Shown one piece after another: positions 1 to 64,000 of a DNA stretch of 64,000 nucleotides. Below the pieces are notes generated by a model, which saw only the letters and a program-made list of their open reading frames with translations, was not told the DNA's origin and searched no databases. Numbering within the stretch: the stretch's first letter is position 1; each line of letters begins with the position of its first letter. This DNA comes from Flavobacteriales bacterium UBA3364 (GTDB taxonomy: Bacteria > Bacteroidota > Bacteroidia > Flavobacteriales_F > PHOS-HE28), in NCBI GenBank assembly GCA_002360495.1, contig DEQO01000077.1, positions 11,572 through 75,571 of the forward strand, written 5' to 3'. The translations under genes were made by a program, and so were the position numbers.

Positions 1-81
1 ACGTGAGATCATCTCCGCATGGCGTTTACCGATGTGGCCGCAGCCCACCACGGCGAACCGGATCTTGTCCTTCCCACTCAT
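1..81 (-). CDS. Gfo/Idh/MocA-family oxidoreductase (WbpB-like); only the N-terminal 27 codons are present and the gene runs off the left edge
   Basis: The reverse-strand ATG at 81-79 translates to [27 protein letters not shown], a Rossmann GxGxxG start typical of this family. It overlaps the stop of the upstream acetyltransferase gene in ATGA. Confidence 0.55.
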
Positions 82-668
82 GCTGCGTCCGGACCGTTAT
101 CAGTGCGTGACACTCTCCCTTTCTCCAGTTTGTAGCGTTGGCCGCTCTCCGGACAAACCGCCCGTCCGTCAGGGTCGAATTCCAGCTTGTGGCCGTATTC
201 GCTCATCCAGCCGGTCTGGCGAGCAGGGTTCCCCACGACCAACGCGTGGTCCGGCACCTCGCGCGTCACGACGGCGCCTGCACCGATGAAGGCGTAACGA
301 CCGATGTCGTGCCCGCACACAATGGTGGCGTTGGCCCCTATGGAAGCACCCTGTTTCACAAGCGTGCGAAGGTACTCCCCCCTGCGGTTCACGGCGCTCC
401 GCGGATTGATCACGTTCGTGAATACCATCGACGGGCCGAGGAAGACATCATCCTCGCATTCCACCCCGGTGTAGATGCTCACGTTGTTCTGCACTTTCAC
501 GTTGCGACCGAGTTTCACGTCCGGGCTGATGACCACGTTCTGGCCGATGTTGCACTCCGGCCCGATGCTACACCCGGTCATGATGTGGCTGAAATGCCAG
601 ATCCGTGTTCCTTCACCGATGGTGCAGCCTTCGTCGATGACGGCGGTGGGGTGCGCTTTGAAGGACAT
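78..668 (-). CDS. Hexapeptide-repeat (left-handed beta-helix) sugar N-acetyltransferase, WbpD/WlbB-like
   Basis: The 196-aa product starts [26 protein letters not shown] inside the longer 78..1340 ORF. A hexapeptide periodicity runs throughout. The ATG (cat on the plus strand) is at 668-666. Confidence 0.85.
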
Positions 669-724
669 GGTCACGACCGGACGATGGGGCCGCGAAGGTA
701 CCGAAGCGGAAGGGATCTCGTCGC

Positions 725-1612
725 CTACCCCCCCGGCTGCCAGAGGAGGAGGGGCGCAAGAGGCACACCCGGTGCGGGCATGTGGTCGAAGCCAGCTGCC
801 TCCAAGGACGAAACGATGCTGCGTAGCGGCGCCTCCTCCACCGGTGTCCCGGTGTTCCAACGCACGCCCATGAACCAGGCGCGCGCATCTTCCAGAGGCA
901 TCGAATAACGGTGGGCGATGATGTCCGGTGCAGTCTTTTTGGTCATCAACCCCGAAGCCTGGTCGCGGATCACCTTCAGCAGGCGCTCCACTTCGCGTGG
1001 ATGTGCAGCAAGCAGGGCCGTGGTGGCCACCATCAGGAACGAGGGCCAGGGAGCATGGTGTTCGTCGATCCGGCGGAGGTGCCCTGCATCCACATGGGGC
1101 TTGGTCGTGTACTTCTCCCACAGGAATGCCGCTGGCCCAGGCTCGCGCAACCGCACCAACGCACCGTTCAGGTCGTTCACGACCTCCAGGTCCTTCTCCT
1201 CCAGCGACCAGCCCTGCCTCCGGGCGTAGGTTACCGCGGCCAGGTGGCTGCCGCTGTTGGGGCGGCTGATGGCGAACGGGATGCCCTTGAGCTGATCCGG
1301 GGTGGTGATCGGTGTGTGCGCCCCCACATGGACACCCCACGTGAGCGGGCTGTCCACATACGAGGAAACAATGCGGCTGGGGTTCCCATTGAGGATGTCG
1401 CGCACCGCGCCCTCGGAAACCAACAAGGCCATGTCCACCTCACCGCTGCGAAGCAGTTTGCACATGGCGCCCGTTCCCTCCGGCACGGTCCGCCATTTCA
1501 CTTCGATGCCTGCACGGACGAAGGCGCGGCGCTCCAAGGCCAGCAGCCAGGGCAGATTGAAATGCTCGGGAACACCGGCCACCCGGATCGGTGTCGGCTC
1601 CCCGGTGATCAC
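725..1612 (-). CDS. Periplasmic-binding-protein type-2 fold protein (NMT1/THI5 or SsuA-like) without a signal peptide
   Basis: 295 aa. The [14 protein letters not shown] ... [11 protein letters not shown] pattern resembles NMT1/THI5-like substrate-binding proteins. There is no hydrophobic N-terminus. The GTG start overlaps the stop of the upstream gene (GTGA at 1612-1609). Confidence 0.55.
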
Positions 1613-2691
1613 TTGCGCGCGTACTTCTCGAAACTGAAGTGCTCCTTCTCATTGAGCTCCTTCTTCGTGAGCCCTTTGAAGTACGCGTAGGTACGGCGCA
1701 TGCCTTCGGCCCGATCCACCTTCGGCTCCCACTTCAGCAGCTTCTTCGCCAAGGTGATGTCCGGCTGACGTTGCATCGGGTCATCGCTGGGCAGCGGCTT
1801 GTAAATGAGCTTTTGCTTGGTGCCCGTGAGCTTGAGTATCTCCTCGGCGAATTGCTTGATGGTGATCTCTTTCGGGTTGCCCACGTTCACCGGTCCGGCG
1901 TAGTTGCTCAGCAGGAGGCGGTAGATGCCCTCGATCAGGTCGTCCACGTAACAGAAGCTGCGCGTTTGATCACCCTTCCCGAAGATGGTGAGGTCCTCAC
2001 CACGCAGGGCTTGGCCCATGAAAGCGGGTACGACGCGGCCGTCGTTCAAGCGCATGCGTGGCCCATAGGTGTTGAAGATGCGCACCATGCGCGTCTCCAG
2101 GCCGTGATAGTGGTGATAGGCCATCGTTATCGCCTCCTGGAAGCGCTTGGCCTCATCGTACATACTGCGCTTGCCCACCGGGTTCACATGGCCCCAGTAA
2201 CTCTCGTTCTGCGGGTGGACTTTCGGGTCACCGTACACCTCGCTGGTGCTGGCCACCAGGATGCGCGCCTTCTTCACCCGGGCGAGGCCGAGCAAGTTGT
2301 GCGTGCCCAGGGAGCCCACCTTCAAGGTCTGGATGGGGATCTTCTCGTAGTCTATCGGCGAAGCCGGGGACGCGAAGTGCAGGATGTACTTCAACTCGCC
2401 CGGAACATGCACGAACTTGGACACGTCATGGTGGTAGAACTCGAAATCCTCCCGATGGAAGAGGTGTTCGATGTTCTTCAGGCTGCCTGTGATCAGGTTG
2501 TCCATCCCGATCACGTGGTAGCCTTCCTTCAGGAACCGATCGCACAAGTGCGAACCCAAGAATCCGGCCGCACCGGTTATCAGGACGCGATCCTTGGTTT
2601 TGGCGGACCCCTTCGGTTTTGCCGACTTGGCCGGTAAGTCGACCCTTGGGGTCGACGCAACTGGTGCCTTCTTGGAAAACTTCTTGGCCAT
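1609..2691 (-). CDS. UDP-glucuronate decarboxylase (UDP-xylose synthase), SDR family, with a basic N-terminal extension
   Basis: 360 aa. It has [18 protein letters not shown] (Rossmann motif), the STSEVYGDP and YDEAKR catalytic motifs, and an overall UXS-like sequence. Confidence 0.9.
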
Positions 2692-2695
2692 TTGA

Positions 2696-4051
2696 TCAGG
2701 CGTTCGCGGTGGCTTTGTGGCTGTGCTTGGGGCTGTGCGCGGCGGTGACGACGTTGCGGCCGATGCTCACGTAGTGGAAGCCTTTCGCTTTCATCTCGTC
2801 CAACTCGTACAGGTTGCGGCCGTCGAACACGGTGCGCTCCTTCAGGCTCTTCTCCAAGCGGTCGAAATCCGGCGTACGGAAAAGGGACCACTCGGTGCAG
2901 ATGATCAATGAATCGGCGCCCTTCAAGGCCTCATATTCATCCGTCGCGTAGTGGATCTTGCCGCCGATCAGCTTCTTCACGTTGCCTGCTCCCTCGGGAT
3001 CGAACGCCGTTACCGTTGCACCGGCGGCAACCAATGCATCGATCATGTACAAAGCGGGCGCCTCGCGGATGTCATCCGTATCCGGCTTGAACGACAAGCC
3101 CCACATGGCGAAGTGCCTGCCTTTCAAATTGCCGCCGTAGTAGGCCTCGATCTTCGGCATCAACGCGGTCTTCTGCTTCTCGTTCACTTCCATCACGCTT
3201 TCGATGATCTGGAAGTCATAGCCCGCCTCCTTGCCGCTCTTGGCCAGGGCTTGCACGTCCTTCGGGAAGCAGCTGCCCCCGTAACCGATGCCCGGGAACA
3301 GGAAGCGCTTCCCGATGCGCGTGTCCGTTCCCATGCCGATCCGCACCTTGTCCACGTCGGCACCCACGGCCTCGCAGAAGTTCGCGATCTCGTTCATGAA
3401 GGTGATCTTGGCCGCGAGGAAGGCATTGGCCGCGTACTTCGTGAGCTCGGCACTGCGCTCATCCATGAAGATGATCGGGTTGCCCTGGCGCACGAAAGGC
3501 TTGTACAGGTCCTCCATCAACTTGCGTGCACGGTCACTGCTGGTGCCCACGACCACGCGGTCGGGCTTCAGGAAATCGTCCACGGCGAACCCTTCTCGCA
3601 GGAATTCGGGGTTGCTCACCACATCGAACTCCACCTTGGCGTACTTGGCCACCTCGGCATGCACCTTTTCGGCCGTACCGACCGGCACGGTGCTCTTGTC
3701 AACGAGGACCTTATAGTCCTTCATCAACCTACCGATATCACCTGCAGCCTTCAGCACGTAACTGAGGTCGGCACTTCCATCTTCACCCGGTGGTGTCGGC
3801 AAGGCCAGGAAAACGATCTGGGCCTTCTCCAACGCCTCTGCAAGGTCGGTGGTGAAGCTCAACCGTCCCTGGCGGATGTTGCGCTCGAACAGCACATCCA
3901 GATGCGGTTCGTAGATGGGCACCTTCCCATCCTTCATCATCTGCACCTTCTCGGCATTGATGTCCACGCAAACAACGTGGTTCCCGGTCTCTGCAAAGCA
4001 TGTTCCGGTGACGAGGCCGACGTATCCTGTTCCTACTACTGCGATGTTCAT
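2696..4051 (-). CDS. ugd: UDP-glucose 6-dehydrogenase
   Basis: 451 aa. It starts [30 protein letters not shown] and contains the GGSCFPKD catalytic-Cys motif. Confidence 0.92.
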
Positions 4052-4096
4052 GGTTGGCGGGATGGTCTGGGCCGGAAATTCCCGGCCTTTACGGAT

Positions 4097-5227
4097 CTAT
4101 TGGTTGAAGTAGCCCTTCACCGTGTTGGTGATGTGCGTGAGTTGTTCGTTGTCGAGCTCGGTGCTCATGGGGAGGGAGAGCACTTCGCAGATGAGTTGTT
4201 CGGTGACCGGAAGTGATCCCTCCGGAAAACGAACGCTCTTGTACGCATTCTGCTGGTGGCAGGATACAGGATAATAGATCATGGCGGGTACACCGTGGGC
4301 CTCAAGATGTTGTTTGAGCCCGTCGCGATGCCCTCCTGTCACCCGTAACGTGTACTGGTGGAAGACGTGGGTACTGCTGGCGCTTCGCTGTGGGACGATG
4401 ATGTTCTCCAGACCAGCAAAGGCCTTGTCGTAGAAGGCCGCTGCGGCATTGCGCGCCGCGGAATAGGTGTCCAGATGTTCCAGTTTGACCCTGAGGATGG
4501 CGGCCTGCATGGAATCCAGCCGACTATTGACCCCGACCACCTCGTGGAAGTAGCGGACGTCGCTTCCGTGGTTGCACACACGGCGCAGTTTCTTCGCGAG
4601 CGCATCGTCGTTGGTGAACAAGGCGCCACCATCTCCGTAACCACCCAGGTTCTTGCTGGGAAAGAAACTCGTGGAAGCGATGTGGCCGATGGCCCCGCTC
4701 TTCTTCTTGGTACCGTCCGCGAAGGTGTAATCGGCGCCGATCGCCTGTGCATTGTCCTCGATCACATGGAGTCCGTGCTCTTCGGCGATCCTCATGATCG
4801 CCTCCATGTCCGCCGTTTGACCGAAGAGGTGTACGGGAACGATCGCCCTGGTCTTCGGCGTGATCTTCCGTGCGATATCGGCCGGGTCCAGGTTGAAGGT
4901 ACCCGGCAGCACATCGGCGAAGACCGGGACGACCCCGAGCAAGGCCACGACCTCCACCGTGGCAACGAACGTGAACGAAGCGGTGATCACTTCGTCACCC
5001 GGCTTCAAGCCCAAGGCCATCATCGCGATCTGCAGGGCGTCCGTGCCGTTCGCACAGCCGATGACATGCTTCACCCCCAGGTAGGCGCCCAGTTCCTTCT
5101 CGAACTCCTTCACCTCCGGCCCATTGATGAAGGCGGTGCTGTCGAGCACGCGTTGGAGCGCGGCATCCACTTCGGGCTTGATCTTCTGGTATTGGCCGAC
5201 GAGGTCGACCATTTGGATGGGTTTCAT
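4097..5227 (-). CDS. DegT/DnrJ/EryC1/StrS-family PLP-dependent sugar aminotransferase (WbpE-like)
   Basis: The 376-aa product starts MKPIQMVDLVGQYQKIKPEVD (ATG at 5227-5225) inside the longer 4097..5806 ORF. The FFPSKNLGGYGDGG lysine motif is typical of the family. Confidence 0.9.
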   Translation of the reverse strand: MKPIQMVDLVGQYQKIKPEVDAALQRVLDSTAFINGPEVKEFEKELGAYLGVKHVIGCANGTDALQIAMMALGLKPGDEVITASFTFVATVEVVALLGVVPVFADVLPGTFNLDPADIARKITPKTRAIVPVHLFGQTADMEAIMRIAEEHGLHVIEDNAQAIGADYTFADGTKKKSGAIGHIASTSFFPSKNLGGYGDGGALFTNDDALAKKLRRVCNHGSDVRYFHEVVGVNSRLDSMQAAILRVKLEHLDTYSAARNAAAAFYDKAFAGLENIIVPQRSASSTHVFHQYTLRVTGGHRDGLKQHLEAHGVPAMIYYPVSCHQQNAYKSVRFPEGSLPVTEQLICEVLSLPMSTELDNEQLTHITNTVKGYFNQ

Positions 5228-5362
5228 CAGGTGGGTCTTGCCCTTTCCGAAAAGGGTGGGCGAAGATAGCAACCCTCTTCGCCGGTAACCGCTTGACCGT
5301 TCGGCCTTTGGGCAATTCCGTTGGGGATCGGCCGTTGACCGGCCGTTACCTTCGTCGCTCAA

Positions 5363-6118
5363 ATGATCGCCCTGCGACACTTCCTCCTTGCTCCTCTCCT
5401 GGCCTTTGGGGTGCTCGTCCACGCCCAGAACATCCGGGATTCCACGATAGCGCTCGTTGCCGTTCAGGCCAGCTATGCGCAACAGTTCCCCGGCGGCGAT
5501 ATGGCCGAACGCTTCGGCACCAACAGCAATGTGGGTTTGGGTGCGTTCCGAAAGTTCAGGAACAACTACTTCCTTGGCGCCGAAGGCAGTTTCATCTTCG
5601 GGAACAACGTATCGGAGCCGGGTATCCTTCGGAATGTGATCAACAGCGCCGGACAGATCGTGGATGCCGATGGAGCCCAGGCGGACGTCTTCCTCTATGA
5701 GCGTGGATGGACGGTCTTCGCAACGGCAGGCCGGATCTTCCCGATCATCGGACCCAATCCGAACTCCGGCCTCGTGCTGAAATTCGGGGGTGGATACATG
5801 CGTCACAAGGTGCGGGTGCAGACACAGAAGAACGTGGTGCCGCAGTTGGAGGATGAATACCTGGAAGGCTACGACCGGCTAGCTGCAGGGCCTGCAGCGC
5901 TAGCGTATCTCGGGTACCAGCACTTTGCCGACCGGGGGCGCGTGAACTTCCACATCGGCCTGGAATTCATGGCCGGGGCCACACAGGCCCTGCACCCGTA
6001 CAATTTCGATACGGAACAGTACAACAAGGCCAACCGGTTCGATCTTCTCACTGGGATTCGCGCCGGATGGACCCTGCCCATCTACAAGAAAGTGGATACC
6101 GCATTCCATTACTACTGA
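5363..6118 (+). CDS. Hypothetical secreted or outer-membrane protein (beta-barrel-like)
   Basis: 251 aa. It has an N-terminal signal peptide (LLAPLLAFGVLVHAQ), alternating-hydrophobic strands rich in Gly and aromatics, and an aromatic C-terminus (FHYY). Confidence 0.6.
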   Translation: MIALRHFLLAPLLAFGVLVHAQNIRDSTIALVAVQASYAQQFPGGDMAERFGTNSNVGLGAFRKFRNNYFLGAEGSFIFGNNVSEPGILRNVINSAGQIVDADGAQADVFLYERGWTVFATAGRIFPIIGPNPNSGLVLKFGGGYMRHKVRVQTQKNVVPQLEDEYLEGYDRLAAGPAALAYLGYQHFADRGRVNFHIGLEFMAGATQALHPYNFDTEQYNKANRFDLLTGIRAGWTLPIYKKVDTAFHYY

Positions 6119-7356
6119 TGGTGCGGCTCATCGGCCTGGGGACCATCCTCTACCACCTCGGCATCCGGCTTGCCGCGGCGTTCGTGCCCAAGGCTCGGCT
6201 ATGGGTGGAGGGGCGGAAAGGTTCATGGACGCGCTTGGAAGCGAAGTCGGCGGCGTTGCAGGGATGCCTGTGGATGCACTGCGCCAGTGTGGGTGAATTC
6301 GAACAAGGCCGACCGGTGCTCGAGGCGATCAAGAAGGAAAGACCGGAGCTACCGGTGTTGCTCACCTTCTTCAGCCCGAGCGGTTACGAGGCGCGGAAGA
6401 ATTTCCCGATGGCGACGCACGTGGAGTACCTGCCACCCGATTCAGCCGCGAACGCTGATCGCCTGCTCAAGCTCGTGCGTCCGAAGGCCGTCATTTTCAT
6501 CAAATACGAATTCTGGTTCGAGCACCTTGCCGCGCTGAAGCGGACCGGAGTGCCTACTTTCCTGGTAAGCGCCATCTTCCGTCCGTCGCAGCCTTTCTTC
6601 CGCTGGTACGGCGCTGCGCACCGGACGATGCTCTCATGCTTCGCACGACTTTTCGTGCAGGACGATGCTTCGCGCGACCTTTTGGGAACGATCGGCGTTC
6701 ACAACGTGATCGTCAGTGGCGATACGCGCTTCGACCGGGTCCTTGCGATCGTCAATGCGGATGAGGAAGTGCCGATCGCCCGCACCTTCAAGGAAATGAG
6801 CAACGGTCCTGTGATGGTCTGCGGCAGCACATGGCCCGAGGATGATCGGACGCTGGCGGCGGCGTTCGTGGGCTTGAAGAACAGGCTCTCCGTCATCGTC
6901 GCACCGCACGAATCGTCCGCGACACAGAACGAACGGATCACCCGCGACTTCCCTCCAGCAACGATCCGCTGGAGTGCATGGAGCCCATCGCAAATGCCCG
7001 CACACACGTTGCTCGTGGACCGCATGGGATTGCTTTCCCGTCTTTACAAGTATGGTGACGTCACATACGTTGGCGGTGGGTTCGGCAGTGGCATCCACAA
7101 CACGTTGGAAGCCGCGGCATGGGGCAAGCCGGTCATCTTCGGACCCAACTACCAGCGCTTCGCCGAGGCACGGGGCTTGATCGACGCGGGTGCGGGCTTC
7201 AGCGTGAAGAACGAAGAAGAACTCGGGGCCTTGTTACAGCGGTTCTTGAACGATCCCGATGCGCTGAGGACCGCTTCCGAGGCAGCTTCACACTATGTGC
7301 TTGAACGCACCGGGGCAACGCAACGCGTGCTCCACGGTGTGCTCGCCGACCTCTAG
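6118..7356 (+). CDS. waaA: 3-deoxy-D-manno-octulosonic acid (Kdo) transferase
   Basis: The product starts MVRLIGLGTILYHLGIRLAA (ATG at 6118, a TGATG overlap with the previous stop). It contains WMHCASVGEFEQGRPV and a glycosyltransferase-N/GT-B pattern. Confidence 0.88.
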   Translation: MVRLIGLGTILYHLGIRLAAAFVPKARLWVEGRKGSWTRLEAKSAALQGCLWMHCASVGEFEQGRPVLEAIKKERPELPVLLTFFSPSGYEARKNFPMATHVEYLPPDSAANADRLLKLVRPKAVIFIKYEFWFEHLAALKRTGVPTFLVSAIFRPSQPFFRWYGAAHRTMLSCFARLFVQDDASRDLLGTIGVHNVIVSGDTRFDRVLAIVNADEEVPIARTFKEMSNGPVMVCGSTWPEDDRTLAAAFVGLKNRLSVIVAPHESSATQNERITRDFPPATIRWSAWSPSQMPAHTLLVDRMGLLSRLYKYGDVTYVGGGFGSGIHNTLEAAAWGKPVIFGPNYQRFAEARGLIDAGAGFSVKNEEELGALLQRFLNDPDALRTASEAASHYVLERTGATQRVLHGVLADL

Positions 7357-7363
7357 CACTACG

Positions 7364-8959
7364 CTACTTCGTATCGGTGGACAGATCGATACGTACTGGG
7401 AGATAGCGTCCACCATCGGGCTTCTCGGACCCGAACGTGTAATACTCCGTAGGTCCCACGCGGAACAACTGCTGTCCGCAGATATAGCCGGTCTCACCGG
7501 TGCTCTTCAACACGGGCTTCACCTTGCTCACCCCCTTCGCATCGAAGGCGATGTGCGCACTGTACGGGTCTTCCATCATGCCAACGGTCATCTTGCCACC
7601 CGTCTTCCGCAATCCGGCCATCTGCTCGGAATCCATGAGGAACAAGAAAAGCTCATCGCTGAACGATCCACACAGGACATCGCCCAAGTTGGGTGAACCA
7701 CTTTGGTACCAGCGACGGAACAGGCTGTTCCATTGAACGCTTCCGCTCTTATCGACCGCAGTGGCCTGCACCGGGCCGTGGATGTAACGGTCCATGGTGC
7801 GTTTGTCCTTCAGGTCGAAGTAGGTCTCCATGAAGTAGAGCTCCTTCACCAGGAAGAAGCCGCCGTCCTTGCGGGGCATCACATCGATCATCCGTATCCC
7901 GGTCATCCAGCGTTCGGTGTCCTTTTCCGTGAACTTCTGGCCCTGCACCGGCTGTGGCTCGCCTTCGGCGTTCAATCCCCCTTCTTCCGGATGGGGTATC
8001 AGCATGGGTTCGCCGATGGTGCCGTCCGGTGCGATCATGGCGATCATGTCGCCTTCCGTATGGACCTTATCCGCTTCGATCTTCGCGTACACACCGCACA
8101 AAGCGATACGACCATCGGGAAGCTGGCCAAGGATGGCGTGCGTCAAGAACTGCTCGCGGGACAAGGGGACGGCCACCACCGAAGCGCTATCCTTCCCGAT
8201 CCGATGCAGGGTGATGGAAACGGTCGGCTTTCCATCCGCCACTTCGGCGCGCGCAGACCGATCGCTCACCAGCACGTAGGCTGTTCCCGAGGTATCCAAT
8301 TCAGCATCGAGCACCATCGACCGGATGGACTTCTCGCCTCCCGTCACCGCCTGCTGCCAACGCACCTGCATGTCCTTGCCGACCAGCCCCAGCATGGCCT
8401 TGTATCCGCCATGCATCGGCACCATAGGGCTGCGCAGCAACAACAACGAACTGTCCGGGGAATAATGGTAGTTGAAGGATGCCGGTTCCGCGTGCGTAGC
8501 CGATGGAAGTGCAACAGGCCACGAGCATAGTACCTCGTGTGGAGGTGGCATCTTGGTGATGTTCGGTTCAAGCACCTGGTAGTACAGGCTTGTAGCATCC
8601 GCCCCATGATCACGGGCCAGCATCAACGTGCGACCTGCGAAAACGATCACCCGATCCGGGACCACCTTACGGCCGTTCGTGAGCTTCTCGACGGGTGGTT
8701 GGGTGCGGAGGAAGCCGAGCTTGGCACGGTCGTACAGGTCCAATCGGCCTTTGACCACACCGTCCACTTCCACCTCCTGGCGTTGCATCAAGAGGCTGTT
8801 GGCCGCGGTCTTCACCAAGCCGATCGGGGCCAGCCGGGCATCGCCTTCACCCTCCATGCCCATGCGCACCCGAATACGCGTCCTGTCACCTTGGGCATTA
8901 AGGGCGACGCTCGAAAGGACAAGTGCGAAAAGGAACGATGCTGAACGGAAATGGGCCAT
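7364..8959 (-). CDS. Hypothetical secreted protein
   Basis: The 531-aa product starts MAHFRSASFLFALVLSSVALNAQG (signal peptide; ATG at 8959-8957) inside the longer 7364..9217 ORF. I recognised no family. Confidence 0.6.
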   Translation of the reverse strand: MAHFRSASFLFALVLSSVALNAQGDRTRIRVRMGMEGEGDARLAPIGLVKTAANSLLMQRQEVEVDGVVKGRLDLYDRAKLGFLRTQPPVEKLTNGRKVVPDRVIVFAGRTLMLARDHGADATSLYYQVLEPNITKMPPPHEVLCSWPVALPSATHAEPASFNYHYSPDSSLLLLRSPMVPMHGGYKAMLGLVGKDMQVRWQQAVTGGEKSIRSMVLDAELDTSGTAYVLVSDRSARAEVADGKPTVSITLHRIGKDSASVVAVPLSREQFLTHAILGQLPDGRIALCGVYAKIEADKVHTEGDMIAMIAPDGTIGEPMLIPHPEEGGLNAEGEPQPVQGQKFTEKDTERWMTGIRMIDVMPRKDGGFFLVKELYFMETYFDLKDKRTMDRYIHGPVQATAVDKSGSVQWNSLFRRWYQSGSPNLGDVLCGSFSDELFLFLMDSEQMAGLRKTGGKMTVGMMEDPYSAHIAFDAKGVSKVKPVLKSTGETGYICGQQLFRVGPTEYYTFGSEKPDGGRYLPVRIDLSTDTK

Positions 8960-9050
8960 TGGACGCTCGATGTTGGTGCGCAAAGTAGTGGTACTCGTGC
9001 AAATGGACCGGTCGCCCAGCAAAGGACGTACCACGCCGGGGATGCACGCC

Positions 9051-9392
9051 TCAGCCGAGTTTGGGATTGTTCCAGTGCCGTTCGGCGTCGCGCGCCGTTC
9101 GCTTGGCCATTGCTGAATCCCAGGCGGCTTGCAGATCAGTTCCCGTCTGGTTCGCGAGGCACAGGACAACGAAGAGCACATCCGAAAGTTCCTCACCAAG
9201 GTCCTTCGCCCTGTCACTTTCCTTCTCGCTTTGTTCCCCGTAACGCCGGGCCATGATGCGCGCCACCTCCCCTACTTCCTCGGCGAGCAAGGCCATGTTG
9301 GTCATGGGATCGAAGTAGCGAACGCCGGTGGTCTTGATCCACTGGTCCACGTTCTTTTGAAGGATCCCGAGCGGTTCCATGTCATCCATCAT
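9051..9392 (-). CDS. mazG: MazG-like nucleotide pyrophosphohydrolase
   Basis: 113 aa. The EEVGEVARI and ELSDVLFVVLCLA helices are typical of small MazG proteins. The start overlaps the dtd stop in ATGA. Confidence 0.8.
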   Translation of the reverse strand: MMDDMEPLGILQKNVDQWIKTTGVRYFDPMTNMALLAEEVGEVARIMARRYGEQSEKESDRAKDLGEELSDVLFVVLCLANQTGTDLQAAWDSAMAKRTARDAERHWNNPKLG

Positions 9393-9841
9393 TCGCGCAG
9401 TTTGCTGTCGATGATCACCGTCACCGGACCATTGTTGACCAAGGCCACTTGCATATCGGCACCGAACTCGCCGGTGCGTACCGGACGGCCCAACAGTTCG
9501 GTGAACCGTTGCTTCGCCCGCAGGTAGAGCGGAACGGCTTCTTCCGGACGTGCGGCGCGCATGTAACTGGGGCGATTGCCCTTTGCCGTGCTGGCGTGCA
9601 ACGTGAATTGGCTGACCAGGAGAAGTTCGCCATGTGCCTGAGCGACGTCCACGTTCATCACACCCTCGGCGTCCGGAAAAATGCGCAACCGGGCGACCTT
9701 CCCGCAGATCCATTCCAGATCCTCCTCCGTGTCGCCCACTTCAATACCGAGCAGTACGAGCATCCCTGTGGAGATATGAGCGCGTCGCGTTCCGCCGATG
9801 TCCACGGACGCTTCACTGACCCGCTGAACAACGGCCCGCAT
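9389..9841 (-). CDS. dtd: D-aminoacyl-tRNA deacylase
   Basis: 150 aa. It reads MRAVVQRVSEASV ... LLVSQFTL ... NGPVT, the canonical Dtd signature. Confidence 0.93.
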   Translation of the reverse strand: MRAVVQRVSEASVDIGGTRRAHISTGMLVLLGIEVGDTEEDLEWICGKVARLRIFPDAEGVMNVDVAQAHGELLLVSQFTLHASTAKGNRPSYMRAARPEEAVPLYLRAKQRFTELLGRPVRTGEFGADMQVALVNNGPVTVIIDSKLRE

Positions 9842-9842
9842 C

Positions 9843-10670
9843 TCAATTCCTGTTGCGCTGGAACCAGTCGATCATGTTGCGCTGCTTCTCTTCATCCGTT
9901 CCCTTCCCTTGCACAGCATCGCGGTAGGTACCATACATCGGATTGGGAAGCAGGATGAAGTAGCGTGCGAGCGTATCGGCCATGAGATCCACGGTGTTCT
10001 TTCCATCGTTCACCGTTCGGTCCTTGAACCGCTCATCGAAGTCGCGGAGTTGATCGCCTACCAGGAGAACGACATGGTTGTCGTTCGCGACGCGGGCCCG
10101 TCGTTCGGTCTTATCGCTGGTGCCTTCCATCAACAACAGGTGCTTTTCGTCCGCATCGGGGAATTTCAGGCTATCCAGGTTCTTGAGCGTTGTGGCCTTC
10201 TCACGGATATCGCGGTTCGTGATGTAATAGATGTGGCAGCCGAGGCCATGCGCATACGTCAGGAATTCCACGGCTCCGGGGATCGCGGCTGCCTTTGAAC
10301 GATCGGTCCATTCCTTCCAGGTGGCCTGATCGAAGATGCGACCGTCCGCAGCGGCATCGACCTGGTATGGGCTGTTGTCCAGGACCGTTTCATCGATGTC
10401 CACGATCACGGCAGGGGGGCGCTTATCCGCGACCTTGAGGTTCTCCGTCAGTCGCAAGCGTGCGAGTTCATAGCCTTGTTGTTGGAGCCGGTACGCTTCC
10501 GCGGAAGCGTGTTGCCAGAGCACAGCATCATATCCGTAGTGCGATAACGATGCCGCATGATCGATGGCCGGCGGCGGTTCGGGCGGAAGTGGCGTTGCTT
10601 CCACCAACTTCTGCTGGCGGCTGCACGCCACAATGGAAACGCCGATCGCGGCGATGAGCACTCGGTTCAT
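9843..10670 (-). CDS. Class C acid phosphatase / 5'-nucleotidase lipoprotein e(P4) family (HAD IIIB)
   Basis: 275 aa. It has a lipobox-like N-terminus (IVAC), the DIDETVLDN motif and a distal GDQLRDF motif. Confidence 0.85.
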   Translation of the reverse strand: MNRVLIAAIGVSIVACSRQQKLVEATPLPPEPPPAIDHAASLSHYGYDAVLWQHASAEAYRLQQQGYELARLRLTENLKVADKRPPAVIVDIDETVLDNSPYQVDAAADGRIFDQATWKEWTDRSKAAAIPGAVEFLTYAHGLGCHIYYITNRDIREKATTLKNLDSLKFPDADEKHLLLMEGTSDKTERRARVANDNHVVLLVGDQLRDFDERFKDRTVNDGKNTVDLMADTLARYFILLPNPMYGTYRDAVQGKGTDEEKQRNMIDWFQRNRN

Positions 10671-10682
10671 TGCGTTCTTGGT

Positions 10683-11645
10683 TCAATCCAACCGGTAGGG
10701 ACCTTCCTCGTCCACACCATTGAGCATGTCAAGATAACTCCTGTAACGGCTCTCCGCGATCTCGCCGCTCTCAACCGCCGTTCGAATGGCGCAGCCCGGC
10801 TCGTCCTTGTGCAAACAGTCGTTGAAACGGCATCCACCCTTGCGTTCGAACATCTCGGGGAACTGATCGCCGATGTGCTCGGTGCGCATATCGACCAAGC
10901 CGAACCCCTTGATGCCCGGCGTATCGATGATGAAGGTCGGCGATGTCACCGTACCGCCCTGGATCCGCAGTTCATACATCTCCGCATTGGTCGTGGTGTG
11001 CTGGCCTTTGTCGCTCGAAGCGCTCACCTCGTAGGTCCACAGGTCCAATGCCGGGTCTATGGCGTTGATCAACGTGCTCTTCCCCACACCGCTGTGACCG
11101 GCCAACAACGTGACCTTGCCGACGAGCAGGTCCTTCACTTCCTTGATGCCCTTGCCTGTCAATGCGGCGGTCATCAGCACGCGATAGCCCGCTTGCTGGT
11201 AGGTATCGACCAGATCGATCATCCGGTCCTGTTCGTCCTCGTCCAGATCGTCGATCTTGTTCACCACCACGATGGCAGGTATCTGGTACGCCTCGGCGGT
11301 CACCAGGAACCGGTCGATGAAGCCGTACGAGGTACGCGGCCGGGCAAGGGTGACCATGATCATGGCCTGGTCCAGGTTGGCGGCGATCACGTGCTTGTGG
11401 TGGGAGAGGTTCACGCTGCGGCGCACGATGTAGTTCTTCCGGTCGTGCAATTCCAGGATGGATCCCACCTCCTCGGCATTGAGCTGCGGCAGGAGATCGA
11501 CGCGATCGCCGACCGCCAGCGGGTTCGTGCTCCCCCATCCCTTGATGCGTAGGTTGCCCTTGGCCACACATTCGTGCAGCTTGCCATCATCACCCCGAAC
11601 GAGGTAGCGACTTCCGGTGGAGCGCATGACGAGGCCCTGGAGCAT
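10683..11645 (-). CDS. rsgA: Ribosome small-subunit-dependent GTPase A
   Basis: I chose the start MLQGLVMRSTGSRYLV (ATG at 11645) by analogy to RsgA N-termini. The protein has VNKIDL-type G4, GHSGVGKSTLIN G1 and a C-terminal CxH..EPGC zinc knuckle. Confidence 0.9.
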   Translation of the reverse strand: MLQGLVMRSTGSRYLVRGDDGKLHECVAKGNLRIKGWGSTNPLAVGDRVDLLPQLNAEEVGSILELHDRKNYIVRRSVNLSHHKHVIAANLDQAMIMVTLARPRTSYGFIDRFLVTAEAYQIPAIVVVNKIDDLDEDEQDRMIDLVDTYQQAGYRVLMTAALTGKGIKEVKDLLVGKVTLLAGHSGVGKSTLINAIDPALDLWTYEVSASSDKGQHTTTNAEMYELRIQGGTVTSPTFIIDTPGIKGFGLVDMRTEHIGDQFPEMFERKGGCRFNDCLHKDEPGCAIRTAVESGEIAESRYRSYLDMLNGVDEEGPYRLD

Positions 11646-11860
11646 GGGGTGCAAAGGTGCGCTACGGCGCAAGATCATGGACCGGGGCCATTTCGGGAAG
11701 AAGGCTGTTTCGCAGGGGACTGGAGGAGACTATCGTCACTTAAGGGCTGTTCGGTTGAAGAACAGTGCTTGCATTTGCGTCCAGCACCATGTCCGTCCGT
11801 TGGCATGGCCATAAGGGTCGAGGCATTGGGCGCAGCCGCTCCTCGGATACCTTTGCTCCG

Positions 11861-12775
11861 ATGTCGATATCCATCAGCAACATCACGAAGACCTACGGCA
11901 CGCAGAAGGCGTTGGACGATGTTTCGTTCAGCGTGGGCAGTGGTGAGGTTGTTGGATTCCTCGGGCCCAACGGCGCGGGGAAGAGTACGATGATGAAGAT
12001 CATCACCTGCTTCCTTCCACCGAATGCCGGCAAGGCCACGGTCTGCGGGTTCGACACAGCGACCGACAGCCTGAAGGTGCGCCGCAACGTGGGCTACCTG
12101 CCCGAACACAATCCGCTCTACCTGGATCTTTACGTAAAGGAGTACCTGGATTTCGTAGCCGGCCTGCATGGGTTGAAGGACCGTACTGCGCGTGTCCGCA
12201 CCATGATCGAAAAGGTGGGCTTGGGACCGGAGCAGCACAAGCGGATCGGCGCCTTGAGCAAGGGCTATCGCCAACGGGTGGGTCTGGCGCAAGCGATGAT
12301 CCACGACCCGCAGGTATTGATCCTTGACGAGCCTACCAGTGGATTGGACCCGAACCAGTTGGTCGAAGTGCGGGCGTTGATCAAGGAGATCGGGAAGGAA
12401 CGTACCGTGCTGCTGAGCACGCACATCATGCAGGAGGTGGAAGCCATCTGCGACCGGGTGATCATCATCGATCACGGCAAAGTGGTCGCGGACGACAAAG
12501 CCAGCACCTTGCGCAGCGGTGCCCAACAACGCGAAGGCTTGGAGGTGGAGTTCGATCGCGATGTGCATGCGAACCTGTTGCTCAACATCCCCGGTGTACT
12601 CCAAGCCCAGCGCAAACAAGGCCACGCTTGGATACTCGCGCATGATGCCGCGCGGGATGTGCGCCCGGCCGTGTTCCAGTTCGCCGTGGAGAACGGCTTG
12701 CAGGTCTTGGGCCTGCAGAAGATCGAACGCGGTTTGGAAGAAGTGTTCAAGGAACTGACACGGTCCGGCAACTGA
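11861..12775 (+). CDS. gldA: ABC transporter ATP-binding protein, gliding-motility GldA type
   Basis: 304 aa starting MSISISNITKTYG. It has Walker A (GPNGAGKST), the GldA-like block GYLPEHNPLYLDLYVKEYL, the LSKGYRQRV signature and Walker B (LILDEPTSGLD). An exact TACCTTTG box lies at 11848-11855. Confidence 0.85.
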   Translation: MSISISNITKTYGTQKALDDVSFSVGSGEVVGFLGPNGAGKSTMMKIITCFLPPNAGKATVCGFDTATDSLKVRRNVGYLPEHNPLYLDLYVKEYLDFVAGLHGLKDRTARVRTMIEKVGLGPEQHKRIGALSKGYRQRVGLAQAMIHDPQVLILDEPTSGLDPNQLVEVRALIKEIGKERTVLLSTHIMQEVEAICDRVIIIDHGKVVADDKASTLRSGAQQREGLEVEFDRDVHANLLLNIPGVLQAQRKQGHAWILAHDAARDVRPAVFQFAVENGLQVLGLQKIERGLEEVFKELTRSGN

Positions 12776-14316
12776 TGGGAGGTACGGGCCAGCAGCGCCT
12801 GATGCTCTGGGGCATTCCCGCTGTGCTCTTCTTGAGCGCGGTCTGGATGATGTGGACCCCCAGCTTCCCCACATTGGACGGGTGGACGCACTTGCATACC
12901 TCCCGTTTGCTGTTCGATGGTCACGACGATGGCGTCTATTGCAGCAATCCGGCGATGGTGCCGAATCGCGTCGGGCATCTGGTATTGGGTGCATTGCAAC
13001 TGGTGCTTCCGGCGCTGGTCGCCGAGCGCGTCCTGCTGGCCATCATCATACTCGGTATCGGACTTGGTGCATTGGCGCTGTCAAGGGCCTTCGGCGCAAA
13101 GGGCGGTGGAGGTCTGGTGCTCCTGGTGCTTCCGTTCACGGTCAACTTCCTGCTGGTATTGGGTTTCCACAATTTCCTTCTCGGTTTCGGGATGGCCTTG
13201 CTTCTGGCCGCATGGTGGGTGGCGCTGGAACGCATCGACTGGTGGAGAACGCTGGTGCTCCTGTTCTGTACACTGCTCCTTTTCTACACGCATACCATGG
13301 CCCTGGTGCTCTTCCTGCTGGTCGCCGGAACGCATGAGTGCACGGTTCTCATCGGTCTTCGTCAACGCATCGAGCTACGCCTCCCGGGTGCGCGGATCAA
13401 GGCCATGCTTCTTTTCATCCTTCCAGTACTCCCTGCCATCGTCCTCTTCCTCCTTTTCAATGCGACGCAACGCGCGGAGTGGGGAATGGTCGACCGCAGC
13501 GCGAACCTGCGCCAGCTCATGGACCTCCAAAGCCTGGTCCTATACGGGAAGGAGTCCGAGGAAAAGTTCACCTATGCGGTCAAACTGCTCCTGATCGCTG
13601 GCTTCGGCATTGCGATCGTCGGACGTGCACGGAGCGATGCCCCGTGGAAACCGCGCCACTGCGACGTCCCGTTGTCGATCGGGGTGCTTCTCCTGGTCCT
13701 CTATTTCGTGCTCCCTGATTCATCGGGTTATGCGAGCTATATCACCTTGCGTCTTCAATTGATGGCCCTTGTCCTTTTGATCACATGGATGGCGGCACAA
13801 CCCAATTCGATGGCCATCACATCGGGTCCCGTCGTGATGATCCTGTTGCTGCACAGCTCACGTTCCACTCACATCTCGGAGACCATGGCACCGCTCGCCG
13901 AACGGAGGGACCAACTGCTCCAAGCTGCGGACCAGCTGCCCAACGGAGCGATCGTACTTCCCATTTCCACCGAGGACAATTGGCTCCTGGGACATGCGTC
14001 GTCGTTGCTCGCCGTGGAACGTGAGGTGACGCTGTTGGACAACTACGAGTGCAACACCGGCTACTTCCCGCTGGTCTGGTGCTCCGGTCTGCCGGATGCG
14101 CTCCATGCACACGTCGGCGGTGGTGACCGCTGCCTGGGATGGCTGCAGGGCCATATCCAACAGAACGCAACCCCGCGCATCGACCGGATCGTCCTTTTCG
14201 GCTACGCGCAAGACACGATCTCCTGCGGTGCGAAGAACCTGAACAACGTACTGGCCGCGTATTTCCACCAAGGATATTCCAACGCTTACGCGAAGGTCTA
14301 CGAGCGCTTGCCGTGA
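12775..14316 (+). CDS. Polytopic membrane protein of unknown function with a C-terminal soluble domain
   Basis: 513 aa. About ten hydrophobic helices fill the first ~330 aa, followed by a ~150-aa hydrophilic tail. The start overlaps the gldA stop (TGATG). Confidence 0.65.
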   Translation: MGGTGQQRLMLWGIPAVLFLSAVWMMWTPSFPTLDGWTHLHTSRLLFDGHDDGVYCSNPAMVPNRVGHLVLGALQLVLPALVAERVLLAIIILGIGLGALALSRAFGAKGGGGLVLLVLPFTVNFLLVLGFHNFLLGFGMALLLAAWWVALERIDWWRTLVLLFCTLLLFYTHTMALVLFLLVAGTHECTVLIGLRQRIELRLPGARIKAMLLFILPVLPAIVLFLLFNATQRAEWGMVDRSANLRQLMDLQSLVLYGKESEEKFTYAVKLLLIAGFGIAIVGRARSDAPWKPRHCDVPLSIGVLLLVLYFVLPDSSGYASYITLRLQLMALVLLITWMAAQPNSMAITSGPVVMILLLHSSRSTHISETMAPLAERRDQLLQAADQLPNGAIVLPISTEDNWLLGHASSLLAVEREVTLLDNYECNTGYFPLVWCSGLPDALHAHVGGGDRCLGWLQGHIQQNATPRIDRIVLFGYAQDTISCGAKNLNNVLAAYFHQGYSNAYAKVYERLP

Positions 14317-14339
14317 ACGTCCGTTGAAGCCGTTGGGAC

Positions 14340-14948
14340 CTAGAACTTGTAGGTCAAGCCCAGGTTCAGCACCGCGATCCCATAGCCGAATTCAGCTTGG
14401 GCGGCGAAGTTGTCGCTGAAGTAGTAACGCGCTCCAAGGAAGCCGGTGAAGCTCATCCCGCTCGATGATGAATAGGTGTACTGCACGGCCCCCGCTGGGT
14501 AATTGGTGTTGTCCTTGAACGAAACACTCCGGTAAGCCAGCATCAGGCCACCATAGGTATCCCATTGATCGCTGCCATGCCAGTCATTGTAGTGCCAAAT
14601 GCCCCGTCCTCCGATGATGAGGTAGTTCCAAGTCCAATCGTAGGTGTAGGCGATGTTCCCATAGACGATACCGGTCTCCGACGAGAGGCTCTTGTAGCCG
14701 ACATACGCCCCAACACCCAGCACTCCGGGCCCCAGTTCCGTAACCCCTTGCTCATAGCTCAAGCCCAAGGCGGGCGTTTGCGCAGAATATGTGTTCGCTG
14801 CACTGTAGTTCCCACCGATCCCGATGTTGAAACCGACGAGTTTGTCACCGACATTGAACGACTGTGCATCAGCTACATCGACGCACATGATGATGCAAGC
14901 CAATGAACAGAGGGCGGAGCGGAAGAGGGGTGGGTGGTTGCGATACAT
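14340..14948 (-). CDS. Small outer-membrane beta-barrel protein
   Basis: The 202-aa product starts MYRNHPPLFRSALCSLACIIM (ATG at 14948) within the 14340..15413 ORF. It has Gly/Tyr-rich alternating strands and the terminal motif LGLTYKF. Confidence 0.7.
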   Translation of the reverse strand: MYRNHPPLFRSALCSLACIIMCVDVADAQSFNVGDKLVGFNIGIGGNYSAANTYSAQTPALGLSYEQGVTELGPGVLGVGAYVGYKSLSSETGIVYGNIAYTYDWTWNYLIIGGRGIWHYNDWHGSDQWDTYGGLMLAYRSVSFKDNTNYPAGAVQYTYSSSSGMSFTGFLGARYYFSDNFAAQAEFGYGIAVLNLGLTYKF

Positions 14949-15071
14949 GCCGCAAAACAACGGCCCGGACCGGTCCGATGAACGACTGCGGCCCGTGGGT
15001 TTTCCACAGTCCGGTCCCATGGTTGCCGGTCCAGCCGGAACTGTTTCCTTTGCAACCCTCAGAACAACCAT

Positions 15072-16331
15072 ATGCCCTACCTCTTCACGTCCGAGTCCGT
15101 CAGCGAAGGCCATCCCGACAAGGTCGCCGACCAGATCAGCGATGCCCTCATCGATCACTTCCTCGCCTTCGATCCGAGCAGCAAAGTGGCGTGTGAAACG
15201 CTCGTGACCACCGGCCAGGTGGTGCTTGCCGGCGAAGTGAAAAGCAAGGCCTACCTCGACGTTCAACAGATCGCGCGCGAGGTGATCGAGCGGATCGGTT
15301 ACACCAAGAGCGAGTACATGTTCGAGGCACATAGCTGCGGTGTGCTCAGCGCCATCCACGAGCAGAGCCCTGACATCAACCAAGGTGTTGAACGGAAGAA
15401 GCCGGAAGAGCAAGGCGCCGGCGACCAGGGGATGATGTTCGGCTACGCCTGCCGCGATACGGACAACTACATGCCGCTACCGTTGGAGATCAGCCATATG
15501 CTCCTGCGTGAACTTGCCGTGATCCGTCGCGAGAAGAACAGCAAGATGCCCTATCTGCGCCCCGACGCGAAGAGCCAGGTGACCATCGAATACGCCGACA
15601 ATGGCAAACCGCTCCGCATCGATGCGATCGTGGTCAGCACCCAGCATGACGACTTCGATGCCGAAGCGAAGATGCTCGCCAAGATCAAGAAGGACGTGAT
15701 CGAGATCCTGGTCCCTCGCGTGATGAAGCAACTGCCCAAGCGTGTCCAGGCGCTCTTCGGCAAGGACATCGCCTACCACATCAACCCTACCGGCAAGTTC
15801 GTGATCGGTGGTCCGCACGGCGACACCGGCCTCACCGGGCGCAAGATCATCGTGGACACGTACGGTGGCAAAGGCGCACACGGCGGTGGTGCATTCAGCG
15901 GCAAGGATCCAAGCAAGGTGGACCGTAGTGCGGCTTACGCGGCGCGCCATGTGGCCAAGCACCTTGTGGCCGCCGGTGTTTGTGATGAAGTGCTCGTACA
16001 GGTGGCCTACGCGATCGGCGTTGCCAAACCCGTGGGCTTCTATGTGAACACCTATGGCACCAGCAAGGTGAAGGTGAACGATGGACAGATAGCGAAGACC
16101 ATCAGCGGGCTGAAGGAGTTCGACATGCGTCCGTACTTCATCGAACAGCGTTTCGCTCTGCGCACACCGATATACAGCGAAACCGCCAGCTACGGGCACA
16201 TGGGCCGGGAAAGCAAAGTGGTGACCAAGACGTTCAGCAATGCCGGCCAGAAAGCGACCGTGAAAGTGAAGCTCTTCCCATGGGAGGAACTGAACGCGGT
16301 GGCCGTCGTCAAGAAGGCGTTCAAGCTCTGA
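15072..16331 (+). CDS. metK: S-adenosylmethionine synthetase
   Basis: 419 aa. It contains [37 protein letters not shown] and [19 protein letters not shown]. Confidence 0.97.
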
Positions 16332-16359
16332 TCGGCGCCGACAGGACCGCCAACGCATT

Positions 16360-16407
16360 ACAAGCCCCGGCTGGACAGGCGATTACGCCTTTTCAACCGG
16401 GGCTTGT
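16360..16407 (+). terminator. Hairpin after metK (candidate intrinsic terminator)
   Basis: The 11-bp perfect stem acaagccccgg (16360-16370) pairs with ccggggcttgt (16397-16407). The loop is long and there is no strong U-tract. Confidence 0.45.
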
Positions 16408-16433
16408 CAGTTCAACACGATCCGTTACATTTG
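16403..16433 (+). promoter_or_regulatory. Bacteroidota-type promoter for rplU-rpmA
   Basis: An exact -7 box TACATTTG (TAnnTTTG) sits at 16426-16433 with a TTG at 16404-16406, 19 nt upstream. The rplU ATG is at 16457. Confidence 0.4.
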
Positions 16434-16456
16434 CAGCCCATTTCCGAGGAAAGACC

Positions 16457-16969
16457 ATGTACGCCATCGTTGATATCGCCGGCCAGCAGTTCAAAGTGAC
16501 CAAGGCCCAGAAGCTGAAAGTTCATCGCCTCGAAGCTGAAGAAGGCAAGCATGTGGAACTGGACAACGTTCTCCTCGTGAGCGATGGCAAGACCATCAGC
16601 GTAGGAACCCCGAAAGTGGACGGCTTCCGTATCGCCGCCAAGGTGATGGGCCACACGCAGGGCGACAAAGTGCTGGTGTTCAAGAAGAAACGCCGCAAGG
16701 GTTACCAGAAGCTGAACGGGCACCGGCAGCAGTTGACGGAACTCTGGATCGAAGCGATCCTGGGCAAGGGCGAGAAATTCGACGCCAGCAAGAGCAGCGC
16801 TCCTGCACCACGCGCCGTGCGGAGCGCCGAGCCGAAGGCCAAGAAGTCCGTTGCGGCCGAAGCAGCACCCAAGAAGGTCGCCGCCAAGAGATCCGCTCCT
16901 GCGAAGGCAGCAGCTCCCAAAAAGGCAGCCGCCAAGAAGGCCGCTCCGAAGAAAGACGACAAGAAGTAA
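16457..16969 (+). CDS. rplU: 50S ribosomal protein L21 with a Lys/Ala/Pro-rich C-terminal tail
   Basis: It starts MYAIVDIAGQQFKV (ATG at 16457) inside ORF 16280..16969. A canonical ~103-aa L21 core is followed by a ~65-aa AKKA-type tail. Confidence 0.93.
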   Translation: MYAIVDIAGQQFKVTKAQKLKVHRLEAEEGKHVELDNVLLVSDGKTISVGTPKVDGFRIAAKVMGHTQGDKVLVFKKKRRKGYQKLNGHRQQLTELWIEAILGKGEKFDASKSSAPAPRAVRSAEPKAKKSVAAEAAPKKVAAKRSAPAKAAAPKKAAAKKAAPKKDDKK

Positions 16970-17021
16970 GCGCTAATATCACGAGAAGCCGGATCAAGTC
17001 CGGCGCGACACCCACACAGCC

Positions 17022-17288
17022 ATGGCACACAAGAAAGGTGAAGGCAGTACCCAGAACGGCCGCGAATCGCACTCGAAGCGACTTGGGATCAAATTGTTCG
17101 GTGGCCAGGACGCCATCGCAGGCAACATCATCGTGCGCCAGCGCGGTACCAAGCACCACCCCGGTCGTAACGTGGGTATCGGCGTGGACCACACCCTGTA
17201 TGCCACCGCCGATGGGGTGGTCACCTTCCAGAAGAAGCGTGGCGACCGCAGCGTGGTGAGCGTGCTACCTGCCGTATCGAAGGACTAA
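17022..17288 (+). CDS. rpmA: 50S ribosomal protein L27
   Basis: 88 aa, reading [24 protein letters not shown] ... [10 protein letters not shown]. Confidence 0.96.
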
Positions 17289-17303
17289 GGAACCGATCTT
17301 ATC

Positions 17304-17336
17304 GAAAGGCCTTCCCGTCCTACGGGAGGGCCTTTC
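17304..17336 (+). terminator. Intrinsic terminator after rpmA
   Basis: gaaaggccttcccgt / acgggagggcctttc forms a 15-bp stem (one G-U pair) with a 3-nt loop, followed by tcatt. Confidence 0.7.
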
Positions 17337-17427
17337 TCATTCCACCCTGTTGACTTTCCGGAACGGGTCCGCAGATCGGCTCCCATCCGCCCCGCTACCT
17401 TTACGTACCCAAAGAAACCCGCCGTCC

Positions 17428-18702
17428 ATGCTGGAGTTGACGTTCCTGAGAGAGCACCGTGAAGAGGCCGAACAACGGTTGTTGAAACGCAACATCGATG
17501 CGAGATCGTTGTTGGACCAAGCCAGTTCCCTGGACGAAAAACGCCGTTCCACGCAGCAGGAGTTGGATGCCCGCCTGGCCGAGCTCAACGGCCTGAGCCG
17601 CACGATCGGTGATCTGATGAGGACGGGGAAGAAAGAGGAAGCGGAAGCCGCACGCGCGAAGACCACTGAACTGAAGGCCACGGCCGCATCGCTGAAGGAA
17701 CAGTTGGAAGCCGTGGAGAAAGCATTGCACGATCACCTGTGCACGATCCCGAACGCCCCAAGCAAGAACGTACCTCCGGGCCGAACGCCGGAAGAGAACG
17801 TCACCGTGATGCAGGAAGGTGCGATCCCCACGCTCCACGCCGGGGCCAGGCCGCACTGGGAACTGGGAGAGGAATACGGCTTCCTGCACATGGACCTGGG
17901 CGTGAAAGTGACCGGTGCCGGCTTTCCTGTGTACAGCGGCCAAGGCGCCAAACTGCAGCGCGCGTTGATCAGCTTCTTCCTGGACCGTGCCATTGCTGCC
18001 GGGTATCGCGAGATCATCCCGCCGCACATGGTGAACGCCGATAGCGCCTTCGGGACCGGACAACTCCCGGACAAGGAGGGCCAGATGTACCACGCCACGG
18101 TGGATGGACTGTACCTGATCCCCACGGCGGAAGTGCCCATCACGAACTTGTACCGCGACGAGATCGTGGATGCCGCGCAACTGCCCGTCAAAATGGTCGG
18201 CTACACACCCTGCTTCCGCCGCGAAGCCGGTAGCTATGGCGCGCATGTTCGTGGACTGAACCGCGTCCACCAGTTCGACAAAGTGGAGATCGTCCGCATC
18301 GAGAAACCGGAGAACAGCTACGCCGTGCTGGATGAGATGGTGGAGCATGTGAAAGGATTGCTGCGTGCCTTGGAACTCCCCTACCGCCAACTGTTGCTCT
18401 GTGGTGGTGACATGGGTTTCAGCAGCGCAATGACCTACGACATGGAGGTCTATTCCGCTGCACAGGAGCGCTGGCTGGAGGTGAGCTCCATCAGCAACTT
18501 CGAGACCTACCAAAGCAACAGGTTGAAACTGCGCTACCGTGGCGAGGACAAGAAGCCGCGCCTTGCCCACACCCTGAACGGCAGCGCCCTTGCCTTGGCC
18601 CGCATCGTGGCAGCCCTGCTGGAGAACAACCAGACACCGGAAGGCATACGCATCCCGGAAGCCTTACAGGCGTACACCGGCTTCGCCATGATCCATAAAT
18701 GA
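17428..18702 (+). CDS. serS: Seryl-tRNA synthetase
   Basis: 424 aa starting MLELTFLREHREEAEQRL (ATG at 17428). It has an N-terminal coiled-coil arm and class II motifs (FRREAGS, GSALA). Confidence 0.95.
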   Translation: MLELTFLREHREEAEQRLLKRNIDARSLLDQASSLDEKRRSTQQELDARLAELNGLSRTIGDLMRTGKKEEAEAARAKTTELKATAASLKEQLEAVEKALHDHLCTIPNAPSKNVPPGRTPEENVTVMQEGAIPTLHAGARPHWELGEEYGFLHMDLGVKVTGAGFPVYSGQGAKLQRALISFFLDRAIAAGYREIIPPHMVNADSAFGTGQLPDKEGQMYHATVDGLYLIPTAEVPITNLYRDEIVDAAQLPVKMVGYTPCFRREAGSYGAHVRGLNRVHQFDKVEIVRIEKPENSYAVLDEMVEHVKGLLRALELPYRQLLLCGGDMGFSSAMTYDMEVYSAAQERWLEVSSISNFETYQSNRLKLRYRGEDKKPRLAHTLNGSALALARIVAALLENNQTPEGIRIPEALQAYTGFAMIHK

Positions 18703-19265
18703 ACCTGAACAGTGGCATACTGTTCGCGGTATCGGCCGCGTTGTTCCTCAGCACATCGGTCAGTTCCTGCAAACGCACGGCCGACCCTCGCCGGATCGCC
18801 ACTGTGGACAGCCTGATCAACGCCGTGGAAGCCGTACGCCTCACCTTGAACGAACTCGACACGGATCGCTATGCGGACGCTCAGGCGATCTTTCGATCCA
18901 GGTCCGCGCTTTTCCTGGAACGCTTCAACGATACACTGGACAAACCAACAGCTGCGATCCTCGGAGAGCAGTTCGTCCAACTCCGCGAAAGTGCTCACCG
19001 TGCAGCGGATCACCGGATGATGCTGGATGCCGCACAACGGACCGCGATCCGCCTGAAAGAACTGCAACAGGATATGATCCATGTCGCCCTGCCGGAGGAG
19101 GGAACGAGGACGGCGTTGGTCCAGGAAACAGCCGTTGTCGAAGGGATCGAGAACGGAGTAATGCAGGTGATCGCGAACTATCAAGCCAATCACCGTGTAC
19201 TTGAACACCAGGCATCGGTGGACAGCCTCCTCGCAGACACACTCCCCGAACGCCGGACCCGATGA
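18699..19265 (+). CDS. Hypothetical lipoprotein
   Basis: 188 aa. It has a signal peptide with a lipobox-like VSSC. The start overlaps the serS stop in ATGA. Confidence 0.6.
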   Translation: MNLNSGILFAVSAALFLSTSVSSCKRTADPRRIATVDSLINAVEAVRLTLNELDTDRYADAQAIFRSRSALFLERFNDTLDKPTAAILGEQFVQLRESAHRAADHRMMLDAAQRTAIRLKELQQDMIHVALPEEGTRTALVQETAVVEGIENGVMQVIANYQANHRVLEHQASVDSLLADTLPERRTR

Positions 19266-21124
19266 AGCACATGAGATCCCTGTTGCTGTTGGTCGCGCTG
19301 GTCACTTCACCGGTCATCACCCTCGCCCAACCTGCCGCGGATGAGCAACTGGCCGCACAGTATTTCCAGCAGGGCGATTACGCCAAGGCGATCCTCTACT
19401 ACGAGAAACTCCATCGCAAACAACCCACGGAGTACTACTACGAACAGCTCTTCAAGAGCTACACGGCACTGAAGGACCTGGAGAGCGCGGAAAAGCTCGT
19501 GAAGGACCAGATGCGCCGGGCCAACGGGGATCCGCGTTACATCATCGACCTGGGCAGCCTGTACAAAGCCGGTGGCGACGAGGACAAGGCGGCGAAGGAG
19601 TTCGACAAAGCCTTGCGACAGATGCGGGCGGACCAGGCCAGCATCCGGCAGGTAGCGAACGCCTTCATCGAGGTGAACGAGACGGACCGTGCGCTGGAAA
19701 CGTACGAGCGCGGCGGGAAAATGCTTTCCGACGGACAAGGCTTCGCCTACGAGATCGCCGGTCTGTACGGTGCGAAAGGCGACATCCAGAAAATGGTGAG
19801 CGCGTACATGGACCTGCTCGCCGTTAACGAAGGGTACATCCAGACAGTACAGAACGCACTTTCGCGGAGCATCGACTTCTCCCAGCCCAGTGAACGGTCG
19901 GAGATCCTGCGCACAGAACTGTTGCGCCGTATCCAGAAGGACCCACAACGCACCGTTTATCCCGAACAATTGATCTGGATGTACATCCAGCAGAAGGACC
20001 TCAACGCCGCGTTCGTCCAGAGCAAGGCCATGGACAAGCGGTTCGATGAAGGCGGGGCGCGCTTGATGGACCTGGCCAACATCGCCCTGGCCAACAAGGA
20101 CTACGGCACGGCCTTCAAGAGCTATGAGTACGTCCTGAGCCTTGCGCGGAACGATGCCAACTACGTGCAGGCCAAGATCGGCTCGGTGCGCACGCGGTAC
20201 GAACAACTCACGACCGAACCGGAACCCGCCCTCGTGGACCTGCAGGACCTCGACCAGCGCGCGGCGAACACGTTGACGGAACTCGGGTTGGGGCAGGCCA
20301 CCATGGACCTGTTGCGCGACCGCGCCCATCTGAAGGCCTACTACCTGAACGACCAGGCCGGGGCCGTGTCGTTGCTGGAAGAAGGCATCGACACACCGAC
20401 CATCGACCCCAAAACGCGCGCGCAATTGAAACTGGACCTGGGCGATGTACACCTCCTCGGTGGGGATATCTGGGAAGCCTCGCTGCTCTATTCGCAGGTG
20501 GACCTTGAATTCAAATACGATGTGCTGGGACATGAGGCCCGGTTGCGCAACGCCAAAGTGTCCTTCTATGCGGGCGACTTCCTTTGGTCACAGGCCCAAT
20601 TGCAGGTGTTGAAAGCGAGCACGAGCAAGCTCATCGCCAACGACGCCATGGAACTCTCCCTCCGCATCACCGACAACCTGGGGCTGGACAGCAACAGTGT
20701 TCCCTTGAGCTACTTCGCACGCGCCGAACTGCTGCGGTTCCAGCATCGCTACGACGAATCGCTCGCGGTACTGGATTCCCTGGACAGTGCATACCCGGCA
20801 CACAGCCTCGGTGACGACATCCTGTACGAACGCTACCGCATCGCGTATGCACGCCACCGTTACGCGGAGGCCGCAGTCTTCCTGGACAAGGTGCTGGAGC
20901 TCCATCCGCTCGATATCCTCGTGGACAACGCGATGCTGGATCTCGGAAAATTGTACGAGGACCGGCTGAAAGACCCCGAAAAGGCCAAAGCGTATTACGA
21001 GCGCTTGCTGTTCGAACAAACGGGCAGCATCTTCGTTCCCGAAGCCCGGGAGCGTTTCAGGAAGTTGCGCGGCGATGTCCTGGAAGCTCCTCCTGAACCT
21101 ACAGCGCCCACACCCCAGCCATGA
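19262..21124 (+). CDS. Tetratricopeptide-repeat protein (secreted)
   Basis: 620 aa. It has a signal peptide (LLLLVALVTSPVITLAQ) and many TPR-like helix pairs (for example AAQYFQQGDYAKAILYYEKL). The start overlaps the upstream stop in ATGA. Confidence 0.8.
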   Translation: MKHMRSLLLLVALVTSPVITLAQPAADEQLAAQYFQQGDYAKAILYYEKLHRKQPTEYYYEQLFKSYTALKDLESAEKLVKDQMRRANGDPRYIIDLGSLYKAGGDEDKAAKEFDKALRQMRADQASIRQVANAFIEVNETDRALETYERGGKMLSDGQGFAYEIAGLYGAKGDIQKMVSAYMDLLAVNEGYIQTVQNALSRSIDFSQPSERSEILRTELLRRIQKDPQRTVYPEQLIWMYIQQKDLNAAFVQSKAMDKRFDEGGARLMDLANIALANKDYGTAFKSYEYVLSLARNDANYVQAKIGSVRTRYEQLTTEPEPALVDLQDLDQRAANTLTELGLGQATMDLLRDRAHLKAYYLNDQAGAVSLLEEGIDTPTIDPKTRAQLKLDLGDVHLLGGDIWEASLLYSQVDLEFKYDVLGHEARLRNAKVSFYAGDFLWSQAQLQVLKASTSKLIANDAMELSLRITDNLGLDSNSVPLSYFARAELLRFQHRYDESLAVLDSLDSAYPAHSLGDDILYERYRIAYARHRYAEAAVFLDKVLELHPLDILVDNAMLDLGKLYEDRLKDPEKAKAYYERLLFEQTGSIFVPEARERFRKLRGDVLEAPPEPTAPTPQP

Positions 21125-21429
21125 TCATCTACAACGTGACGATCAACGTGGACGTGGATGTCCACGAGGAATGGCTGGCATGGATGAAGGGAACGCATAT
21201 TCCCGCTGTGATGGCCACCGGCCTTATCCTGGACAACCGGCTCTGTCGGGTGCTCGCCGAGGAAGAGGGCGGGATCACCTTTGCCGTGCAATACACGTTC
21301 GCGGACCTGGCCACCTACGAGCGCTACCGCAATGAGCATGCACCACGCCTCCAAGCAGAGACACAGGATCGCTACGGAGGAAAATTCGTAGCGTTCCGCA
21401 CTTTGCTGGAAGTGCTGCACACGAATTGA
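21121..21429 (+). CDS. DUF4286-family protein
   Basis: 102 aa. MIIYNVTINVDVDVHEEWLAWMKGTHIPAVMATG matches my recollection of the DUF4286 N-terminus. The start overlaps the upstream stop in ATGA. Confidence 0.65.
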   Translation: MIIYNVTINVDVDVHEEWLAWMKGTHIPAVMATGLILDNRLCRVLAEEEGGITFAVQYTFADLATYERYRNEHAPRLQAETQDRYGGKFVAFRTLLEVLHTN

Positions 21430-21506
21430 TCGGGGGGTGTGATCCGGGAAGTCCCATTTGTGAAGCAAGACGAAACGCATCCCACACTTCAGACCTCACA
21501 CGTTCC

Positions 21507-22271
21507 ATGCACGTCCGTGCCAAGAAGCACCTCGGTCAGCATTTCCTGAAGGAGGATGCCATTTCGCAACGGATCGCGAACAGCCTTACAGGACACGGCG
21601 GTTACAGGCATATCATTGAAGTGGGACCGGGGACCGGGGCGCTGACGAAGCATCTGGTCGGCCGTGCAGACATGCGCCTGGTGTGCTACGAAGTGGATAC
21701 CGAATCAGTGGAGCATCTCCATCACCAGTTCCCGGGGTTGGAGGTCCGGGAAAGCGATTTCCTCCGCATGGATCCGGACTCCATAACCGAAGGGCCCATT
21801 GCCGTGATCGGGAACTTCCCATACAACATCAGTACGGAGATCGTCTTCAAGGTGCTGGAACATCGCGACCAATTCCCCGAACTCGTCGGCATGTTCCAAA
21901 AGGAGGTCGCCGATCGGTTCTGCAGCGGGCCGGACAATCGCACCTACGGCATCACCAGTGTGCTCGCCCAGGCGTGGTACGACATGGAAGTGCTCTTCCT
22001 GGTGGAACCCGAAGCGTTCATTCCACCGCCCAGGGTGCGCAGTGCCGTGATCCGGATGAAGCGCAACGCCATGACCACCATGCCGTGCGATGAGGTGCTC
22101 TTTGCACGTTTGGTCAAAGCTGCTTTCAATCAGCGGCGCAAGACCCTGCACAATGCATTGAAGGGCTTTCCAGCGCTGCCATCAGGGGTGCCGGCGGAAT
22201 TCGCGGGGAAGCGGGCGGAACAACTGTCGGTGACCGATTTCATGGCCTTGGCACAGGCGTGCACAGCCTAG
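21507..22271 (+). CDS. rsmA: 16S rRNA (adenine1518/1519-N6)-dimethyltransferase
   Basis: 254 aa starting MHVRAKKHLGQHFL (ATG at 21507). It has the EVGPGTGALT SAM motif and NFPYNIST. Confidence 0.92.
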   Translation: MHVRAKKHLGQHFLKEDAISQRIANSLTGHGGYRHIIEVGPGTGALTKHLVGRADMRLVCYEVDTESVEHLHHQFPGLEVRESDFLRMDPDSITEGPIAVIGNFPYNISTEIVFKVLEHRDQFPELVGMFQKEVADRFCSGPDNRTYGITSVLAQAWYDMEVLFLVEPEAFIPPPRVRSAVIRMKRNAMTTMPCDEVLFARLVKAAFNQRRKTLHNALKGFPALPSGVPAEFAGKRAEQLSVTDFMALAQACTA

Positions 22272-22329
22272 TCCCGCCTTGCCTGTCTTCGTAGCTTCGC
22301 GCGGCTCGTCCGGATCGGATGGCCTGCAC

Positions 22330-23697
22330 ATGTCGTTCGAGCTCACCAAACCATTACTGGACAGCCTTCGTGGCGACGTGGCCGAAGGCCGGGACTCGGC
22401 CATCCAGGCAGTGCTGGGAGAATTACATCCAGCGGATGTGGCAGCCATGATCGACCGCCTCGGACTGGATGAGGCCGTTTACGTCTACCGCCTGCTGGAA
22501 AGTGAGACCGCCGCAGAGGTCCTGATCGAACTGGACGAGGACCTGCGCGAAGAACTCTTGAACTCGCTCACCAGTCGGGAGATCGCGGAAGACGTGTTGG
22601 AGCACATCGACTCCGACGATGCGGCCGACGTGATGGCCGATCTCTCCGAGGACAAACAGCGCGAGGTGATCGCACTGCTCGATGACCAGGAGCAGCGTGA
22701 GGACATCCAGGAACTGCTGACCTATGCAGAAGGGACCGCCGGGGCACTTATGGCCAAGGAGTTGATCAGCGTGCGCACCGACTGGAGCGTGGCCCGGGCG
22801 ATCGTGGACATGCGCAGGCAGGCGCAGAAAGTGGAACACGTCTACACGATATACGTCGTGGACAAGGACGATCGGCTCTTCGGGATCCTCCCGTTGAAGG
22901 ACCTTCTGTTCAATGCGGAGAGCACGCGAACGTTGATCAAGCACATCTGCCAGACCGATGCCGTTTCCGTGACCACGGATACCGAAGTGGACGAAGTCGT
23001 GAACCGGATGAAGAAGTACGATGTGGTGGTGCTTCCTGTGGTGGATGAGAACGACGTCCTCGTCGGTCGCATCACGTTCGATGATGTGATGGACGTGATG
23101 ACCGAAGAGGCCGAAGAGGACTATCAACTGGCCAGCGGTATCAGCGAGGACGTCGATGCCACGGACAGCCCGATCGTACAGGTGCGTGCCCGCCTGCCCT
23201 GGTTGCTCATCGGGCTGGCCGGAGGGGTGATCTCCTCCCGTATCATCGCCCAATACGAAGGTCAGTTACGGATCGATCCGGCCATGGCCTTCTTCATGCC
23301 CTTGATCGCTGCAACGGCCGGGAACGTCGGGGTGCAATCCTCCGCCATCGTGGTGCAAGGGCTCGCTTCAGGAAGTATGGAAGGCGTGAACCTGCTGGCG
23401 AGGATGTGGAAGGAACTGCGTGTGGCGTTGATCACCGCCTTCGTGTGCGGATCGGTGATCTTCGCCATCAATTTCGCCCTGGAACAGAGCCAGGCATTGA
23501 GCTATACCGTGAGCATCGCCTTGTTCACCGTGATCCTGACCGCCGCCATGTTCGGTACCGTGATCCCTTTGCTGCTGGACCGGATGAAGGTGGATCCAGC
23601 CCTCGCGACAGGGCCGTTCGTGACCACGTTGAACGACATCTTCGGCCTGCTGACCTATTTCACCGTGGGCCATCTCCTGTACGATCTTCTTCCGTGA
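22330..23697 (+). CDS. mgtE: Magnesium transporter MgtE
   Basis: 455 aa starting MSFELTKPLLDSL. It has an acidic MgtE N-domain, a CBS pair (PVVDENDVLVGRITFDDVMDV) and a C-terminal 5-TM domain. Confidence 0.92.
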   Translation: MSFELTKPLLDSLRGDVAEGRDSAIQAVLGELHPADVAAMIDRLGLDEAVYVYRLLESETAAEVLIELDEDLREELLNSLTSREIAEDVLEHIDSDDAADVMADLSEDKQREVIALLDDQEQREDIQELLTYAEGTAGALMAKELISVRTDWSVARAIVDMRRQAQKVEHVYTIYVVDKDDRLFGILPLKDLLFNAESTRTLIKHICQTDAVSVTTDTEVDEVVNRMKKYDVVVLPVVDENDVLVGRITFDDVMDVMTEEAEEDYQLASGISEDVDATDSPIVQVRARLPWLLIGLAGGVISSRIIAQYEGQLRIDPAMAFFMPLIAATAGNVGVQSSAIVVQGLASGSMEGVNLLARMWKELRVALITAFVCGSVIFAINFALEQSQALSYTVSIALFTVILTAAMFGTVIPLLLDRMKVDPALATGPFVTTLNDIFGLLTYFTVGHLLYDLLP

Positions 23698-24644
23698 TGC
23701 GAATCGGGATCCTGGACGTGACACATCCCGTGCTTGCCCAACGCCTGGGGCAGGCTGGACATACCTGCATCAACATGTATGCGATGCCCGGTCGTGAACA
23801 CGAACAAGCGCTCCCAACGCTCGACGGGATCGTTGTACGCAGCCGGTCCATCGATCGTGCGTTCCTGGAGCGCTGTCCGAACGTCAAATTCATCGGCCGC
23901 GTCGGGGCCGGTATGGAGAACATCGACGCGGCAGCGTGCCGCAAACGGGGGATCCACCTGATGAATTCCCCGGAAGGCAACCGTGATGGCGTGGGCGAAA
24001 GTTGTGTGATGCTGTTGCTTGCGTTGATGAAATCACTTGTGCATGCGAACATGTCGGTACGCGCCGGCCTGTGGCCACGTGAAGCCTTGCGAGGGACCGA
24101 CCTGAAGGGCAAGACCATCGGTATCATCGGCTTCGGTCAGATGGGCAGTGCATTCGCAGAGAAGTTGCGCGGCTTCGGTGTGCGCATCCTCGGCCATGAC
24201 AAGTACCGCAGCGGATTCGCGCGGGCGGGAGTGGAGGAATGCGGTCTGGAGCAGTTGTTGCGCGAAAGCGATGTGATCAGCCTGCACCTTCCCTTGAACG
24301 ACGGGACCAGGTATTACGCGGACCAGGCCTTCTTCGACCGGTTGCGCAACCCGGTGTGGTTCCTGAACACCTCACGTGGCGGCGTAGTGCGAACGAGCGC
24401 TTTGCTCGATGCGATCGACTCGGGCAAGGTGATCGCCGCTGCGCTCGATGTGCTCGAATATGAGCGACCCGAACTGGATGGATTGGATGCGGAGATGGAT
24501 CCCATCGGACAACAACGGCTGCTCCGCCATGATCGTGTGCTGCTCACGCCGCACATCGCCGGTGTCACCCACGAAGGCAGGTCCAAGATGGCCGATGTGC
24601 TCGCCACCAAGATCCTCGCGCTCTATCCGCATGGAACGAACTGA
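23697..24644 (+). CDS. D-isomer-specific 2-hydroxyacid dehydrogenase (phosphoglycerate dehydrogenase-like)
   Basis: 315 aa starting MRIGILDV (ATG at 23697, a TGATG overlap with mgtE). It has the GIIGFGQMGSAF NAD motif and the catalytic TPHIAG. Confidence 0.85.
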   Translation: MRIGILDVTHPVLAQRLGQAGHTCINMYAMPGREHEQALPTLDGIVVRSRSIDRAFLERCPNVKFIGRVGAGMENIDAAACRKRGIHLMNSPEGNRDGVGESCVMLLLALMKSLVHANMSVRAGLWPREALRGTDLKGKTIGIIGFGQMGSAFAEKLRGFGVRILGHDKYRSGFARAGVEECGLEQLLRESDVISLHLPLNDGTRYYADQAFFDRLRNPVWFLNTSRGGVVRTSALLDAIDSGKVIAAALDVLEYERPELDGLDAEMDPIGQQRLLRHDRVLLTPHIAGVTHEGRSKMADVLATKILALYPHGTN

Positions 24645-25527
24645 TCTTCTCACCACGGCCTTTCTTGTCGTCGTACTCTCAGCCTGCATGCCCCAAAAGA
24701 ACCATCACCCGGATATCCATGGTCACCGCGGCTGTCGTGGACTGTTGCCGGAGAACACCATCCCGGCCTTCCTCAAAGCCACGGAACTCGGCTGCGACTT
24801 CCTTGAACTGGACGTGGTGATGAGCAAGGACGGCCAGGTGATCGTTTCCCACGAACCATGGCTGCGACACGACCTGTGCTTGCAGCCCAACGGCGATCCG
24901 ATACCGGAGGCCACGGAACGCGAACTCAATCTTTACGGCATGACCGTGGAAGAAATACAGGCCTGCGATTGCGCTTCGCTGGAACAGGCCGACTTCCCCG
25001 ATCAGGACCAGCGCAAAGCCCACAAACCCACCTTGCGCGAAGTGGTGGAGGCCGTGGATGAACATGCGCTGTTGAGCGGCGTGGCACCTCCATCGTTCAA
25101 CATCGAGATCAAGAGCGACCCCGCCCTCTACGACACCTTCCAGCCCCGTCCAGGGCCGTTCGCAAGCCAGGTGCTCGCGACCATCGATTCGTTGGGTCTT
25201 GCCGATCGCTGCATCGTACAGTCCTTCGATCCCGCCGTGTTGGAAGCGGTGCATGCCGAACGTGACGATATCCCGCTGGCGCTGCTCGTGGAACAAGCGG
25301 ACCTTGAACGGGACCTCAGCAGCTTGACCTTCACCCCGAACATCTACAGCCCGCATTTCTCGGCGGTGGACAGCTCCATGCTGGGTACACTGCGGACCAA
25401 GGAGATCGATCTCGTGGTGTGGACGGTCAATGAGGTCGCTGATATCCGTCGCATGCTCGACCTCGGTGTCGATGGCATCATCAGTGACTACCCGGATCGT
25501 GTGATCGGGATCCTCGAAGATCAGTGA
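24631..25527 (+). CDS. Glycerophosphodiester phosphodiesterase
   Basis: 298 aa starting MERTDLLTTAFLVVVLSAC (lipoprotein-like). It has HGHRGCRGLLPENT and ELDVVMSKDG motifs. The start overlaps the upstream gene by 14 nt. Confidence 0.85.
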   Translation: MERTDLLTTAFLVVVLSACMPQKNHHPDIHGHRGCRGLLPENTIPAFLKATELGCDFLELDVVMSKDGQVIVSHEPWLRHDLCLQPNGDPIPEATERELNLYGMTVEEIQACDCASLEQADFPDQDQRKAHKPTLREVVEAVDEHALLSGVAPPSFNIEIKSDPALYDTFQPRPGPFASQVLATIDSLGLADRCIVQSFDPAVLEAVHAERDDIPLALLVEQADLERDLSSLTFTPNIYSPHFSAVDSSMLGTLRTKEIDLVVWTVNEVADIRRMLDLGVDGIISDYPDRVIGILEDQ

Positions 25528-26570
25528 CCGATCCGGTCGAGCACGTCCGCGATGCCCTGTTCCAACGCATCGAGGTCGGCATCCTGGCGGGCCTGTTCGG
25601 TCGCAGCCTCTGGAGAGACGATCCGTGCGCACAGTGCGGTGAACCGCTCGTGGTCGAAGTTGACCAGTTGGGGCTTCAGGGAGTGCACCACGCGCAGCAC
25701 TTTCGCCTTGTCGCCACGTGCCCTGGCATCGCGCAAGGCCGAAAGGCGTTCGGGGGCCATCTTCCTGAACATCGCCACCACGATCGGGTCGATATCCGCC
25801 GCCGGTGAAGGCTCCGGTGCGAGAGGAACAACGGGTGCTGTGATCGGACCGGGCAATGGAAGATCCGGGGGTGGAACGACACGGACCTGTTCCGTTGTTC
25901 GGTGCTCTTTCAGCGCCACGATCTCCGAACGCAGGTCATGCAGCTCCGCCCGGATCTTCCGGTCCGAACGACCGGAGCGCCGAACGACAACCCCGAGCGT
26001 GAACAGGAAAAGCACACCTGACCCCACAGCGATCCACATCCATCGCTGGCTTCGGACCTCCGCTTCGCTTCCGACGGCCATCGCTTCGGAGAGCGCTTCG
26101 CTCCAGACCTGTAGCAAGCTGTCACGTTCGACCGCTGCGATCGCGCGTTGCTGCCGGGCCATGGATACCGAGGCTTCCTGCTGGGCCGAACGTTCGTCTT
26201 CGCCCAAGGCAACGACCGTCATCGCTTCAGCGTAGGCCGACCGATGGTCCCCGATCCGTTCATAGTGCTGCGCCAACTGCGTCCGGACCTGCATCTCCGT
26301 AACGCGGTCCAGCTTGCCCGCGAGCGCTACGGCATCCTTCAAGAGCACGGTGGCCTCCTTCGGCTTCACCAGCGGGGCCAGTTGCAGGCGAACAGCCAGG
26401 GCCTCCTCATCGTCACCGAGCGAATCGGCCACGTGCATGAGGGAACGATGACCCGCGATCACCTTCTTCAAACTGTCCGCAGCCTGTTGACCTGACCGCC
26501 CAAGCACTGGGGTGCCGCCCCAGAGAAGCAAGGAAGCGGTGAAGCAAAGGGTCCGGGAAATGCGGGTCAT
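25521..26570 (-). CDS. Membrane-anchored protein with a C-terminal HPt-like (histidine phosphotransfer) domain
   Basis: 349 aa. The order is signal peptide, ~170-aa helical exoplasmic region, TM helix (WMWIAVGSGVLFLFTLGVVV), Pro-rich linker, then a ~90-aa helical C-terminus with VVHSLKPQLVNF resembling the HxLK motif of Hpt domains. Confidence 0.55.
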   Translation of the reverse strand: MTRISRTLCFTASLLLWGGTPVLGRSGQQAADSLKKVIAGHRSLMHVADSLGDDEEALAVRLQLAPLVKPKEATVLLKDAVALAGKLDRVTEMQVRTQLAQHYERIGDHRSAYAEAMTVVALGEDERSAQQEASVSMARQQRAIAAVERDSLLQVWSEALSEAMAVGSEAEVRSQRWMWIAVGSGVLFLFTLGVVVRRSGRSDRKIRAELHDLRSEIVALKEHRTTEQVRVVPPPDLPLPGPITAPVVPLAPEPSPAADIDPIVVAMFRKMAPERLSALRDARARGDKAKVLRVVHSLKPQLVNFDHERFTALCARIVSPEAATEQARQDADLDALEQGIADVLDRIGH

Positions 26571-26598
26571 GGCGCGAAGCTACCTACAGCGCAGGAAG

Positions 26599-27852
26599 CT
26601 ACTTCACCACGAACCGCGCCGTACTCCTGCTGCGTTGTTCAAGCAGGACCTCCCGTCCGGAGGTCAGCATTCCCAACGTGGCGTCGTCGAAGTGGCGTAC
26701 GGTGATCAGCTCACAGCCCTCGTTGTACCGCACCTCATAATCCTTGCGCAACTCCTCGATCAACTGCCTGGAGCGCGGGGTGTCCTCGGCCGAAACACTG
26801 AAGGCGACGGCACTGTTCTGCATCAAGTCGATGCGGATGTTCCGGTCGGCGAACTGCTTGAAGATGTCGCTGAGGTTCTCCTCGACGATGAAGCTCAGGT
26901 CACGTGGGGTGATGCTGATGAGCAGTTGTTTCGGCTTGACGATGAATGACGGGACCAATGAATCGTTCTCGCTGCGGTCGTCGATCGTGCTGCCCGGTGC
27001 GGCAAGGTCCATGAACGAGCGCACGTAGAGCGGGATGTGCTTCTTCTGCAACGGCTGCAAGGTCCGTGGATGGATCACGCTGGCACCGAAGTAGCTCAGT
27101 TCGATCGCCTCCCGGTAGCTGATGTGCGATAGAAGCCTGGTGTCCGGGAAGAGCTTGGGATCGGCGTTGAACATTCCTGGCACGTCCTTCCATATCGTGA
27201 CACTTTCGGCATCCAACAGGTAGGCGAAGATGGCCGCACTGAAGTCCGATCCTTCTCGGCCCAGTGTGGTGGTCTCCCCTTCGGAATTGCAGCCGATGAA
27301 GCCCTGCGTAACGACACGTACCGGTTTCGTGGGAACCTCGCTCAGCACGGTCGCGGACAGACCTTCCGACGAGGACCAATCAATGCGTGCGCTGCGGTAC
27401 GTGTCGTCGGTACGGACCACGGTGCGGGCATCCAACCAGGTGTTCGCGATGCCGGCATGCCTCAGGTAGGCGCTCACGATCAAGGTGCTCCAGATCTCGC
27501 CTTGCGAAACGATCGCGTCGTACTCGCGGTCCACGTTCCCTGACGGGACACGCTTCAAGGAGGTGCCCAACTGGTCGAACCGCAAGATCAACTCCGCAGC
27601 GGCCGTCACGTCATCGGGGGCCACTTCGGCAAGGATCGACAGGTGCGACGCACGCAACGCCGCGACCTTGTCCGCGACCTCGGCCCCGTCGCAATAGCCC
27701 CATACCACCGCTTCCAAGGCATTGGTCGTCTTCCCCATCGCGCTCACCACGATCAGCAGGTCGTCCAAGGCGAAGTGCTTCAATACGTTCGCCATGTTGC
27801 GCACACCCGCTGCGTCCTTCACACTGGCACCACCGAATTTGAAGACCTTCAT
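26599..27852 (-). CDS. Aspartate kinase (monofunctional)
   Basis: 417 aa. It starts MKVFKFGGASVKDA, has an amino-acid-kinase fold, and ends in ACT-like repeats. Confidence 0.92.
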   Translation of the reverse strand: MKVFKFGGASVKDAAGVRNMANVLKHFALDDLLIVVSAMGKTTNALEAVVWGYCDGAEVADKVAALRASHLSILAEVAPDDVTAAAELILRFDQLGTSLKRVPSGNVDREYDAIVSQGEIWSTLIVSAYLRHAGIANTWLDARTVVRTDDTYRSARIDWSSSEGLSATVLSEVPTKPVRVVTQGFIGCNSEGETTTLGREGSDFSAAIFAYLLDAESVTIWKDVPGMFNADPKLFPDTRLLSHISYREAIELSYFGASVIHPRTLQPLQKKHIPLYVRSFMDLAAPGSTIDDRSENDSLVPSFIVKPKQLLISITPRDLSFIVEENLSDIFKQFADRNIRIDLMQNSAVAFSVSAEDTPRSRQLIEELRKDYEVRYNEGCELITVRHFDDATLGMLTSGREVLLEQRSRSTARFVVK

Positions 27853-27855
27853 CGC

Positions 27856-29064
27856 TCAACCGTTGTTCTGTTCCGAAAGATGCGGAAGTGCGACCACTTG
27901 GAAGCCATCGCGGCCGTCGCCGAGCAGCAATGACAGTTCGCTGAGGGTGATCCAGCCGACCACGCGCATTGCATCCGCACTGCTTTCCAGCGATCGGACC
28001 TTGTCGAACAGGGCCAGCAGTTCCTGGTGCGTCGCAGGGATGCGCGCGTATACCAGGATGCGTTGATCCCCGAACGACGGCTCCGGCGCACGGACGTTCA
28101 CCTTGGCATAGGCATAACCACCACCTTGGAGCAGTTGCTGAACGTCGCTGAGCACCGCCAACCCGGTCGGCAACCTGCCCGCACCCCGGCCTTGCAGGAA
28201 ATGTGTGCCTGAATGTGCTCCTTCGATCCGTACGGCGTTGTATTCGTTACGTACGAAGGCGAAGGGATCGTTGACGGGAACGAAGGTGGGCAGCACGTGT
28301 GCTACGAGCTTGCCCTCGGGTGAACGGTATGCCGATGCGACGAGCCGCACGCACCATCCACGTTCCGATCCAAAAGCGATGTCCTCCGCCTCCAGTTCCT
28401 CGATGCCATGCCGCAGGATCCCACATGGGGCCAATACGGTACCGAACGCATGCGCGATGAGGATCACCAGCTTGTAGCGCGTGTCATCGCCGCTCAAGTC
28501 GGATGTGGGATCGGCCTCCGCGAACCCCGCTTTTTGTGCCTGCCGCAGCGCCGTTCCCGGTGGAACGTCCTCCTCCTGTGCCTTGGTCAGGATGTAGTTC
28601 GTTGTGCCGTTCAGGATACCATCGATCCGCAACACCTCTTCACCGCTGAAATGCGTTTCCAAGGTCCGCACCACGGGTATGCTCGCGGCACACGAAGCTT
28701 CGTAGAGCAATGTCCGACCGGTGGCCCGCTGCAACGCGATCAGCGCCGCCAGGTTCTCCGCGACCACCCGTTTGCTCGCCGTGATGGCGTGGCGCCCGGA
28801 GTTCAACGCATGCTTTATCAATTCGAACCCGAGCGTGGGATCATTGGTGAGCTCCACGATGACGCCCACCTGCTCGTCGCCCAGGATATCGAAGGCTTCG
28901 TAGGTGAGCGCAGCGTTGCCGATCATACGCTCCCGCCCGCGCTCTTTCACACATACATGCTTCACATACGCAGCCGTTCCGCCATGCGCGTTCAGCAGTT
29001 CCAAGAACCCTTGTCCCACGCAGCCATGGCCGAAGGTGCCTATCGTCAGTGATGCGGTCTCCAT
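27856..29064 (-). CDS. hom: Homoserine dehydrogenase
   Basis: 402 aa starting METASLTIGTFGHGCVGQGF (ATG at 29064). It contains the GILNGTTNYILT motif. Confidence 0.88.
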   Translation of the reverse strand: METASLTIGTFGHGCVGQGFLELLNAHGGTAAYVKHVCVKERGRERMIGNAALTYEAFDILGDEQVGVIVELTNDPTLGFELIKHALNSGRHAITASKRVVAENLAALIALQRATGRTLLYEASCAASIPVVRTLETHFSGEEVLRIDGILNGTTNYILTKAQEEDVPPGTALRQAQKAGFAEADPTSDLSGDDTRYKLVILIAHAFGTVLAPCGILRHGIEELEAEDIAFGSERGWCVRLVASAYRSPEGKLVAHVLPTFVPVNDPFAFVRNEYNAVRIEGAHSGTHFLQGRGAGRLPTGLAVLSDVQQLLQGGGYAYAKVNVRAPEPSFGDQRILVYARIPATHQELLALFDKVRSLESSADAMRVVGWITLSELSLLLGDGRDGFQVVALPHLSEQNNG

Positions 29065-29065
29065 C

Positions 29066-30238
29066 TCAGGCGTGGGTGTTACCGGTGACACGTTCCGTGA
29101 CCTTCGCAAGCGCTTGCTCCAGGTCACCGATCAGATCATCGGGATGTTCGAGCCCGATGCTCAACCGGATCAAGCTGTCCTGGATCCCTGCCGCGATCCG
29201 TGCTTCGCGTGGCACCGAGGCGTGTGTCATCCTGCACGGCACACATACCAGGCTCTTCACTCCGCCCAGACTTTCCGCGAGCGTGATCAGCTGCGTGTGC
29301 CCCACCAGGTCGACCGCCGTTCCTTCCCGATCGTCCTTCAGCCAGAAACTGATCACTCCTCCGAACGCGGAGCACTGCGAACGCGCCACGAGGTGGTTCT
29401 TGTGCGAGCGCAGACCCGGGTAGTTCACCCCGGCAACCTCGGGATGTGTCGATAGCCACTCCGCGATCCGCTGTGCGCTCCGGGAGATCCGCTCGTAACG
29501 CAAATGCAGCGTCTGTGTGCCACGGATCGCCAGCCAGCTGTCCTGCGGACCGAGTACCGCCCCCGTCGCATTCTGGACGTACTTGATGCGTTCACCGAGC
29601 GCCTCGTCCTTCACTACCACGGCTCCGCCGATCACATCGCTGTGTCCCGCGATGTACTTCGTTATGCTGTGCAGGACGATGTCGGCACCGAGTTCCAGCG
29701 GCTGCTGGGCGACGGGAGAACAGAAGGTATTGTCCACGAGCAGCAGGGCATTCGATGCTTTACAGATGGAGGCGATGGCGCGGATGTCGCTGACCTTGAG
29801 CGTCGGGTTCGTCGGCGTCTCCAGCCACACGAGCTTCGTGCGCGGCGTGATCGCTTCGAGCACGTTGCCGGGATCGCTCGTGTCCACATGCTTCACCTTA
29901 AAGCCGAACCTGTTGTAGATGGTGTGCAGCGCGCGATAAGTGCCGCCGTAGATATCGTCCACGGCCACGATCTCGTCGCCGGCGCTCAGCAGCTTCAACA
30001 CGGCGTCCACTGCGGCGAGTCCACTGCTGAAAGCGACACCGCGAGTTCCACTCTCCATCGACGCAAGCAGTTCCTCGAAAGCCCGGCGTGTGGGGTTATT
30101 CGTACGTGAGTAGTCGTAACCCTTGTTGATGCCCGGGGCCTCCTGTTCGAAGGTGCTCGTCTGGTGGATCGGTACGCATACCGCGCCGGTCGATGGGTCG
30201 TGGGGAAGTGTGTGCAGTGCTTTCGTTTCTGGTCGCAT
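29066..30238 (-). CDS. Cys/Met-metabolism PLP-dependent enzyme (cystathionine gamma-synthase / beta-lyase family)
   Basis: 390 aa starting MRPETKALHTLPHD (ATG at 30238) within ORF 29066..30529. It has the YSRTNNPT motif and the HSITKYIAGHSD PLP-lysine motif. Confidence 0.9.
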   Translation of the reverse strand: MRPETKALHTLPHDPSTGAVCVPIHQTSTFEQEAPGINKGYDYSRTNNPTRRAFEELLASMESGTRGVAFSSGLAAVDAVLKLLSAGDEIVAVDDIYGGTYRALHTIYNRFGFKVKHVDTSDPGNVLEAITPRTKLVWLETPTNPTLKVSDIRAIASICKASNALLLVDNTFCSPVAQQPLELGADIVLHSITKYIAGHSDVIGGAVVVKDEALGERIKYVQNATGAVLGPQDSWLAIRGTQTLHLRYERISRSAQRIAEWLSTHPEVAGVNYPGLRSHKNHLVARSQCSAFGGVISFWLKDDREGTAVDLVGHTQLITLAESLGGVKSLVCVPCRMTHASVPREARIAAGIQDSLIRLSIGLEHPDDLIGDLEQALAKVTERVTGNTHA

Positions 30239-30285
30239 GACTTTTCCGGTATTGGTTGGTTTCGTGGTTGAACACGCACCCATCC

Positions 30286-30370
30286 GGAAAAACGACCCGG
30301 AACGGACCAGCGCAAAATGCGAACGGTCCCCCCCGGACAAGCCGAAAGAGACCGCGAGGTCCGGTTCCGT
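30286..30370 (-). terminator. Expression platform (candidate terminator) of the SAM-I riboswitch
   Basis: On the minus strand, ACGGAACCGGACC (30370-30358) can pair with GGUCCGUUCCGG (30308-30297) with one bulge. A U5 tract follows (plus-strand aaaaa at 30288-30292). The site is 50 nt upstream of the ATG. Confidence 0.45.
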
Positions 30371-30475
30371 CTTATCTATCCCCGTCGTTCGACGGAGCAG
30401 GATTTGGCACCATTGCTCCCGTGAGCTGGTTGCCAAGGTTTCATAGGGCCTGGACCCTCCACCTTTCTGGATAAG
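30371..30475 (-). promoter_or_regulatory. SAM-I (S-box) riboswitch aptamer
   Basis: The minus strand reads CUUAUCCAGAAAGGUGGAGGGUCCAGGCCCUAUGAAACCUUGGCAACCAGCUCACGGGAGCAAUGGUGCCAAAUCCUGCUCCGUCGAACGACGGGGAUAGAUAAG. P1 is CUUAUC/GAUAAG. The conserved blocks GGUGGAGGG, GGCCC-AUGAA, GGCAACC and GGUGCCAAAUCC are all present, upstream of a methionine-biosynthesis operon. Confidence 0.92.
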
Positions 30476-30496
30476 TGCGAATGAAAGAACGAGGCG

Positions 30497-30530
30497 CAAA
30501 GGTAAAGGACGCGCCGACCACATTTCCAAA
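30497..30530 (-). promoter_or_regulatory. Bacteroidota-type promoter driving the riboswitch and met operon
   Basis: On the minus strand, TTTG (30530-30527) is followed after 22 nt by an exact TACCTTTG (30504-30497). This lies about 20 nt upstream of riboswitch P1. Confidence 0.5.
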
Positions 30531-30579
30531 CGTGCCGACCGATCCCTTCTGAGATCCTTAATCGGCGGGCTGTTCAGCC

Positions 30580-31050
30580 CTATAGCAGCGCGACGAGCTC
30601 ATCCGCTTCGAGACTCCCGTTGACCCACTCGCGCGAGTAGTGCGCGGCGAAACGATCATAGAAACGGATGGCGTCAACGTTCCAATCAAGCACCTGCCAG
30701 AGCATGCCGCTGTAGTTCATCTCCACTGCGTAGGCCGCGCATTGCCTGAACAGCTTCTCACCGATACGCTGTCCACGCGCAGACCCGGTAACGATGATGT
30801 CCTCCAAGTAGAGCCTTCGACCCTTCCACGTCGAATAGCGTTCGTAGCAGACCGCCATCCCCAGGATCGCCCCGTCGACTTCAGCCACCCAGCCCACCCA
30901 AACGGGATCTTTCCCGAAGCCTGCGTCGTGCATGTGCTGCTCGGTCACGGTCACTTCGTCCGGTGCGCGTTCAAAGATCGCCAGCTCCTTCACCAGCGCC
31001 AGCATTTGTGGCACATCGCGCGTTTCTGCCTTGCGGATCACAACGTTCAT
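30580..31050 (-). CDS. GNAT-family N-acetyltransferase
   Basis: 156 aa starting [16 protein letters not shown]. It has the [10 protein letters not shown] acetyl-CoA-binding motif. Confidence 0.85.
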
Positions 31051-31155
31051 GCGTGCAAAGAAAGGTCGCCCCATTGGGTCGACGCCAAGCCACCTTCGCA
31101 TATTTGCACTGCCATCAGCTCATCCGCTGATCAGCATATCAGCCAATCGACCTCC

Positions 31156-32118
31156 ATGGCCGACATCAAGACCCTTTCCGAATTCATCGTTGAGCGCCAG
31201 GCCGATTTCCCCGGTGCTTCCGGCGACCTTAGCCAACTCCTCACCGCCTTCCGCCTCGCCGCCAAGATCGTGAGCCGCGAAGCCAACAAGGCCGGACTGA
31301 TGGCCGACATCCTCGGCGCCCAAGGCACGGAGAACGTGCAAGGGGAACAACAGCAGAAGCTGGATGTCTACGCCAACGACCTCTTCATCCGCATGATGCG
31401 CACGCAGGGCGCGGTGTGTGCAGTAGCCAGCGAGGAGAACGACGATATCGTCCACTTCGACAACGGCGGCAAGTACGTTGTGACGATGGATCCGCTCGAT
31501 GGCTCCAGCAACATCGATGTCAATGTCAGCATCGGCACCATCTTCAGCATCTACAAGCGCATCAGCACGGGCGCAAAGGCCACCTTGGAGGATTTCCTGC
31601 AACCCGGTTCGGAGCAGGTGGCGGCCGGTTATATCGTCTACGGCAGCAGTACGATGCTCGTGTACACGACCGGCCATGGCGTCAACGGATTCACCCTGGA
31701 CCCCAGCATCGGCACCTTCTGCTTGAGCCACCCCGGTATGACGACACCTCCCGAAGGCAAGATCTACTCGATCAACGAAGGCAATTTCTACGACTTCAGC
31801 GATGGCGTGCGCAACTACATCGATGATTGCAAGAAGCAGAAAATGAGCGCGCGTTATATCGGCAGTCTCGTGGCCGATTTCCACCGCAACCTGCTCAAGG
31901 GCGGGGTCTACCTGTATCCCGGTACGGCCAAGTCACCGAACGGTAAATTGCGCCTGCTGTACGAGGCCAATCCGCTCGCCATGATAGCTGAGCAGGCGGG
32001 CGGCAGCGCCACCAACGGCAGCATGCGGATCATGGACATGAAACCGACGGAATTGCACCAGCGCTGTCCGTTGTTCATCGGCAGCAAGGCCATGGTGGAG
32101 AAGGCAATGAAGGCCTGA
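31156..32118 (+). CDS. fbp: Fructose-1,6-bisphosphatase class 1
   Basis: 320 aa starting [15 protein letters not shown] (ATG at 31156). It contains the [21 protein letters not shown] motif. Confidence 0.95.
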
Positions 32119-32136
32119 AGAAGCACGGGGCCGAGA

Positions 32137-32568
32137 CTACTCCACCAACAACGTCGCCAACAAGGCCCGGACCCGCAAGTGTTCCGTCCAGGTGGAGATC
32201 CTGTATTCCGTACGGGCCGTGAAGTTGATCACACGATCCAGGTCACCTGTCACCCCGAAGGCGACCGGCCGGCCTGCTGAAAAGACGATCGCCAGGTGAG
32301 TGAGATCGGCCAACGGCGCATAAGTATGCCGACTGGGCTTGTAGTCCGAAAGCGCCTCGCGGACGGTACCGATATCCTTCCCACGGACCGTCCGATGCGG
32401 GGCATCCTCCTTGTGCAGCCGCCAAGCCAAGGCATTGGCACTTGCCGAAGTGTAGGCCGCTGGAGGGATCTTCTTGAATACGTGGACACTGTCGATGCGC
32501 TGGGCAGCAGCCATGGCGGACATGGCCGCGAACAGGCCTAGAAGCAGCGCCCTGAGCATTGGGACCAT
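32137..32568 (-). CDS. Hypothetical small secreted protein
   Basis: 143 aa starting MVPMLRALLLGLFAAMSAMAAAQ (signal peptide) within ORF 32137..32838. I recognised no family. Confidence 0.5.
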   Translation of the reverse strand: MVPMLRALLLGLFAAMSAMAAAQRIDSVHVFKKIPPAAYTSASANALAWRLHKEDAPHRTVRGKDIGTVREALSDYKPSRHTYAPLADLTHLAIVFSAGRPVAFGVTGDLDRVINFTARTEYRISTWTEHLRVRALLATLLVE

Positions 32569-32725
32569 GGCGTGCGAAGTTACCAAGGCGAATACGCCGT
32601 TCCGCTCGTGCCACGTTCCGATGGTCAAAAGACATGGACCGGTCCCGGGGTACCGTTTGTGATTAGCTCGGTTCTGTGCAACTTCGCCCCATCTGCGCAT
32701 CAGCGCATGAAAGACCCGACCCAAC

Positions 32726-33109
32726 ATGAAACGCACCATCCGCGCCGCAGACGACAACTCCACCGGCACACCATATACACCCGCGGTGGAAGCCGGTGGG
32801 TTCGTGTTCATCAGTGGCCAGATCGCCCAGGTGTTCAATACCCGTCAACTTCGGAACGCCAACATCACCGAGGAGATCCAACAGGCGATGGAGAACATGG
32901 GTGCCGTGCTGAAAGGCGCGGGCCTGGGATTCGAGCATCTGGTGAAATGCACCATCTACATCTCCAACCTGCAATACTACGCGGAGGTGAGCCGCGTGTA
33001 CCAGACCTTCTTCACCGAAGGCGATCCCCCAGCACGTGAGACCATGGGGGTGAAGGAATTGCCCCGCGGCGTGAACGTGATGATCAGCGGTATCGCTTTC
33101 AAGGGCTGA
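32726..33109 (+). CDS. RidA/YjgF-family reactive-intermediate deaminase
   Basis: 127 aa. It reads PYTPAVEAGGFVFISGQI ... ARETMGVKELPRGVNVMI, typical of YjgF/RidA. Confidence 0.9.
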   Translation: MKRTIRAADDNSTGTPYTPAVEAGGFVFISGQIAQVFNTRQLRNANITEEIQQAMENMGAVLKGAGLGFEHLVKCTIYISNLQYYAEVSRVYQTFFTEGDPPARETMGVKELPRGVNVMISGIAFKG

Positions 33110-33132
33110 TCCGCACTTCCGTCCTTCCTGTC

Positions 33133-33681
33133 GTGGGCAAGGTCACCACCTATCTGCTGCTCTTCCGGGGTGTGGGCGGTGCCACGCAGTTGCCCGTCGT
33201 GCCGCTCCGTGCAGCGCTTACAAAGGCCGGCTTCAAGAACGCGACCACCTACATCAACAGCGGGAATGCCTTGGTACGCAGTGCTCTTTCTCGCGAAGAG
33301 ACCATTGCCAGTGTGGCGGCCCTCTGCAAGAAGAAGTTCGGTTTCGACAAGGCCATCTTCGCTCCTACCTCCGCCGAATGGCAAGCCGTGATCAAGAACA
33401 ACCCCTTCCCCGAAGCACTGGACAACCCGAAATGGCTTCACGCCGCCCTGCTGGCCGGAAAACCTACGGCAGCAGCGATCGATGGGCTGCTGGCAATTGC
33501 CGCGGATGGTGAACAACTAAGGGTGGTGAAGGGTGTGGCCTATATCCACACACCGAACGGTTTCGGCACCTCCAAGATGGCCGCGAAGTTCGACAAGGGC
33601 ATCGGCGTGGTGAACACCGCACGCAACTGGAACACGGTGTTGAAGATGCACGAACTCGCGCTGGGGATCGAAGCGAAGTAG
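33133..33681 (+). CDS. DUF1697-family protein
   Basis: 182 aa with a GTG start. YLLLFRGVGGATQLPVVPLRAAL ... YINSGNAL is characteristic of DUF1697. Confidence 0.75.
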   Translation: MGKVTTYLLLFRGVGGATQLPVVPLRAALTKAGFKNATTYINSGNALVRSALSREETIASVAALCKKKFGFDKAIFAPTSAEWQAVIKNNPFPEALDNPKWLHAALLAGKPTAAAIDGLLAIAADGEQLRVVKGVAYIHTPNGFGTSKMAAKFDKGIGVVNTARNWNTVLKMHELALGIEAK

Positions 33682-33712
33682 ACGACCATTCACCAGTACT
33701 TTTGCCCCCGTT

Positions 33713-33756
33713 CCCGAAACCGATCCGCCGCTTGGCGGACCGGTTTCGGGCTTTTC
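33713..33756 (+). terminator. Strong hairpin plus T-tract between the DUF1697 gene and mfd
   Basis: cccgaaaccgatccgcc (loop gctt) ggcggaccggtttcggg gives 16 paired positions with one mismatch, followed by cttttc. It ends 8 nt before the mfd ATG. Confidence 0.6.
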
Positions 33757-33763
33757 AGCGTCC

Positions 33764-36700
33764 ATGTCCATCGCCTCCCTCTCCGACCTCCTCTCCCTCT
33801 ACCGCTCTGATGCACGCTTAGCGCGCGTGGCCGAGGGCTTACGCGAGAAAGCCGCCCGCGTACAGATCGCCGGTACCATCGGCTCTTCGCAAGCACTCAT
33901 CGCCAGTTCTGTGATCGTGCAGCGCGGCGGCGTGCATGTGTTCGTGCTCACCGACCGCGAGGAGGCCGCCTACTTCTTGAACGACCTCGAAGCGCTTCGC
34001 GGGAAAGACAAGGAGAGTCGCAAGGCAAAGGACGAGGACACCTTCTTCTTCCCCGCTCCTTCCCGTTCGCCCTACGACCCCGAAGGCCATCATGACGGGG
34101 AGCGTGTGAGCCGCACGGAAGTGCTGGAGGCCCTGATGAAGGTGAAGGATGGCAGTGAGGAAGCGCTTCGACAAGCTCAGCGAGACAGTGCTTTGATCAT
34201 CGTCACCTATCCCGAGGCGTTGGTGCCCCTGGTGATGGGCAAGGAGGAGATGGCGAAGAACACGCTCACCGTGAAGCGCCACGAGGAGCTGCCCATCGAC
34301 ACGTTGCAAGAATGGTTGGAGGAAACAGGCTTCAGTCGCGTGGAGTTCGTGTACGAGCCCGGGCAGTTCAGCATACGCGGCGGCATCGTGGACGTCTTCA
34401 GCTACGGCAGTGACAAGCCCTACCGCATCGAGCTCTACGGCGACAATGTGGAGAGCGTGCGCCGCTTCGACCCGCAGGACCAATTGACCGTGGAGTTCCT
34501 CGCCGAGGCGGTCATCGTGCCCGACCTGCAGGACGAGGACACCGCGCGCCAGCAGAACTTCTTCGCACAGCTGCCCGAGGATGCAGTGCTCTGGCTCCGC
34601 GACCTGCAAGCCATCGGCGATGCGGCCACCAAGCAGTTGAAGTTGCTCAACGAGGCGTACGAGAGAGTGCCTGAGAAGGAGAAGCACCCAACGCCGAACG
34701 AGCTGCTCGCCACGGACACAGAGTTGATCAAGAGCACGCTCGGCTTCCACAAGGTCTTCGTCCGCAGCGCCGATCAGGAATCAGCGAATCAGCAATCCTC
34801 AGTGATCGTCGACTTCCAGCACAGGCCGCAACCCACCTTCGCGAAAGAGTTCAAGGTCCTCAGCGGCGACCTGCACAACAAGCAGAACGCGGGCTACACC
34901 AACCTCATCGCCTGCAACAGCGCCAAGCAGAGCGAACGGCTGTACACCATCTTCAACGACATGGAGCATGAGGTGGCCTTCACGCCTCTTGTCCTTGACC
35001 TGCACGAAGGCTTCATCGATCCCGAGCTGAAGCTGGCGCTCTACACCGACCACCAGATCTTCGAGCGTTACCACCGCTACCGCCTGAAGGAGGGCTTCCG
35101 CAAGAACGCGCAGGCGCTTACGCTGAAGGAGCTCACACAGCTGAAGCCCGGCGACCTCGTGGTGCACATCGACCACGGCGTGGGTGTGTTCAGCGGCCTG
35201 GAGACCATCGACGCGGGCGGCAGCATGCAGGAGGCGATCCGCCTGAAGTACCGTGACAACGACATCCTCTACGTGGGCATCCACAGCCTGCACCGCGTGA
35301 GCAAGTACAGCGGCGGCGAGGGCGACAAGGCCCCGCAGGTGAGCAAGCTCGGCACACCCGCGTGGAAGAACCTGAAGGAGAAGACCAAGGCCAAGGTGAA
35401 GGCGCTGGCCTTCGACCTCATCAAGCTCTACGCGCAACGCAAGAGCAAGCCAGGCTTCGCGTACCAGCCCGACAACTACCTGCAGCACGAACTGGAGGCC
35501 AGCTTCATCTACGAGGACACGCCCGACCAGCTCAAGGCCACGCAGGACGTGAAGCGCGACATGGAGAAGGGCACGCCCATGGACCGCCTGGTGTGCGGCG
35601 ACGTGGGCTTCGGCAAGACCGAGGTGGCGATCCGCGCGGCGTTCAAGGCGGCATGCGACAGCAAGCAGGTCGCGGTGCTCGTGCCCACCACCATCCTCGC
35701 GCTGCAGCACTGGAAGAGCTTTTCCAACCGCATGAAGGGGCTGCCCGTTCGCGTCGAATACATCAACCGCTTCCGCAGCAGCGCGCAGCAGACGCAGATC
35801 CTCAAGGACCTCAAGGAAGGCAAGATCGACATCCTCATCGGCACGCACCGGCTGGTGAGCAAGGACGTGGTGTGGAAGGACCTCGGCCTCATGATCATCG
35901 ACGAGGAGCAGAAGTTCGGCGTGAACGTGAAGGACAAGTTGAAGACCCTGCGTGCCTCGGTGGATACCCTGACCCTTACGGCTACACCGATCCCTCGCAC
36001 GCTGCAGTTCAGCCTCATGGGCGCGCGCGACCTCAGCATCATCAGCACACCGCCTCCGAACCGCTATCCGGTAAGCACCATGCTGCAACCGTACGATGAA
36101 GTCGTGATCCGTGGCGCGATCGAATACGAGCTCAGTCGCGGCGGCCAAGTGTATTTCCTGCACGACAAGGTGAAGAACATCGAGCACATCGCCGACATGA
36201 TCCGCAAGCTGGTGCCCGGCTCGCGCGTGGGTGTTGGTCACGGCCAGCTCGAAGGCCACAAGCTGGAAGAAGTGATGATGGACTTCATCGAGGGCAACAC
36301 CGACATTCTCGTCTGCACCACCATCGTGGAGAACGGCCTCGACATCCCGAACGCAAACACGATCATCGTGAACGAGGCGCAGAACTTCGGGCTGAGCGAT
36401 CTGCACCAGCTACGCGGACGCGTGGGTCGCAGCAACAAAAAGGCCTACTGCTATCTGCTTGCGCCAAGTCCGCATCTGCTGCCCGACCTGTCGCGCAAAC
36501 GCCTGCAAGCCATCGAGCAGTTCAGCGACCTGGGCAGCGGCATCCACATCGCCATGAAGGACCTCGACATCCGCGGCGCGGGCGACCTGCTCGGCGCGGA
36601 ACAGAGCGGCTTCATCAACGACATCGGTTTCGAAACCTACCACAAGATCCTCGAAGAAGCCGTACGCGAACTGAAGGACCAGCACTTCAAAGACCTCTTC

Positions 36701-37222
36701 GACGACGCGCAAGAGGGCAGCCACGCACTCGCCCGCGGATCGCGCCGCGACCAGAGCGACGACTGCATCATCGAGACCGACCTCACCATGCTGATCCCCA
36801 ACAGCTACGTGAGCGAGACCGCCGAACGCCTCGCGCTCTACCGCCGCCTAGACGACATCAAGGACGAAGGGGAGCTGCAGAAGTTCAGCGCCGAGGTCAC
36901 CGACCGCTTCGGTCCCATCCCGCCGCTGGTGAATGAACTGCTCGAAGGCATCCGCCTGCGCTGGCTCGGCCAACGCATGGGCCTGGAGAAGATGGTGCTG
37001 AAGAAGCAGACGCTCATCGGCACCTTCATCGCGGATCAGAAACATCCCTTCTTCGAGGGCGATGGCTTCAACGCGGTGCTGAGAGCGGTACAGGCGCAGC
37101 CGCGTCGCTTCAAGGTTTACGAGAAGGCGGGGACCTTGAGGATCAGCGTGCAGGATGTGAAGAACATCGAAGGGGCGAAGGCGGCGATGGAGAGTGTGGT
37201 GGGTACTCCGATAGGGGTCTAG
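33764..37222 (+). CDS. mfd: Transcription-repair coupling factor
   Basis: 1152 aa. It has a UvrB-homology N-terminus, a CarD/RID region, helicase motifs (GDVGFGKTEVA, DEEQKFG, TATPIPRT, QLRGRVGRS) and a TRCF C-terminal domain. Confidence 0.97.
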   Translation: MSIASLSDLLSLYRSDARLARVAEGLREKAARVQIAGTIGSSQALIASSVIVQRGGVHVFVLTDREEAAYFLNDLEALRGKDKESRKAKDEDTFFFPAPSRSPYDPEGHHDGERVSRTEVLEALMKVKDGSEEALRQAQRDSALIIVTYPEALVPLVMGKEEMAKNTLTVKRHEELPIDTLQEWLEETGFSRVEFVYEPGQFSIRGGIVDVFSYGSDKPYRIELYGDNVESVRRFDPQDQLTVEFLAEAVIVPDLQDEDTARQQNFFAQLPEDAVLWLRDLQAIGDAATKQLKLLNEAYERVPEKEKHPTPNELLATDTELIKSTLGFHKVFVRSADQESANQQSSVIVDFQHRPQPTFAKEFKVLSGDLHNKQNAGYTNLIACNSAKQSERLYTIFNDMEHEVAFTPLVLDLHEGFIDPELKLALYTDHQIFERYHRYRLKEGFRKNAQALTLKELTQLKPGDLVVHIDHGVGVFSGLETIDAGGSMQEAIRLKYRDNDILYVGIHSLHRVSKYSGGEGDKAPQVSKLGTPAWKNLKEKTKAKVKALAFDLIKLYAQRKSKPGFAYQPDNYLQHELEASFIYEDTPDQLKATQDVKRDMEKGTPMDRLVCGDVGFGKTEVAIRAAFKAACDSKQVAVLVPTTILALQHWKSFSNRMKGLPVRVEYINRFRSSAQQTQILKDLKEGKIDILIGTHRLVSKDVVWKDLGLMIIDEEQKFGVNVKDKLKTLRASVDTLTLTATPIPRTLQFSLMGARDLSIISTPPPNRYPVSTMLQPYDEVVIRGAIEYELSRGGQVYFLHDKVKNIEHIADMIRKLVPGSRVGVGHGQLEGHKLEEVMMDFIEGNTDILVCTTIVENGLDIPNANTIIVNEAQNFGLSDLHQLRGRVGRSNKKAYCYLLAPSPHLLPDLSRKRLQAIEQFSDLGSGIHIAMKDLDIRGAGDLLGAEQSGFINDIGFETYHKILEEAVRELKDQHFKDLFDDAQEGSHALARGSRRDQSDDCIIETDLTMLIPNSYVSETAERLALYRRLDDIKDEGELQKFSAEVTDRFGPIPPLVNELLEGIRLRWLGQRMGLEKMVLKKQTLIGTFIADQKHPFFEGDGFNAVLRAVQAQPRRFKVYEKAGTLRISVQDVKNIEGAKAAMESVVGTPIGV
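37101..37222 (+). repeat. Direct repeat copy A (the functional 3' end of mfd)
   Basis: It aligns with 38371-38493. By eye roughly nine in ten positions are identical over the first ~95 nt, and the last ~20 nt have diverged. Confidence 0.8.
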
Positions 37223-37330
37223 CCACATCGCCATGCGTAAAGCCAAATCGCTTAAAAAGCCGACAGCGGTGGAGAGGCAAGAAGCTCTATCCATGGGCAG
37301 TCGCTTCTCTCGTACTCACCGTGGTTCAAC

Positions 37331-38215
37331 ATGCTTTCAGCCTTGACGTGTGAGGTAGCTTGCGGTGGGAGCATTCGCCTAGCTTTACAAGAACTTACGG
37401 ATGCGATGCATGCTTCCACCCCCGACAGTGCCGACAACCCCAGGAGCGAACATCCTGATGGAACCTACGATGCGTCGATCATTGCGATAGAGGGAGTCGT
37501 CTCTCCATTCTGTAGAGAGACATCTCTCGATAGCACGGGTAACCTCGCGTTCTACTTGCATGCATGGCGCATTCCGGGAGAGGCGGTCGTTGAACGACGC
37601 TTGATGCTACAGCAGAAGTTCAACGATCCGCGCCGATGGAACGGAGCGTACGAGGCAGGGAGCATACACCGATGGGACGTGCGCCTATCCAAGGATAAGA
37701 AGCGTGCACGGGTGATGGACCTTTCGTCGGCGCCAGCCGATACCCTGGGGCTTTCGCTATTCGCAGACGAACTCAACACCCCGGTGATCGTTCATTCCCC
37801 GTTGTTGGGTGCATTGACCCTTGATCGCCACCTGCATCTCTTCAACGGGACCGCGAACTGGGACGGTCGGGAGGTTGAGGTGGTCCTTGATGCCGCTAGT
37901 GATGGCAAGCACCCTGACGAAAAGGCCCTCGCCTTCGCGGATTCTCTTTGGAGCGCATCCAGCTATTGGTCCCACAAGATCAAGAGCTACATGGTCGACG
38001 ACCTGTTGCCGACCTACAATGAGCATTGGCGTGACGATGAAGAGTCGGAAACGGATCCCACGTCATTCGCAGCACTGTTCTGGTTCAAGGCGATCGAGAT
38101 CCGCGAAAGCGGGTGGGTCACATTCTTCTTTGGCACAGACTCGGGCCTGTTCGGGGATCATGCTCCTGATGTGGAATTAGATCTCGCGGATGGCTCGTTG
38201 AGCGCAACGCTTTGA
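37331..38215 (+). CDS. Hypothetical protein (orphan cargo of the mfd-end insertion)
   Basis: This 294-aa ORF is the only long ORF between the two mfd-end repeats. It is acidic with no signal peptide or TM helix. The true start may be the internal MHASTPD. Confidence 0.6.
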   Translation: MLSALTCEVACGGSIRLALQELTDAMHASTPDSADNPRSEHPDGTYDASIIAIEGVVSPFCRETSLDSTGNLAFYLHAWRIPGEAVVERRLMLQQKFNDPRRWNGAYEAGSIHRWDVRLSKDKKRARVMDLSSAPADTLGLSLFADELNTPVIVHSPLLGALTLDRHLHLFNGTANWDGREVEVVLDAASDGKHPDEKALAFADSLWSASSYWSHKIKSYMVDDLLPTYNEHWRDDEESETDPTSFAALFWFKAIEIRESGWVTFFFGTDSGLFGDHAPDVELDLADGSLSATL

Positions 38216-38370
38216 GGATCGGGCATCAAGCATTTCCGAGCTGCACACCATTCACGAACCGAAGCCATCGATGGCGAGCCTGGCACCCACCTATTCATCG
38301 TTTAGCCGAGGTGCAGACCCTCGCACATAGAGCAGTGAACAAGAATCGCAAGGCGCTCTTGCAAGCGTAA

Positions 38371-38493
38371 CCGCGACTGTTCAAGGTGTACGAGAAGGCA
38401 GGGACGCTACGGATCAGTGTGCAGGATGTGAAGAACATCGAGGTGGCGAAAGCGGCGATGGAGAGTGTGGTGGGGGTGAAGGAGGTGGTCTGA
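38371..38493 (+). pseudogene. Displaced or duplicated 3' fragment of mfd (direct repeat copy B)
   Basis: It translates in frame to PRLFKVYEKAGTLRISVQDVKNIEVAKAAMESVVGVKEVV*, compared with mfd ..RRFKVYEKAGTLRISVQDVKNIEGAKAAMESVVGTPIGV*. It is preceded directly by a TAA stop at 38368-38370, so only ~40 codons survive. Confidence 0.8.
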
Positions 38494-38507
38494 ACTATCT
38501 TCGATCC

Positions 38508-38732
38508 GTGGCCACGAGATCAAAGCGACCGCAGAAACCGAAGCCGACTTCGGGGAAGGCGCTTACCGTGGTGAGCGAGCCGCAAGCCGTGTACGCGCGA
38601 CGGTCTCCGCGCAAAGCTGCGCCCAAGCGGCCGAAGCAGAAAGGCTACGATGCTAAGCGCTCCTCCGGGATGATCCCCGGCATAGCTGCGCGCATGAAGG
38701 AGTATTTGAAGACCATGCGCGATGACCGCTAA
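38508..38732 (+). CDS. Candidate antitoxin partner of VapC (atypical, highly basic)
   Basis: This 74-aa ORF has a GTG start and overlaps the PIN gene by 11 nt, the classic type II arrangement. The sequence is Lys/Arg/Pro-rich with no recognisable DNA-binding fold. Only the last ~20 aa (MIPGIAARMKEYLKTMRDDR) look helical. Confidence 0.4.
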   Translation: MATRSKRPQKPKPTSGKALTVVSEPQAVYARRSPRKAAPKRPKQKGYDAKRSSGMIPGIAARMKEYLKTMRDDR

Positions 38733-39090
38733 GTCGCTGCTGGTCGATACCAACGTATTGATCCACCACTGGGACGGCGATGCGCGTACAACGCCACTGT
38801 TGGAAGACGCTATCATCCACGCCTCCTTCGTCACCGAGATCGAGATCCTCGGTTTCCATGGCTACACGGCCCATGAGCGCGCGAAAGTCATCGCCGACCT
38901 GTCATTCATCAAGATCGTGGACCTCGATGCCGGGATCAAGTCAGCAGCCATTGATCTGCGCGTTCGCTATCGAATGAAACTCGCCGATGCGCTGATCGCA
39001 GCGACCGCCATCCGGCTCGGAGTACCGCTTGTCACAGAAGACAAGCACTTCAAGAAGCTGAAGGACGAGCTCACACTGCATCTGCTCTAA
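38722..39090 (+). CDS. vapC: PIN-domain ribonuclease toxin (VapC family)
   Basis: 122 aa. The acidic PIN residues are in the expected context: LLVDTNVLI, TEIEILG, LADALIAATA, VTEDKHF. Confidence 0.88.
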   Translation: MTAKSLLVDTNVLIHHWDGDARTTPLLEDAIIHASFVTEIEILGFHGYTAHERAKVIADLSFIKIVDLDAGIKSAAIDLRVRYRMKLADALIAATAIRLGVPLVTEDKHFKKLKDELTLHLL

Positions 39091-39186
39091 AGGCTCCCGA
39101 ATTTCCGCGACACGTCAGGCACCCTGCGCATCAGCGCGCTGAGGTAGCAGCCTCGACCTAAGGCCCGAACCGATTCTTCGATCGCC

Positions 39187-40038
39187 TCAGGCAGCGAAGA
39201 ACGCCAACGCCCGCTTCACGAAATCCTCATGGTGTTGGAACACGGCACCATGCGCGGCCTCCTCGTAGATGTGGAGCGCAGCGTTCGGGAAGCGCTTCGC
39301 CATGTCGTAGGAGTTGGGTGTGGGAACCATGCGGTCGTTGTCGCCGTTGATCACAAGCACGGGCTGCTTGAACACGGAGAGATCAGCGGGTTGCTCGTGG
39401 CCCCAGTCGCGTATCGCGTGCAATTGGGTCCGAATGGTGCTGACCGGCACGGCTTTGTCCCGGTCCGCGGTGCGCTCCTTCAAGCGAGCCAGGAAGTTGC
39501 GCGCAGCGTTCTTCCCATTCGTCGTGGTGGTGAAGAACAAGTAGAACTTGGCATCGCGGAAGGTGAAGATCCCTTTGACGATGTCCCAATAGGTGATCCC
39601 AACCACATCGCTGACGCCCTTTCCGCCTCGCGGTCCGGAGCCCGCAAGGACAAGCTTTCGCACCAGCGTGGGTTCCATGGCCATCAATTCCTGCGCGATG
39701 AAGCCGCCCATGGAGAAGCCGATGATGTCCACTTGCGAATAGCCGAGTGCTTTGATGAAGGCGAGACCATCCTTGGCCATGTCCTGAATGGACGTTGCGA
39801 CTGTGCCAGAGGTGGATCCCACACCGCGTGTATCAAAGGAGATGATCTCGTGTTTGGCGGCCAAGCCATCCATCACACGCGGATCGCAGTTGTCCAGGTT
39901 GGCGGAGAGGTGGTTGAAGTATATGACAGGCACGGCTTGGCGGTTGCCGAGCCTGCGGTAGGCGTATTTGATGCCGTTAGCTGCGGTGATGAACTGCGTG
40001 GGTACTGTTGCGTAAGTGGTGTGTGATCGAGCTTCCAT
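39187..40038 (-). CDS. Alpha/beta-fold hydrolase
   Basis: 283 aa. It has the nucleophile elbow GFSMGG, an oxyanion HLSAN region and a C-terminal AAHGAVFQH histidine. Confidence 0.88.
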   Translation of the reverse strand: MEARSHTTYATVPTQFITAANGIKYAYRRLGNRQAVPVIYFNHLSANLDNCDPRVMDGLAAKHEIISFDTRGVGSTSGTVATSIQDMAKDGLAFIKALGYSQVDIIGFSMGGFIAQELMAMEPTLVRKLVLAGSGPRGGKGVSDVVGITYWDIVKGIFTFRDAKFYLFFTTTTNGKNAARNFLARLKERTADRDKAVPVSTIRTQLHAIRDWGHEQPADLSVFKQPVLVINGDNDRMVPTPNSYDMAKRFPNAALHIYEEAAHGAVFQHHEDFVKRALAFFAA

Positions 40039-40153
40039 CTGTTTCTCTTGAGGGGTGACCTGAGTTTCGTACTATTGCTTGCTATTTGCAAGTGCAAACG
40101 TAATGCTCCACTTGTACTATGCAAGTGCTATTGGCAAAAAACTCCCTTCAACC

Positions 40154-40558
40154 ATGAAACCCCTGCGTTCCGATTGCCCCGTGAGCCGCTCCCTGGACAT
40201 CTGGGGGGACAAGTGGTCCCTGCTGATCATCCGCGACCTGTTCCTCGCGAAGCAGCTTACCTATGGCGAACTCCTGAAGGCTCCCGAAGGGATCGCGACC
40301 AACATCCTGGCCGCACGGTTGCAGCTATTGGAGCAGAGCGGACTGATCGAGAAGTTGGAACACCCGGACAGCAAAGCCAAGGTGCTGTACAAGCTGACAC
40401 CGATGGGCGTGGACCTTCTGCCGATCATGATCGAGATCAACCTCTGGGCGGAGAAGTATTTCCCGATCCCCGCCGACCGCAAGGCCATGCTGAAGGAGGT
40501 GAAGAAGGACAAGGAGGGCTTCATCAAGAACGCGATGAAGGAGTTGAAGAGGGCTTAA
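40154..40558 (+). CDS. HxlR-family winged-helix transcriptional regulator
   Basis: 134 aa starting MKPLRSDCPVSRSLDIWGDKWSLLIIRDL (ATG at 40154). It is divergent from the hydrolase gene, a common HxlR pairing. Confidence 0.9.
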   Translation: MKPLRSDCPVSRSLDIWGDKWSLLIIRDLFLAKQLTYGELLKAPEGIATNILAARLQLLEQSGLIEKLEHPDSKAKVLYKLTPMGVDLLPIMIEINLWAEKYFPIPADRKAMLKEVKKDKEGFIKNAMKELKRA

Positions 40559-40710
40559 CCCATAGGGTCCCCCTTCCCCGCCCCCTCCAACTCCTCGATC
40601 GTCTTCCGCGCCGCCTCCAAGCGCACCCTATTGTTCTTGCCCCCAGCATGTTGGTGGTCCAGTGCTCCATGCGGTGGTGCATCGGAATGAGCGGTGCGGC
40701 GATGGCCGCC
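40555..40710 (-). pseudogene. Frameshifted 3' relic of a fourth TPR/3-TM family gene
   Basis: The DNA aligns with the 3' ends of the three genes at 42.7-47.1 kb and encodes ..IPMHHRMEHWTTNML / ..KNNRVRLEAARKTIEELEGAGKGDPMG*. A 1-nt deletion relative to the intact copies splits it across two frames. Similarity stops near 40706. Confidence 0.7.
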
Positions 40711-40802
40711 ACCGACCAGGCGACAAGAACACAAGACGCGCATGGGATGCCCCGTTCGGCCAATTACCGGGACCGCCAATGCAGGTTGGTACATTCGCCG
40801 GC

Positions 40803-41408
40803 ATGCTAAACTCCCAGCCTCGGAGATCACGCAGTTCGCTCATCGCTTCGCTGCTGCTGTGCGCGGTGACCGGTGCGGCGCAGGATGGCCAGCGACTGAG
40901 CGTTTCCCTGTACAACCAAAGCACTGCGATCCCCTATACGCGGTTCTTCACCACACCGGTACATCCTGGCTTTCAGGTGGCGGCGGAATTCGACCTGAAC
41001 GACAGACCACACGGTCGCGCGTTCGCTGCGGCTCACCTCGGCTACTTCTATCATCGTCACCTCGCGCAAGGGTTCTATGTGGGCGGGGATCTCGGGTATG
41101 AGGCACGCACCCGAGCCGGGATCAGCTTCGCCGGCCTCCTTGGGCTGGGCTACCTCCGGACCTACGTCACACAGCCGGAGTACATCTTCCAGAACGGCCA
41201 ATATCTACGAAGGCCCGACAAAGGCAATGGCCGCTTGATGCCATCGCTCTCCGTGGAGACCGGCTACTACTTCGACCAGGAACGGAACAGCACGCAGCTG
41301 TTCGTGCGCTATCAAAGCTGGGTGGAATACCCGTACTCACCCGGCTTCATTGAACTGATGTCCCACATCAACCTGCACCTGGGGGTGCGCTTCACGCTTG
41401 GCCAATGA
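40803..41408 (+). CDS. Hypothetical outer-membrane beta-barrel protein
   Basis: 201 aa starting MLNSQPRRSRSSLIASLLLCAVTGAAQ. It has Tyr/Gly-rich alternating strands. Confidence 0.6.
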   Translation: MLNSQPRRSRSSLIASLLLCAVTGAAQDGQRLSVSLYNQSTAIPYTRFFTTPVHPGFQVAAEFDLNDRPHGRAFAAAHLGYFYHRHLAQGFYVGGDLGYEARTRAGISFAGLLGLGYLRTYVTQPEYIFQNGQYLRRPDKGNGRLMPSLSVETGYYFDQERNSTQLFVRYQSWVEYPYSPGFIELMSHINLHLGVRFTLGQ

Positions 41409-42604
41409 GCTTCCACATGCTTACACGTTCATCCGTGATCGCCGTGCTGCTTTCCGCGCTGCTGTTCTCCTGCGAGAAAGGCGAGAAGATCGAACCGGAC
41501 TTCTATGCATGCTCCTTCACGCACGCCGACAGCAGCACGAGCCACCCGGAACGCTCCAGCTACCAGGGCCTGCTCCAAGCCATGACCGGCGAAGGCGTTC
41601 CAGGCGTGCTGATGAGCGTGAACGATCCCGTGCACGGGGAATGGAACGGCGCGGAAGGGATGGCGGACCTCTTCAACCGTTACCCGATGCGGCCGTGCAA
41701 CATCTCGCGGTTGGGCAGCACGGTCAAGACCTTCACCGCCACCACCATCATGCTGTTGCAGGAAGAGGGAAAGCTGGACCTGGACGACCGCATCGCCGAG
41801 CACCTCAGCGGCGAACCGATCGACCGGTTGGCGAACGCTGACCAGGTGACCATTCGCCAATGTCTTCAGCACAGTAGCGGCATCCCCAACTACATCGCGA
41901 GCGCACAGTTCCAGACCGCCTCGCTCAACGACCTGATCCGGGTCTGGCATCCCGAGGACCTACTGGCCTACGCGTACGACAAGCCCGCCGATTTCGAGCC
42001 GGGCAGCGACGTGCGCTATTCCAATACACCGTACATCCTGCTGGGCATGCTGATCGAGCACATCGAAGGAAAACCGTTCCATCAGGTCTTTGAGGAGAAG
42101 CTCTTTGGTCCCCTGGGGCTCTCGTCGATGCGCTTCGCTGCCACGGACAATGTGCCCGATGGCATCGTGCGCGGCTACGTGGACTTCTACAGCAACCTCA
42201 ACGTGATCGAAAGCACGTACTACAGCGGCTGGGACTATTTCACTGCGGATGGCGGACTGATCGGCAACCCGCACGACCTGGGCTCGTTCCTGCGTGCGCT
42301 CGCTGGCGGACAGGTGATCAACGCAGCATCGCTGGCTGAAATGACCACCTGGAGGGCGCCAAGCGAGACCGACGACGCTTTCTTTCCGATCCAATACGGG
42401 CTCGGCATCTTCCGCATGGAGACCCCTTGGGGGGAGGCCTGGTTCCACAGCGGTGATGCGATCGGGTACTACGCATGCATGGCCTACTTCCCGACACAGG
42501 GCACGAGCATTACATGGGCCGTGAACGGCAACTACGGCCTGATCGACGAGGCCACGCAGACCCGAACCGCCATGGAACGCATCTTCGGCACCGTCCTGCC
42601 ATGA
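41405..42604 (+). CDS. Beta-lactamase-fold serine hydrolase (class C / PBP4*-like)
   Basis: 399 aa. It has a signal peptide with lipobox (LLFSC), an SxxK motif (GSTVKTF) and a YxN motif (RYSNTPY). The start overlaps the upstream stop in ATGA. Confidence 0.88.
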   Translation: MSFHMLTRSSVIAVLLSALLFSCEKGEKIEPDFYACSFTHADSSTSHPERSSYQGLLQAMTGEGVPGVLMSVNDPVHGEWNGAEGMADLFNRYPMRPCNISRLGSTVKTFTATTIMLLQEEGKLDLDDRIAEHLSGEPIDRLANADQVTIRQCLQHSSGIPNYIASAQFQTASLNDLIRVWHPEDLLAYAYDKPADFEPGSDVRYSNTPYILLGMLIEHIEGKPFHQVFEEKLFGPLGLSSMRFAATDNVPDGIVRGYVDFYSNLNVIESTYYSGWDYFTADGGLIGNPHDLGSFLRALAGGQVINAASLAEMTTWRAPSETDDAFFPIQYGLGIFRMETPWGEAWFHSGDAIGYYACMAYFPTQGTSITWAVNGNYGLIDEATQTRTAMERIFGTVLP

Positions 42605-42708
42605 CCCCTGCAGGCTGGTGAAGTGACCATGCATGAACGTTGGACCAGCGCGAAAGGGATCGCACGGTAGTTGAGCGGGCCGGTCGCCCAAAGCCCGGCC
42701 CAAGCCAC

Positions 42709-44160
42709 CTAACTATCACCTTTCCCGGACCCTTCATCCGCCGCAGCGCTGGCGGAAGCGGACTCCAACTCCTCGATCGTCCTCCTCGCCGCCTCCAACC
42801 GCACGCGGTTGTTCTTGCTCGCGAGCATGTTGGTGATCCAGTGCTCCATGCGGTGGTGCATGGGAATGAGCAACCCAGCGATCGCCGCCATACAAAGCAA
42901 CATGAGGATCGGCGAGTGGTCGGTGATGCGATCAAGGAGTGGATGCAGCAACAGGTTGATGAACTCGAAGAAGAGCAGCAGCGCGATGAGCGAGAGGTTC
43001 TTGATGGCCTTGGCGCCCACCACCGCCGTGCGGCTGAACACGAGCAGGAAGATGCCGAGCGTGATGACGATGAGCGCGATGATCCCGAACTGGATGTTGC
43101 GGGAGCGTGTGGCGAGTTCCTCCGCGCGCACCTTGGCGTCCTCACGGTCCTTCAGTTCCTGCTCCAAGGCCATGTTCTGGAGCTTGTTCAGGTTCGCTGT
43201 GCTCCTAAGGCTGTCGTTGAAGAGCGCCTTCATTTCCGAGTAATGGAAAGCACTATCCAAGCGGCCTTGCACCTTGTAGGCTGCGCGCAAGAGGTCTGCC
43301 GCGTTGATCGTGCCCGTAAGCCCAAAGCCACGGCTCACCGCCAGACCGCGCTGGCCATCGGTGATCGCTCCGGCCACATTCTGCAAATCAAGATGCATGC
43401 GACCGCGCCCCACGAGCGCCTGGATGAGCGGTGCCGCAACATTGAAGGAATCGGCCACTTCGATCGCCCGTGTGAAATGCACCTCGGCCAGAACGCTGTC
43501 CCGCTTGGCCGCATAGGCCGCTCCCAGCAAGTAGTAGGATCGCGCATAGCCATAGGGATCATCCGAAGGCCGGTCGATGATGTTCGAGCGCTGTGCGAAG
43601 TATAAGGCTGAGTCCGCCTGCCCCATGAGACGATAACAATCGCTCAATTGGCAGTTCGTGCGATTCACCTCCGGCACCGAACGCACGTTCGCGATCGCCT
43701 TCTTCAAGAGATCAAGACTGCGCGGATAGTCCCCGAGGTTCTTGTGGACGACCGCGATCTCCTTGTCCGCAACTCCCACGTACTCCACGCTGCCCGCCGT
43801 TTCGGCCAGAGCACGGGCCCTGTAGAAGTATTTTAGCGAGCCCTGGGGGTCAGCTGCGGTGGCATTACCGAGGACCATATACGCCTCAACGACAAGGGTG
43901 TCCACACCGATCGCCTCAGCAAGATCCAGCGCATCCTTTGCTGACACTGTCGCCGACGCGGTGTTCCCCGCGTAGTAACAAGCCCACGCATGGTTGCTGG
44001 TGATCCAGAAGCGTTCGAGAACTGGGCGTGACTTGTCGTGACGGGTGTCAAGCGAATCGTATTCGGGATCGATGCCGTACTTCTGGGCAACAGCGCAAGC
44101 ACAAGCAGCTAACCCTAGCATGAATACCAATGACCGCATCATCGCTAACGGTTTCATCAT
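42709..44160 (-). CDS. Signal peptide + TPR + coiled coil + 3-TM protein, paralogue 1
   Basis: 483 aa. It has signal peptide MRSLVFMLGLAACACAVAQ, TPR-like helix pairs, the coiled coil LEQELKDREDAKVRAEE, three hydrophobic helices and the tail HHRMEHWITNMLASKNNRVRLEAARRTIEELE. Confidence 0.8.
   Translation of the reverse strand: MMKPLAMMRSLVFMLGLAACACAVAQKYGIDPEYDSLDTRHDKSRPVLERFWITSNHAWACYYAGNTASATVSAKDALDLAEAIGVDTLVVEAYMVLGNATAADPQGSLKYFYRARALAETAGSVEYVGVADKEIAVVHKNLGDYPRSLDLLKKAIANVRSVPEVNRTNCQLSDCYRLMGQADSALYFAQRSNIIDRPSDDPYGYARSYYLLGAAYAAKRDSVLAEVHFTRAIEVADSFNVAAPLIQALVGRGRMHLDLQNVAGAITDGQRGLAVSRGFGLTGTINAADLLRAAYKVQGRLDSAFHYSEMKALFNDSLRSTANLNKLQNMALEQELKDREDAKVRAEELATRSRNIQFGIIALIVITLGIFLLVFSRTAVVGAKAIKNLSLIALLLFFEFINLLLHPLLDRITDHSPILMLLCMAAIAGLLIPMHHRMEHWITNMLASKNNRVRLEAARRTIEELESASASAAADEGSGKGDS
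42763..43107. repeat. Conserved C-terminal module repeat, copy 1
   Basis: This 345-nt block encodes RSRNIQFGIIAL...RRTIEELE and is alignable without gaps to 44181-44525 and 45624-45968. Confidence 0.85.
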
Positions 44161-45590
44161 TGTGCCTTGTCGCCTTTGGCCTCCAGTTCTTCGATAGTCC
44201 TTCTCGCCGCCTCAAGCCTCACCCTATTGTTCTTGCTCACCAGCATGTTGGTGATCCAGTGCTCCATGCGGTGATGCATCGGAATGAGCAGCGCGGCGAT
44301 GGCGGCCATGCACAGCAGCATCAGCAAGGGCGAATGGTGCGTGATCTCGCCCAGCACCGGATGCACCAGCAGGTTGATGAACTCGAAGAAGAGCAGCAGC
44401 GCGATAAGCGAGAGGTTCTTGATGGCCTTCGCGCCCACCACCGCCGTGCGGCTGAACACCAGCAGGAAGATGCCCAGCGTGATGACGATGAGCGCGATGA
44501 TGCCGAACTGGATGTTGCGGGAGCGCTCCTGCTCGGCTTCTATGCGCGCTTGTTCCTCTTCCTTGTCTTTTAGCTGCTGGCCGAACCGCATGTTCTCCAC
44601 CTTGCTCAGCTTTTCGGCGCTCACCAGGCTGTCCTGCAAGGTGGCATGCAGTTTCAGGATGAGGTAAGCGCTGTCCGGCTTGCCTGCGGCGTGATAGGCT
44701 CGCTCCAATAGGTCAGTGGCCTCGATGGAGGAGGGCAGGTTCTCCGAGCGCTCGGCCACAGCCAGGGCACGCTGTCCAAGACCGACCGCAGCGTTGGGGT
44801 CGCCTGCGGAAAGCCGCACATGGGCCGCACCCACCAGCGCAACAGGCATCACCCGCACCACGCCGAACGAATCGCATACGGCGATCGCCTTGCGGAAAAA
44901 AAGCTCGGCCATGTCCAACTCATTCTTGGCAGCGTACGCCTTGCCCAGCACCTGCTGCGAACGGGCGTAGCCGTACGGATCCATCGCCGCGGACGTGATG
45001 ATGTTGGATGCCTGCGCATGGAACATGGCAGAGTCCAACAGGCCGATGGCTGCATACGCCTCGCTCAAATGGCAATGCGTGCGGTTCACTTCCACCCAAC
45101 CCTTCACATGCCCCTCAGCGCGCTTCATCCAGTTGATCGCTTCGCGGAACTGCCCCATCTGTTTGTACAGGACGCCGATCTCCTTCTCCACCCAGCCGAT
45201 CAGACTTGACCTCCCGCTCCGCTCCGCGTGCTCCAGCCCCTTGTGCATGTACTCCAGGCCCTTGCCGGGGTCGCTCTCCTTGCACGAATAGCTCACCATC
45301 AGGTAGGTCTGGCCCAGCGTCGAGTCCTCCTTCGCTTCGGGCACCAGATCCAGCATGAACAGTGCTGTGCTTCGCAGTTCTTCGGCGCGCCCGGCGTACA
45401 AACAAGCGATGGCGTGATCCTTCGCTGCTTCGAGGCGGACGTCTATTGACCGTGACTTGTCATGCCGCACATCGAGCGTGTCCAATTGGGCGATGCCGAA
45501 TTGCGCATGGCCTACCATCGACGACATGCCGAGCATCACGGTGACAAGCCCAATGCGTAGTGACTTCATTCGGTCCCTAGTGGCTTTCAT
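44157..45590 (-). CDS. Signal peptide + TPR + coiled coil + 3-TM protein, paralogue 2
   Basis: 477 aa with the same architecture. Its stop overlaps the paralogue 1 start (ATGA at 44157-44160). Confidence 0.8.
   Translation of the reverse strand: MKATRDRMKSLRIGLVTVMLGMSSMVGHAQFGIAQLDTLDVRHDKSRSIDVRLEAAKDHAIACLYAGRAEELRSTALFMLDLVPEAKEDSTLGQTYLMVSYSCKESDPGKGLEYMHKGLEHAERSGRSSLIGWVEKEIGVLYKQMGQFREAINWMKRAEGHVKGWVEVNRTHCHLSEAYAAIGLLDSAMFHAQASNIITSAAMDPYGYARSQQVLGKAYAAKNELDMAELFFRKAIAVCDSFGVVRVMPVALVGAAHVRLSAGDPNAAVGLGQRALAVAERSENLPSSIEATDLLERAYHAAGKPDSAYLILKLHATLQDSLVSAEKLSKVENMRFGQQLKDKEEEQARIEAEQERSRNIQFGIIALIVITLGIFLLVFSRTAVVGAKAIKNLSLIALLLFFEFINLLVHPVLGEITHHSPLLMLLCMAAIAALLIPMHHRMEHWITNMLVSKNNRVRLEAARRTIEELEAKGDKAQ
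44181..44525. repeat. Conserved C-terminal module repeat, copy 2
   Basis: It contains a 71-nt run (44335-44405) identical to 45778-45848. Confidence 0.85.
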
Positions 45591-45593
45591 GAG

Positions 45594-47054
45594 CTAGTTC
45601 GTTGGATCAGTTCCGGGGCGCGCCTCCAACTCCTCGATCGTCCTTCTCGCCGCCTCCAACCGCACCCGGTTGTTCTTGCTCACCAGCATGTCGGTGATCA
45701 GCTTCTCCATGCGGTGGTGCAGCGGGATCAGCAGCGCGGCGATGGAGGCCATGCACAACAGCATCAGCAAGGGCGAGTGGTGCGTGATCTCGCCCAGCAC
45801 CGGATGCACCAGCAGGTTGATGAACTCGAAGAAGAGCAGCAGCGCGATGAGTGAGAGGTTCTTGATCGCCTTGGCGCCCACCACCGCCGTGCGGCTGAAC
45901 ACCAACAGGAAGATGCCCAGCGTGATGACGATCAGTGCGATGATGCCGAACTGGATGTTGCGGGAGCGGGCGGCGACTTCCTCCGCGCGCAGCTTGGCAT
46001 CCTCGCGGTCCTTCAGTTCCTGCGTGAACAACTGGTTCTGAAGCTGGCTCTTGTTCTGGAGCAAGATCAGCGAATCGCGCCAGGCGTGCGCAAGCTTCGA
46101 ATACACCAGCGCGCTATCGGTGATGCCGTGCGCGGCAAAGGCATCGGATAGGGCCGTGGTCGACTTCACCAGGAGGTGCGGAAGTCGCGTGTACCCGGTG
46201 GATTCGTAGCCCTTTCGCGACCATGCGAGCGCTTCCGCCATACGCCCTTGACCGATCAGCAGCTTGGTATAACCGGCTGCAGCATGGATGAGCGGCTCCG
46301 GCACCTCAGCAGAATCAGCAACGGCCAAGGCCCGTTTGAAGTAAGGCTCGGCCAAGTCGTTCTCCCCCCTGGCAGCGTGCACTTGGGCCAGGGTGAGTTG
46401 AAAGTTGGCATAGCCATATGGATCATTCCCAGGCTCCTTCAGCACATCGGCTTTGCGGGCATAGTACAGCGCGGAATCAAGGTCTCCAAGTTCCATGTGG
46501 CACCTGGCCAGGATGGACATCGAGCGGCCGTAGATCCCGTTGCTCAAGCCATAGGCCTGTGCTTTCCGCATATAGCGCAAGGTGCCTTCGGTATCCCCGG
46601 CCCGCTGGTACACGATCGCCGTCTCCTTGCTTACGGCACCCATACCCAGACTATCCCCGGCCTGCTGGAAGCGTGCGAGGGAGATGTTGAAGTGCTTCAG
46701 TGCTCCATTCACATCGTTGAGCTGCATGAACGCCCCGCCAATGCCGAAGTGCGCACGGCCGATAAGCGTATCGTTCCCGGTCCGCTCGGCCGCTTCCAGT
46801 CCACGGATGGCCGCCTTCATGCAGTCCTCCGAGCGACCGAGGAAGAGGTACTGGCTGACGAGCCTGGCAATGGCAGTGCATTTCACCCGCGGATCGGTCG
46901 CCGTCCGCTCAAGTGCTTCGATGGAGTCTACCGGGAGGCCACGAAATCTGGAAGCAAGCGTGTCGAGGGGCTGGGCGTGCAAAGAGCACGCACCGATCAG
47001 CAGTAGTCCCAGCGCGAATGCACGGATGTTCACCAGCTTCCAGAACGCGATCAT
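45594..47054 (-). CDS. Signal peptide + TPR + coiled coil + 3-TM protein, paralogue 3
   Basis: 486 aa with the same architecture. It is the first gene of the triplet and its stop lies 3 nt from the paralogue 2 start. Confidence 0.8.
   Translation of the reverse strand: MIAFWKLVNIRAFALGLLLIGACSLHAQPLDTLASRFRGLPVDSIEALERTATDPRVKCTAIARLVSQYLFLGRSEDCMKAAIRGLEAAERTGNDTLIGRAHFGIGGAFMQLNDVNGALKHFNISLARFQQAGDSLGMGAVSKETAIVYQRAGDTEGTLRYMRKAQAYGLSNGIYGRSMSILARCHMELGDLDSALYYARKADVLKEPGNDPYGYANFQLTLAQVHAARGENDLAEPYFKRALAVADSAEVPEPLIHAAAGYTKLLIGQGRMAEALAWSRKGYESTGYTRLPHLLVKSTTALSDAFAAHGITDSALVYSKLAHAWRDSLILLQNKSQLQNQLFTQELKDREDAKLRAEEVAARSRNIQFGIIALIVITLGIFLLVFSRTAVVGAKAIKNLSLIALLLFFEFINLLVHPVLGEITHHSPLLMLLCMASIAALLIPLHHRMEKLITDMLVSKNNRVRLEAARRTIEELEARPGTDPTN
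45624..45968. repeat. Conserved C-terminal module repeat, copy 3
   Basis: See copies 1 and 2. Similarity to copy 1 extends a further ~54 nt into the coiled-coil codons (QELKDREDAK[VL]RAEE). Confidence 0.85.
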
Positions 47055-47154
47055 GGATGATGCGAAAGCCTAAAGATGCGCGATCGCGGATGAACGACCC
47101 TGCCGATCCACGAACGGTGGCCGACAGCGGACCGCGCGGACGCATCTTCGCATT

Positions 47155-48147
47155 ATGAAGTACAGCGCAACGGTACCCACCCGCATGCAGGCCTGGACCT
47201 ACCGCCGCTACGGACCGCCGGATGTGCTCCAGCGCGAAGAACTGCCTGTGCCCACACCCGGCCCCAAGGACATTCTGGTCCGCGTGCACGCCACCACCGT
47301 GAACCGCACCGACTGCGGCTTCCGATCGGCGGAGTACGTGATCAGCCGCCTGTTCAGTGGGCTATTCAGACCGAAGCGGCCTGTGCTGGGCTGCGAGTTC
47401 GCCGGTGAGGTGGTGGCTGTGGGCGAACAGGTGGATCGCTTCAAGGTGGGCGACAAGGTCTTCGGTTACGACGACCAGCGCTTCGGGGCTTATGCGGAAT
47501 ACATGGTGACCGCTGCCGACGGAGGTGCGGCGCTGCTGCCCCAAGGCTGGTCGTATCCCGAAGCGGCCCCGCTCACCGAAGGCATCCACTACGCCTGGTG
47601 CGATCTGAAGGCCGCAGACATCGGCCCAGGCAGTAGGGTGCTGGTGTACGGTGCCACCGGCGCGATCGGATCGGGCGCGGTGCAACTGGCCGTGTCGCTG
47701 GGCGCCGAGGTGACCGCCGTCTGCACCACACCGCACGTGGAGCGCATCAAAGCCCTGGGCGCGCACAAGGTGATCGACCGCAATACCACCGACTTCCGCA
47801 CGGAGCCCGGGTCGTTCGACCTGGTGTTCGATGCCGTGGGCAAGAGCCGGTTCAAGCACTGCAGGCACCTGCTCACACCCAACGGCTGCTACATCAGCAC
47901 GGAGCTCGGACCGCGCAGCGAGAACGTCTTCCTGGCGATGGTCGGCGGGTTGCGCAAGGGGCCGCGTGTGCGCTTCCCCCTGCCCACCATCAGCCAGGCG
48001 GACGTGGAGCACTTCCGTAGCATGGCCGAAGCGGGCACCCTGCGTCCGCTGATCGACCGGGTGGTGGGCTTCAAGGAACTGGTGGAGGCCACGCGCTACG
48101 TGGAGACCGGACAGAAGATCGGCAACGTGGTGGTGACGATCGGCTGA
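47155..48147 (+). CDS. Medium-chain dehydrogenase/reductase (quinone oxidoreductase-like, NAD(P)-dependent)
   Basis: 330 aa. It has a GroES-like N-domain and the VLVYGATGAIGSGAVQLA Rossmann motif. Confidence 0.88.
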   Translation: MKYSATVPTRMQAWTYRRYGPPDVLQREELPVPTPGPKDILVRVHATTVNRTDCGFRSAEYVISRLFSGLFRPKRPVLGCEFAGEVVAVGEQVDRFKVGDKVFGYDDQRFGAYAEYMVTAADGGAALLPQGWSYPEAAPLTEGIHYAWCDLKAADIGPGSRVLVYGATGAIGSGAVQLAVSLGAEVTAVCTTPHVERIKALGAHKVIDRNTTDFRTEPGSFDLVFDAVGKSRFKHCRHLLTPNGCYISTELGPRSENVFLAMVGGLRKGPRVRFPLPTISQADVEHFRSMAEAGTLRPLIDRVVGFKELVEATRYVETGQKIGNVVVTIG

Positions 48148-48189
48148 TCGCTCCTCCTTGCACGGCACATTTCACCATTACTTTGGTGC

Positions 48190-49611
48190 ATGCGCGGTCC
48201 GCATTTGATCTCCTGCCTTGCGCTGTCGCTCGTTGTGCGCGCGCAGGACACGTGCAGCTGCACGCGCAACCTGGACCTCTTCATCAGCAAGGTGGAGCGC
48301 AACTACGCCGGTTACCAGGACAAGGTAACCGAGACCACTCGGCCGCACTACGCGGCGCTGGTGGACTCCGTGAAGCGCATGGCCGTGAACGAGCAGGACA
48401 AGTCGCGCTGTTTCGAGCTTCTGGATACTTACCGCGCATTCTTCCGGGACAAGCACCTGCAACTCGCCGGTGCCCACGCCTCCAACGACGATGGCAGTGT
48501 GAGCACTCCCCCGCGAACGACCACTTGGACCGCCGCTGCTCTTGAAGGCCGCTTCGGCAACCGCAACGAAATGCCCAGGCCGCTTGAAGGGGCCTGGTCA
48601 CTCGATGCGTATCGCGTGGGCATCGTTTACAACGACAGCTTGCGCGCATACGACGCGATCATCATGGCCTCGGAGAACCCGAACTGGAAGGAAGGAATGG
48701 TGAAGTTCACAGTGACCGAGCCCGTCAACGGCGCATGCCTTGTGCGCTATTGGCGCGGTGACCTTCATTTGATCGAAGTGCAAGGCACATGGGCCACCGG
48801 CCATCTGGCGATGACGGGCGTTGGGACCTGGCATATGACCGAGCCTCCCGCCGGAACGATGGACGCAAGCGCGTTCGAGCTGGCGTTCGGATCCGAAGTG
48901 CAATGGAAGATGCTGGATGACACCACGCTCTACATCAAGCTCGGCTCATGCGATCTGTCGAACAAGGCCGTGCTCGACAGTTTGGTCAACGCCAACAAGA
49001 CAGCGCTCGATCGTATCCCCAATTGGATCGTTGACTTCCGTGGCAACGGCGGCGGGTCGACGGACGTTTTCCAAGCGCTAGTGCCCTACCTGTACACCAA
49101 ACCGTACAAGGAGCATGGCGTCAGCCATTGGATGAGTCCGGAGAACACCACCTTGTTGAAGGCCTGGCTGGAAGAGAACATGAAGGTGGTGGACGCACGT
49201 ACTGCTCGTTACATCACCAAATGGGTACGCTACGGTGAGAAGCATCCCAATACCTGGCATAAAGGATCCGGGGGCACCACCAGACTCAGGAAGCATGACA
49301 TGCCGCGCCGCGTGGCCATCCTGGCGGATCGAGGAACAGCCAGCAGCGGCGAATCATTCCTTGAACTGGCGCGTGGCATGAGCGACAAGTCCGTGATCTT
49401 CGGGGAGAACACGGGAGGTTTCATGGACTACGGCGATCTGCAACCTCACGACCTCGGATGCGATGGGCTCGTCGCTGCCATTCCCACGTCCCGCATGAAC
49501 CGGCTCGATCACGGTTTGCGCTACGACCTGGAAGGGATCGCACCCGATGTGCGCGTTGGGCACGACGTTACCGACTGGATCGCCGTGGTGAGGAGGTACT
49601 GGGAACAGTAG
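48190..49611 (+). CDS. S41-family peptidase (secreted)
   Basis: 473 aa with a signal peptide. It has FRGNGGGST and DRGTASSGESFLE (catalytic Ser region) plus the ENTGG motif. Confidence 0.8.
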   Translation: MRGPHLISCLALSLVVRAQDTCSCTRNLDLFISKVERNYAGYQDKVTETTRPHYAALVDSVKRMAVNEQDKSRCFELLDTYRAFFRDKHLQLAGAHASNDDGSVSTPPRTTTWTAAALEGRFGNRNEMPRPLEGAWSLDAYRVGIVYNDSLRAYDAIIMASENPNWKEGMVKFTVTEPVNGACLVRYWRGDLHLIEVQGTWATGHLAMTGVGTWHMTEPPAGTMDASAFELAFGSEVQWKMLDDTTLYIKLGSCDLSNKAVLDSLVNANKTALDRIPNWIVDFRGNGGGSTDVFQALVPYLYTKPYKEHGVSHWMSPENTTLLKAWLEENMKVVDARTARYITKWVRYGEKHPNTWHKGSGGTTRLRKHDMPRRVAILADRGTASSGESFLELARGMSDKSVIFGENTGGFMDYGDLQPHDLGCDGLVAAIPTSRMNRLDHGLRYDLEGIAPDVRVGHDVTDWIAVVRRYWEQ

Positions 49612-49819
49612 CGCGCATTGTCCTCTTTCGCGCCTGGTGCGACGATGTCCTTGTTCCTTTGCTGCCCTATCGAAGCCCGCGATCGATCGCCAGGCCACAT
49701 CCGGTCGTATCCTCCATACCGCGCCCACGGTCTGGCGGACGGGCGGGTTGTGGTGGTCGAACTGCACCGACTTCCACCGGATCACGATGGTACTGTGTCC
49801 GCGCAGGTATTTTCGCCAC

Positions 49820-50593
49820 ATGCCAGAGACCAACGGCAACGGACGCCATATCGACCTGCGCTTCCTCGAAGGCCCGCGCTCACGCTGGAAGGAATTCGTG
49901 GATGTGATGAAGATCGCCCGCGAGTTCGTGTACGGCTTCCGGCGTCTGCATTTCGTCGGACCATGCGTCACTTTCTTCGGCAGCGCGCGCTTCAAGGAGG
50001 ACCATCCCTACTACAAGGACGCCCGTGAGTTGGCGCGGCGTGTCGGGCGTGTGGGCTTCACGATCATGACCGGTGGAGGGCCCGGCATCATGGAAGCCGC
50101 CAACCGGGGCGCTAGGGATGTAGGGGCACTCAGTGTCGGTTGCAACATCGTACTGCCGCACGAACAATACGCGAACCCGTACCTCGACGTGAGCCTGCGC
50201 TTCGAGCGCTTCTTCGTACGCAAGGTGCTGCTGGTGAAATACAGCATCTGCTTCGTGGTGATGCCGGGTGGCGCAGGAACGCTGGACGAGCTTTTCGAAG
50301 CCATCACCTTGATCCAGACCGGCAAGGTGAAGAACTTCCCCATGTTGCTCTATGGCAAGGATTATTGGGCACCCACATTGCAGCAGATCGAACGCATGGT
50401 CCAAGAAGGGACCATCGGTCGCGAGGAACTTCGCTTCCTGTTCGTGGCGGACACCGTAGCCGAGGCCACCGCCTTGCTGCAGGACCGGTTGGTGATCATG
50501 TGGCAGGAAGCCCAGCGCAGCAAGGACGCACCCAAGTGGTGGTTCCTGGAGGACCGTGTTAACGGAAGGTTAAGCAAGAAGACCGTAGCCTAA
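49820..50593 (+). CDS. LOG-family protein (TIGR00730; cytokinin riboside 5'-monophosphate phosphoribohydrolase-like)
   Basis: 257 aa starting MPETNGNG; the start is uncertain and an upstream ATG exists. It has the GGGPGIMEAANRGA and PGGAGTLDELFE motifs. Confidence 0.88.
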   Translation: MPETNGNGRHIDLRFLEGPRSRWKEFVDVMKIAREFVYGFRRLHFVGPCVTFFGSARFKEDHPYYKDARELARRVGRVGFTIMTGGGPGIMEAANRGARDVGALSVGCNIVLPHEQYANPYLDVSLRFERFFVRKVLLVKYSICFVVMPGGAGTLDELFEAITLIQTGKVKNFPMLLYGKDYWAPTLQQIERMVQEGTIGREELRFLFVADTVAEATALLQDRLVIMWQEAQRSKDAPKWWFLEDRVNGRLSKKTVA

Positions 50594-50681
50594 CCGATCC
50601 TTAACGCGGGATCAAGGACGAGGTAACACGCCGAGAGGACTTTTGCGGCGCGAACGGCCAACAAGGTCGAACGCGCATGCG

Positions 50682-53489
50682 ATGTACCGGAACGTTCTCC
50701 TTCTCCTCATCCTGCTGGTCACGAAAGCAGCAGCGCAGAAAGGCACTGTGACGGGCACCATCACGGCGGAAGAGGCCGGACGCATCCAGCCCATGCCCTT
50801 CGTGAACGTGGCATTGAAAGGCGCCGGCGTCAGCGCCAACACGGACCTCGATGGCAAGTTCACCATGACCGCCGAACCCGGTGCATACACGTTGGTGGTG
50901 AGCTTCGTAGGCTACGAACCCACGGAACGCGCGGTGACCGTCACCGCTGGTGAGCGCACCCTCGTTGATGTGGAGATGAAGGGACAAGGCATCGAGATGA
51001 AGAGCCTCGATGTGGTCACGACCAAACGCACCGAGACCGAGACCGCCGTGGTGATGGAGACGCGCAAGAGCGAGCAAGTGGTGAACGGGGTAGGCCGCCA
51101 GCAGATCGCCAAGAGCCAGGACCGCAACGCGGGCGATGTGGTGAAGCGCATTCCCGGGGTGACCTTGGTGAACGACCGCTTCGTGATGGTCCGCGGACTT
51201 GCGGACCGCTACAATGCGGTGATGTTGAACGACGTGATCGCGCCGAGCCTGGAATCGGACAAGCGGGCCTTCAGTTTCGACCTTATCCCCAGCGGTGCCT
51301 TGGACCGTGTGATGTTGTACAAGACCGGTGCGCCGGAACTGCCCGGCGAGTTCGCCGGTGGTGTGGTGAGGATCCACACGTTGAGCGTGCCACAGGAGAA
51401 CGAGACACGGGTGAACTACTCCGCTTCGTTCCGCGTTGGGACGACGGGATCTTCCTTCCTCACTGACAAGGCCGGGAAGACCGATGCATTGGGCATGGAC
51501 CTCGGCGCCCGCGCCCTGCCTTCGGACTTTCCCGCGAACGTGAACACATTGAGCGGCAACCAACTCGCCACCGCAGGCCAGTCGCTTTCGAACTATTGGA
51601 GCGCGAACACGACCACCGCCCTGCCGGACCAACGCCTCGGCATCCTGATCGCGCGCCGCTTCGGCAAGGAGGGTGGTACGCAGTTCGGGAACGTCACCAC
51701 GCTGGACTATGCGCTCACCTCCGTTGCTTTCACAGCGAAGAACTACAACTACGGCAGCTTCGTCGCTTCGACCGGTCGCAGCGACAGCCTCTACCGTTAT
51801 TCCGACCAGGAGAACATCCGCAACGCGCGCATCAGCCTGTTGCACAACTGGACCGCACTGATCGGCACACGTTCCAAGATCGAGTTCAAGAACCTGCTGA
51901 ACCAGCAAGGCGAAGGCCGCACCACCTCGCGCACCGGCATCGACTTCGATGGTGGTTTCGATGTGAACAATGTCGCCTTCCGCTGGCAGGAGCGCACGAT
52001 CTACAGCGGGCAGTTGCACGGCACACATGATCTTGCGAACGACCGTACGAACATCCAATGGACGGCAGGCTATGGCCTCGCACTGAGCAAGGAACCGGAC
52101 TACCGCCGCGCCCGCACCACCCGCGCTGCCGACCAGAGCGATAGCGACACGCCCTATCAGATCCAGATCTCGCCGACCGCCAGCACCACCAACGCCGGCC
52201 GTTTCTTCAGCGACCTCGACGAGCACGTGATCACCGGTCGTTTGGACGTGGAAGAGAAAGTGGGCTCTGGAACGGGCAAGGTGGTGGGCAAGCTGCGCGC
52301 TGGCGTCTTCACGGAACGGAAGGATCGTGAGTTCAGCGCACGGTGGATGTCGTTCGTGAAAAGCAATTTCAACCAGTTCGACGAGTCCCTTTTGATGAAG
52401 CCCCTGGATGTCGCCTTCAGCGATGCGAACATCAACGCCACCACCGGGTTCAAGCTGAGCGAGGGTACGAACCCGAGCGATGCATACACCGCTGCGAACA
52501 CATTGATGGCCGGTTACCTCGGAAGCACCTTCACCTTCGACAGCACCACCACGGTCTCCGTCGGGGCCCGCGTTGAGCACAACCGCCAGGAACTCACGAG
52601 CGGTACGTACACCAATGGGGAAGTGGGCGTTGACAATACGGTGATCAGCGTGCTGCCTTCGTTGAACGCGAGCTACAACCTGACCAAGCGTTCGCTTGTC
52701 CGTGTAGCGGTGAGCCAGTCGGTGAACCGTCCCGAGTTCCGTGAACTGGCACCCTTCAGCTTCTACGATTTCAGCAGCAACAGTTCCTTGAGCGGCAATC
52801 CCGATCTGAAGACCGCACGCATCCTCAACCTCGACGCTCGTTGGGAATTCTACCCGACGCTGAACGAGACCATGAGCATCGGTGTGTTCTACAAGAGCTT
52901 CACCGACCCCATCGAGACCTTCTTCGTGAGCAGCACCGGCGGCGGCACCCGGAACCTGACCTACAAGAACGCCGCAAATGCCAACAGCCTTGGCGTCGAG
53001 GCCGAAGTGCGTCGCTCCGCCGCATCGCTTTCCTCCAAGCCGTGGGCGGAGAAGTGGGGGGTGGTGCTCAACGCATCGGTGATCAAGAGCACCGTGGAAC
53101 TCGGCGACCAGGCCGTGGGTCAGAAGAAGGAGCGTCCGATGATGGGTCAAAGCCCTTACGTCGCGAACGCCGGGATCTACTTCGATGATACCGCGAAAGG
53201 GGTTCGTGCGAGCGTGTTGTGGAACGTGTTCGGGCGGCGCCTTTATGCCGTGGGGAACACGCTGTTCCCCGATATCTACGAGATGCCGCGCAACTCGCTG
53301 GACGTGACCGCATCGAAACGTGTCGGCAAACACTTCGAAGTGAAGCTGAGCGCACAGGACATCCTGAACCAACATATCCTCCTGGTGCAGGACAGCGATG
53401 CGAACGGTTCGATCGATGGGAAGGACGCTGACGTGCTTTCCTTCCGCCGTGGTCAGTACTTCTCGGCAGGGTTGCAGTACACGTTCTGA
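50682..53489 (+). CDS. TonB-dependent receptor with an N-terminal carboxypeptidase-regulatory-like domain
   Basis: 935 aa starting MYRNVLLLLILLVTKAAAQ. It has the CarboxypepD_reg pattern (GTVTGTI..VNVALKG..TDLDGKFT), a plug (RIPGVTLVNDRFVMVRGL), a long beta-barrel and a terminal LQYTF. Confidence 0.92.
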   Translation: MYRNVLLLLILLVTKAAAQKGTVTGTITAEEAGRIQPMPFVNVALKGAGVSANTDLDGKFTMTAEPGAYTLVVSFVGYEPTERAVTVTAGERTLVDVEMKGQGIEMKSLDVVTTKRTETETAVVMETRKSEQVVNGVGRQQIAKSQDRNAGDVVKRIPGVTLVNDRFVMVRGLADRYNAVMLNDVIAPSLESDKRAFSFDLIPSGALDRVMLYKTGAPELPGEFAGGVVRIHTLSVPQENETRVNYSASFRVGTTGSSFLTDKAGKTDALGMDLGARALPSDFPANVNTLSGNQLATAGQSLSNYWSANTTTALPDQRLGILIARRFGKEGGTQFGNVTTLDYALTSVAFTAKNYNYGSFVASTGRSDSLYRYSDQENIRNARISLLHNWTALIGTRSKIEFKNLLNQQGEGRTTSRTGIDFDGGFDVNNVAFRWQERTIYSGQLHGTHDLANDRTNIQWTAGYGLALSKEPDYRRARTTRAADQSDSDTPYQIQISPTASTTNAGRFFSDLDEHVITGRLDVEEKVGSGTGKVVGKLRAGVFTERKDREFSARWMSFVKSNFNQFDESLLMKPLDVAFSDANINATTGFKLSEGTNPSDAYTAANTLMAGYLGSTFTFDSTTTVSVGARVEHNRQELTSGTYTNGEVGVDNTVISVLPSLNASYNLTKRSLVRVAVSQSVNRPEFRELAPFSFYDFSSNSSLSGNPDLKTARILNLDARWEFYPTLNETMSIGVFYKSFTDPIETFFVSSTGGGTRNLTYKNAANANSLGVEAEVRRSAASLSSKPWAEKWGVVLNASVIKSTVELGDQAVGQKKERPMMGQSPYVANAGIYFDDTAKGVRASVLWNVFGRRLYAVGNTLFPDIYEMPRNSLDVTASKRVGKHFEVKLSAQDILNQHILLVQDSDANGSIDGKDADVLSFRRGQYFSAGLQYTF

Positions 53490-53656
53490 TCGACGTGGTA
53501 CGAACCGTTCCGAAGTGGACTTCAGCGCACACCGATGTCCGTTTCGCTCTCCCGACTTAACACAATGACAACGCAGCGCAACGATCGCATAAGATCCGCC
53601 TTACAACCACGTAAGACCAATGCCGTCCATTTGCGAACGAAAACACAGACAACCAC

Positions 53657-55027
53657 ATGGTCATGAACCCGTTCACGCACAAGTCCCTCTGGGCGATCGT
53701 CATCGGTAGCGCATTGCTCGCCAACACCGGCTGCAAGAAGGATGACGAGGACCCCGTCGTCCCGGATCCCGCACCACCGTCCAACCTGGTCACCATCGAT
53801 CAACCGATCAACGCCAGCACCACATGGACCGCAGGCAACCGCTACCTGATCAAAGGGTTCGTCGAGGTCGAACTGGGCGCGACCCTGACCATTGAACCCG
53901 GTACGGTCATCTTCGGTGATAAGGCCACGAAAGGCACTCTCATCATCAACCGTGGCGCACAGCTGATCGCTGAAGGCACGGCTGCATCGCCCATCGTCTT
54001 CACCAGCCACGAACCTGCCGGAAGCCGCGCTCCCGGCGATTGGGGTGGCATCATCCTGTGCGGTCGTGCCCCCATCAACCTCCCCGGCGGTACGGGTGTT
54101 GTCGAAGGTGGTGTGGAGGCCGTGTTCGGCGGCACCGACGCAGCCGACAATAGCGGCACCCTCCGCTATGTGCGCATCGAGTTCCCGGGCATCGCATTCC
54201 AAGAGAACAACGAGATCAATGGCCTTACGCTGGCCGGTGTAGGCAGCGGTACCACGATCGACCATATCCAGGTGAGCTACAGTGGCGACGACAGCTTCGA
54301 GTGGTTCGGTGGTGCCGTAGGCTGCAAGCGCATGATCTCCTTCGGCGGCCTCGATGACGACTTCGACATGGACAACGGCTTCAGCGGAAAACTGCAGTTC
54401 GGACTCGCGCTGCGCGATGTCGATCAGGCTGACCAGAGCGGCAGCAATGGACTGGAGCACGATAATGACGCAAGTGGTTCGACCGCAACGCCCTTCACCA
54501 CGCCCATCATCACCAACGTCAGCATACTCGGTCCTTTGGCGACCTCCACAGGAACACCGAACGGCAACTACAAGCGCTCAGCGCATCTGCGCCGCAATAC
54601 GCATACGAACGTGTACAACAGCGTTTTCGCCGGTTTCCCAACGGGCCTGTTGATCGATGGAACGGCCGCTGAGGCCAACGCCACCAACAACGACCTGGTC
54701 TTCCGGAGCTCGGTTATCGCCGGGATGACCAGCAACTTCGCTGTCGCCAGCGGAAGCACGTGGGATATCGCAACGTGGTTCGCCACCAGCGGTTGGAACA
54801 ACACCACGTATACGAACAGCAGCGACCTGCTCCTCGCGGTGCCGCTGGACCTGACCAACCCCGACCTGCTCCCGAACGAAGGCAGCCCGCTGCTGAGCGG
54901 TGCGGATTTCACCTGGGGACCATTGGCCGATGGCTTTTTTGAGCAAGTGCCCTACCGTGGCGCCTTCGGTCTGGAGGACTGGACCAGCGGCTGGGCCAAC
55001 TGGGATCCGCAGAACACCACCTACTGA
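53657..55027 (+). CDS. Surface lipoprotein partner of the TonB-dependent receptor (beta-helix-like, not SusD-like)
   Basis: 456 aa. It has lipobox LLANTGC and Gly/Asp-rich repeated strands (GDWGGIILCG, GDDSFEWFGG, DDDFDMDNG). It lies immediately downstream of the receptor. Confidence 0.7.
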   Translation: MVMNPFTHKSLWAIVIGSALLANTGCKKDDEDPVVPDPAPPSNLVTIDQPINASTTWTAGNRYLIKGFVEVELGATLTIEPGTVIFGDKATKGTLIINRGAQLIAEGTAASPIVFTSHEPAGSRAPGDWGGIILCGRAPINLPGGTGVVEGGVEAVFGGTDAADNSGTLRYVRIEFPGIAFQENNEINGLTLAGVGSGTTIDHIQVSYSGDDSFEWFGGAVGCKRMISFGGLDDDFDMDNGFSGKLQFGLALRDVDQADQSGSNGLEHDNDASGSTATPFTTPIITNVSILGPLATSTGTPNGNYKRSAHLRRNTHTNVYNSVFAGFPTGLLIDGTAAEANATNNDLVFRSSVIAGMTSNFAVASGSTWDIATWFATSGWNNTTYTNSSDLLLAVPLDLTNPDLLPNEGSPLLSGADFTWGPLADGFFEQVPYRGAFGLEDWTSGWANWDPQNTTY

Positions 55028-55062
55028 GCACCGTACATCGCAACAGACCCGCTCGGTCCGTG

Positions 55063-55088
55063 CGAAAGGCTCCTTCGGGAGCCTTTCG
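55063..55088. terminator. Bidirectional hairpin terminator between convergent genes
   Basis: cgaaaggctcc ttcg ggagcctttcg forms an 11-bp perfect stem with a UUCG-type tetraloop. Confidence 0.65.
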
Positions 55089-55092
55089 TCGT

Positions 55093-55548
55093 TCACCATC
55101 CCAGCCCGCCGCGCAGAATACCAAGCAACACGGCGTAACGCGCGGTCTTGCCGATGAACATCAGCGCGACGCTGGGCAGCAAGGGCGCGCGAAAAAGACC
55201 AAGGGCGATCGCAATGGGATCACCGATCACCGGAAGCCAGCACAGGAGCGCAGCCCAAGCCCCGTAACGGTGCACCAGGCCCCGCCATCGGTCGGCCTTC
55301 GCCGTGTCGATCCGAAGACGTCCCATGAGCTTTTCTTCGGGGACCCAGCGACCTAATCCGTAGTTCGTCAACCCACCCAACGTGTTCCCGATGGAAGCCG
55401 CGAGCAACAAGGACAGGCTTGACCAGGCACCCGCTGCCATGATACCAAGAAGAGCCTCCGAACTGAACGGCAGGATGGTCGCCGCCAGGAAACTGGCCAT
55501 GAACAAGCCCCATAGCCCGGCTTCGGCCCACACGGGTCCCAACTCCAT
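55093..55548 (-). CDS. YqaA/DedA-type (VTT domain) membrane protein
   Basis: 151 aa with four hydrophobic helices. The FLAATILPFSSE and LPVIGDPIAIALG motifs are typical of YqaA. Confidence 0.8.
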   Translation of the reverse strand: MELGPVWAEAGLWGLFMASFLAATILPFSSEALLGIMAAGAWSSLSLLLAASIGNTLGGLTNYGLGRWVPEEKLMGRLRIDTAKADRWRGLVHRYGAWAALLCWLPVIGDPIAIALGLFRAPLLPSVALMFIGKTARYAVLLGILRGGLGW

Positions 55549-55599
55549 GCGGGGAAGATAGACCCGGCTTCCGGCATGTACTTTGGTACGCTCAACACC

Positions 55600-56289
55600 A
55601 TGCGAACACTGATCTCGGCCGGTTTCCTGCTCCTGCTCGCTTCCAGTAGTGCCCAGAACGCGAACAATACCAACGCCAATTGGGGAGCCGGCACCTTGGG
55701 GGGTGGCCTTCAGATGGGTTTTCCAACAGGCGACTTCAAGGCCCGTTTCGGGGAAACCATCTACGGCCTCTCGGCCAACGTGGCCCTACCCTTGCGCCGC
55801 CTCCCTTTACAGATCGGCTACGACTTCGGCTGGGGCCGAATGGGCGCCGAATCCGAGCTGCCTTCGAACAGCGGCGGAATATTCGGCACCCCGACCGGCC
55901 CAAAAGTGGAGGTGCGCAGCAGCGTCTACGACCATCTGGGACTCGTGCGCCTGAACCCGTCGCAGGGGCGATACAGGCCATATGGCGACCTTCTGGTCGG
56001 TATGCGCCACTTCGTTACCCGATCCACCCTGACCACCCCGAGCCAGGATACCGAGGAGGAAAAGACCACCAATGTCGTTAGCAGCTATGGCTGGGCCGTA
56101 GGTGTCATGGTGGGGATAACGGGGAATTTTTATGCCGAAGCCCGTGTGGAGCGCCTGTACACCGGAAGAGTGGAGTATGTGGATGTGGGATCCATCGAGA
56201 TCGCCAACGACGGCACCGTGACCTATGACAAGCTGACCAGCAACGTGGACGTGATCAACGTCCAACTCGGGGTCGGCTTCCGGTTCTGA
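55600..56289 (+). CDS. Outer-membrane beta-barrel protein
   Basis: 229 aa starting MRTLISAGFLLLLASSSAQ. It has alternating strands and the terminal LGVGFRF. Confidence 0.65.
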   Translation: MRTLISAGFLLLLASSSAQNANNTNANWGAGTLGGGLQMGFPTGDFKARFGETIYGLSANVALPLRRLPLQIGYDFGWGRMGAESELPSNSGGIFGTPTGPKVEVRSSVYDHLGLVRLNPSQGRYRPYGDLLVGMRHFVTRSTLTTPSQDTEEEKTTNVVSSYGWAVGVMVGITGNFYAEARVERLYTGRVEYVDVGSIEIANDGTVTYDKLTSNVDVINVQLGVGFRF

Positions 56290-56415
56290 CCCCGCGCTAT
56301 GCGCCAACGGGTGTTGGTAACCTTTGCGTAACGCTGCAAAGCCCCCCCGTGGATCGGTGTCAAATGGCCGTAAACTTGTGCCTGAAAAGAGCGACCAGAC
56401 CGCCTACAAGCCACA

Positions 56416-57918
56416 TTGGACGGGCAAATACGCATTCATAGCGCCCTCCTATCCGTATTCCACAAGGATGGGCTCGAACCTGTCGTTCGCGAACTGGATC
56501 GCCTTGGCGTCCACCTCTATTCCACCGGCGGCACGCAAGAGTTCATCGAGGGTTTGGGGGTGAAAGTGACCCCTGTGGAGGACCTCACCACGTATCCCAG
56601 CATTCTTGGCGGACGAGTAAAGACCTTGCACCCGAAAGTGTTCGGTGGTATCCTCGGCCGTCGGGACCTGGAAAGCGATGTGGCCCAGTTGGAGGAGTAC
56701 GCCATACCACCGATCGACCTGGTCATCGTGGACCTCTATCCCTTTGAAGCCACCGTAGCTGCTGGCGGAACCGAGGAGGCCACCATCGAGAAGATCGACA
56801 TCGGGGGCATCAGCCTGATCCGTGCCGCGGCCAAGAACCATCACGACGTGGTCATCGTTTCCGCCCGCGAGCAGTATGGCGATCTGCTTCGGATGCTGAA
56901 GGAGCAGAACGGAACCACCACGCTGGTCCAGCGCAAGGCCCAGGCGGCCAAGGCATTCGGTGTCAGTTCCCGCTATGATAGCGCCATCCACGCCTGGTTC
57001 TCGGGGGAGCGTACACATGTGCTCCGTTACGGCGAGAATCCGCACCAGGAAGGCTCGTTCCGTGGTGACCTGGAGGGCTTCTTCGAGCAACTGAACGGAA
57101 AGGAACTCAGTTTCAACAATCTGCTCGACCTCGATGCGGCAGTTGAATTGATCGATGATTTGGCCACCATCACCGGTGTGCCGTTCGCGATCCTGAAGCA
57201 CAACAATGCCTGTGGTGCTGCCGTGCGACCCACGCTGAAAGAAGCGTGGGATGCGGCACTTGCCGGTGATCCGGTAAGCGCATTCGGCGGGGTGCTGATC
57301 ACCACTGCATCGATAGACAGGACGACCGCCGAAGCCATCGACGGCCTGTTCTTCGAGATCATCGCAGCGCCGGGCTATGATGCTGATGCATTGGAGATCC
57401 TCAGCAAGAAGAAGAACCGGATGATCCTGCGCAGGAAACACGCCATACGTCCCAGGACGAAGGTGCGGACCGCCTTGAACGGCATCCTCTTCGAGGACGC
57501 GGATCAGGTAGTGGCCTCAAGAGAAGCCATGCGCACGGTGAGTGCCAAGGAACCGAGCGCGCAGGAACTGAAGGACCTGATCTTCGCGTCGATCCTGGTG
57601 AAGCATACCAAGAGCAACGCCATCGTGCTGGCCAGGAATGACCAGCTTCTTGCCAGCGGTACCGGACAGACCAGTCGGGTGGACGCACTGGAGCAAGCCA
57701 TCGCAAAGGCCGGCAAGTTCAGTTTCGACCTGCATGGCGCCGTGATGGCCAGCGACGCCTTCTTTCCCTTCCCCGACTGCGTGGAGATCGCCTTCAAAGC
57801 CGGCATCACGGCCGTGGTACATCCGGGAGGGAGCATCCGCGATCAGGACAGCATCGACTTCTGCAACTCACACGGTATGGCCATGGCCATCACCGGTACA
57901 CGACATTTCAAACACTGA
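56416..57918 (+). CDS. purH: Bifunctional AICAR transformylase / IMP cyclohydrolase
   Basis: 500 aa. It has ALLSVFHKDGL, the MGS-like domain and a C-terminal AICARFT domain ending TGTRHFKH. The start as listed is TTG at 56416, since I saw no ATG in the 5' part of the listed ORF; the exact start is uncertain. Confidence 0.93.
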   Translation: MDGQIRIHSALLSVFHKDGLEPVVRELDRLGVHLYSTGGTQEFIEGLGVKVTPVEDLTTYPSILGGRVKTLHPKVFGGILGRRDLESDVAQLEEYAIPPIDLVIVDLYPFEATVAAGGTEEATIEKIDIGGISLIRAAAKNHHDVVIVSAREQYGDLLRMLKEQNGTTTLVQRKAQAAKAFGVSSRYDSAIHAWFSGERTHVLRYGENPHQEGSFRGDLEGFFEQLNGKELSFNNLLDLDAAVELIDDLATITGVPFAILKHNNACGAAVRPTLKEAWDAALAGDPVSAFGGVLITTASIDRTTAEAIDGLFFEIIAAPGYDADALEILSKKKNRMILRRKHAIRPRTKVRTALNGILFEDADQVVASREAMRTVSAKEPSAQELKDLIFASILVKHTKSNAIVLARNDQLLASGTGQTSRVDALEQAIAKAGKFSFDLHGAVMASDAFFPFPDCVEIAFKAGITAVVHPGGSIRDQDSIDFCNSHGMAMAITGTRHFKH

Positions 57919-57927
57919 TATCGGCCC

Positions 57928-58953
57928 ATGAGCTGGTTCAACTTCTTCACCCAAGAGATCGCGATCGACCTCGGCACTGCGAACACGCTGATCATCCACA
58001 ACGACAAGGTGGTCGTTGACGAACCCAGTATCGTGGCCATCGACCGCACCACCGGCAAGGTCATCGCCGTGGGCCGACAGGCACAGCAGATGCACGGCAA
58101 GACCCACGAGAACATCAAGACCATCCGCCCCTTGCGGGATGGTGTGATCGCCGACTTCAAGGCGGCCGAGGACATGATCAAGGGCATGATCCGCATGATC
58201 AAGCCGGGCCGACAGCTCTTCACGCCCAACCTGCGCATGGTGATCTGCATCCCCAGCGGCATCACCGAAGTGGAGAAGCGTGCGGTGAAGGACAGCAGCG
58301 AGCACGCCGGCGCCAAGGAGGTGTACCTGATCCACGAGCCGATGGCCGCAGCGATCGGGATCGGGATAGACGTGGAGGAGCCGATGGGCAATATGATCAT
58401 CGACATCGGGGGCGGTACCAGCGAGATCGCCGTGATCGCACTCGGCGGGATCGTGTGCGACAAGAACATCCGTGTCGCAGGTGATGAGTTCACCAACGAC
58501 ATCGAGGAGTACATGCGCCGCCAGCACAATATCCTGGTGGGTGAACGCACGGCGGAAACGATCAAGATCGAGGTCGGCGCCGCGATGACCGAACTGGACA
58601 ACCCACCACCCGACTACGCGGTGCGCGGTCGCGACCTGATGACCGGCATACCGAAGGAGATCACCGTGACCTATAGCGAGATCGCGCAGGCGCTCGACAA
58701 GTCGATCAGCAAGATCGAAGAAGCCATCCTGAGCGCGCTGGAGGCCACACCACCGGAGTTGAGCGCGGATATCTACAAGACCGGCATCTACCTCGCGGGT
58801 GGTGGTGCCTTATTGCGCGGTTTGGACAAACGCATCAGCATCAAGACCAAACTACCCGTACACGTGAGCGAGGACCCCCTGCGCGCCGTGGCCCGCGGTA
58901 CCGGTATCGCCCTGAAGAACATCGATCGATTCCAGTTCCTGATGCGGGAGTGA
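57928..58953 (+). CDS. mreB: Rod-shape-determining actin homologue MreB
   Basis: 341 aa, reading IAIDLGTANTLI ... DIGGGTSEIAVI ... GGGALLRGLD. Confidence 0.97.
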   Translation: MSWFNFFTQEIAIDLGTANTLIIHNDKVVVDEPSIVAIDRTTGKVIAVGRQAQQMHGKTHENIKTIRPLRDGVIADFKAAEDMIKGMIRMIKPGRQLFTPNLRMVICIPSGITEVEKRAVKDSSEHAGAKEVYLIHEPMAAAIGIGIDVEEPMGNMIIDIGGGTSEIAVIALGGIVCDKNIRVAGDEFTNDIEEYMRRQHNILVGERTAETIKIEVGAAMTELDNPPPDYAVRGRDLMTGIPKEITVTYSEIAQALDKSISKIEEAILSALEATPPELSADIYKTGIYLAGGGALLRGLDKRISIKTKLPVHVSEDPLRAVARGTGIALKNIDRFQFLMRE

Positions 58954-59099
58954 TGGCGCCCTTGGGCTACCTCATCGCCTTACACCCAGGTTCATAGTAT
59001 GTGGCAATCCAGTGAGTGGCGAACGGCGAGCGGCGGGTCCGGCGCCCGGTACCGCCGGATCCACCACTTGCCGATCGACAAGCGTCACGCTCCGATCCC

Positions 59100-59930
59100 A
59101 TGAGGGACCTCTTCCGCTTCCTGCACCGCATCCGCAGCACGCTGATGTTCCTCGGGCTGTTGCTGGTCTCGCTGGTGCTGCTCTATAGTGGCAACGAGCA
59201 TCATCAAGCACGTGCGATCAGCTCCAGCAATGCCTTGGTGGGCACCATCTTCACCTGGCGCAAGGAGATCACCGATTACACCAGCCTGAAGGAGGTGAAC
59301 CGCAAACTCGCGGAAGAGAACGCGGGCTGGCGCAACCGGCACAGCAACGCGTACACCCCCGTGGAGGGTCCGTTCGTCCGCATCAACGACACGATCCGCC
59401 AGCAGCAGTACCGCACCATCACCGCGAAAGTGGTGAACAGCACCTGGCACAAGCCGAAGAACTACCTCACCCTGGACAAGGGCAGCAAGGCCGGTGTGCA
59501 CGGGGACATGGGCGTGATCGGGCCCAGCGGCATCGTCGGTGTGGTGCGTGACGTAAGCCCTTCTTTCGCTTCGGTGATCAGCGTGCTCAGCCCGGATATC
59601 AAGACCAGTGTGCAGATGCGGGGGAGCAAACACTTCGGCCTGCTTTTCTGGGACACCAATGATCCGCTCACCTCATCGGTGATCGACATCGCCAAACACG
59701 CCCGTGTCGCCGTGGGCGATACCGTGGAGACACGCGGTGGTGACGGGATATTCCCCGCTGGGATAACCGTCGGTGTTGTGGAGACCGTCGAGAACGCCCC
59801 CGGCAGCAACTACCACGACATCACGGTTCGGTTGAGCGAGGACATGACCCGTAGCGCGTTCGTGTACGTGGTGGACGACCTGCAGAAGATGGAGCGCGAC
59901 ACCTTGCAACAAGCGAACGAACGGCCATGA
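59100..59930 (+). CDS. mreC: Rod-shape-determining protein MreC
   Basis: 276 aa starting MRDLFRFLHRIRSTLMFLGLLL (ATG at 59100). It has an N-terminal TM helix, a coiled coil (LKEVNRKLAEEN) and beta-rich domains. Confidence 0.88.
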   Translation: MRDLFRFLHRIRSTLMFLGLLLVSLVLLYSGNEHHQARAISSSNALVGTIFTWRKEITDYTSLKEVNRKLAEENAGWRNRHSNAYTPVEGPFVRINDTIRQQQYRTITAKVVNSTWHKPKNYLTLDKGSKAGVHGDMGVIGPSGIVGVVRDVSPSFASVISVLSPDIKTSVQMRGSKHFGLLFWDTNDPLTSSVIDIAKHARVAVGDTVETRGGDGIFPAGITVGVVETVENAPGSNYHDITVRLSEDMTRSAFVYVVDDLQKMERDTLQQANERP

Positions 59931-60451
59931 TCCTCACCGTACTCGCGAACCTGTTGCGCTTCTTGCTTTTGATGCTGCTGCAGGTGCTCGTGCTGGACCA
60001 TCTCGACGTCGCCAACGGCTTCATGGTCCCCTACCTGTACGTGCTCTTCCTCCTGATGCTGCCCATTGAACTTCCGGCGTGGGCGCACCTGAGCACCGGC
60101 GCCGCCACCGGCCTGGTCATGGACCTGTTCAGCAGCACTCCCGGCATGCACATGAGCGCCTGCGTGGTGATGATGTACGCACGAGGCAACCTGCTCCGAC
60201 TGCTCGCGCCACGGGAAGGGTATGAATTCGGCATGCGACCCACCCTGCCGCGCATGGGCATGGCCTGGTACCTGACCTATGCCGGCTTGCTCATCCTCAT
60301 CCACCACCTCTGGCTCTTTTTCATAGAGTTGCACCGCTTCGACAGTTTCTTCAGCACTTTCTTCCGTGCCGTGCTCAGCGCGGTCTTCACCTTCGGGCTC
60401 TGCCTGCTGGCGCAATTCCTCACCACAAGTCCCGAACGCGGACGACGATGA
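59927..60451 (+). CDS. mreD: Rod-shape-determining protein MreD
   Basis: This 174-aa polytopic membrane protein sits between mreC and mrdA, with ATGA overlaps on both sides. Confidence 0.8.
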   Translation: MILTVLANLLRFLLLMLLQVLVLDHLDVANGFMVPYLYVLFLLMLPIELPAWAHLSTGAATGLVMDLFSSTPGMHMSACVVMMYARGNLLRLLAPREGYEFGMRPTLPRMGMAWYLTYAGLLILIHHLWLFFIELHRFDSFFSTFFRAVLSAVFTFGLCLLAQFLTTSPERGRR

Positions 60452-62301
60452 ACACGGAATCGCGCAAATACGTGCTGATCGCCGGCGTGCTCTTCATCAG
60501 CACGGTCTTCCTGCTGCGCCTGTTCTGGATCCAGGTGGTGGACGGCAAATGGAAGGCGGAAGCAGCCAACATGGCCGAGCGGAGCGTAACGGTATTCCCG
60601 TCGCGCGGCTTGATCTACGATCGCCATGGGGACCTGCTCGTGGCGAACACTCCCGTCTATGACCTGATGGTGATACCGAGGGAGGTGGAGCCGTTCGACA
60701 CCGCACGTTTCTGCGAGCTGATCGGTGTCCCGGAAAGTGATCTCCGCACACGTCTTTCCGAAGCCACCAAGTACTCGAAGTTCAAACCGAGCATCATCGA
60801 GAAGCAGATCCCCGCCGACCAGTTCGCCGCGATCAGTGTACACCTGCATAAGTACCCGGGGTTCTTCGGTCAGTCCCGTACACTGCGCACCTACCCCCCA
60901 CGGGTCGCCGCCCACCTGCTCGGATACCTGAGCGAGGTGAACGCGAAAAAGGTCGAGCAGGATCCCTACTACAAAGCCGGTGACGTTATCGGAGTTGGCG
61001 GACTGGAGCAGTACTACGAAGAGGAGATGCGCGGTCGGCGTGGCGTCAGCTATGTGCTGGTGGACGTACACAACAACCAGAAGGGATCCTTCAAGGACGG
61101 CCTGTACGACACCCTTGCTGTGGAGGGCAAGGACCTCTTCACCGGCATCGATCTGGACATGCAAAAGCTGGGTGAGGAGCTGATGGTGAACAAGAAGGGC
61201 AGCATCGTGGCGATCGACCCGAAGACCGGCGAGATCCTCTGCCTGGTCAGCAGTCCCACCTACAACCCCGAACTGCTCGTCGGCCGCGTCCGTAACGTCA
61301 ACTACGGCGAGCTCCAACGCGACCCGATCAAACCGCTCTTCGATCGCGCCTTGCAGGCACAATACCCCCCCGGGTCCATCTACAAGATCGTGCAATCGCT
61401 GATCGCCCTGGATGAAGGCGTGATCGACCTGAACACCGGATTCCCCTGCACCAAGTCGCTCGTGGGCTGCCACAACCATCCGGCTGCCGGTGATATCATC
61501 CACGCCATCCAGTATTCCTGCAATCCCTATTTCTACCAGGTCTTCAAGCGCATCGTGGAGCAGGACAAGGACCCGAACCGCTTCAAGGACGCTGCGCTCG
61601 GACTTACGGATTGGCACCGATACATGCTCACCTTCGGGCTCGGGCAACGTCTACCCATCGACCTTCCATCGGCCAAGGGCGGTAATATCCCCGACGTCGC
61701 CTACTACGACCGCAAGTACGGCAAGGAGGGTTGGGCCTTCAGCACCATCTACAGTGTCAGCATCGGTCAGGGGGAGGTGCTGGTGGCTCCACTACAGATG
61801 GCCAACCTCGCCGCCATCTTTGCGAACAAAGGGTACTACTATGATCCACACGTGGTGCGTGCCGTCGGGCATCCGGACAGCCTGCAGCAGAAGTACCTCA
61901 AGAAACACGTGACCGGCGTGGATCCGAAGTGGTACGACGCGATCCAGGAAGGCATGCGTCGTGTGGTGAACGAACCCGGCGGGACAGCGAAGAACGCGCG
62001 ATTGAAGGACATCACCGTTTGTGGCAAGACCGGTACAGCGGAAAACCCGCATGGCCAGGACCACGCCGTGTTCGTCTGTTTCGCGCCGATGGAAGATCCC
62101 AAGATCGCCATGGCGGTGTACGTGGAGAACTCCGGCTTCGGTGGTACCTGGGCCGCGCCGATCGCCAGTCTGCTCATCGAGCAATACCTCACGGATACCA
62201 TCACGCGTCCCGATGTTGTAAAGCGCATGAAGGAGGCCGACCTCATCGCCAAGGAAGCAACGTTCGTGAAAAAGGTGAAGCCCAAACGCCGCAGACGATG
62301 A
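60448..62301 (+). CDS. mrdA: Penicillin-binding protein 2 (elongasome transpeptidase)
   Basis: 617 aa. It has an N-terminal TM helix, a PBP dimerisation domain, and the SxxK (PPGSIYK), SxN (SCN) and KTG (GKTGTAE) motifs. Confidence 0.93.
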   Translation: MNTESRKYVLIAGVLFISTVFLLRLFWIQVVDGKWKAEAANMAERSVTVFPSRGLIYDRHGDLLVANTPVYDLMVIPREVEPFDTARFCELIGVPESDLRTRLSEATKYSKFKPSIIEKQIPADQFAAISVHLHKYPGFFGQSRTLRTYPPRVAAHLLGYLSEVNAKKVEQDPYYKAGDVIGVGGLEQYYEEEMRGRRGVSYVLVDVHNNQKGSFKDGLYDTLAVEGKDLFTGIDLDMQKLGEELMVNKKGSIVAIDPKTGEILCLVSSPTYNPELLVGRVRNVNYGELQRDPIKPLFDRALQAQYPPGSIYKIVQSLIALDEGVIDLNTGFPCTKSLVGCHNHPAAGDIIHAIQYSCNPYFYQVFKRIVEQDKDPNRFKDAALGLTDWHRYMLTFGLGQRLPIDLPSAKGGNIPDVAYYDRKYGKEGWAFSTIYSVSIGQGEVLVAPLQMANLAAIFANKGYYYDPHVVRAVGHPDSLQQKYLKKHVTGVDPKWYDAIQEGMRRVVNEPGGTAKNARLKDITVCGKTGTAENPHGQDHAVFVCFAPMEDPKIAMAVYVENSGFGGTWAAPIASLLIEQYLTDTITRPDVVKRMKEADLIAKEATFVKKVKPKRRRR

Positions 62302-63620
62302 GCGCCAGGGAGAACGTCGCCGCCAACTTCGACCGGCCTCTCCTGGTCATGTACCTGCTGCTCATGTTCATGGGCTGGGCCAACATCTATTCCGCCGCCT
62401 ACGACCCCGAGCACGCGAGCATTTTCGACCAGGGCAAGGAGTACGGGAAACAAGCCGTGTGGATGGGCATCAGCCTGACCCTCGGTGCATGCATGCTCCT
62501 GATCCGCGGCGAGATGTTCCGTGAAGCGGCCTATGGGGTATACGGCTTCGTGCTGCTGCTGCTCATGGCAGTGCTACTATTCGGGAAGGAAGTGAACGGG
62601 GCCAAGGCCTGGTTCGCCATCGGAGGATTCGGCATCCAGCCTGCGGAGTTCGCCAAATTTGCGACGGCACTGGCCCTCACGCGCTACCTGAGCGGATTGA
62701 AAGCGCTCGTTGACACCCGCTCGCGGATCATCAGTGCTGCGATCATCCTGGCGCCAGTGGCCCTTATCATGCTGCAGCCCGACACCGGGACATCGCTCGT
62801 CTCCGGCGCCTTCATCCTGGTGCTCTACCGCGAAGGGCTCTCGGGCAACGTGCTGCTGCTCGCCATCCTGGCCGGGGTGCTTTCGGTGCTCTCCCTCATC
62901 CTCAAGGAAAGCAGCTTCGACCTTCCCTTCACCGACCGCCAACTGACCGGTCAGTATTTCCTGCTGGCCTTGATCGCCGTGTTCAGCGCGATCGCCTGGT
63001 GGGCCGTGAGCAATCTGGTGATGAAACGGGAACGCAAGCGATTGAAAGGTCTTATCCTGATGGGTCTCCTGAGTTCGGCCGTTTTCATCAGCAGCGTGGA
63101 CTATGCGTTCAACAAGGTGCTTGCGAAGCACCAGCAGGACCGCATCCTCGTCATGCTCGGGCAGAAGGAGGATCCGCAAGGCCTGGGCTACAATGTGAAG
63201 CAAAGCCAGACCGCGATAGGTTCCGGTGGTTTCGCTGGTAAAGGATATCTCGAAGGAACTTTGACGAAGTTCAAGTATGTACCGATGCAAAGCACCGACT
63301 TCATCTTCTGCACCGTGGGAGAAGAGTGGGGCTTCCTCGGAACGGCCTTCGTGGTGATACTGCTCACTGCGCTCATCCTACGCATCATCCAGATCAGCGA
63401 CCGACAACGATCGCGGTTCACGAGGATCTACGCTTATTGCGTGGCCAGCATCTTCTTCCTGCACTTGTTGATCAATGTGGGCATGACCATCGGCCTGGCC
63501 CCGGTGATCGGCATTCCCCTGCCCTTCTTCAGCTACGGCGGCAGCAGCATGATCTCCTTTACCATCCTGCTCGGGATCCTCGTACGGTTGGATGCGGAAC
63601 GTTTGAGCCAGTTGAGGTAG
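62298..63620 (+). CDS. rodA: Peptidoglycan glycosyltransferase RodA (SEDS family)
   Basis: 440 aa starting MSARENVAANFDRPLL (ATG at 62298, overlapping the mrdA stop). It has QPAEFAKF, TDFIFC..GEEWGF and PLPFFSYGGSS motifs. Confidence 0.93.
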   Translation: MSARENVAANFDRPLLVMYLLLMFMGWANIYSAAYDPEHASIFDQGKEYGKQAVWMGISLTLGACMLLIRGEMFREAAYGVYGFVLLLLMAVLLFGKEVNGAKAWFAIGGFGIQPAEFAKFATALALTRYLSGLKALVDTRSRIISAAIILAPVALIMLQPDTGTSLVSGAFILVLYREGLSGNVLLLAILAGVLSVLSLILKESSFDLPFTDRQLTGQYFLLALIAVFSAIAWWAVSNLVMKRERKRLKGLILMGLLSSAVFISSVDYAFNKVLAKHQQDRILVMLGQKEDPQGLGYNVKQSQTAIGSGGFAGKGYLEGTLTKFKYVPMQSTDFIFCTVGEEWGFLGTAFVVILLTALILRIIQISDRQRSRFTRIYAYCVASIFFLHLLINVGMTIGLAPVIGIPLPFFSYGGSSMISFTILLGILVRLDAERLSQLR

Positions 63621-63664
63621 CTGACCACGCCCCGCATATCTTGGGCAATACCAAGGTCTTTTGA

Positions 63665-64000
63665 ATGCGCCGTATCCGGATCGCTGGTCGATCATTTCAC
63701 CAACTGCTGGCTTATGGGGCAACGGCCACGTGTGCGATGCTTGCTTCGAGACTTGTCGCTCAAGACAGCACGTCCACAGCGGAATTCCAGCTCATCGACC
63801 GGCTGCTCGAACATAGGATCCTATCGGATCAAGGTGCACGGGAAAATCGTAGTTGGGTCGAGTTCAAGAAGTCACTTCCGGTACCGACCGGTGAAGCGGC
63901 GCAACAGGCTTCATTGAACAACCGGATCTTGAACGATCTCGGCCTGGCCGCCACAGCTTACCACAGGATAGCTCGGCTCGCCTACATCGCCGACTCGCTA
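63665..64000 (+). CDS. Hypothetical secreted protein, 5' part only (runs off the right edge)
   Basis: The ATG at 63665 opens a frame with no stop through 64000 (112 codons): MRRIRIAGRSFHQLLAYGATATCAMLASRLVAQD... It has a signal-peptide-like start. It is absent from the supplied ORF track because no stop lies in the window. Confidence 0.45.
   Translation, partial: MRRIRIAGRSFHQLLAYGATATCAMLASRLVAQDSTSTAEFQLIDRLLEHRILSDQGARENRSWVEFKKSLPVPTGEAAQQASLNNRILNDLGLAATAYHRIARLAYIADSL

Follow-up and report, generated by a model that had tools for sequence, protein, structure and literature searches.

Tandem TPR-3TM paralogues with divergent TPR halves and a homogenised C-terminal membrane module in a Flavobacteriales genome

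Gene array and protein architecture

The window analysed here is a stretch of 64,000 nucleotides from Flavobacteriales bacterium UBA3364 (assembly GCA_002360495.1, contig DEQO01000077.1), in which three genes encode proteins of a single family, termed TPR-3TM proteins below (Table 1). Genes A and B overlap by 4 nt (44157-44160) and genes B and C are separated by a gap of 3 nt (45591-45593); our reading of the open reading frames bears out the lengths, coordinates, overlap and gap given in a preliminary description of this DNA. A fourth, decayed copy retains the last ~50 codons of the C-terminal module with a frameshift. It is matched by tblastn in two frames (40564-40641 and 40632-40736) and by blastn with 84% identity over 40584-40711, the spacing of its repeat families D2 and D3 differs by 1 nt, and its tail 'EGAGKGD' matches the D-type copy of a related genome (L007).

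Table 1. Features of the TPR-3TM array, in positions of the window
Feature	Position	Strand	Description	Basis
Gene C	45594..47054	-	486 aa; first of the array; TPR-3TM paralogue type C	ORF
Gene B	44157..45590	-	477 aa; paralogue type B	ORF
Gene A	42709..44160	-	483 aa; paralogue type A	ORF
Module of gene C	45624..45968	-	homogenised C-terminal module	identity profile, dS, repeat family D1, module model
Module of gene B	44181..44525	-	homogenised C-terminal module	identity profile, dS, repeat family D1
Module of gene A	42763..43107	-	homogenised C-terminal module	identity profile, dS, repeat family D1
71-nt run (gene B copy)	44335..44405		identical to 45778-45848 (gene C copy)	direct reading of both stretches
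Decayed fourth copy	40564..40736	-	D-type	tblastn, blastn, repeat families D2 and D3
Intergenic region 5' of gene C	47055..47154	-	common with the divergent ADH_zinc gene; presumed promoter region	

A sigma-70 scan of the intergenic region 5' of gene C returned no site, and such a scan does not cover Bacteroidota promoters. Two 'terminators' reported by an intrinsic-terminator scan, which is uninformative for this phylum, were rejected: both correspond to a palindrome on the antisense strand of the module's coding sequence. A search of Rfam gave no RNA element, and PADLOC gave no defence-system match. A beta-lactamase-family gene adjoins gene A in the window.

Sequence features and structural models confirm the same predicted architecture for genes A, B and C: a signal peptide precedes a TPR solenoid of ~330 aa, which is followed by a long helix, three membrane helices and a tail that is short and helical. 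The signal peptides were read from hydrophobic N-termini ending in AQ, and the membrane topology from the positive-inside rule. Matches in Pfam are restricted to TPR families and lie entirely within the N-terminal halves (in gene C, TPR_12 and TPR_MalT only); TPR_12 scores 46.8-59.3 bits in all three proteins, above its cut-off of 30.1, which assigns them to the TPR repeat (Pfam clan TPR). In the AF2 models the TPR solenoid leads into a single uninterrupted long helix, after which come two more membrane helices and the helix of the tail. In the full-length model of gene C the solenoid extends over aa 40-330 with a pLDDT of about 90, followed by helices 312-389, 394-424 and 428-457 and the tail helix 460-477, whereby the membrane part of the models is of moderate confidence (pLDDT 50-80). 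The module of gene C (RSRNIQF...EELE) spans the three membrane helices and the tail helix, and a model of the module alone has three helices. With Foldseek the solenoid matched TPR structures at E 1e-8; its fold resembles peptide-binding TPRs, e.g. LGN, KLC and Rap/NprR. The label 'secreted TPR / 3-TM proteins', under which the proteins had been introduced, therefore holds for the architecture (Pfam, AF2) but not for the word 'secreted': to judge from their sequences, they are inner-membrane proteins with a periplasmic domain, and their predicted cytoplasmic part comprises only about 45 residues.

Concerted evolution of the module

Along the three genes, nucleotide identity rises from about 45% in the first ~1050 nt to 90-97% in the last ~345 nt, and this step is located at the start of TM1. 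Measured over sliding segments of 60 nt, identity stays at 0.3-0.6 as far as alignment nt ~1050 and reaches 0.90-0.97 over 1111-1260. The identity profile and dS agree with the initial observation that N-terminal halves of low similarity are joined to ~115 almost identical last codons, also at the DNA level, and the strongly non-uniform profile excludes a simple recent duplication. Synonymous divergence follows the same division: dS is 1.5-1.9 in the N-terminal halves and 0.21-0.26 in TM1-TM2. In the loop/TM3 segment it is 0.095 between B and C, and 1.4-1.7 between A and either of the two, gene A carrying another variant there (LHPLLDRITDHSPIL). The module tract is a mosaic, because A and C have the 60 nt upstream of the module in common, and B and C the loop/TM3 segment. 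The 71-nt run shared by B and C was found to be exact, as had been stated, with mismatches flanking it at 44334 and 44406.

Comparison with related genomes reveals that the two parts of these genes have different histories. The N-terminal halves of orthologues are 55-89% identical (gene A 55% in L007; gene B 89% in the related genome L011; gene C 83% in L007 and 68% in L011), against 23-37% between types. The TPR halves are old, stable paralogue types that are conserved between genomes; they are not rapidly diversifying. The repertoire behaviour proposed earlier is borne out by tandem arrays of 2-6 copies. The modules, in contrast, do not follow orthology. In a 75-nt module segment, gene B of the window differs from gene C at 3 sites, and from its own orthologue L011_B at 19. 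The gene B module has its sharp 5' boundary at the RSRN codons, and the sequence of B before them follows L011_B. At sites where all three copies of the window have TCG, GTG and CGC, the synonymous codons TCA (Ser), GTT (Val) and AGG/AGA (Arg) are common to all three copies of L007. Likewise, the three copies of L011, including the orthologues of B and C, carry the loop variant LHPFLDRITNHSPIL, whereas B and C of the window carry VHPVLGEITHHSPLL. This is the pattern of concerted evolution: dS is 0.095-0.26 in the tract versus 1.5-1.9 in its flanks, and the tract groups by genome, the flanks by orthology. The order of the copies varies as well, being C-B-A-[D relic] in the window, A-C-D in L007 and B-C-D in L011; partly deleted copies are present in L013.

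The preliminary description had left a choice between gene conversion and very strong constraint. Our data support the operation of both in the module. Low dS, mosaic breakpoints and genome-specific synonymous states in non-orthologous copies argue for gene conversion in the lineage of the window, and since the N-terminal halves group by type while the modules are genome-specific, conversion is superimposed on strong purifying selection. We read the locus as an array of tandem paralogues that diverged long ago, all belonging to one inner-membrane protein family specific to Bacteroidota. Family-wide purifying selection preserves the near-identity of the last ~115 codons; in the Flavobacteriales lineage it is joined by repeated conversion, or unequal recombination, among the tandem copies, which has left a patchwork of shared tracts, and units of the array have been gained, lost and reordered.

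Purifying selection alone, acting on paralogues that remained independent since their ancient duplication, is an explanation to which we give hardly any credence. It is true that constraint on the module is strong, since 34 positions are invariant and the module is 45-57% identical between Flavobacteriales and Chitinophagales. Furthermore, the modules of one Chitinophagales array (L053) agree at about 88% of their amino acids and yet show many scattered synonymous differences, which indicates that selection alone can hold the protein near constant and that conversion is not needed everywhere in the family. Nevertheless, the synonymous sites of the window already contradict this explanation: dS in the tract is 0.1-0.26 in the very genes whose N-terminal halves reach 1.5-1.9, an identical run of 71 nt is present, synonymous states are common to the paralogues of one genome and not to orthologues, and loop variants do not track orthology.

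A second objection concerns the data themselves, as all genomes compared are metagenome-assembled: the near-identity could be an artefact of assembly or polishing, by collapsed repeats or by reads mis-mapped between paralogues. The contig of GCA_035438145.1 stops inside the gene A module and many other contigs end at a module, which implies that the repeat disturbs assembly; conversely, the near-identical modules explain the assembly breaks at this locus in such genomes. As the source of the pattern itself we regard an artefact as very improbable, because the gene C protein is exactly identical on two independent contigs, long-read 'tig' contigs (L006, L011, L013 and L015) carry the same arrays with the same pattern, the mosaic tracts are in frame and contain copy-specific differences, and the pattern is repeated in dozens of independent assemblies. 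A share of the homogenisation may still be artificial, through mis-mapping of reads at the polishing stage.

The module family and its neighbourhoods

Our search for the module recovered a large family, with 1,894 representative clusters (50% identity) at E<=1e-3. Among the 150 best matches, nearly all sequences of full-length appearance (about 450-500 aa) bear the module within a few residues of the C-terminus. Counting of motifs over loci revealed arrays of 2-6 copies with a spacing of ~1.45 kb in many genomes, and in this the family behaves as a repertoire. It is abundant in Bacteroidota of soil, freshwater and activated sludge. The invariant polar residues belong to the motifs FEFINLL.HP, T.HSP and P.HHR.E.

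The C-terminal part with its HHRMEHW tail had not been recognised as a described domain, and our searches lead to the same result. Only chance-level matches were obtained for the module in Pfam and NCBIfam (E>0.09), hmmsearch against PDB gave none at E<=10, the best Foldseek match had an E of 3.5, and PADLOC gave no match. A described domain is ruled out by these searches, and while the structural comparison identified the solenoid as a TPR fold, it yielded no significant fold match for the module. The model PF28559, listed for some homologues, was rejected as a model of the module; it is TPR_SusR and matches only faintly. Literature searches on BT3442, on SusR/TPR and on periplasmic TPR sensors turned up no description of the TPR-3TM family. 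On the evidence of these sequence comparisons, the module is widespread in Bacteroidota but undescribed.

The genes adjacent to TPR-3TM homologues differ among genomes and include an RND pump, secreted proteins, ADH_zinc, mfd, cyanophycin synthetase, aspartyl proteases and beta-lactamase-family hydrolases. In L081 the homologue is overlapped by a beta-lactamase-family gene, and in L079/L080 it lies between two Asp_protease_2 genes. A conserved partner gene was sought in the neighbourhoods across the compared genomes and none was found; nor was an output activity identified. One candidate was a second tandem family, of ~300-aa single-pass proteins (with the invariant 'MEVHHH...YFWEF'), which in 8 of about 32 distant loci adjoins TPR-3TM genes in the same orientation. 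It is absent from the window, and in the reciprocal test the FEFINLL motif was present at none of the 79 metagenomic loci of this family, which is therefore not an obligate partner. With TPR as the only family in Pfam and with neighbours that are not conserved, the earlier statement that no kinase, HTH, enzyme domain or obvious partner is attached to these proteins is upheld.

Possible function and comparison with known systems

The nearest relatives of the TPR half are sensors. In FimS, eight periplasmic TPR motifs form a sensor that is flanked by two membrane helices (PMC11053733). The FimS sensor kinase model (NF053520), with a cut-off of 600 bits, matches the proteins of the window at 24-29 bits (E 1e-5 to 4e-7) and a Flavobacterium member of the family (L054) at 136 bits (E 1.5e-39). 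The predicted layout is like that of FimS of P. gingivalis, with an N-terminal hydrophobic segment, about eight TPR motifs in the periplasm, and a coiled coil next to the membrane that leads into a membrane helix; the sequence similarity is local (TPR/coiled-coil/TM1 region) and sub-threshold. Unlike FimS, TPR-3TM proteins are devoid of DHp/HisKA and HATPase domains (no HisKA/DHp or HATPase_c match at E<=1 in the window proteins, Pfam and NCBIfam) and instead have two extra membrane helices, followed by about 35 aa of helix. The BT3442_fam model (NF053779) matches gene B at a sub-threshold E of 1.9e-10, SusR_regulator (NF058541) matches gene C at E 0.014, and faint precomputed matches to TPR_SusR (PF28559) are present on some distant members. 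TPR-3TM proteins resemble the SusR-type TPR-membrane-HTH regulators and the BT3442 family in their predicted design of periplasmic TPR-like sensor, membrane helix and short cytoplasmic part, but differ in having three membrane helices after the sensor rather than one, and no helix-turn-helix or other DNA-binding domain was detected in the window proteins (Pfam, NCBIfam); in the models the tail is a single helix. Sub-threshold as these similarities are, they suggest a kinship of the TPR half with the periplasmic sensor parts of both FimS-type kinases and SusR-type regulators. To our knowledge, many periplasmic TPR sensors of Bacteroidota have no signal assigned to them, and a ligand of FimS has not been found.

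Because of the matches to the FimS model, the faint TPR_SusR matches, a fold like that of peptide-binding TPRs and the FimS architecture, we infer that TPR-3TM proteins are likely kinase-less transmembrane receptors or adaptors. Our overall reading of the locus, which we hold to be probably correct, combines tandem paralogues whose module is homogenised by conversion with this putative role. After cleavage of the signal peptide, each protein would expose a periplasmic TPR superhelix of about 8 repeats, whose last helix would continue as one long helix through the coiled coil into TM1. A compact TM2-loop-TM3 hairpin bearing the FEFINLL.HP, T.HSP and P.HHR.E residues would follow, and the C-terminal end would be a cytoplasmic helix of about 35 aa, basic and with a heptad pattern. 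The proteins would be dimeric. Their ligands, peptides or proteins of the periplasm, would differ from one TPR half to the next, and the partner onto which the common membrane/tail module docks would be the same for all, a design like that of chemoreceptors.

With the same evolutionary history, TPR-3TM proteins might on the other hand be membrane-tethered periplasmic scaffolds or chaperones for envelope proteins such as hydrolases and proteases, with the 3-TM module as no more than an anchor and oligomerisation device. Protein binding is the generic role of TPR scaffolds, and the structures matched by the fold are adaptor TPRs; some neighbours are periplasmic enzymes (beta-lactamase family in the window and L081, Asp_protease_2 in L079/L080), and Pfam and NCBIfam reveal no cytoplasmic output domain. 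We consider this rather unlikely, given that a mere anchor could do without 34 invariant positions, among which are a His/Glu/Asn/Arg network of polar residues and a cytoplasmic helix that is conserved, that the nearest sequence relatives of the TPR/coiled-coil/TM1 region are FimS- and SusR-type sensors, and that the neighbours are not conserved. It is less probable still, and in our view improbable, that the module is itself active in binding or conducting metal ions or protons through its His/Glu/Asn cluster, with the TPR part as periplasmic gate or regulator. Invariant E, N, H, T, H, HH, R and E at both membrane faces would suit such an activity, short three-helix units can oligomerise into pores, and the weak Foldseek matches include the small channel subunits Orai and Orf3a, but at E>3. 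No structural or sequence match to a transporter or channel is significant, the polar residues lie near the membrane surfaces and not along one helix face, and no metal-homeostasis genes are consistently adjacent.

If we return to the receptor or adaptor role, the family keeps a sensor scaffold in which the kinase or DNA-binding output appears to be replaced by a small, extremely conserved membrane module that is undescribed in the databases. A bolder and more tentative idea is that the module, with its His/Glu polar network and basic coiled-coil tail, is a signal-output unit of a new kind and defines a new class of kinase-less and HTH-less TPR receptors in Bacteroidota, which would form expandable tandem repertoires with birth and death of sensors, while conversion keeps the output interchangeable and directed to one partner. 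Were the module an output device, it would point to a signalling route beyond two-component and one-component schemes.

Chemoreceptors combine divergent periplasmic ligand-binding parts with a conserved signalling part that docks onto a shared partner. TPR-3TM proteins are similar to methyl-accepting chemotaxis proteins in design only, as paralogues with divergent periplasmic parts and one highly conserved part; in contrast to these, they have no HAMP or MCP signal domain and no kinship in sequence or structure, and their conserved part is mostly intramembrane. In evolutionary terms the locus is a clear natural example of concerted evolution restricted to one domain. Gene conversion is known to keep duplicated tuf genes and rRNA operons evolving in concert, and the array shares with them low dS confined to a tract, mosaic breakpoints, and grouping of the tract by genome and of its flanks by orthology. 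Unlike in tuf and rRNA genes, conversion is limited to one domain-coding third of the gene, with the remainder at saturation divergence, and the arrays in which it acts have up to six or more units.

Tandem genes and their C-terminal module

The three minus-strand ORFs of the preliminary description (A, B and C; 483, 477 and 486 aa), with their 4-nt overlap and 3-nt gap, are confirmed. Each protein begins with a hydrophobic stretch ending in AQ; identity among the proteins is scattered over the first ~350 residues and near-invariant from RSRNIQF to EELE. Searches of all three against Pfam and NCBIfam returned TPR families only, all within the N-terminal halves. In the full-length AlphaFold2 model of gene C, aa 40-330 form a TPR solenoid with high confidence (pLDDT about 90). 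A single unbroken helix (312-389) extends from the final TPR helix through the coiled coil into TM1 and is succeeded by helices at 394-424 and 428-457 and, in the tail, at 460-477; confidence is lower in the membrane part. The module, i.e. the last ~115 codons with three membrane helices and tail, forms the same three helices when modelled alone. Because the TM1-TM2 loop (SRTAVVGAKAIKN) and the tail are both basic, the positive-inside rule would place the TPR domain in the periplasm and the tail in the cytoplasm. Hydrophobic residues of the tail follow a heptad pattern, so that the tail may be a coiled coil and the protein a dimer or oligomer. In modules A and C, the codons for NNRVRL contain a 16-nt palindrome (CAACCGCAC[G/C]CGGTTG), flagged as terminator-like on the antisense strand and probably incidental.

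Identity along the genes is not uniform: in 60-nt windows of the codon alignment it amounts to 30-65% up to nt ~1050 and to 90-97% over 1111-1260. The claimed 71-nt identical run is exact, and a repeat search recovered the three modules as a single 300-nt family. Nei-Gojobori estimates of dS are 1.5-1.9 in the N-terminal halves and 0.21-0.26 in the TM1-TM2 segment; in the loop/TM3 segment they are 0.095 for B versus C, and 1.4-1.7 for A versus B or C. The homogenised tract is a mosaic, since low dS in loop/TM3 is confined to B and C, while the 60 nt upstream of the module are common to A and C, not B.

Coordinates of genes and other features in the window and at homologous loci (L numbers)
Feature	Locus	Position	Strand
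Gene A	window	42709-44160	minus
Gene B	window	44157-45590	minus
Gene C	window	45594-47054	minus
71-nt identical run	window	44335-44405; 45778-45848	
16-nt palindrome	window	42796-42811; 45657-45672	
D-type module remnant (frameshifted, last ~50 codons, tail EGAGKGD)	window	40564-40736	minus
ORF without Pfam match	window	40662-41408	plus
Beta-lactamase-family gene (periplasmic-type hydrolase)	window	41405-42604	plus, convergent with gene A
mfd	window	33764-37222	
Locus where the contig ends in the gene A module	L001	12934-14098	
Lone copy	L003	9190-10579	
Deletion copy	L013	5752-6945	
MEVHHH tandem genes	L053	1246-4059	
MEVHHH tandem genes	L076	11841-14696	
MEVHHH tandem genes	L060	8453-9346	
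MEVHHH tandem genes	L050, L055, L057, L064, L073		
cphA	L054	4004-6628	
cphA	L060	3150-5771	
Periplasmic-type hydrolase gene	L081	8424-9767	
Periplasmic-type hydrolase genes	L079	5587-6759; 8638-9843	

Conversion, selection and turnover of the array

The preliminary description had proposed gene conversion or very strong constraint on a shared module, and this interpretation holds, given the low dS, the mosaic tract and module states that do not follow orthology. Decisive for gene conversion is the comparison with two related genomes, L007 (types A, C and a fourth paralogue type, D) and L011 (B, C and D). Across genomes the N-terminal halves group by type, with identities of 55% for A, 89% for B, and 83% and 68% for C orthologues, against 53% for C versus D and 23-37% for the remaining between-type pairs (A, B versus C, D; A versus B); the paralogue types therefore predate the species. 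The grouping of the modules departs from this orthology. All three window modules read LLVFSRTA with codons GTG, CGC and TCG, and all three L007 modules LLIFSRT(S/T) with GTT (Val), AGG/AGA (Arg) and TCA (Ser). Likewise, all three L011 modules have the loop variant LHPFLDRITNHSPIL, the B and C orthologues included; window B and C themselves carry VHPVLGEITHHSPLL. Over one 75-nt module segment window B differs from C at 3 sites and from its orthologue L011_B at 19, and in B copies the 5' edge of the tract is sharp, at the RSRN codons. Selection on the module still matters alongside conversion: 34 positions are invariant across orders, and the four paralogues of a Chitinophagales array (L053) have modules about 88% identical with many scattered synonymous differences.

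Inter-module recombination also gains, loses and reorders array units, because gene order varies (C-B-A in the window, A-C-D in L007, B-C-D in L011), an L013 array member has lost the coiled coil and TM1 start by internal deletion ('...KVQGMAFIIALIVITLG...'), and the window contains a D-type remnant, with two plus-strand genes between it and gene A. The L013 member is truncated at its N-terminus as well. In the Flavobacteriales MAG JAHCIA01 (L003, 3.86-Mb contig) the syntenic site, bounded by ADH_zinc and mfd, has a lone copy that frameshifts split into three ORFs (181, 90 and 192 aa); the breaks recur in two Logan assemblies of related runs, and the copy is probably a pseudogene. In the window, as in L003, L007 and L011, the array has a convergent mfd gene (transcription-repair coupling factor) on its downstream side; the interval is variable, as the window gap contains extra DUF2262, alpha/beta hydrolase and HxlR regulator genes.

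All genomes compared are metagenome-assembled, and the near-identical module repeat breaks short-read assemblies. A contig of the same organism (L001; GCA_035438145.1, DAORHW010000001.1) terminates inside the gene A module, and in a genome scan many further contigs terminate at or beside a module.

Distribution and function of the family

A module profile search matched 1,894 representative clusters at E<=1e-3, of which 1,059 also pass E<=1e-10. The full-length query matched at least 2,558 at E<=1e-20, and wherever a source names these proteins, the name is 'tetratricopeptide repeat protein' or 'hypothetical protein'. Among the best 150 profile matches, nearly all full-length-looking proteins (about 450-500 aa; two of 570 and 595 aa) have the module a few residues from the C-terminus, and about a quarter of the proteins listed are shorter, apparently truncated. 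Among species-representative genomes, those of uncultured Flavobacteriales supply the close relatives (78-96% identical), and those of Chitinophagales, Flavobacterium and other Bacteroidota the relatives at 45-57%. The suspected repertoire behaviour is borne out by motif counts, with tandem copies ~1.45 kb apart, at most six to a locus in the close clade and four in Chitinophagales.

No conserved neighbour gene emerged across the loci inspected. A single-pass family, MEVHHH, adjoins these TPR-3TM genes on the same strand in 8 of ~32 distant loci; its proteins are ~300 aa long, acidic at the N-terminus and divergent over the C-terminal ~200 aa, share the invariant motif 'MEVHHHxHxxHxKKTWKxYFWEF...AExQLEH', and match nothing in Pfam or NCBIfam. 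The window has no member of it, and reciprocally none of the 79 metagenomic loci with MEVHHH genes includes a TPR-3TM gene. In two distant MAGs, one of Flavobacterium and one of Chitinophagaceae, the gene immediately upstream of a TPR-3TM gene, and co-directional with it, encodes cyanophycin synthetase (cphA). Periplasmic-type hydrolase genes also adjoin family members: the L081 beta-lactamase-family gene overlaps a homologue by 23 nt, and the L079/L080 homologue sits between two Asp_protease_2 genes, one with a PDZ domain.

Most likely, the proteins are kinase-less receptors or adaptors that act as dimers and dock, through their common module, onto a shared partner. The main functional rival is a passive TPR scaffold tethered to the membrane; a weaker one is that the module itself binds ions or metals.

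Comparison with known families

The module matches no described domain: comparisons with Pfam, NCBIfam, PADLOC, PDB sequences and PDB folds gave no significant match. The TPR fold resembles the peptide- and protein-binding TPRs of LGN, KLC and Rap/NprR. The TPR/coiled-coil/TM1 part is locally similar, below threshold, to the model of the sensor kinase FimS, which a Flavobacterium member matches far better (E 1.5e-39), and resembles, faintly or below threshold, those of BT3442 and SusR as well. In FimS, eight TPR motifs flanked by two membrane helices make up the periplasmic sensor, whose signal is not known (PMC11053733). The family thus appears to have its sensor scaffold in common with known Bacteroidota receptors, but it lacks the output domains that define them and does not belong to their families. 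Domain-restricted concerted evolution is an already known kind of phenomenon; the protein family itself is an undescribed variant of TPR transmembrane sensors.
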